A DNA stretch of 25,997 nucleotides from Acutalibacteraceae bacterium (GTDB lineage Bacteria; Bacillota; Clostridia; Oscillospirales; Acutalibacteraceae): NCBI GenBank assembly GCA_045224775.1, contig JBGVAQ010000374.1, positions 1 to 25,997 on the forward strand. The letters are read 5' to 3'. Positions 1 through 25,997 of this stretch are shown here, piece by piece; position 1 is the stretch's first letter, and the number at the start of each line of letters is the position of its first letter. The notes below the pieces were generated by a model. The model was given only the letters and a program-made list of their open reading frames with translations. It did not search any database and was not told the origin of the DNA. Both the position numbers and the translations under genes were made by a program.

Positions 1-607
1 ATACATTATTTGTAAATGTATCAATATCGCCCTCGATATTTACAAGTGTAGGCTCGCCTTCAAATGAAGGTATCGGGTTTCCGTCACACTTATATGTGTG
101 GATGAAATGTCCCTCGCCTGCAACCGGCTGTGCATACTCATAGAAGAAACGGAGTGCGGATTCCTCTCTGCCGCAGTTGCTTTTCAGTATGGAAAGCTTA
201 TATGAGAAATCGCCGTCTTTGAATTCCATTATACCTGAAATTCTCGGTGTGAAGTTCGGCGGATCAGGCTCAAAGGTTCTTGTTCTGAGTGCGTCCTCAA
301 AGGTCTTGCCCTCAAGCATGAAATCTCTTATTGTATCTGTCTGATCACCGTTTGTAACTATTGTTGCGTTTTCAAGTGTACGAACAGGAGCATAGATTAT
401 AAGTGAAGGATCAACAAGCTTTGAAGGATCGAAAGCCTGTGTTTTGAGGTCCTTTCCCTCTGCAACAAATACTCTGTTGCGGCTGTTTTCACTTCTGCCC
501 ATTATAAAATAGCCTGTTACTGCCTTTTTGCCGTCTGCACTTCTGCCGATGATGATTCCTCTGCCCGGATAGGTCGTTGAGGATATTTCTGCTGTAAGCT
601 CTGTCAT
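1..607 (-). CDS. purO: IMP cyclohydrolase, PurO-like (archaeal-type, Ntn-hydrolase fold); 3' end runs off the window
   Basis: Not in the ORF track, so translated by hand from ATG at 607 (RBS AAAGGA about 9 nt upstream): MTELTAEISSTTYPGRGIIIG...YFIMGRSENSRNRVF...DPSLIIY...IVTNGDQTDTI...FEPDPPNFTPRISG. The YPGRG, GRSxxSRNR, NGDQTD and EPDxPxxTPRI motifs are typical of the IMP cyclohydrolase-like family. It lies directly downstream of purN. Confidence 0.85.
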   Translation of the reverse strand, partial: MTELTAEISSTTYPGRGIIIGRSADGKKAVTGYFIMGRSENSRNRVFVAEGKDLKTQAFDPSKLVDPSLIIYAPVRTLENATIVTNGDQTDTIRDFMLEGKTFEDALRTRTFEPDPPNFTPRISGIMEFKDGDFSYKLSILKSNCGREESALRFFYEYAQPVAGEGHFIHTYKCDGNPIPSFEGEPTLVNIEGDIDTFTNNV

Positions 608-627
608 TTCATCATTTCCTTTCAATG

Positions 628-1254
628 TCAGTTTTTTATATATACTCTGTTATCTCTGACTTCAAGTCTGTCATCACAGAAAAGTGATACAGCCTGCGGA
701 AGTATTTTCCATTCAGCCTGTTCCATTATCCTTTTCTGGAGAGTTTCGGGTGTATCATTTTCCATAACTTCAACAGCCTTTTGAAGTATTATAGGCCCGC
801 CGTCACATTCTTCTGTAACAAAATGCACCGTTGCGCCCGATACCTTTACACCCTTTTTAAGTGCCTCTTCGTGTACTTTCAGACCATAGTATCCCTTGCC
901 GCAAAAGCTCGGTATGAGTGCCGGATGTACATTCATCATCCTGTTGGGATATGCTTTTACAACAAGCTCATCTATTATTGTCATAAAACCTGCATATACA
1001 ACAAGATCGGCTTTCTCCTCATTGAGAGCCTGCAAAAGTGCCTTGCTGTATTCTACAGCGTCGGGATATGCCTTTCTTTCAAGGACTCTTGATTTTATGC
1101 CGTGATTCTTTGCCCTTTCAAGAGCATATACTCCCGATTTTGATGATATCACGCATGTTATCCTGCCGTTTTTTATGATACCGCTTTCCTGAGCGTCTAT
1201 GAGTGCCTGGAGATTTGTTCCGCCGCCCGAAACAAGTACCGTGATATTTTTCAT
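628..1254 (-). CDS. purN: Phosphoribosylglycinamide formyltransferase
   Basis: VLVSGGGTNLQAL N-terminus, NVHPALIPSF, GATVHFV and DGGPIILQ motifs; pur operon context. Confidence 0.97.
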   Translation of the reverse strand: MKNITVLVSGGGTNLQALIDAQESGIIKNGRITCVISSKSGVYALERAKNHGIKSRVLERKAYPDAVEYSKALLQALNEEKADLVVYAGFMTIIDELVVKAYPNRMMNVHPALIPSFCGKGYYGLKVHEEALKKGVKVSGATVHFVTEECDGGPIILQKAVEVMENDTPETLQKRIMEQAEWKILPQAVSLFCDDRLEVRDNRVYIKN

Positions 1255-1276
1255 TGAGTATTCTCCTTTGTCACTC

Positions 1277-2314
1277 TCAGTATTCGATTATAACGCCCTC
1301 GCTGCTCTCAACAAGCTCACCGAGTACATAAGCTTCTTCGCCTGCTGCTTTGAGTACTTCGATAGCCTTATCAACATCAGCCTTATCTACAACTACTGTC
1401 ATTCCGACACCCATATTGAATGTGTTGAACATATCTCTTTCAGGAATATTTCCTGTCTTTGCGATAAGGTCGAATATCGGAAGAACCTGTACATCACTGC
1501 GCTTTATCTTTGCAGAAAGTCCGTCGGGAAGTGAACGCGGGATATTCTCATAGAATCCGCCGCCTGTGATATGGGAGATTGATTTTACCTTTACGCTTTC
1601 GATAAGCTTCATTACAGCCTTTACATATATTCTTGTAGGTGTGAGAAGTGACTCGCCGAGAGTTGTTCCAAGCTCATCATAGTACTGCTTTACAGTGTTT
1701 TCATCTATACCGAACACCTTGCGTACAAGTGAGAATCCGTTTGAATGTACACCGCTCGACTTTATGGCAAGCATTACATCTCCGGCTTTCTGAGTTTCCG
1801 GCTTGAGTATCTTATCCTTGTCAACAACACCTACTGCAAAACCTGCAAGGTCGTATTCATCTTCAGGCATAAGTCCGGGATGCTCGGCTGTTTCGCCGCC
1901 GATAAGTGCACATTCACTCTGTACACAGCCCTCTGCAACACCTGAAACTATCTTTGCCACCTTTTCGGGATAATTCTTTCCGATAGCGATATAATCAAGG
2001 AAGAACTGGGGCTTTGCACCACAGCAGATTATATCGTTAACGCACATTGCAACACAGTCGATACCTACTGTATCGTGCTTGTCAAGAAGGAATGCAAGCT
2101 TTATTTTTGTTCCTACACCGTCAGTTCCCGAAACCAGTACCGGCTTGTTTATACCTGTTGTATCTATCTCGAAAAGACCGCCGAAACCGCCTATTCCCGA
2201 AAGAACACCCTTTGTCATTGTCCTTGCGACATACTCCTTCATAAGCTCGACTGATTTATAGCCTGCGGTAACGTCAACGCCTGCCGCCTTATAGCTGTCA
2301 CTGTAGCTTTTCAT
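1277..2314 (-). CDS. purM: Phosphoribosylformylglycinamidine cyclo-ligase (AIR synthetase)
   Basis: [51 protein letters not shown] and TFNMGVGM motifs; RBS GGAGG. Confidence 0.98.
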
Positions 2315-2348
2315 ATTTATCCTCCAAATTTTTATTTTTGCCTGTGAT

Positions 2349-3764
2349 TTATTCTTCTATTTTCTTCGAGTATTTATCTTCTCTTGTGGTATTGATAATT
2401 TCAAGAGGATAATTACCCGTAAAACATGCATCGCAGAAAGATATATTGCTGCCGCTGACTATCTCCTTCATACTTTCAAGAGAAAGAAATTCCAGTGAAT
2501 CCGCTCCCATATATTCACGCATCTGTTCGACACTCATATTTGAAGCAATAAGGTCATTCTTCTGTGTTGTATCGGTATTGAGATAGCAAGGACTTATGAA
2601 AGGCGGTGAAGCTACTCTCATATGCACTTCCTTAGCTCCTGCATTTCTCAGAAGCTCTACTATATGTTTGCTTGTCTTGCCTTTCAGTACAGAGTCATCT
2701 ATGACAATAACCCTTTTGCCGTCAACATTGCTTTTCAGCGCATTGAGCTTTATACGCATAAGGTATTCGTTGGTTTTCTTCCTGTCGTTAAATGCTCTGC
2801 CTATATATTTATTTTTGATTATGCCCGGTGCATAAGGTATGCCGGACTCCATTGAATAGCCTATTGCAGATTCTATGCCGCAGTCGGGTACTCCGCAGAC
2901 TATATCCGCATCAACAGGACAACTCTTTGCAAGCGCTCTGCCTGCCTGCTGTCTTGCGAAGTTTACGGACACACCGTCAACAACGCTGTCGGGACGTGAA
3001 AAATAAACGTACTCGAACAGGCAAAGTGCAGACTTTCCGCCGCAGTTCTTGTCATAGCTGTGAATACCGTCTTTGTCTATGACTATCATCTCTCCGGGAC
3101 GTACATCTCTTATAAATTCTCCGCCCATGCTGTCGAAAACACAGGATTCAGATGCTATTGCATAGCTTTTACCGACTTTTCCAAGGCAAAGAGGACGTAT
3201 GCCCATAGGATCACGCACTCCGATAAGCTTATTCGGCGCCATAAGAACAACCGAATATGCACCTTTCATACGGCTTACAGCATTCTCAACGGCTTCTTCA
3301 ATAGAGGACGCTTTTATTCTTGCCCTTGCGACAAGATATGCAATTATCTCTGTATCGCCGTATGACTGGAATATAGCTGCGCCGTGCTGAAGGTCGGTTC
3401 TCAGCTCGTTGTAATTCGTCAGTGCGCCGTTCATACACAGTGCAAGCTGACCTTTTATATATCTCATAACAAGAGGTGCAAGGTTTTCATGATTAACATT
3501 TCCGCCGGCAGAATATTTTACATGTCCTATGGCTATCTGTCCGTTTCCGAGCCTTGAAAGCTCACTTTCGGGCAAAGCTTCCGGTATCATGCCGAAATCC
3601 TTATAATATGTGATATTGCCGTCATTGCTCACGGCTATACCTGCTCCTGCCTGTCCTCTGTGCTGGAGAGCATAAAGTGAAAGGTAGGTTTCCTCTACTA
3701 TATTGATTGAATCATCGGCTGCAAATATTCCGAAAACACCACATTCATCGTGTAACTCAGACAT
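2349..3764 (-). CDS. purF: Amidophosphoribosyltransferase-family protein with divergent active-site motifs
   Basis: Propeptide plus CGVFG, QHRGQ, RDPxGIRPL, [13 protein letters not shown], and the Fe-S cysteines (CLFE, SPCY, CDAC). Several invariant residues are substituted (see findings). Confidence 0.9.
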
Positions 3765-3775
3765 AAATACACTCC

Positions 3776-4291
3776 TTACTTCCTGATAAGCTCTGCTACC
3801 TTTTCCTGAATCGCAGCATCTTTTTTCTCAACGCCGTTTTTCATAGCAATCTTTTCGTTTTCAAGCTTTTCTGCAAGAGAATCGTCTGAAAGTGCAAGCA
3901 TCTGAACAGCAAGTATTGCCGCATTATCTGCACCGTCTATTGCAACAGTCGCAACCGGTATTCCTTTGGGCATCTGTACTGTGGCAAGAAGTGCGTCAAG
4001 TCCGTCAAGAGTTGATGACTTTATCGGTATGCCAATTACAGGAATTGTTGTGTGAGCTGCAAGTACACCTGCAAGATGTGCTGCCTTGCCTGCTGCTGCT
4101 ATTATAACACCGAAGCTGTTCTTTCTTGCATTTGCAGAAAACTCTGCTGCTGCTTCGGGTGTTCTGTGCGCAGACATTACATGCACCTCAAACGGTACAC
4201 CATACTGGTCAAGTGTTTTAACAGCTCCCGATACTATTGGAAAATCGCTGTCGCTGCCCATGATTATCGCAACTTTTTTCTGTTCGGACAT
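3776..4291 (-). CDS. purE: N5-CAIR mutase / AIR carboxylase catalytic subunit
   Basis: [37 protein letters not shown] motifs; RBS AAAGGGGAG. Confidence 0.97.
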
Positions 4292-4311
4292 AATTGAAAA
4301 CTCCCCTTTAA

Positions 4312-4376
4312 TTTTTTATTCCGGCGGCAAGCTGCCGCACTCATAGAGAACGCAGCCGTTCCGCAGAATACAAAAA
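4312..4376 (-). ncRNA. Candidate structured 5' leader (three-way junction) of the pur operon
   Basis: Minus strand: P1 UAUUCUG/CGGAAUA (extendable by U5/A5), P2 GAACG-GCUG-CGUUC, P3 GCGGCA-GCU-UGCCGC. It is a GC-rich island between the promoter and the purE RBS. Confidence 0.45.
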
Positions 4377-4390
4377 GTACTCCAAGTATT

Positions 4391-4419
4391 ATTTTATCTT
4401 ATATCGCTCAAAAAAGCAA
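4391..4419 (-). promoter_or_regulatory. Sigma-A-like promoter of the pur operon
   Basis: TTGCTT-17 bp-TAAAAT on the minus strand, just downstream of the clpC terminator. Confidence 0.65.
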
Positions 4420-4460
4420 GACAGAAATGACAATTATTCAAAGCATCATTGACAAAAGAG

Positions 4461-4500
4461 AAAAAAGAACAGGCACGATATTTTCATCATGTCTGTTCTT
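4461..4500 (-). terminator. Intrinsic terminator after clpC
   Basis: AAGAACAGACA...TGCCTGTTCTT stem (one wobble) followed by TTTTCTCTTTT on the minus strand, 11 nt after the clpC stop. Confidence 0.8.
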
Positions 4501-4511
4501 GTTATCACTTA

Positions 4512-6971
4512 TTATTCACTTGTTATGACAAAGCTGCCGTCCTTAAAGTCGCATTTCAGCTTTTCTCCTGCCTTTACAGTACCTTCAAGCATTTTCTCGG
4601 AAACAGCATCCTCTATCTTTGACTGTATCGCCCTTTTAAGCGGTCTTGCACCGTATACTTCATCAAAACCTGCATCTGCAACAGCCTTTACTGCTTCATC
4701 TGTAAATTCTGCTGTTATGCCGATATCTTCAAGACGCTTTCTGAGTATGTTAAGAAGATTTCCTGCTATCTTGCAGATATCATCTTTATTCAGTCTGTTG
4801 AATACGATTATATCATCAACACGGTTCAGAAATTCGGGCTTGAACACGTTTTTCAGCTCGGAAAGTACTTTTTCCTTTATCTGATCGTTCTTCGGCTTTT
4901 CGGTTTCTTCCCCGCCGAAAAATCCGAGATTTGTCTGATTTTCGGTTATGAGCCTTGCTCCTACGTTTGATGTCATTATTATGACTGTATTGCGGAAATT
5001 AACGTGTCTGCCCTGTGAATCGGTAAGTCTGCCGTCATCAAGTATCTGCAAAAGCATATTGAATACATCAGGATGTGCTTTTTCTATCTCGTCAAAGAGA
5101 AGTACCGAATACGGTTTGCGTCTTACACTCTCGGTAAGCTGACCGCCCTCGTCATAGCCGACATATCCCGGAGGTGAACCAATGAGCTTTGATACAGTGT
5201 GCTTTTCCATGTACTCCGACATGTCAAAGCGTATCATAGCATTCTCATCTCCGAACATAGCCTGTGCAAGTGCCTTGCAAAGCTCTGTTTTGCCTACGCC
5301 TGTAGGACCTGAGAATATGAATGAGCCTACCGGTCTGTTAGGATCTTTGAGTCCTACTCTGCCCCTTCTTATTGCCTTTGAAACAGCGGATACTGCTTCA
5401 TCCTGTCCGATTATTCTCTTATGAAGTATTTCTTCAAGCTTTAAAAGTCTTTCGCTTTCCTCCTGTGTGAGCTGTGATACCGGTATTCCTGTCCAGCTCG
5501 ATACTATACCGGCTATATCCTCACCCGTTACTTCATCATTCTTATGGCCGTTTTTCTCCTGCCATTCCGTCTTTTTGTTTTCAAGCTCCTCTCTGAGCTT
5601 TTTCTCCTCATCCCTGAGCTTTGCCGCACGTTCAAAATCCTGTGCGTTTACAGCCTCTGCCTTTTCCTTTTCAAGTGATTTCAGTGTGTTCTCTATCTCC
5701 TGAAGATCGTCAGGCGCTGTATATTTTCTCAGGCGTACTCTTGATGCCGCTTCATCCACAAGGTCGATAGCCTTATCGGGTAAGAATCTGTCAGCGATAT
5801 ATCTTGACGAAAGCTTTACTGCTTCGTTTATAGCTTCATCGGTTATTTTTACCTTATGATGTGCCTCGTACCTGTCACGAAGTCCTTTGAGTATCAGTAC
5901 GGCTTCTTCCTCAGTGGGTTCGCCTACCGTTACCGGCTGGAAACGTCTTTCAAGTGCGGCATCCTTTTCTATATGCTTGCGGTACTCGTTTATTGTAGTT
6001 GCACCGATGACCTGAAAATCACCTCTTGCAAGTGACGGTTTAAGGATATTTGCTGTATCTGCCGAGCCTTCCGCCGAGCCTGCACCGATTATTGTATGAA
6101 GCTCGTCTATGAAAAGGATTATATTTCCTGCCTTCTTCACTTCATTTATTGCATTGCTTATCCTGTCCTCAAAGTCACCTCTGTACTTTGTGCCGGCTAT
6201 CATGCTTGTAAGGTCGAGGGCAACTATTCGCTTATCCTTGAGCGGTTCGGGTACATCTCCCGAAACTATCTTCAAGGCAAGACCTTCTGCAACAGCCGTT
6301 TTGCCGACACCCGGTTCACCGATAAGACACGGATTGTTTTTGGTTCTTCTTGAAAGTATCTGGATAACCCTTTCTATCTCGTTTTGTCTGCCGATAACGG
6401 GATCTATTCCGCCCTTTGCGGCTATAGCCGTAAGATCTCTGCCAAACTTGTCAAGCATTTTTGTATTTCCCGACTTTCCGTTTGCATCGGGTGAATGTGC
6501 GCCGCTGTCGGTATAGTCACTTTCGCTTTCAGGTGAGCCAAATGCTTCTCTGAGAAGTCTTATTATATCAGGTACTCTTACGCCCATTCTGCCAAGAAAA
6601 CGTACTGCATAACTGTCTGTATCGGATATGAGCGCTATGAGAAGATGTTCCGTACCGACATAGTTATGACCTAACTTTGCCGCCTGCATTACTGCAAGCT
6701 GTAAGGCATTCTTTGTCCTCGGAGTAAAGTCCTCCGGAGAAAGCCTTGTTTTATCGCCTGTGCCTATCTCCTGTCTTATGAGCTGTTCAAGCTTTTCAGC
6801 ATCTGCGCCGCACTGTTCAAGAATGGTATATGCAGCTCCGTCACCGTTTTTAAGCAGACCAAGAAGTATATGCTCACTTCCGACATAGGTATGTCCGAGA
6901 TCCTGAGCTGATTCGATTGAAAGGTTTATGGCATTGTTTGCCTTTTCTGTAAATCCGTTGAATTTATACAT
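4512..6971 (-). CDS. clpC: ATP-dependent Clp protease ATP-binding subunit ClpC
   Basis: Two Clp_N repeats, Walker A motifs GEPGVGKT and GPTGVGKT, a UVR coiled coil and an LGF ClpP-docking loop. Start moved from 7001 to the ATG at 6971, behind the strong RBS GGAGGAGGAAAG. Confidence 0.97.
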   Translation of the reverse strand: MYKFNGFTEKANNAINLSIESAQDLGHTYVGSEHILLGLLKNGDGAAYTILEQCGADAEKLEQLIRQEIGTGDKTRLSPEDFTPRTKNALQLAVMQAAKLGHNYVGTEHLLIALISDTDSYAVRFLGRMGVRVPDIIRLLREAFGSPESESDYTDSGAHSPDANGKSGNTKMLDKFGRDLTAIAAKGGIDPVIGRQNEIERVIQILSRRTKNNPCLIGEPGVGKTAVAEGLALKIVSGDVPEPLKDKRIVALDLTSMIAGTKYRGDFEDRISNAINEVKKAGNIILFIDELHTIIGAGSAEGSADTANILKPSLARGDFQVIGATTINEYRKHIEKDAALERRFQPVTVGEPTEEEAVLILKGLRDRYEAHHKVKITDEAINEAVKLSSRYIADRFLPDKAIDLVDEAASRVRLRKYTAPDDLQEIENTLKSLEKEKAEAVNAQDFERAAKLRDEEKKLREELENKKTEWQEKNGHKNDEVTGEDIAGIVSSWTGIPVSQLTQEESERLLKLEEILHKRIIGQDEAVSAVSKAIRRGRVGLKDPNRPVGSFIFSGPTGVGKTELCKALAQAMFGDENAMIRFDMSEYMEKHTVSKLIGSPPGYVGYDEGGQLTESVRRKPYSVLLFDEIEKAHPDVFNMLLQILDDGRLTDSQGRHVNFRNTVIIMTSNVGARLITENQTNLGFFGGEETEKPKNDQIKEKVLSELKNVFKPEFLNRVDDIIVFNRLNKDDICKIAGNLLNILRKRLEDIGITAEFTDEAVKAVADAGFDEVYGARPLKRAIQSKIEDAVSEKMLEGTVKAGEKLKCDFKDGSFVITSE

Positions 6972-6998
6972 AGTTCTTTCCTCCTCCGAAGTATTATT

Positions 6999-7034
6999 CA
7001 CTACTCACTAACCACTACTCACTAACCACTACTC
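6999..7034. repeat. 14-bp tandem repeat (two alternating heptamers), about 2.5 copies, overlapping the mcsB stop
   Basis: CA-CTACTCACTAACCA-CTACTCACTAACCA-CTACTC; the minus strand reads GAGTAG TGGTTAG TGAGTAG TGGTTAG TGAGTAG TG. Confidence 0.9.
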
Positions 7035-8084
7035 CAGCCTGTGGCTTGCTGGAATTTTATGCTGTGATATTGCCGTCCTTACAAGCTCTGCTCTGATATG
7101 GTCACGTTCAACTGCTGTAAGCTTCTTTCCGACATTCTTCATCAGAGTTGCCGGCTGTATCTCGACTATAAGTCTGTTTATCGTGTCGAAATCTATATTG
7201 TCGAACAGTCCCATCTCAACTCCGAAACGTACATTCGATATGAGTTTCATACACTCATCATTACTTACAAGCCTTGCATAAAGAAGTATTCCGTATGAGC
7301 GGTATATCTTGTCAAGCACACTTATATTTTCTGAAAGTGCTTCCCTTGCGTTTCTTTCCTGAGTTACAAGCTGGAATGCTATATCACGGAGATTATTTAT
7401 TGCTTCTCTTTCGGATATGCCGAGAGTTACCTGATTTGAAAGCTGATATATTGCTCCGCTCGGTTCTGTGCCTTCTCCGTAAATACCCCTTATAACAAGT
7501 CCTAACTTTGAAAGCGATGAGCTTATCTTTCCCATTGCTCCGCTCTCTTTAAGTGCAGGCAAGTGCAGCATAAGTGATGCTCTCATGCCTGTACCGATAT
7601 TTGTCGGACACTGTGTAAGATAGCCCAGCTTGTCATTGAATGCAAAGTCAAGCTGTTCATCAAGCAGCGTATCTATCTTGTCTGCAAGATCGTATGTTTC
7701 GTCAAGCTTCATTCCCTGACCTATTACCTGTATCCTTACATGATCTTCCTCGTTTATCATTATGCTGACTGATTCATCATCAAGAAGAAGAAGTCCTCTG
7801 CCCTGTCTGTCGGAGATAAATTCGGGACTTACAAGGTGACGTTCAACAAGTGATACAGCCTCCTCCTGTGTAAGCTCTGACATCTGTATATAGCTGAACC
7901 TGTCAGATATTGCTGAATGACCGTCAAGTACGGCAGCCTTTACGATATTTGCTACCCGCCTTTTCTTGTCATCATTTAGTCTGCACGGGAAAGGAAACTC
8001 ACGCAGATTCCTTGCAAACCTTATTCTTGTGCTTATAACAACATCACCGACGTTTTTGAGATCTGTGTATTTATTCTTAGGCAT
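7029..8084 (-). CDS. mcsB: Protein-arginine kinase McsB
   Basis: STRIRFARN, NEEDH, GYLTQCPTNIGTGMRAS, RGIYGEG and YQLSNQVTLG motifs. Start placed at ATG 8084 behind RBS GAAAGGAG. Confidence 0.96.
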   Translation of the reverse strand: MPKNKYTDLKNVGDVVISTRIRFARNLREFPFPCRLNDDKKRRVANIVKAAVLDGHSAISDRFSYIQMSELTQEEAVSLVERHLVSPEFISDRQGRGLLLLDDESVSIMINEEDHVRIQVIGQGMKLDETYDLADKIDTLLDEQLDFAFNDKLGYLTQCPTNIGTGMRASLMLHLPALKESGAMGKISSSLSKLGLVIRGIYGEGTEPSGAIYQLSNQVTLGISEREAINNLRDIAFQLVTQERNAREALSENISVLDKIYRSYGILLYARLVSNDECMKLISNVRFGVEMGLFDNIDFDTINRLIVEIQPATLMKNVGKKLTAVERDHIRAELVRTAISQHKIPASHRLE

Positions 8085-8098
8085 ATCTGTCACTCCTT

Positions 8099-8608
8099 TC
8101 ACTGTGCATAGCTGTCGCTGTCGTTAAACTTTTCGAGTTCCTTTATCCTGTCACGAAGTTCCGCAGCCTTTTCAAATTCCTGATCCTTTATTGCCTTTTC
8201 AAGCTCGGCACGATATTTTGCTATCTCGTTACGTACCTTTACTTCTGTGCCTGCCGAATGAGCAAGCTTTCCTGTATGGGCTGTTCTGCCGTGTATTCTC
8301 TGTATTGACGGGAGAAGCTCCTCATAGAATACATCATAACATTCAGCACAGCCTACCTTGCCTGTCTTTGCTATATCCTCGAAGCTGCTGCCGCAGCACT
8401 CACAGCGTTTTCTTGACTTTGATGCTCCGAAGCCGTCCATAAAGCTTCCGAAAAACTTATCAAAGTCAAATGCAGGTGCACCAAAGAATGACGCATAGCC
8501 GTGTTTCTGAGCACATTCACTGCAAAGATTGTATTCCTTCAACTCTCCGTTAAGGATAGTTTTGATATGGGTTGTTGCCTGTCTTTTCTCACATGCCTGA
8601 CATAACAT
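8099..8608 (-). CDS. mcsA: Protein-arginine kinase activator McsA
   Basis: Four CxxC pairs (CQAC, CSEC, CECC, CAEC) and a C-terminal UVR domain (EFEKAAELRDRI); RBS GGGAGG. Confidence 0.95.
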   Translation of the reverse strand: MLCQACEKRQATTHIKTILNGELKEYNLCSECAQKHGYASFFGAPAFDFDKFFGSFMDGFGASKSRKRCECCGSSFEDIAKTGKVGCAECYDVFYEELLPSIQRIHGRTAHTGKLAHSAGTEVKVRNEIAKYRAELEKAIKDQEFEKAAELRDRIKELEKFNDSDSYAQ

Positions 8609-8649
8609 AATATTACCTCCCTGTGCGGAAATACCGCTGTTAATTTGTT

Positions 8650-9111
8650 TTAATTTTCAAGTATAACAAGTGTGATAAGCATATTTTTCATTATTGCAGC
8701 TCTGAGTATATCACGGCTTTCCTGAGATATACTGCTGTATGCCTTATCCGAAAGTGCGGATGATATCAGTATCCTTTCATATTCGGATATCATATCCCTG
8801 TCGGACATATTGGAAAGTATCGCTGCTGCTGATGCAGACGATATCCTGCTGCCTATTGAGTTTACGATGTGCATTATCGCAACTCGTCTGTCAGTCGTTA
8901 CTCTTGTTATTCTTATATATCCTCCGCCTCCACGTCTGCTCTCTACAATATACCCCTGTTCAGGCGTGAAACGTGACGTAATAACGTAGTTGATCTGGCT
9001 CGGCACACAGCCTAATGTATTTGCAAGCTCATTTCTTTGTATCTCCGCATTTCCGTCCGTTTCATCCAACATTCGCATGATGTACTGAGCTACTATATCA
9101 CTCATTTTCAT
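8650..9111 (-). CDS. ctsR: Class III heat-shock repressor CtsR
   Basis: VPSQINYVITSRF and YIVESRRGGGGYIRI (glycine-rich thermosensor loop). Start is uncertain among ATG 9105, 9111 and 9117; 9111 is best spaced from AGGAAG. Confidence 0.95.
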   Translation of the reverse strand: MKMSDIVAQYIMRMLDETDGNAEIQRNELANTLGCVPSQINYVITSRFTPEQGYIVESRRGGGGYIRITRVTTDRRVAIMHIVNSIGSRISSASAAAILSNMSDRDMISEYERILISSALSDKAYSSISQESRDILRAAIMKNMLITLVILEN

Positions 9112-9128
9112 ATTCATCACTTCCTGTC

Positions 9129-9201
9129 TTTGACTTTCTTTGACTTTGTAAGTTTATTATATATTCAAAGTCAGAAAAGGTCAAAGTCAGAAAAAGTCAA
9201 T
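9129..9201. promoter_or_regulatory. Three CtsR operator boxes
   Basis: Minus strand AGTCAAA-GAA-AGTCAAA (9129-9145). Plus strand AGTCAGA-AAA-GGTCAAA (9169-9185) and AGTCAGA-AAA-AGTCAAT (9185-9201). All fit the RGTCAAA-NAN-RGTCAAA consensus. Confidence 0.9.
9156..9184 (-). promoter_or_regulatory. Sigma-A promoter of ctsR-mcsA-mcsB-clpC
   Basis: TTGACC-17 bp-TATAAT on the minus strand, with the -35 element inside a CtsR box and an A-rich UP-like tract upstream. Confidence 0.85.
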
Positions 9202-9280
9202 TTTTTTTTATTTTTGCATTGTAAACTCTGTTTTTCTTTGATTTTCTCGTTTTTTCTCACTGTTTCATATTTTTTACAGC

Positions 9281-9323
9281 AAAAAATATGCACATCAGGC
9301 TGGAATAAAAACCTGATGTGCAT
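9281..9323 (-). terminator. Intrinsic terminator downstream of the HD-GYP gene
   Basis: Perfect 12-bp stem ATGCACATCAGG/CCTGATGTGCAT followed by ATTTTTT on the minus strand. Confidence 0.8.
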
Positions 9324-9326
9324 TAA

Positions 9327-9370
9327 GGCTCCCTCTGTGAGTGAGCTGTCAGCTATGCTGACTGAGGGAG
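9327..9370 (+). repeat. REP-like palindromic unit, type A copy 1
   Basis: GGCTCCCTC-TGT-GAGTGAGC-TGTCAGC-TAT-GCTGAC-TGAGGGAG: two nested hairpins. Confidence 0.7.
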
Positions 9371-9434
9371 TTATAACCTGCGGTCAGTATAAAATCAGCG
9401 AAGCGGAAAAAAGAACAATAAACACACTTAGTTT

Positions 9435-9491
9435 GTCATTCAGAACTTAGTGAGGAATCTTTAAAGATCCTTCGCTTGCGCTCAGGATGAC
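9435..9491. repeat. REP-like palindromic unit, type B (head-to-head GTCATYCTGAGC...AAGGATCT halves)
   Basis: GTCATTCAGAACTTAGTGAGGAATCT-TTAA-AGATCCTTCGCTTGCGCTCAGGATGAC. The right half reverse-complements to GTCATCCTGAGCGCAAGCGAAGGATCT, which aligns to the left half. Confidence 0.7.
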
Positions 9492-9549
9492 TGGCTGTTT
9501 GTAGAATTTTTCAAGCGAAAGTATGCTTTGTGGGAAGCTGCGTAGAAAA

Positions 9550-9592
9550 CTCCCTACGGCACTTCGAGCCACCTCCCTCAATGAGGGAGTCT
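9550..9592 (-). repeat. REP-like palindromic unit, type A copy 2 (inverted, diverged)
   Basis: The minus strand reads AGACTCCCTC-ATT-GAGGGAGG-TGGCTCGAAGTGCCG-TAGGGAG, which aligns to copy 1. It abuts or overlaps the stop codon of the 1292-aa gene. Confidence 0.6.
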
Positions 9593-12500
9593 ATGAATGC
9601 AGGTATTTGGTTGAAGAAGGTGTTTCGGATGCAAAACATGCATTGTGCTTTATGTTGTGCTTTGCATAATAAAGTGCTTTCATAGCCTCGGAATACAACT
9701 CATCATAAGTACTGCCGTTTGACGGGAAAACACTTATTCCCGCTTTTCCGTATATTGCGATATCTCCTGTTTCGGACTGATACTTATTGCTTATTGTTTT
9801 GCATATCTGCTCTGCTTTTTCAAGTATCTTATCCCTTGAAGTCATTCCTTTTATCAGAACAATAAACCTGTTGCCGCTGCTTCTTCCGATTATGTCGGAA
9901 TCCCTGAAAAGCTCACGGATATTCTCGGCTACTTCCTTAAGAACAGCATTTGCAAATACTGTACCGAGATTTCTCTCGATAAGCTCGAAGCCGCATATCT
10001 CGGAAAGTATGAATGCATGTCCCGATACCGAGCCTTCATCATAGAGATAACTCTTTATCTTGTTTTCGGTAGCACGTTTGTTATAAAGATTTGTTATGAA
10101 GTCAGTGCGTTCCCTTTTATTGTCATCTATAACGCTGTCACGCTCATAGGATATATCCGTAAACACAGCTATTATCTTTATAGGAACCTGTGCGGCATTT
10201 CTCATTATAACGAAATGGACTCTGTTCCAGACATAAGCACCGTCTGTTTTTCTGTATACCCTGATAAAAGCTTCAGAATCCGTCTTATCGGAACGTGCCT
10301 TGTTCATCTTTTCAAGCAGCTTGGCAATATCACCCGAATGTATGAAAAGCTGATTTTTTATGTTCCTTACAAAATCTTCTGTTGCAGGAACATATCCGTA
10401 CATCTTTTCAAATGAATCGGTAAGCTTTATGTTATCGAATCTCGGCATCCACTCAAGTACGAATGACTTTGTCTGTATGAGTATTTCGTCATACATCTTT
10501 TCATTTGGAATAAGCGAAGTATGCTCGTGGTTGAGTATCGGATAACCGGAATCCACAGATGATGCCCTCATCTGAATTTTCATATCTTCGGAAGAAATAA
10601 ATTCTTTTCTGTGTATGCCAAATGGAACTCCCGTGTTTGCTCTCAGAATGTCAATGAATTCCTCGTCAATTCCTCCCGGAAGTACAGAAAATGCTCCGAG
10701 TCCGGCAAAACACTTTATAAGCTCCGAAAGCACACTTATATTATATATACCGTCCGAAACTGCATGTAAAAAGCTTCCGTCAAAGGCTGCACGGTCAAAA
10801 AGATTTTCTATAAAGCAGCTAACGCTTATGCTGCTCGTTCCGACATTATATACACCTGCCTTGAAGCCCATATCCCTGAGTACTGAAACAAAGCCTGTAA
10901 GCTCATTTATACTCATACCGCTTATCATGGCATGTGATACCATTATACATATATTTTCCGTGTTTATCGGGTATTTTGTCAGCATCTCCTTTATGGCAGC
11001 AAGAACAGCGTCACTGTCCTTCCCCTCAAACATCGTGAACATATTTATTTCAGGCAAGGATATATTTTCCTGCTCAAAAGAATATATCTCCGCAAACAAC
11101 CTGTTCAGACTGCTAAGACTGAATGCAGTTAAATTTCCGTCAATATCGCTATCGGCTGTAAGCGTATCATTTATGCCGAGATAATTGCTGTGAAGTTCAA
11201 GCATATCATATGAAAGTATCGTACCGCTTGATGAATCAACAACGGGTATGAAATACTTTTTCTTGTCGATAAGCTCAACAGAATCATCATTCACTTTAAT
11301 CTCAGAATCATACTTTTTAAGATCCCAGTTTTCGCACATCTTCTTATTATAGAAAAGATACATATTCTTTCCGTTGAGCTTTGCTATATCGACTGCCTTT
11401 GATGCATTTCCGAAAAGCTCATCAAAGCTTGTGCCGTCATTGGGATATGATGCTATACCCATAGTTGCAGATACAGTTATAACTTCCCCGTTATTATTGA
11501 AATCATAATTCTTATGAAGACAGCGGAAAATATCCTCTATAAGTTCCAATCTCTTTTCATTATCCGGACAGTCATTTATAAATACTATAAAATTATCGTC
11601 CTCTATCCTTGCAAGCATATTTCCGTAATTTATCTGCTGTTTGAGCAGTTCTGATATATCACAGAGAACATCATTCCCGAATTTATAATCCGTCTGTCTG
11701 TTCAGCTTTTTGAAATCGTCTATGTCTATAAGTATCATTGAATGATATCCGTTCTTGCCTGTATAGCTGATATAATCATCAACTTCACGCTTTATGCCGC
11801 TGTAATTCCACAGACCTGTCACAGAATCCTGATCGGACATCATACTGCTGTTTACAACGCTTTCATTAAGCTCCGACATAACAAGGAATATCCTGACAAG
11901 CTTATCGTCCTCGGTTATCGGTATCATCGAGCATCTTACGCTTGAAAATTCGCCCCGTCCGAGATCCATCTGACATTCAAGAATTACACTTTCACAGCCA
12001 TTGTCTGCCGCTTCCTGTATGCTCTGCAAGCGGAATGTCCTTAAAAACCTGTTCTTATAATTTTCGGGACAGCATTCCGAAAGTACATTTATGGATTCTT
12101 CATAGTTTTTCGGGATATATCCGCAGATATCCTTTATAGAACCCTTTCTTTCATGCATCATATCAAATCCTGTATCAAATTCAAAAACATAATCACACGC
12201 TCTGTAAAGAATATCCCTGTCACGCTTCTGACTTTCGCTCATTATCTTTTTCTGATGCTCAATGGTATCTATAAGGGCATTCCTGTCCATTTTCATATAG
12301 ATATCCCTTGTATGATCTTCCATAGCTTCGCCCGAATAGCTCTGATGATTATGATCAGAAACACTTCTGTCGGCATGGTTTGCATCGGCATATTCAACGG
12401 CAAGTGCCTTGAACTTCGGAAGTACTGCACCGAAACATTCCATCATTTCATCTGAAAATGCTCCGCATGCTCCCGTCCTTATCATATCAACAGCCTGTTC

Positions 12501-13469
12501 GTGAGAAAATGCCGTCTTATACGGACGTTCACTCGTCAGTGCATCATAACAGTCAGCCACTGAAACGACCTGTGCCCATATCGGTATCTGATCGCCGACA
12601 AGTCCGTCGGGATATCCAAGACCATCCCATTTTTCATGGTGATAACGGCATATATCATAGCAATAGCCGTAGTACTCGTTCTTTTCAACAGCGTCAAGCT
12701 GTTCGAGTATCTCACAGCCCTTTATTGTATGCTGTTTCATTATTCGGAACTCATCATAAGTAAGACGGCGGGGACTGAGAAGTATTGAATCGGGTATTGC
12801 TATCTTTCCTATATCATGTATAGACGAAGCTGAGGTTATAAGCTCTATCTTTTCTTCGGTCATGTTATATTTCGGGTACTTCTTCGCAAGCACACGCAAA
12901 AGAAGCTCTGTAAATTTCCTTATCCTGTGTATATGCCTTCCCGACTCTACATCACGGTATTCTATCACCGTACTGAGAGTATCAAGCATATCATTATTTA
13001 TCGTATTTATTTTTTTCTGCTGTGTTTTAAGACGCTCGTTCTGTTCAAGTATCTTCTTTGTCTGGTCATTCACAAGCTGTTCAAGCTCGTTTTTATTTGA
13101 GAACAGCTCGACCATATTTGCAACTCGCCTTTTTGCTATATACGGGTTCACAGGTGACGCTATAACATCACAGAACGGCATCGTAAGGCTGTTCTGCTTG
13201 ATATAACTGCTTTCGCTGTTGAGTATAACGATAACAGGAACATTATCGAATACTTTCAGAGCAGAAAGAGTCTTTACCGAATCGGAAGATAATCTCGACG
13301 CTATGCTTTCATTTATAAGTACAACAGAAATATCCTTATAGTTTTCGGTAAGAAGCCTGAACGCCGTTTCGCTGCTTTCAGTCTGTATAAGCTCATACTG
13401 CGAGGCGAAAATTCCGTAAAGAATAGACCTGTTTATTTCGGTATTATCTGCAACGAGCATCTTTCTCAT
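9591..13469 (-). CDS. Multidomain c-di-GMP signalling protein: pseudo-receiver, HD-GYP, PAS-like, degenerate GGDEF, degenerate EAL, PAS, degenerate GGDEF
   Basis: The HD-GYP motifs are intact (EYRDVESGRH, HDIGK, HHEKWDGLGYPDGL, VADCYDALTSERPYK). The GGDEF positions read EDDNF and SGNRF, the EAL position reads DML, and the receiver phospho-Asp position reads N (VVLINES). Confidence 0.85.
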   Translation of the reverse strand: MRKMLVADNTEINRSILYGIFASQYELIQTESSETAFRLLTENYKDISVVLINESIASRLSSDSVKTLSALKVFDNVPVIVILNSESSYIKQNSLTMPFCDVIASPVNPYIAKRRVANMVELFSNKNELEQLVNDQTKKILEQNERLKTQQKKINTINNDMLDTLSTVIEYRDVESGRHIHRIRKFTELLLRVLAKKYPKYNMTEEKIELITSASSIHDIGKIAIPDSILLSPRRLTYDEFRIMKQHTIKGCEILEQLDAVEKNEYYGYCYDICRYHHEKWDGLGYPDGLVGDQIPIWAQVVSVADCYDALTSERPYKTAFSHEQAVDMIRTGACGAFSDEMMECFGAVLPKFKALAVEYADANHADRSVSDHNHQSYSGEAMEDHTRDIYMKMDRNALIDTIEHQKKIMSESQKRDRDILYRACDYVFEFDTGFDMMHERKGSIKDICGYIPKNYEESINVLSECCPENYKNRFLRTFRLQSIQEAADNGCESVILECQMDLGRGEFSSVRCSMIPITEDDKLVRIFLVMSELNESVVNSSMMSDQDSVTGLWNYSGIKREVDDYISYTGKNGYHSMILIDIDDFKKLNRQTDYKFGNDVLCDISELLKQQINYGNMLARIEDDNFIVFINDCPDNEKRLELIEDIFRCLHKNYDFNNNGEVITVSATMGIASYPNDGTSFDELFGNASKAVDIAKLNGKNMYLFYNKKMCENWDLKKYDSEIKVNDDSVELIDKKKYFIPVVDSSSGTILSYDMLELHSNYLGINDTLTADSDIDGNLTAFSLSSLNRLFAEIYSFEQENISLPEINMFTMFEGKDSDAVLAAIKEMLTKYPINTENICIMVSHAMISGMSINELTGFVSVLRDMGFKAGVYNVGTSSISVSCFIENLFDRAAFDGSFLHAVSDGIYNISVLSELIKCFAGLGAFSVLPGGIDEEFIDILRANTGVPFGIHRKEFISSEDMKIQMRASSVDSGYPILNHEHTSLIPNEKMYDEILIQTKSFVLEWMPRFDNIKLTDSFEKMYGYVPATEDFVRNIKNQLFIHSGDIAKLLEKMNKARSDKTDSEAFIRVYRKTDGAYVWNRVHFVIMRNAAQVPIKIIAVFTDISYERDSVIDDNKRERTDFITNLYNKRATENKIKSYLYDEGSVSGHAFILSEICGFELIERNLGTVFANAVLKEVAENIRELFRDSDIIGRSSGNRFIVLIKGMTSRDKILEKAEQICKTISNKYQSETGDIAIYGKAGISVFPSNGSTYDELYSEAMKALYYAKHNIKHNACFASETPSSTKYLHS

Positions 13470-13488
13470 TTTTACACACCCCTATAAA

Positions 13489-13522
13489 AATGTGGAATTT
13501 GGAAAGTGGAAAGTGGAATTAT
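13489..13522 (+). repeat. 34-bp inverted repeat, left copy
   Basis: AATGTGGAATTTGGAAAGTGGAAAGTGGAATTAT, the exact reverse complement of 15611-15644. Confidence 0.95.
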
Positions 13523-13575
13523 GCATTTTATCCGGCATCTCAAAAACACTTTTCAGCATATACTTTTCCGCATAT

Positions 13576-13604
13576 ATTATACACAATCATTCGTGATTTG
13601 TACA
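13576..13604 (-). promoter_or_regulatory. Putative sigma-A promoter of the HD-GYP gene
   Basis: TGTACA-17 bp-TATAAT on the minus strand. The spacer contains an AATCA-N4-TGATT palindrome. Confidence 0.6.
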
Positions 13605-13609
13605 GAGTT

Positions 13610-14758
13610 TTACTCAACTTTTTTTATATCATCATAGTAATGCGCTATTATAAGATCAGTTATCATACCATAGCTTTTTATTCCGCCCGACTGTGAATTG
13701 CTCTTGAGATAGCTGTCATTGACAGCGGAAGCCGCCTCGGCAACAGGTGTTTCAAACTGCGTCCAGTACTCCGAATACGCTATCATATCAATGTAAATAT
13801 CCTCGCTGATATATTCCGTCAGTTTCTTATATTTATCTGCATCCGCACTGTACAAAGCGTTTGACGCATACATGAGAGCCGTGACATATCCCGAATACAT
13901 AAGCTCATCATCACCCGAATATATGCATGCAAGATAAGCCGTGAAATTTGCCTCCTGCTCACGCATTATACCTCTTACATGTGCAAGCTCATGGCACATT
14001 GTAAACGGCAGTTCAAGATCGGGAATATCCGTATTTACATTTGCTTCAAACGTAAATGGGAAATACACTCCCGTTATATTCAGATATGACATTCCTCTTG
14101 AAAGCATTACCGATTTAGGAACACTGTAACCGCCGGCTATAAAAGAATACCGGCTGTTAAGATTATTTACGGCATCTCTCGCCTTTGTCCGTAAAGAATT
14201 TTTGTCGAAAGAAACAACACCCTTATCATCCTCTTTAAGCTCTGCACGTTCCTTTGAAGCGTTCTTTGCAAGATATACACATACCTCATACAGTTCATCC
14301 GATGATCTCGGTTTAACGTCAAATCCGCTGAGTTCAGTAAGGCTGGTACAGTAATAATTCACTCCGCAGTTCGTAACAAACGCAAAATAGACTGTAAAAG
14401 CACATGACGCTATTATCAGAATACTTTTCAAAGCGGTAAGTATGCGTTTTCCCTTTGCTTTGACTACAATAACGACAGCTGCGATTATATACACAAGAAC
14501 AGCAACAGGCAACAATACAATAAGCAGCTCACCGAGCGAAAACGGCAGTATTCCCGATACATTATTCCAGAATATTGAGATATACCTGTATATATTATTC
14601 AGGTAAAAATCGGCAGCCCAGCGGTTATGCTTAACAAACTCCCTGAGTGCAAGTGCAGCAGGCAGCAGCATTATCAGCCAGAACCATACGCTTTTCAATG
14701 CCTTTTTGCCAATGCTTTTAATAATTTTCAATGCACTTTTAAATCTTTCACTTTTCAT
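13610..14758 (-). CDS. DUF3810-family membrane-anchored putative zinc metallopeptidase
   Basis: N-terminal TM segments, PFSLGELL, GVYFPFTFEANVN, an HExxH motif (CHELAH) followed by REQEANF, and YSGY. Confidence 0.8.
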   Translation of the reverse strand: MKSERFKSALKIIKSIGKKALKSVWFWLIMLLPAALALREFVKHNRWAADFYLNNIYRYISIFWNNVSGILPFSLGELLIVLLPVAVLVYIIAAVVIVVKAKGKRILTALKSILIIASCAFTVYFAFVTNCGVNYYCTSLTELSGFDVKPRSSDELYEVCVYLAKNASKERAELKEDDKGVVSFDKNSLRTKARDAVNNLNSRYSFIAGGYSVPKSVMLSRGMSYLNITGVYFPFTFEANVNTDIPDLELPFTMCHELAHVRGIMREQEANFTAYLACIYSGDDELMYSGYVTALMYASNALYSADADKYKKLTEYISEDIYIDMIAYSEYWTQFETPVAEAASAVNDSYLKSNSQSGGIKSYGMITDLIIAHYYDDIKKVE

Positions 14759-14782
14759 AGCAGTCTCCGACTTTTTTATTTT

Positions 14783-14811
14783 ATTCTAACATAACTTAAA
14801 GAATGATTCAA
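14783..14811 (-). promoter_or_regulatory. Extended -10 sigma-A promoter of the DUF3810 gene
   Basis: TTGAAT-17 bp-TAGAAT with TATGn immediately upstream of the -10 element. Confidence 0.6.
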
Positions 14812-14834
14812 CTTTATTTAAAAGATGAAATACA

Positions 14835-14848
14835 AGGAAACGTTTCCA
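14835..14848. promoter_or_regulatory. LacI/CcpA-type (cre-like) operator between divergent promoters
   Basis: AGGAAACGTTTCCA, with the perfect 12-bp palindrome GGAAACGTTTCC and a central CG. Confidence 0.45.
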
Positions 14849-14859
14849 ATAAAAATTAA

Positions 14860-14888
14860 TTGCAAAAATCACAGCTTTTTAATATTAT
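14860..14888 (+). promoter_or_regulatory. Putative sigma-A promoter of the mecA-like gene
   Basis: TTGCAA-17 bp-TATTAT on the plus strand. Confidence 0.5.
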
Positions 14889-14939
14889 ATAACAAAGAAC
14901 TGTTTTTACGGAACTTACTGCATGAACGGAGTGAACTGC

Positions 14940-15521
14940 ATGAACATCGAACAGATAGACGAATCACGGGTACTGATAACCCTTTGTGACGAGGATATGG
15001 AAAACTATTCTGTAAGCTTTGAATCACTTAGCTTATCCGATAACCATACAAGAAGTGTACTGAAAAAACTTATGTACTATGCATCTGACAGAACCGGCAT
15101 AAGCTTCGAGAAAAAACACATACTGATAGAAGCTCTCAGATATGAACACGGCTGTATTTTACTTTTCACTGTATCGGAAAAAAGCGGCAAAAAAAAGATA
15201 TACAGGATAAAATACTACAACGACTCATATATTTTCACTTTTGAAAATGCCGAAGCACTTCTCTCATGCATACAGGCACTTTATCTTATGAATGACAGCC
15301 GCTTTGCAAGCTCGGTGTATTTCCGGAAAGACAGATATTACCTCGTAATAAACTCACCTGCCGCATTAAAGCCGAAATATATCTGCACAATATCGGAATT
15401 CTGCACACACCAGTTTCGTGGACGCATACACACCGCTATTCTGCGTGAACACTCAAAAGCTGTTTATGAAAAGAATGCCATTGAAGTTATCGGGAAAACT
15501 CTCTGCTCATCAAAAAGCTGA
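14940..15521 (+). CDS. mecA: MecA/YpbH-family ClpC adaptor protein
   Basis: The N-terminus MNIEQIDESRVLITLCDEDM resembles the MecA NTD (MxIExIxxxxIKxxIxxxDL). The C-terminus YIFTFENAEAL...YFRKDRYYLVI...SEF...LREHSKAVYEKNAI resembles the MecA CTD. Start placed at ATG 14940 behind GGAG. Confidence 0.7.
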   Translation: MNIEQIDESRVLITLCDEDMENYSVSFESLSLSDNHTRSVLKKLMYYASDRTGISFEKKHILIEALRYEHGCILLFTVSEKSGKKKIYRIKYYNDSYIFTFENAEALLSCIQALYLMNDSRFASSVYFRKDRYYLVINSPAALKPKYICTISEFCTHQFRGRIHTAILREHSKAVYEKNAIEVIGKTLCSSKS

Positions 15522-15523
15522 TA

Positions 15524-15561
15524 TAAAAACAAGGCACGATCAACGCTGACCGTGCCTTGTT
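15524..15561. terminator. Terminator between the convergent mecA-like and EamA genes (strong on minus, weaker on plus)
   Basis: 11-bp stem AACAAGGCACG/CGTGCCTTGTT with a T-tract on the minus strand. Confidence 0.8.
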
Positions 15562-15610
15562 CGTTAAGTGATATTCGGAAACAGCTTCATTCAATTCAGC
15601 AGAATTTAAA

Positions 15611-15644
15611 ATAATTCCACTTTCCACTTTCCAAATTCCACATT
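15611..15644 (-). repeat. 34-bp inverted repeat, right copy
   Basis: ATAATTCCACTTTCCACTTTCCAAATTCCACATT, the exact reverse complement of 13489-13522. It is followed by (ATTGT)x3 running into the EamA stop. Confidence 0.95.
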
Positions 15645-15657
15645 GTATTGTATTGTA

Positions 15658-16542
15658 TTATTTTTTATCTCGGAATATCCATATTTTGTTGTTGTACATG
15701 AACATGGCAACAGCCATGAGTATTATTATTGCATATCCGATAAAGCTGTAAATATCTGTCAGCTCTCCGAAAAACATGAATCCGAGTATAGTCGCAAATA
15801 TTATCTGCGAGTAATCATAAACGGATATCTCTCTTGCGGGTGCATTGCAGTATGCGGCAGTTATCGAGAACTGTCCGCCCGAAGCCGCAAGTCCTGCACA
15901 TAAAAGCATCGAGAGCTGATATATATTCATAGGGTGAAAATCGAATATCAGGAACGGAAGCATTGTAAGACATGAGAATGCCGAAAAGAAAAATACTATC
16001 ATCGCACCGTTCTCATTCCGCTTTCCCAGCAGACGAACTATCGTATATGCAAAGCCTGCAAACATTCCGCCCATAAGTCCGAGCATTGACGGAAACAAGT
16101 CAACATTTGAAAATGAAGGCTTTATTACAAACATTGCACCGACAAATGCAGCAAATACCACTGTTCCCTGAAAAAGCGACAATCTTTCTTTAAGTATTAT
16201 TATCGAGAAGATTATCACGAAAAACGGCGACATCTTATTCAGTATTGACGCATCCGAAAGCGGTATATGATCTATAGCGTAAAAGTTGCAGACTATACCG
16301 ACTGTTCCTGCTATCGACCTGAACAGAAGATACTTGAGATTACCTTTTTTCCACCTGAAACTCTGCTTGTTTTTCAGCATCATTGCCGCCGCAAAAAACA
16401 TTGCAACAAAATTTCTGAAAAAGCTTTTCTGGAAAGACGGAAGATCCCCCGAAAGCCTTACAAACAAATTCATAAGTGCAAAACAGAAAGCCGATATTAT
16501 TATATACAGTACTGCCTTGTTTTTATTGCTTATCCTGATCAT
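15658..16542 (-). CDS. EamA/DMT-family transporter
   Basis: About 10 hydrophobic segments in two EamA repeats; FFRN, LFRSIAG, AIDHIPLSDASIL and YCNAPAREISVYDYSQ. Confidence 0.9.
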   Translation of the reverse strand: MIRISNKNKAVLYIIISAFCFALMNLFVRLSGDLPSFQKSFFRNFVAMFFAAAMMLKNKQSFRWKKGNLKYLLFRSIAGTVGIVCNFYAIDHIPLSDASILNKMSPFFVIIFSIIILKERLSLFQGTVVFAAFVGAMFVIKPSFSNVDLFPSMLGLMGGMFAGFAYTIVRLLGKRNENGAMIVFFFSAFSCLTMLPFLIFDFHPMNIYQLSMLLCAGLAASGGQFSITAAYCNAPAREISVYDYSQIIFATILGFMFFGELTDIYSFIGYAIIILMAVAMFMYNNKIWIFRDKK

Positions 16543-16559
16543 TCATTATCCACCATCCA

Positions 16560-17699
16560 TCAGAACAGGAAAGATATATTATCATCAGCCGCAAGATTAT
16601 CAAGTGAATAAAGTATCAGTACTCCGTCAGCCTTTTCCTGCTGTGCAAGTGCCGATACATCCTTCTTGTAATAACGCAGATCAACCATTATTATCTCACT
16701 GTAATTCTGTGACAAAAACGGTGCGATTGCATGTGCGTATGAATCCTTTACTATTATAAGCTTTCCGCCCTTGGCATCACTGTTCTTTATCCTGACAAGA
16801 CTATGGTTTCCATCAAGATATACGGGATATTTGTCATCCTCATTGAGATGCTCCCTGAAGAAATAACTGTTTCCGTCTTTTTCCTCATCACCGTCATGTA
16901 TGCTTACGGAAACACTGCCGCTGCTCTGATCTTTATTTTTCCAAAGCTCTATCTTATCGGGCGATACCCACCACAAAGCACTTTTTGAATATGATGTTCC
17001 GTAAAATCCGTCAATTCTTTCCTTTTCAAAGTTTTCTTCGGGAACAGGCTCATATCCCAACTTTTCTCCTAAAAGCCTGTAACATTCGTATGCGCCTTTT
17101 GCTGTCCAGTGATGGTCAGTCCTGTAGTAAAGCTGTTCTGTCTTTGCCTTTTCCGAAAACTCAGACTTTACATCTGTAAAAGTTATATTCTCACCAAGCT
17201 GACTGCTGAATTTATCAATAAGCTCTCCGTCATTATACGGTTCATGGTTCAGCGGCAGCTTATCACTGTTAACATATCCCGATGACGGTATCAGCGACAT
17301 ATAAACAGGTACATCCGAACAGTCCGCAAATTCCTTTATATATCCTGCATTTTCTGATATCTTTTCTGTATCAGCCGTAGGCTTCGGGAAAAGATATCCT
17401 TCTTTGCCAAGGTATATCCCCTTTTTGCCGTTTCTGCCCGTTACAAGCTCATAATCGGCACTCAGTCCTACAAAGAAATTGCGTGCAGGAAGGTGGTCGG
17501 AAAGCCATGTATCAAGCCCTTCCTGAAATTTTCCGTCCATAATATTTTCTACGGTAACAGACGGAAAATCCGCAAGCATTTTCTTTTCCTGTGCAGAATA
17601 CTTCTGTTTCGGGATAACGAACAGAAGTATCATAAACGTAAAAATAAAAGCGCAGAAGATGAATGCAGGAAGATATTTTAATGCATTTTTTATTTTCAT
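16560..17699 (-). CDS. DHHW-family (AlgJ/AlgX/PatB1-like SGNH) putative O-acetyltransferase
   Basis: N-terminal TM anchor, YYRTDHHWTAKGAY, FYGTSYSK and IVKDSYAH. Confidence 0.88.
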   Translation of the reverse strand: MKIKNALKYLPAFIFCAFIFTFMILLFVIPKQKYSAQEKKMLADFPSVTVENIMDGKFQEGLDTWLSDHLPARNFFVGLSADYELVTGRNGKKGIYLGKEGYLFPKPTADTEKISENAGYIKEFADCSDVPVYMSLIPSSGYVNSDKLPLNHEPYNDGELIDKFSSQLGENITFTDVKSEFSEKAKTEQLYYRTDHHWTAKGAYECYRLLGEKLGYEPVPEENFEKERIDGFYGTSYSKSALWWVSPDKIELWKNKDQSSGSVSVSIHDGDEEKDGNSYFFREHLNEDDKYPVYLDGNHSLVRIKNSDAKGGKLIIVKDSYAHAIAPFLSQNYSEIIMVDLRYYKKDVSALAQQEKADGVLILYSLDNLAADDNISFLF

Positions 17700-17723
17700 T
17701 TTAACTCCTTTCCGCTTTCACCG

Positions 17724-19121
17724 TCAGAACTTGAAGTACAGGAACGGATTATACGAGCTGCTTACAAGAGCCGAAGTACAAAGCAGCAGTGATGTTATAC
17801 ATGCTCCGTTGTCTATGACAGCCAAAACAGCCTTGCTCTTTATCTTGTGATAAATAAACGTGAACAGCGGTGTTGAAACAACAGCCGCAATAACTATAAG
17901 CGGCAGATAGGATATAACAGACGCCTGCACACTCTGCGACATGGAAAAGCCGTCCGAGCCGAAAAGTCTTGCGATAAATCTGCCCATCTCGCCCATATCT
18001 TCAAAATAGAACAGTACCCATCCGAATACAACAAGTATCATGGCATAGATATGTCCTACAGCCGAGGGAAGCTTTTTGAGAAGCTTTAAAAGGAACGATT
18101 TCTCTATTACAAGAAGTACACCGAAATATACTCCCCAGAGAATAAAGTTCCAGCTTGCACCGTGCCACAGTCCTGTAAGAAACCATACAACACCTATATT
18201 TATTATCTGTCTTGCAAGACCGTGTCTGTTTCCGCCAAGAGGAATATACACATACTCCCTGAACCATGTTCCGAGGGAAATGTGCCATCTTCTCCAAAAC
18301 TCTGTTATACTTGCCGAAATATACGGATAATCGAAGTTTTTCATAAACTCGAATCCGAACATCTTTCCCAGACCTATAGCCATATCCGAATATCCGCTGA
18401 AATCGAAATATATCTGCAAGGTATAGGCTATTATTCCTACCCATGAACCCAATGCACCGCTTGCAGAACCGCTTTCTCTCACGGTATCCCATATCATTCC
18501 CATTTCATTGGCAATGAGTATCTTCTTTGAAAGACCTACAAGAAATATCCTGACACCGTCCGTAAACTGCTGTAAGCTCTCTTTACGGTTTACAAGCTGC
18601 TCCGCTACATCCTGATATCTTACTATCGGACCTGCTATAAGCTGCGGGAACAATGATACATACGTACCAAATGTTATGATATTCTTCTGTACCTTTACGG
18701 TATTGCGGTAAACATCTATCGTATAGGACATTGTCTGGAAAGTATAGAACGAAATACCGATAGGCAAAGATACCTTTAATATGGGTATATTCAGGAACGG
18801 CAGTATGAAATTCAGCGTTTCCCCGATAAAACCTACATATTTGAAGAAGCCTAAAAGTCCGATGTTAAGAACTATAGCCGTTATGAATATAAATTTTGAA
18901 ATGCCCTTTTTCTGTCGGTTTATACCTATAAGCACACCTGCAATATAGTTTATAAGTATGGACACGAGCATCAAAATGACGAGCATCGGCTCGCCCCATG
19001 AATAAAATACAAGGTCAACAATAAACAGTGTCACATTTCTGAATCTTTTCGGCGTTGCATAATACAGCAAAAGCACCAGCGGCAGAAACATGAAAAGAAA
19101 TATCAGACTTGAAAATATCAA
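17724..19121 (-). CDS. MBOAT-family O-acyltransferase (AlgI/PatA/DltB-like)
   Basis: LPIGISFYTFQ, FPQLIAGPIVRY, FDFSGYSDMAIG, FWRRWHISL and GLWHGASWNF (catalytic His). TTG start behind GGTGGTG. Confidence 0.95.
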   Translation of the reverse strand: MIFSSLIFLFMFLPLVLLLYYATPKRFRNVTLFIVDLVFYSWGEPMLVILMLVSILINYIAGVLIGINRQKKGISKFIFITAIVLNIGLLGFFKYVGFIGETLNFILPFLNIPILKVSLPIGISFYTFQTMSYTIDVYRNTVKVQKNIITFGTYVSLFPQLIAGPIVRYQDVAEQLVNRKESLQQFTDGVRIFLVGLSKKILIANEMGMIWDTVRESGSASGALGSWVGIIAYTLQIYFDFSGYSDMAIGLGKMFGFEFMKNFDYPYISASITEFWRRWHISLGTWFREYVYIPLGGNRHGLARQIINIGVVWFLTGLWHGASWNFILWGVYFGVLLVIEKSFLLKLLKKLPSAVGHIYAMILVVFGWVLFYFEDMGEMGRFIARLFGSDGFSMSQSVQASVISYLPLIVIAAVVSTPLFTFIYHKIKSKAVLAVIDNGACITSLLLCTSALVSSSYNPFLYFKF

Positions 19122-19150
19122 GCTAAAACACCACCAAATTTAATCATCTG

Positions 19151-19696
19151 TTATTTTATGCCTTCACTGAACATGCTCTTTATCTTTTCTGCATCTGCGG
19201 AGATAACAAGTGAAACATAAAGTCCGTTCTTCTCCACCTTTGCACTCTCGATATTCTTTACCTGCTCGGGACTGTAGTTCTTTATTACATTGTACTTTGA
19301 CTCCCAGTTTTTCTGGAGCTGTGCCTCTACCTGCTTTGCAGTATCGGCATTCTTTGCCTTTACATATACTATCTCGTCCTGTGTAAGACCGTCTGTGCAG
19401 TAAAGTCCTGCGAAATCATCCATCCAGTCCTCTTCTATACCGAAGGTTCTTTTCATCTTTGCTGCATTGAAATCAGATGTTTCAGCCGGCATCTTTACTT
19501 CTGCCTTTACCTTTTCAAGTATAGATTTAAGGTCTGAACCCGACTTGGAAGAATCCGACTCTGTTGATGCTTGTGAAGCTACAGACGCAGTTGAAGCTTT
19601 TGAAGCATCAGATGTTTTGCTGCTGTCATTTCCGCCGCATGCACAAAGTGTAAGTGCAAGTGCAGCCGCAGTTATTACTAAAAATATCTTTTTCAT
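19151..19696 (-). CDS. DUF4358-like lipoprotein
   Basis: Lipobox LCAC, Ser-rich linker, then DEIVYVKAK...YSPEQVKNIESAKVEKNGLYVSLVIS. This is the usual neighbour of MBOAT/DHHW genes in Clostridia. Confidence 0.7.
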   Translation of the reverse strand: MKKIFLVITAAALALTLCACGGNDSSKTSDASKASTASVASQASTESDSSKSGSDLKSILEKVKAEVKMPAETSDFNAAKMKRTFGIEEDWMDDFAGLYCTDGLTQDEIVYVKAKNADTAKQVEAQLQKNWESKYNVIKNYSPEQVKNIESAKVEKNGLYVSLVISADAEKIKSMFSEGIK

Positions 19697-19717
19697 TGTA
19701 TTCTTTCCTTTCCTTGA

Positions 19718-20866
19718 TCAAACATGGTTTTTAAGGTACTCTACCCACTGATAACAGCCTGCATCAGAAAAATGCAGTCCCATAGCTGTTGCATCACTGC
19801 AATATTCATATACAAGATTGCCGTATCCGTCACCTACTGCCGACGCTATATCAAGATAATGATATCCCATCTCATTACAGAAAGCCTCTGCCTTACTGTC
19901 AAATTCGGCTATTGTCGTATTATTGAGATATGTCAGCTGCATATTTTCAAGCATGGGTGTTACTGATTCAATATAGATATCCGCATCCGGACAATTATTC
20001 TGTATGCGCTGTGTTAGCTGTCTCATTCCGTCAACAGCACCGTCAACGCCGTAAAGTCCGATATCATTCATACCTAACATTATGAATATTTTGTTAGGGT
20101 TGACAAGTCTTGCACCTTCATCTACTGTAACCTTTTCACCGTTAAGTGTCGGGTGTACATTGTCGGGATGATAAAGATCCCACAAAGCATTGTTATATCC
20201 TAAACTGCCTGCACAAAGAAATTCCGCATTTCCCAGAGAACCGTTATCCGAATAGTACCACAGCTTTAGTGTTACACTATCGCCTATAAACAATGCATCG
20301 TCAAACCAATCTGATGAAACAGGTGAACCGCTTGCAGGCTGTTTCGGCTTGCTCGGCTGAGGTGCAGGCTTACTTGGCTCTTTACTTGGTTCTTTACTTG
20401 GCTCCTTGCTCGGTTCAACACTCGGTTCAGTGCTTGGCTCTGTACTCGGCTCTGTACTCGGCTCAACACTGGGTTCGGCACTTGGTTCAGTACTCGGCTC
20501 AACGCTTGATTCAACACTCGGTTCAGTGCTTGGCTCGACACTCGGCTCAATACTCGATTCAGCACTTGATTCGCTGCTGCTTTCAGTTTTACTTTCCTCT
20601 TTTGACTTTTCGTCAGCCTTACTGCTTTCCTTTTTGGAACTTTCAGGCTTTGAGGATTCCTTTTTTGAAGTCTGAACTTCTGAACTTTCAGTCTTTGATG
20701 TCTGTGAAGCATCTTCGGAAGTTACTTCTTCATTTGATGCCGCTTCGCTCTCTGTCACGGACTGCTTTGATGAAGTATCAGATGACTGTTCTTTTTTACC
20801 TGAAGTACATGCACACAGTGAGCATACAAGTACTGCGGCTATAAATACAGATATTATTCTTTTCAT
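19718..20866 (-). CDS. SGNH/GDSL-family lipoprotein with a long Ser/Glu/Pro-rich stalk
   Basis: Lipobox LCAC, FIGDSVT (block I), AGSLG (II), LGMND (III), AMGLH (V). ATG 20866 preferred over the GTG at 20881. Confidence 0.85.
20369..20584 (-). repeat. Intragenic 12-bp tandem repeat, 18 units encoding E[P/S]Sx
   Basis: [72 protein letters not shown]. Confidence 0.95.
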
Positions 20867-20877
20867 ATCAGACACAC

Positions 20878-21750
20878 TCACTTAACATTAGCTCTGAGAT
20901 AGTCTGCCCATTTCTGACAGCCGGCATCCGTAAAGTGCAAGCCCATTGCGTCAGGATTATCATCTGACGGCGGATCTCCGCAGTATTCATAAACAAGGTT
21001 GCCGTTTTCATCCGATACTGCCGAAGCTACATCAAGATATGTATAACCCTTTTCTTTGCATATAGGCTGTAATTTCTCATCAAATTCCTTGATAGTAGTA
21101 TTGTTAAGACCGCCGAGAGAGCTGTCTGCAACCATAGGTGTAACAGATTCGATATATATAGTCGCATCGGGACATTTTTCATGTATCTTATCGGTAAGCT
21201 CTATCATGCTGCTTACTGCACCGTCAACACCATAAAGTCCGATATCGTTCATGCCGAGCATTATGAATATCTTCTTTGAACCGAGAGCCTTTGCACCCTC
21301 ATCTACAGTAACTTTTTCACCGTTAAGTGTAGGATGTACATTATCCTCATGGTCAAGATCCCAGAGTGCATTTGTATAACCAAGACTTCCTGCACAAAGG
21401 AATTCCGCCTTGCCGAGATCGTCATGGTCTTCAACAAAATATGAAAGCTTGAGCGTTACACTGTCGCCTATGAAAACAGCGTCATCGAACCATGATGATT
21501 CTACAAGATCACCTTTCTTTTCGCTGTCACTTTCTTTTTTGCTTTCTTCCTTGCTCTCTTTTTCCTCTTTGCCTGAATCACTGCTTGCTTTGCTGTCATC
21601 ATTCTTTGATGTGTCAGATACTGCCGAAACAGTGCTTGCTTTGCTCTCCTTTTCTGACTCATTACTGTTCTGTGAAGCATTTCCCGAACAGCCGGTTATA
21701 AGTGCAGCAGTAAGTACTGCCGACACTATCAATAAAAATTTTGTTCTCAC
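20878..21750 (-). CDS. SGNH/GDSL-family lipoprotein, tandem paralogue of the downstream gene
   Basis: Lipobox ITGC, FIGDSVT, AGSLG, LGMND and DAMGLH. Long stretches are shared with the neighbour ([15 protein letters not shown]; [20 protein letters not shown]). GTG start at 21750 behind GGAGGT. Confidence 0.87.
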
Positions 21751-21801
21751 TTTTGTTACCTCCGATTTTAATAAATGCAAAAAATAAAGTCTTGCCTTAT
21801 A

Positions 21802-21830
21802 ATTTTAAACCAATATGAAAATATTGTCAA
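21802..21830 (-). promoter_or_regulatory. Sigma-A promoter of the O-acylation operon
   Basis: TTGACA-17 bp-TAAAAT on the minus strand. Confidence 0.8.
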
Positions 21831-21906
21831 CCCAAAAAACAAGGGTTTAATACACGTATAGTCATAATACGAACATGGCATCGCCCATTTTTACGGGCTA
21901 TATGAT

Positions 21907-21934
21907 AAAGCGGTACAAAATACTGCACCGCTTT
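21907..21934 (-). terminator. Hairpin / probable terminator after yafQ
   Basis: AAAGCGGTGCA/TGTACCGCTTT 11-bp stem right after the toxin stop; the U-tail is weak. Confidence 0.55.
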
Positions 21935-21935
21935 A

Positions 21936-22208
21936 CTAAAATAAATCGCTGTGTGTACCGGTTCTGGTCAAGGTCAGAATAAGTTCATCATCTGCAATTA
22001 TGTATATCAACAGCCAGTCCGGAGTAATATGACATTCACGGCAATCAGAATAATCACCTGATAACTGATGATCCTTATACTTTTGGGGAAGTTGCTCTTC
22101 ATTAGCCAGCATTTCAATTACTTTTTCCATCAATGAAATGTTATATCCCCGTTTTAGTATTCGCTTGAAGTCTTTTTTGAAAGTTGTTTCGTATTTAATC
22201 GTCAGCAT
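21936..22208 (-). CDS. yafQ: YafQ-family (RelE superfamily) mRNA interferase toxin
   Basis: FKKDFKR, YKDHQLSG, RECHITPDWLLIY and RTGTHSDLF motifs; overlaps the antitoxin by 14 nt. Confidence 0.93.
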   Translation of the reverse strand: MLTIKYETTFKKDFKRILKRGYNISLMEKVIEMLANEEQLPQKYKDHQLSGDYSDCRECHITPDWLLIYIIADDELILTLTRTGTHSDLF

Positions 22209-22467
22209 ACAGATCCTCCATAAGCTCCGAAACTGAATTGAATCCTTTGCTAAGCCCTATACCGTTTATTGCATTTTCTATTGCTCTTTTTGTAGCTTCG
22301 TTCGGAGCATCTGTTTTCAGCTCAAAAGGTATCCTCTGTTCTCTTACAACAGTTTTTGCAAAAATATTGAAAGCAGCACTTACTGATAAGCCGATCTCCT
22401 GACAGAACTTATCAAACGCAATCTTTGTAGCCTCATCCATCCTTATATTCACATTAGTCTGTCCCAT
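22195..22467 (-). CDS. dinJ: RelB/DinJ-family antitoxin
   Basis: RHH N-terminus NVNIRMDEATK...GLSVSAAFNIF, RIPFEL, PNEATKRAI and FNSVSELMEDL; RBS AAGGAGG. Confidence 0.9.
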   Translation of the reverse strand: MGQTNVNIRMDEATKIAFDKFCQEIGLSVSAAFNIFAKTVVREQRIPFELKTDAPNEATKRAIENAINGIGLSKGFNSVSELMEDLYADD

Positions 22468-22496
22468 AACAATACCTCCTTATCTATTCTAAAATT

Positions 22497-22525
22497 ATTA
22501 TAAGCAATTATCTATCATTTGTCAA
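22497..22525 (-). promoter_or_regulatory. Consensus sigma-A promoter of dinJ-yafQ
   Basis: TTGACA-17 bp-TATAAT on the minus strand (perfect consensus). Confidence 0.9.
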
Positions 22526-22552
22526 TATATTAATATCGATATAATATACAAA

Positions 22553-23578
22553 TCATAGAATTAACATTGCATCGCCAAAACTGAAAAATCTGTATCTTTC
22601 CTCTACGGCTGTTTTATATGCATTCATTACATTATCAAAGCCTGCAAATGCCGAAACAAGCATTATCAGTGTACTTTCGGGAAGATGAAAATTCGTTATA
22701 AGCCCGTCAAGCACTTCAAATTTAAAACCCGGATATATGAAAATATCCGTCCAGCCTTCACTGGCACGAATGCAGCCTTCTTTTTTAGCAACAGTTTCAA
22801 GTGTGCGGCAGCTTGTTGTTCCTACGGATATTACCCTGCCGCCGTTTTTCTTGGTTTCGTTTATAAGCCTTGCGGTTTCTTCCGGAAGTTCATAATGCTC
22901 CGAGTGCATCTTGTGATTTGTCACATCATCTACCTTTACCGGACGGAATGTGCCAAGTCCGACATGAAGCGTTACAAATCCGATCTTTACTCCCTTTTCC
23001 TCTGCCTTTTTCAAAAGTTCCTTTGTAAAATGAAGTCCGGCTGTCGGTGCTGCCGCAGAACCAAGCTCACGGCTATATACTGTCTGGTAACGCTCACGGT
23101 CTTTCAGCTTTTCGTGTATATACGGCGGAAGCGGCATCTGACCTAATTTATCAAGTGCCTCGTAAAAGTTTCCCTCACATTCAAAATCTATTATTCTGTT
23201 TCCGTCCTCTGTGACATCCGCAACAGTACATCTCATTATCCCGTCACCGAAAACAAAGCTTGTTCCCTGCTTTGCCTTTCTGCCGGGCTTTGCAAGAGCC
23301 TCCCATCTTTTGCTCTCTATATGTCTGAGCAGAAGAAATTCAACGTTTGCTCCCGTATCCTCCTTTGTTCCGTATATTCTTGCCGGAAGTACTCTCGAAT
23401 CATTGAGTATAAGACAATCTCCCTCTCTGAGATAGTCAAGTATATCATAAAAATGTCTGTGTTCAAGTCTGCCGCTTTTTCTGTCCATTACAAGAAGACG
23501 TGAACTGTCTCTCGGTTCAACCGGTGTCTGAGCGATAAGCTCCTCCGGAAGATCATAGTAAAAATCACTTGTTTTCAT
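22553..23578 (-). CDS. queA: S-adenosylmethionine:tRNA ribosyltransferase-isomerase
   Basis: [63 protein letters not shown] and [10 protein letters not shown] motifs. Confidence 0.98.
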
Positions 23579-23611
23579 TCTTTCCCTTACCTTTCTCTGA
23601 AAATCACATCT

Positions 23612-23639
23612 ATTATACTACATAACAGAAAAATTTCAA
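23612..23639 (-). promoter_or_regulatory. Putative queA promoter
   Basis: TTGAAA-16 bp-TATAAT on the minus strand. Confidence 0.6.
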
Positions 23640-23654
23640 GCTTATTTTAAACAC

Positions 23655-23687
23655 AAAAACAGGTACGGCAGTATATACCGTACCTGT
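23655..23687 (-). terminator. Intrinsic terminator after pckA
   Basis: Perfect 10-bp stem ACAGGTACGG/CCGTACCTGT with a T-tract on the minus strand. Confidence 0.85.
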
Positions 23688-23713
23688 AAAAAGTCATATA
23701 TTATTCAGAAGAA

Positions 23714-25330
23714 TTATTCTGCATGAGGGCCTGCTGCTACAAGAGCCTTGCCTGCCTCATTTGTTTCATACTTCTTGAAGTTCTTTACAAATCTCTCTGC
23801 GAGATCCTTAGCCTTTGCATCCCATTCTGCTGCATCTGCATAAGTATCTCTCGGATCGAGAATACCTGTGTCAACGCCCGGAAGCTCTGTCGGTACTTCA
23901 AAATCAAAGTACGGGATCTTCTTTGTGGGAGCATTTTTGATATCGCCGTTGAGGATAGCATCTATGATACCTCTTGTATCCTTGATTGTTATTCTCTTGC
24001 CTGTGCCGTTCCAGCCTGTGTTAACGAGGTATGCCTTAGCACCGCTCTTTTCCATTCTCTTTACAAGCTCCTCAGCATACTTTGTCGGATGAAGCTCAAG
24101 GAATGCCTGACCGAAGCAAGCCGAGAATGTAGGTGTAGGCTCTGTTATTCCACGTTCTGTTCCTGCAAGCTTTGCTGTGAAGCCTGAGAGGAAGTAATAC
24201 TGTGTCTGCTCAGGTGTAAGAATTGATACAGGCGGAAGTACGCCGAATGCATCTGCTGAAAGGAAGATAACATTATCTGCTGCAGGGCCTGATGAGATCT
24301 TGTTTACATTCTTTACAATCTTCCCGATATGCTCGATAGGATAAGATACTCGTGTGTTCTCTGTAACGCTCTTGTCGTCAAAGTCGATCTTGCCATTTTC
24401 GTCAACTGTTACGTTCTCAAGGAGAGCATTCTTTCTGATAGCGTTGTATATGTCAGGCTCGCTGTCCTTATCAAGACCGATTACCTTTGCATAGCAGCCG
24501 CCCTCAAAATTGAACACGCCGTTATCGTCCCAGCCGTGCTCGTCGTCGCCGATGAGAAGACGCTTAGGATCTGTTGAAAGTGTTGTCTTGCCTGTACCTG
24601 AAAGACCGAAGAATATAGCTGTGTTCTTACCGTCCATATTTGTATTTGCCGAACAGTGCATTGAAGCTATACCCTGAAGCGGGAGAAAGTAGTTCATCAT
24701 TGAGAACATGCCCTTCTTCATCTCGCCGCCGTACCATGTGTTGAGAATTACCTGCTCACGGCTTGATACGTTGAAGAGTACTGCTGTTTCGGAATTAAGA
24801 CCAAGCTCCTTGTAGTTCTCTACCTTAGCCTTTGAAGCTGTGTAAACAACGAAGTTAGGCTCAAAACTTGCAAGCTCTTCATCTGTCGGGATGATGAACA
24901 TATTCTTTACGAAGTGAGCCTGCCAAGCAACCTCCATGATGAAACGTACAGACATGCGTGTATCCTTGTTAGCACCGCAGAATGCGTCTACAACATACAG
25001 CTTTTTGCCTGAAAGCTCATTAAGAGCAAGCTTTTTGCATGTTTCCCATGCTTCCTGAGAAGCGGGATGGTTGTCGTTGGGATATTCGGGAGTTGTCCAC
25101 CATACAGTATCCTTTGATTTATCATCCATAACGATGAACTTATCCTTAGGTGAACGACCTGTGTAGATACCTGTCATAACATTAACTGCGCCAAGCTCAG
25201 TTACCTGACCTTTTTCATAGCCTTCAAGAGAAGGATCTGTTTCATCCTTGAAAAGCTGGTCAAAGGAAGGATTGTAAACAATCTCCTTGACATCGTTAAT
25301 GCCGTATTTGCTCATATCTAATGTTGCCAT
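23714..25330 (-). CDS. pckA: Phosphoenolpyruvate carboxykinase (ATP)
   Basis: [72 protein letters not shown] and YLVNTGW motifs. Confidence 0.98.
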
Positions 25331-25364
25331 AAGATTAACCCCTTTTCTTTAATTTAACACATAT

Positions 25365-25394
25365 ATAATACACTAATTTTGATGTGGTTGTCAA
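25365..25394 (-). promoter_or_regulatory. Putative pckA promoter
   Basis: TTGACA-18 bp-TATTAT on the minus strand. Confidence 0.6.
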
Positions 25395-25641
25395 TACAGC
25401 TTGCAAAATAACATGACAGAATTATAGCTTTGTATAAACAAAACACCGTGTATCCAACAATTTTTATAGTATTTTTTCATAAACACTACAAAAAACAACA
25501 TTATTTCTTCTTCATTTTTCTACACCATGATAAATATATAAAAAACGGTAAATTTTTTGAATGAATAATATCATCCCGAAAATTTCAGAAACCAACTATG
25601 TCAATGTTCAATGTTAAATTTATATTCAGATATATAAAAAT

Positions 25642-25679
25642 AAAAATTCCTCGTAGGAACTTACGTTCCTGACGAGGAA
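25642..25679 (-). terminator. Intrinsic terminator after the right-edge ORF
   Basis: TTCCTCGT-AGGAAC-TTAC-GTTCCT-G-ACGAGGAA (14 bp with one bulge) and a T-tract on the minus strand. Confidence 0.8.
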
Positions 25680-25702
25680 AAAATAATTTTTGTTTTTCAA
25701 TT

Positions 25703-25730
25703 ACATTGTACATTGCACATTGTACATTGT
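25703..25730. repeat. Heptamer tandem repeat, 4 copies, just after a stop codon
   Basis: ACATTGT ACATTGC ACATTGT ACATTGT. Confidence 0.92.
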
Positions 25731-25733
25731 TTT

Positions 25734-25997
25734 CTACCCTTGTACTATTACGGGGAATGCAAGGTCATCAAAATATTTGCCATCACAGCTTATTGTTGTA
25801 ACCTTGAGGTCTTCATCAGAATGGATAGTATAAATCAGCTTGTACTGGTCTGTAACACTCTGCTTTGAATAGCAGGTAAGTGTTATTGTGGAATAGCCCT
25901 TTCTCAGAGCATTGAAATAATATGTATCGTAATCATTATAGCCTGTTGCGGTCTTTTCGTATTCCACAACAAGTCCGTTGCTTATCTCACATCTCCA
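25734..25997 (-). CDS. C-terminal part of a hypothetical protein, possibly a chagasin/I42-like Ig fold; 5' end outside the window
   Basis: The frame is open to the window edge: WRCEISNGLVVEYEKTATGYNDYDTYYFNALRKGYSTITLTCY...YKLIYTIHSDEDLKVT...VQG*. It is followed by the heptamer repeat and a terminator. The fold guess rests only on the W...F.A...G...I.L.Y pattern. Confidence 0.6.
   Translation of the reverse strand, partial: WRCEISNGLVVEYEKTATGYNDYDTYYFNALRKGYSTITLTCYSKQSVTDQYKLIYTIHSDEDLKVTTISCDGKYFDDLAFPVIVQG

Follow-up and report, generated by a model that had tools for sequence, protein, structure and literature searches.

The purF gene of the purine operon in the window (the whole stretch of 25,997 nucleotides that was analysed, from an Acutalibacteraceae bacterium, assembly GCA_045224775.1) is almost certainly a diverged paralogue, maintained by selection beside a canonical copy. 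The window gene is referred to here as purF-B and the canonical copy as PurF-A. Since the canonical copy is encoded elsewhere in the genome, purF-B probably does not carry out the standard glutamine-driven reaction now; its residues suggest that this reaction has probably been abandoned for an auxiliary role. The initial annotation had proposed both the diverged paralogue and a canonical partner outside the window, and both were found: a genome search located a second purF on contig C543 of the same genome and in almost all genomes of the genus, and the window copy combines rare substitutions with purifying selection. The positions of the operon genes and of the residues discussed are given in the table.

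Table. Positions in the window of the purine operon genes and of the purF-B residues and motifs.
Feature	Position	Strand	Remarks
purE, operon B gene 1	3776..4291	-	TIGR01162, 190 bits
purF-B (P0001), diverged PurF paralogue	2349..3764	-	471 aa, full-length
purM	1277..2314	-	TIGR00878, 444 bits
purN	628..1254	-	TIGR00639, 207 bits
PurO-type IMP cyclohydrolase	2..625	-	truncated by window end
Cys8, Ntn nucleophile (E. coli Cys1)	3741..3743	-	kept, after 7-aa propeptide MSELHDE
Ala39 at E. coli Asp29 position	3648..3650	-	acidic residue gone
Glutamine loop	3477..3518	-	R73 to Lys83, T76 to Ala86, Q86 to Ala96; Tyr84 (Y74) kept
M111-N112-G113	3426..3434	-	oxyanion-hole Asn-Gly kept; His (E. coli H100) to Met
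Asp137 (E. coli Asp127)	3354..3356	-	kept
Cys248, [4Fe-4S] ligand	3021..3023	-	kept
PPi loop VPDCG	2877..2891	-	Ser to Cys295; column 93-100% Ser
PRTase flexible loop, rebuilt (E. coli K326-L350)	2745..2816	-	mapped to E. coli numbering
PRPP loop DDSVLKGKT	2673..2699	-	D356, D357, S358, G362, T364 kept
CYLNTD, for C(F/Y)(F/Y)G(T/I)D	2571..2588	-	Cys393 kept; Gly (99% conserved) to Asn396
Other [4Fe-4S] ligands	C393 2586-2588; C444 2433-2435; C447 2424-2426	-	kept

purF-B matched the TIGR01134 model with 445 bits (cut-off 350, model positions 1-432), compared with 523 bits for PurF-A, and phmmer aligned it to B. subtilis PurF (1AO0) with an E-value of 6.6e-125. Its AlphaFold model (pLDDT 89.4) had the two-domain Ntn glutaminase and type I PRTase fold, and Foldseek superimposed this model on 1AO0 with an E-value of 1e-53 and TM scores of 0.88/0.91. 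purF-B encodes a complete PurF of the [4Fe-4S] type found in B. subtilis. It shares the fold, 42% identity and the EC 2.4.2.14 family with solved PurF structures (1AO0/1GPH and Arabidopsis GPRAT2, 6LBP), and has in common with the B. subtilis-type enzymes the propeptide followed by Cys1, the Asn-Gly pair, Asp127, the four Fe-S cysteines, the DDS PRPP loop and the location in a pur operon. The frame lies on the minus strand, a detail absent from the initial annotation. It had no internal stops, and the nucleophile, the propeptide and all four cluster ligands were intact, as the initial annotation had described. purF-B differs from this type in the glutamine site (R73 to Lys, equivalents of D29 and H100 gone, T76 and Q86 replaced), in the PRTase domain (PPi-loop Ser to Cys, second half of the flexible loop rebuilt), in the PRPP loop (V370 to Leu, R371 to Lys, T373 position variable) and in the invariant Gly of YGxD, which is Asn or Thr. 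Unlike the typical case, its genome also encodes a canonical copy.

The order of locus B is purE-purF-purM-purN-purO-AICARFT-purD. The last two genes lie beyond the window on contig C396, and purD is thus part of the same operon as purF-B. PurD uses phosphoribosylamine (PRA) as its substrate. Four bovine-gut metatranscriptome libraries yielded contigs that spanned purN to purE with 99-100% identity and ended near 4352-4356; purF-B is transcribed together with its operon. No riboswitch was found with Rfam at the gathering threshold upstream of purE, purC or their orthologues (the window, L001, L115, L035 and L007).

The phmmer alignment to 1AO0 reproduced every motif contrast that had been drawn with B. 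subtilis PurF, namely GHVKYSA for GHVRYAT, NLAP for NVQP, CMNGAL for AHNGNL, VPDCG for VPDSS, DDSVLKGKT for DDSIVRGTT and CYLNTD for CFYGID, and the flexible loop was indeed shorter than the B. subtilis loop RYVGRTFIQPSQALREQG, by one residue. The broader statement that many invariant motifs are lost goes somewhat too far. Across a background set of 134 diverse representatives of PurF clusters, at least 90% conservation was found in 65 columns, and purF-B deviated at seven of them (Q96A, G129A, S295C, R332N, V360L, R361K and G396N, query numbering) and also at R83K, T324A and P327D (query numbering), in columns that are 80-89% conserved. Several of the listed sites, however, vary naturally: most Clostridia have G for the second S of VPDSS, and conservation is 75% for the His of AHNGN and 57% for the second N of NGN. 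The median number of deviations at conserved columns was two in the background and one in canonical Acutalibacteraceae copies, and 8% of the 134 representatives deviated at seven or more. The substitutions might have proved common in PurFs at large, as the initial annotation had allowed, but they were rare: at six of the seven top conserved columns the query residue was absent from all 134 sequences. Within the genus, 25 columns with conservation of 90% or more among canonical copies were replaced, and 18 of these were fixed to the new residue across 20 species.

In the E. coli enzyme, Asp127 binds the alpha-amino group of glutamine and Asn101-Gly102 forms the oxyanion hole. The core residues of both half-sites are kept in the genus, including the equivalents of C1, R26, Y74, N101, G102 and D127 and, in the PRTase domain, of Y258, K326, R332, D366, D367 and S368. 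Cys8 did not vary among the B copies of the genus (20/20). The Fe-S cysteines C248, C393, C444 and C447 were all retained in every B copy examined and were invariant in the alignment. The N-terminal domain of purF-B is as constrained as the PRTase domain. A change that the initial annotation had overlooked is the loss of the acidic residue equivalent to Asp29 (A39): this column holds E or D in 119 of the 134 background PurFs and in all 46 A copies, and V, I, A, T or K in the B copies of the genus. The column of R73, a residue that binds glutamine by its alpha-carboxylate and forms a salt bridge to the DON carboxylate (PMC7953260), is likewise R in 119/134 background sequences; in purF-B it is K83, which is fixed, together with A96, in 20/20 species of the genus.

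In the PRTase half-site, Cys295 is fixed in the genus and was also present in G052 and G154. The flexible loop keeps the equivalents of E. coli K326, Y329, R332, F334 and K349; T333 is replaced by Ala, P337, Q339 and R342 are replaced and I335 is deleted, so that the missing residue is exactly the Ile335 equivalent, a point that had also been overlooked. In E. coli, I335, P337, Q339 and R342 belong to the half of the loop that is rebuilt in purF-B. T333, F334 and R371 touch cPRPP, and I335 and Y74 form part of the ammonia-channel wall (PMC7953260); the channel is made by loop closure, and the Asp, Asp and Ser of the PRPP loop are essential (PMC7056826). The PRPP loop of purF-B has V360 changed to Leu, R361 to Lys and T363 to Lys, the T363 site being variable within the genus. 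The basic loop GRAF-NNRKK..EYL, one residue shorter, is conserved in this genus and two neighbouring genera, and 57% of the flexible-loop columns are invariant within the genus, compared with 44% for the whole protein. In the AlphaFold model, residues 323-330 had a pLDDT below 50.

Purifying selection on purF-B is strong. Its dN/dS was 0.053 at a dS of 0.67 when it was compared with a 94% identical orthologue, and the neighbouring genes gave 0.03-0.04 in the same comparison; the suggestion that the fold is under selection was thereby borne out. The genus medians were 0.072 for B and 0.056 for A, at genus-wide dS values that are saturated (1.6-2.1), so reliance is placed mainly on the 94% identical pair. 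A pseudogene is ruled out by the dN/dS.

PurF-A (P0002) lies between purC and purB, in a locus A of the order purC-purF-purB, and its motifs are fully canonical (SHVRYST, AHNGNL, GRTFIKPTQ, DDSIVRGTT and CFYGTD). It is the housekeeping glutamine PRPP amidotransferase of the organism. purF-B is only 51-53% identical to this paralogue, which keeps every canonical motif that purF-B has changed. The search covered 24 other genomes of the genus, and almost all gave two matches to the query, one of 73-79% and one of 51-53%; one or both were missing only from the most fragmentary assemblies, and both matches were also present in genomes that are 99-100% complete with contamination of at most 2%. A lone fast-evolving PurF is ruled out by the canonical copy on C543. 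Contamination was rejected as an explanation for the second purF: both loci are found again in high-quality genomes of the genus, and the A and B copies of G000 were each nearest to their G018 counterpart. A third PurF-like gene 3' of purB in locus A of several genera (28-32% matches) turned out to be fragments of a ~609-aa GlmS-type protein, N-terminal pieces cut by the locus ends.

Loci A and B are both conserved across Acutalibacteraceae and represent an old duplication that is widespread in the family. In the tree, for which the initial annotation had asked together with dN/dS, purF-B fell among ordinary clostridial PurFs, and the species branching was followed separately by clade A and by clade B (SH-aLRT 98). 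Basal B copies from other genera of the family, orthologues of purF-B in the same clade and the same position (purE-purF-purM), have canonical motifs, unlike purF-B. A subclade of 19 rows (SH-aLRT 99) had long B branches; B evolved ~1.5x faster than A within the genus and ~2.5x faster on the stem branch. Among derived B copies the loop differs lineage by lineage and is hypervariable among sisters, R73 is changed to K, C or S and Y74 to D, N or H, D127 is N in several lineages and one copy (G137) has Cys1 replaced by Ser; the DDS motif and the four Fe-S cysteines are kept in all. An A copy was present in every genome that holds a derived B copy, and the sole B-only genome (G079) has canonical motifs. 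In four A-only genomes of one lineage, B is cleanly deleted between purE and purM. B was thus lost outright in one lineage, which indicates that A does not generally depend on B.

On PurF paralogues in bacteria, nothing specific was found in the literature, and the paper on archaeal PurF' (PMC3261824) was the only relevant one. Archaeal PurF' (Brown et al. 2011), from the Cys-less family that comes nearest to a precedent, resembles purF-B in being a second PurF-like gene beside a real purF, in its linkage to purine genes and in its database name, amidophosphoribosyltransferase. It lacks the N-terminal Cys and the glutamine site and keeps the PRPP site, whereas purF-B is the reverse, with Cys1 and the oxyanion hole kept and the PRPP lid rebuilt. 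By its residues and its tree position, purF-B is assigned outside the Cys-less PurF' family: Cys8 does not vary within the genus, Asp137 and the Asn-Gly pair are intact, and the gene is nested among otherwise canonical pur-operon PurFs of Acutalibacteraceae (SH-aLRT 98) instead of forming a separate deep clade, a placement that rests on nesting in a tree built without PurF' sequences. Degenerate paralogues that partner active relatives include HisZ, which acts with HisG, and the PRPP-synthetase-associated proteins. purF-B is like the HisZ/HisG class, by analogy only, in being a duplicated oligomeric enzyme with fold and ligand site kept and catalytic detail lost, and in that the derived copy always stands beside an active one.

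In the subclade to which this genus belongs, PurF-B was freed from constraint as the canonical enzyme, the glutamine-site equivalents of D29, R73, T76, Q86 and H100 drifted, and in a group of three genera, this one and its two nearest, the loop was rebuilt into a conserved, basic, one-residue-shorter form. purF-B would still fold, process itself and hold an Fe-S cluster as PurF does. It would presumably still bind a phosphoribosyl or nucleotide ligand, since the DDS loop and the equivalents of K326, R332, Y258 and K349 are kept and the change of R371 to Lys is conservative; it would be unable to pass glutamine nitrogen to PRPP by the loop-gated, channel-coupled route. We tentatively prefer to read purF-B as a partner in the purine pathway, accessory or regulatory, that would itself perform little or no glutamine-coupled catalysis; this reading is quite possible but short of probable. 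Such a partner could be a subunit in mixed oligomers with PurF-A or a PRPP- or nucleotide-sensing protein made together with PurD. Several observations speak against an accessory role. The kept core residues, the conservative Arg to Lys changes at two ligand-binding sites and the conserved rebuilt loop are compatible with a still active enzyme, the constraint on the N-terminal domain equals that on the PRTase domain, purD shares the operon, and B was lost in one lineage. With A and B only ~52% identical, mixed oligomers are not assured. The dead-looking sister B copies may also differ in function from the copy of this genus. A stricter version, in which purF-B is a true pseudoenzyme and an obligatory regulatory or assembly subunit, forming mixed Fe-S tetramers with PurF-A or a PurD complex and sensing PRPP or nucleotides through its loop, seems rather unlikely; if true, it would mean that an allosteric homo-oligomeric enzyme evolved a dedicated non-catalytic partner by duplication.

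That purF-B is instead an uncoupled PRA synthase, using free ammonia or using glutamine poorly and feeding PurD in the ammonia-rich rumen, is doubtful though a serious contender. In its favour, the PRPP-binding core is kept along with the loop's first half (K326, Y329, R332 and F334), R371 is conservatively Lys, purD is in the same operon, the source is bovine gut, the dN/dS is 0.05, and NH3-dependent activity survives in E. coli Cys1 mutants. The same role has been proposed for archaeal PurF' (PMC3261824). Such a synthase could be under feedback control unlike that of PurF-A. However, the equivalents of T333, I335, P337, Q339 and R342, the Gly of YGxD and the PPi-loop Ser are all lost around the PRPP site, the hypervariable loops of sister copies fit poorly with a shared PRTase catalysis, and an ammonia-only enzyme has no need for Cys1, Asn-Gly and Asp127, all of which are fixed. 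Quite unlikely is an ordinary glutamine-dependent isozyme whose substitutions are tolerated lineage-specific drift: although the TIGR01134 cut-off is passed, the fold is that of PurF, 8% of PurF-like representatives match or exceed the divergence of purF-B at conserved columns, and the two canonical PurFs found together in basal genera make a second isozyme the ancestral state, the changes of R73, D29, T333, I335, R342, R371 and the invariant Gly occur together, the residues at six of the seven top columns are found in none of the 134 PurFs, and erosion is confined to genomes with PurF-A, one sister having Cys1 changed to Ser. We regard as very unlikely that purF-B passes glutaminase-derived nitrogen to another phosphoribosyl substrate or another acceptor in a rebuilt PRTase site. 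The clustering of changes near the acceptor site, with fixed C295, the basic loop, L360/K361 and N/T396, and the retained nucleophile and oxyanion hole would fit new chemistry, but purF-B has no new partner gene beside it in an otherwise standard pur operon, the D29, H100 and R73 equivalents of the glutaminase domain are altered too, and the sister lineages show decay and no shared new motif. A functionless decaying gene or an assembly or contamination artefact is scarcely credible: the source MAG does consist of 563 contigs with an estimated contamination of 6.35%, but over 20 species have an intact frame, with a dN/dS of ~0.05, the two-locus layout recurs in high-quality genomes, the A and B trees track the species, and metatranscriptome contigs carry the gene; selection and synteny already refute it.

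PurF commits the pathway to purine synthesis, is subject to feedback regulation and is a textbook case of substrate channelling. The PurF-B copies of Acutalibacteraceae form a series of four states, canonical, with the glutamine site eroded, with the loop scrambled, and with the loop rebuilt and re-stabilised by strong selection, which could reveal what the PurF scaffold can do without channel-coupled catalysis and which loop residues matter. Both genes carry the name amidophosphoribosyltransferase in annotation pipelines and metabolic models, and in rumen and gut Acutalibacteraceae the pathway would be called wrongly where the B copy alone is assembled. An annotated orthologue of purF-B, 61% identical, is present in the cultured Pseudoruminococcus massiliensis, which makes experiments feasible.

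The product of purF-B (P0001) matched the PurF equivalog model TIGR01134 over the whole model with 445 bits (cut-off 350) and could be aligned over its full length to both Arabidopsis GPRAT2 and B. subtilis PurF (1AO0, E = 6.6e-125). Its predicted fold, based on an 80-sequence alignment, had a pLDDT of 89.4 and TM-scores of 0.88/0.91 to 1AO0; low confidence was confined to the propeptide, the C-terminal tail and flexible-loop residues 323-330 of the PRTase domain. The purF-B operon lies downstream of mcsA, mcsB and clpC. In a 94% identical relative the next genes of the operon are a stand-alone AICARFT gene and purD, followed by groES/groEL. The query genome carries AICARFT and purD on contig C396, so that the operon is split over two contigs: C374, the contig studied here, ends inside purO and C396 begins in AICARFT. 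The large purL is on contig C253, and the remaining purine pathway is thus present. The last two purine steps are assigned to a PurO-type IMP cyclohydrolase and a separate AICARFT-only gene, with no fused PurH (window 2-625; fetched locus L115, 9157-11075), an arrangement discussed in PMC6486802.

Features of the purF-B operon and PurF-like ORFs of about 30% identity in other genomes (genome:contig:coordinates)
Feature	Location	Strand	Remarks
PurO-type IMP cyclohydrolase	window 2-625	minus	PF07826; cut by window end
purN	window 628-1254	minus	same operon as purF-B
purM	window 1277-2314	minus	same operon as purF-B
purF-B (P0001)	window 2349-3764	minus	single uninterrupted ORF, 471 aa
purE	window 3776-4291	minus	operon gene upstream of purF-B
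PurF-like ORF	G028:C3:284560-285624		
PurF-like ORF	G040:C17:99273-100256		
PurF-like ORF	G036:C56:71649-72638		
PurF-like ORF	G039:C6:41724-42734		
PurF-like ORF	G031:C122:25246-26298		

Assembled contigs from four bovine-gut metatranscriptome libraries spanned purN through purE at 99-100% identity and stopped at about 4352-4356, ~65 nt before purE starts. These ends fit the 5' end of a transcript that has a short leader (window 4292-4400), DNA carry-over being possible in such libraries. Neither the window nor the orthologous loci contained a match at the gathering score of an Rfam family.

Residues were mapped to E. coli numbering via the MG1655 purF gene. PurF-B kept C1, R26, G27, Y74, P87, N101, G102, D127, Y258, K326, Y329, R332, F334, K349, D366, D367, S368, G372, T374 and D408, and all four Fe-S cysteines were present. 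Replaced were R73 (Lys83 in the query), T76 (Ala86), Q86 (Ala96), H100 (Met111), N103 (Ala114), the PPi-loop Ser/Thr304 (Cys295), T333 (Ala324), P337 (Asp327), Q339 (Lys329), R342 (Asn332), V370 (Leu360), R371 (Lys361), T373 (Lys363) and the Gly of YGxD (Asn396); I335 was deleted. Position 29, acidic (E or D) in 119 of 134 diverse PurFs and in each of the 46 PurFs encoded in purC-purF-purB loci (A copies), was Ala39. Alignment with 1AO0 recovered each motif substitution listed in the initial annotation, and the B. subtilis motifs given there were correct. The yardstick was a set of 134 full-length sequences, each representing a PurF cluster from an exhaustive search. At the 65 columns conserved in at least 90% of them, the query deviated 7 times, compared with a median of 2 for the background and 1 for the canonical copies of the family; 8% of the representatives deviated at 7 or more columns, and at 6 of the 7 the query's residue was absent from the background. 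The substitutions are therefore real and beyond chance. The claim that many invariant motifs had been lost goes too far for a few naturally variable positions, namely the His of AHNGN, the last Asn of NGN and the last Ser of VPDSS.

A canonical PurF encoded elsewhere, envisaged in the initial annotation, was found by whole-genome search. This second gene (PurF-A; 523 bits, every canonical motif present) lies between purC and purB on C543, a 5.8-kb contig ending in purB; three further weak matches were GlmS/AsnB-type proteins. The query assembly is fragmented (563 contigs, 6.35% contamination) and gene-content calls need care. Almost all of 24 other genomes of the genus carried both an orthologue 73-79% identical to the query and a canonical copy at 51-53% identity, including genomes 99-100% complete with 1-2% contamination; one or both were missing only from the most fragmentary. 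Both copies of the query genome were nearest in the tree to those of one other genome (G018). This recurrence and shared affinity rule out contamination as the source of the second purF, and the reading as a diverged paralogue beside a canonical PurF was supported in outline.

Across Acutalibacteraceae, sampled as one genome per genus, 92 of 150 genera had a PurF-type match and about 30 had two. Comparison of gene order in 60 further fetched loci revealed two conserved arrangements, locus A (purC-purF-purB, often then glmS) and locus B (purE-purF-purM-purN-purO). In a maximum-likelihood tree of 87 sequences the family's locus-A copies formed one clade and 33 locus-B copies another (SH-aLRT 98). 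The same genus groupings were repeated within both, and therefore the duplication is older than much of the family. Basal B copies (G073, G082, G089, G181, G118, G079, G115, G094, G084, G043, G047 and G058) retain GHVRY, N.QP, GRTFIQ(D/E)(T/S)Q, DDSIVRGTT and CYFGTD, with the Asp29 and His100 equivalents already lost in some. Four related A-only genomes (G149, G176, G167 and G153; L118-L121) have purE abutting purM-purN-purO, so B has been cleanly deleted there. The query falls in a 19-row subclade (support 99) with long branches and lineage-specific erosion. B thus has three fates: it was kept canonical, lost, or diverged.

Within this subclade each lineage has its own version of the flexible loop's second half. 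R73 is replaced by C (G081, G077), S (G137) or K (the query's genus, G052), Y74 by D, N or H, and in several lineages D127 by N. No lineage has lost the DDS loop, any of the four Fe-S cysteines or the open frame. By sequence, the G137 copy (L104, G137:C12) is most clearly the putative glutaminase-dead member, with Ser for the Cys1 nucleophile, AHLSY for GHVRY and SNAE for SDxE in an intact ORF within the purE-purM operon. Wherever B is eroded, the genome also carries a canonical A copy, and in the sole B-only genome (G079, 90% complete) B is canonical.

The query's own clade has re-stabilised rather than decaying. A rebuilt loop one residue shorter, GRAF-N(N/D)RK(K/R)N.EYL, and the PPi-loop Cys are common to the genus, G052 (67% identity) and G154 (61%), and K83, A96, A129, L360/K361 and N/T396 were gained stepwise towards the genus. 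A 61% identical orthologue is annotated in Pseudoruminococcus massiliensis. Relative to 76 canonical copies of the order (163 columns at least 90% conserved), the genus replaced 25 columns, 18 of them with a new residue shared by at least 90% of 20 species, and columns invariant in the genus made up 57% of the loop region versus 44% of the whole protein. In comparison with a 94% identical orthologue (dS 0.67), dN/dS was 0.053 for purF-B, and purE, purM and purN gave 0.043, 0.029 and 0.035. Across the genus, where dS was saturated, the medians were 0.072 (B) and 0.056 (A), and dN was ~1.5 times higher for B.

Asp29 and His101 equivalents were reportedly needed for glutamine-dependent and not NH3-dependent activity (Mei and Zalkin in 1989). 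In published work R73 forms a salt bridge to the carboxylate of a glutamine analogue in the active conformer only, R342, K344 and K349 touch cPRPP, as do T333, F334 and R371, and I335 and Y74 make up a channel wall (PMC7953260). The channel is created by flexible-loop closure on PRPP, for which both Asp residues and the Ser of the PRPP loop are named as essential residues of the enzyme (PMC7056826). PurF-B would hence retain what is needed for folding, self-processing, holding the cluster and binding a phosphoribosyl or nucleotide ligand, and would be without the parts that link glutamine hydrolysis to PRPP binding and close off the channel. The same parts were scrambled independently in the sister lineages, each time next to an intact PurF-A, which argues for a shared function of the subclade that would need no glutamine-coupled catalysis.

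For PurF-B itself we tentatively infer an accessory or regulatory role. Its main rival, an uncoupled or ammonia-using PRA synthase that would feed PurD, encoded alongside it, in the ammonia-rich rumen, is possible: the core catalytic residues are kept in the query's genus, both Arg-to-Lys changes are conservative, and the glutaminase domain is constrained as much as the PRTase domain. An ordinary isozyme seems unlikely, new acceptor chemistry a little more so, and a functionless remnant very improbable.

Its score to the model, its fold, its nucleophile and the ligands of its cluster make PurF-B a homologue of B. subtilis-type PurF, but it has neither R73/D29 of the glutamine site nor the flexible-loop signature; because it fails on these two tests, its sequence would place it as a diverged PurF paralogue rather than a demonstrated enzyme of EC 2.4.2.14. 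The nearest published precedent is archaeal PurF', a Cys-less second copy beside purF that was proposed to be ammonia-dependent (PMC3261824, where the 1989 study by Mei and Zalkin is among the references). The query lies outside that group, since it keeps Cys1, is nested within ordinary clostridial PurFs and displays the reverse pattern, with the nucleophile kept and the PRPP-site lid rebuilt. A literature search on bacterial PurF paralogues of this kind found no paper. The family offers a clean natural series for studying the purpose of the PurF loop and channel residues, and is also a trap for annotation.

A third PurF lineage with canonical motifs was found in Acutalibacteraceae outside the purE-purM and purC-purB contexts (L078, L091, L094, L097, L110-L113). 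It clusters separately from both the A clade and the B clade; in G118 it occurs together with a B copy, and G078 has two copies of it. Further PurF-like ORFs of 469-487 aa share ~30% identity with query residues 84-431, covering both domains, and are the sole PurF-like match in G036, G039 and G031. These ORFs may belong to the Cys-less PurF' family.
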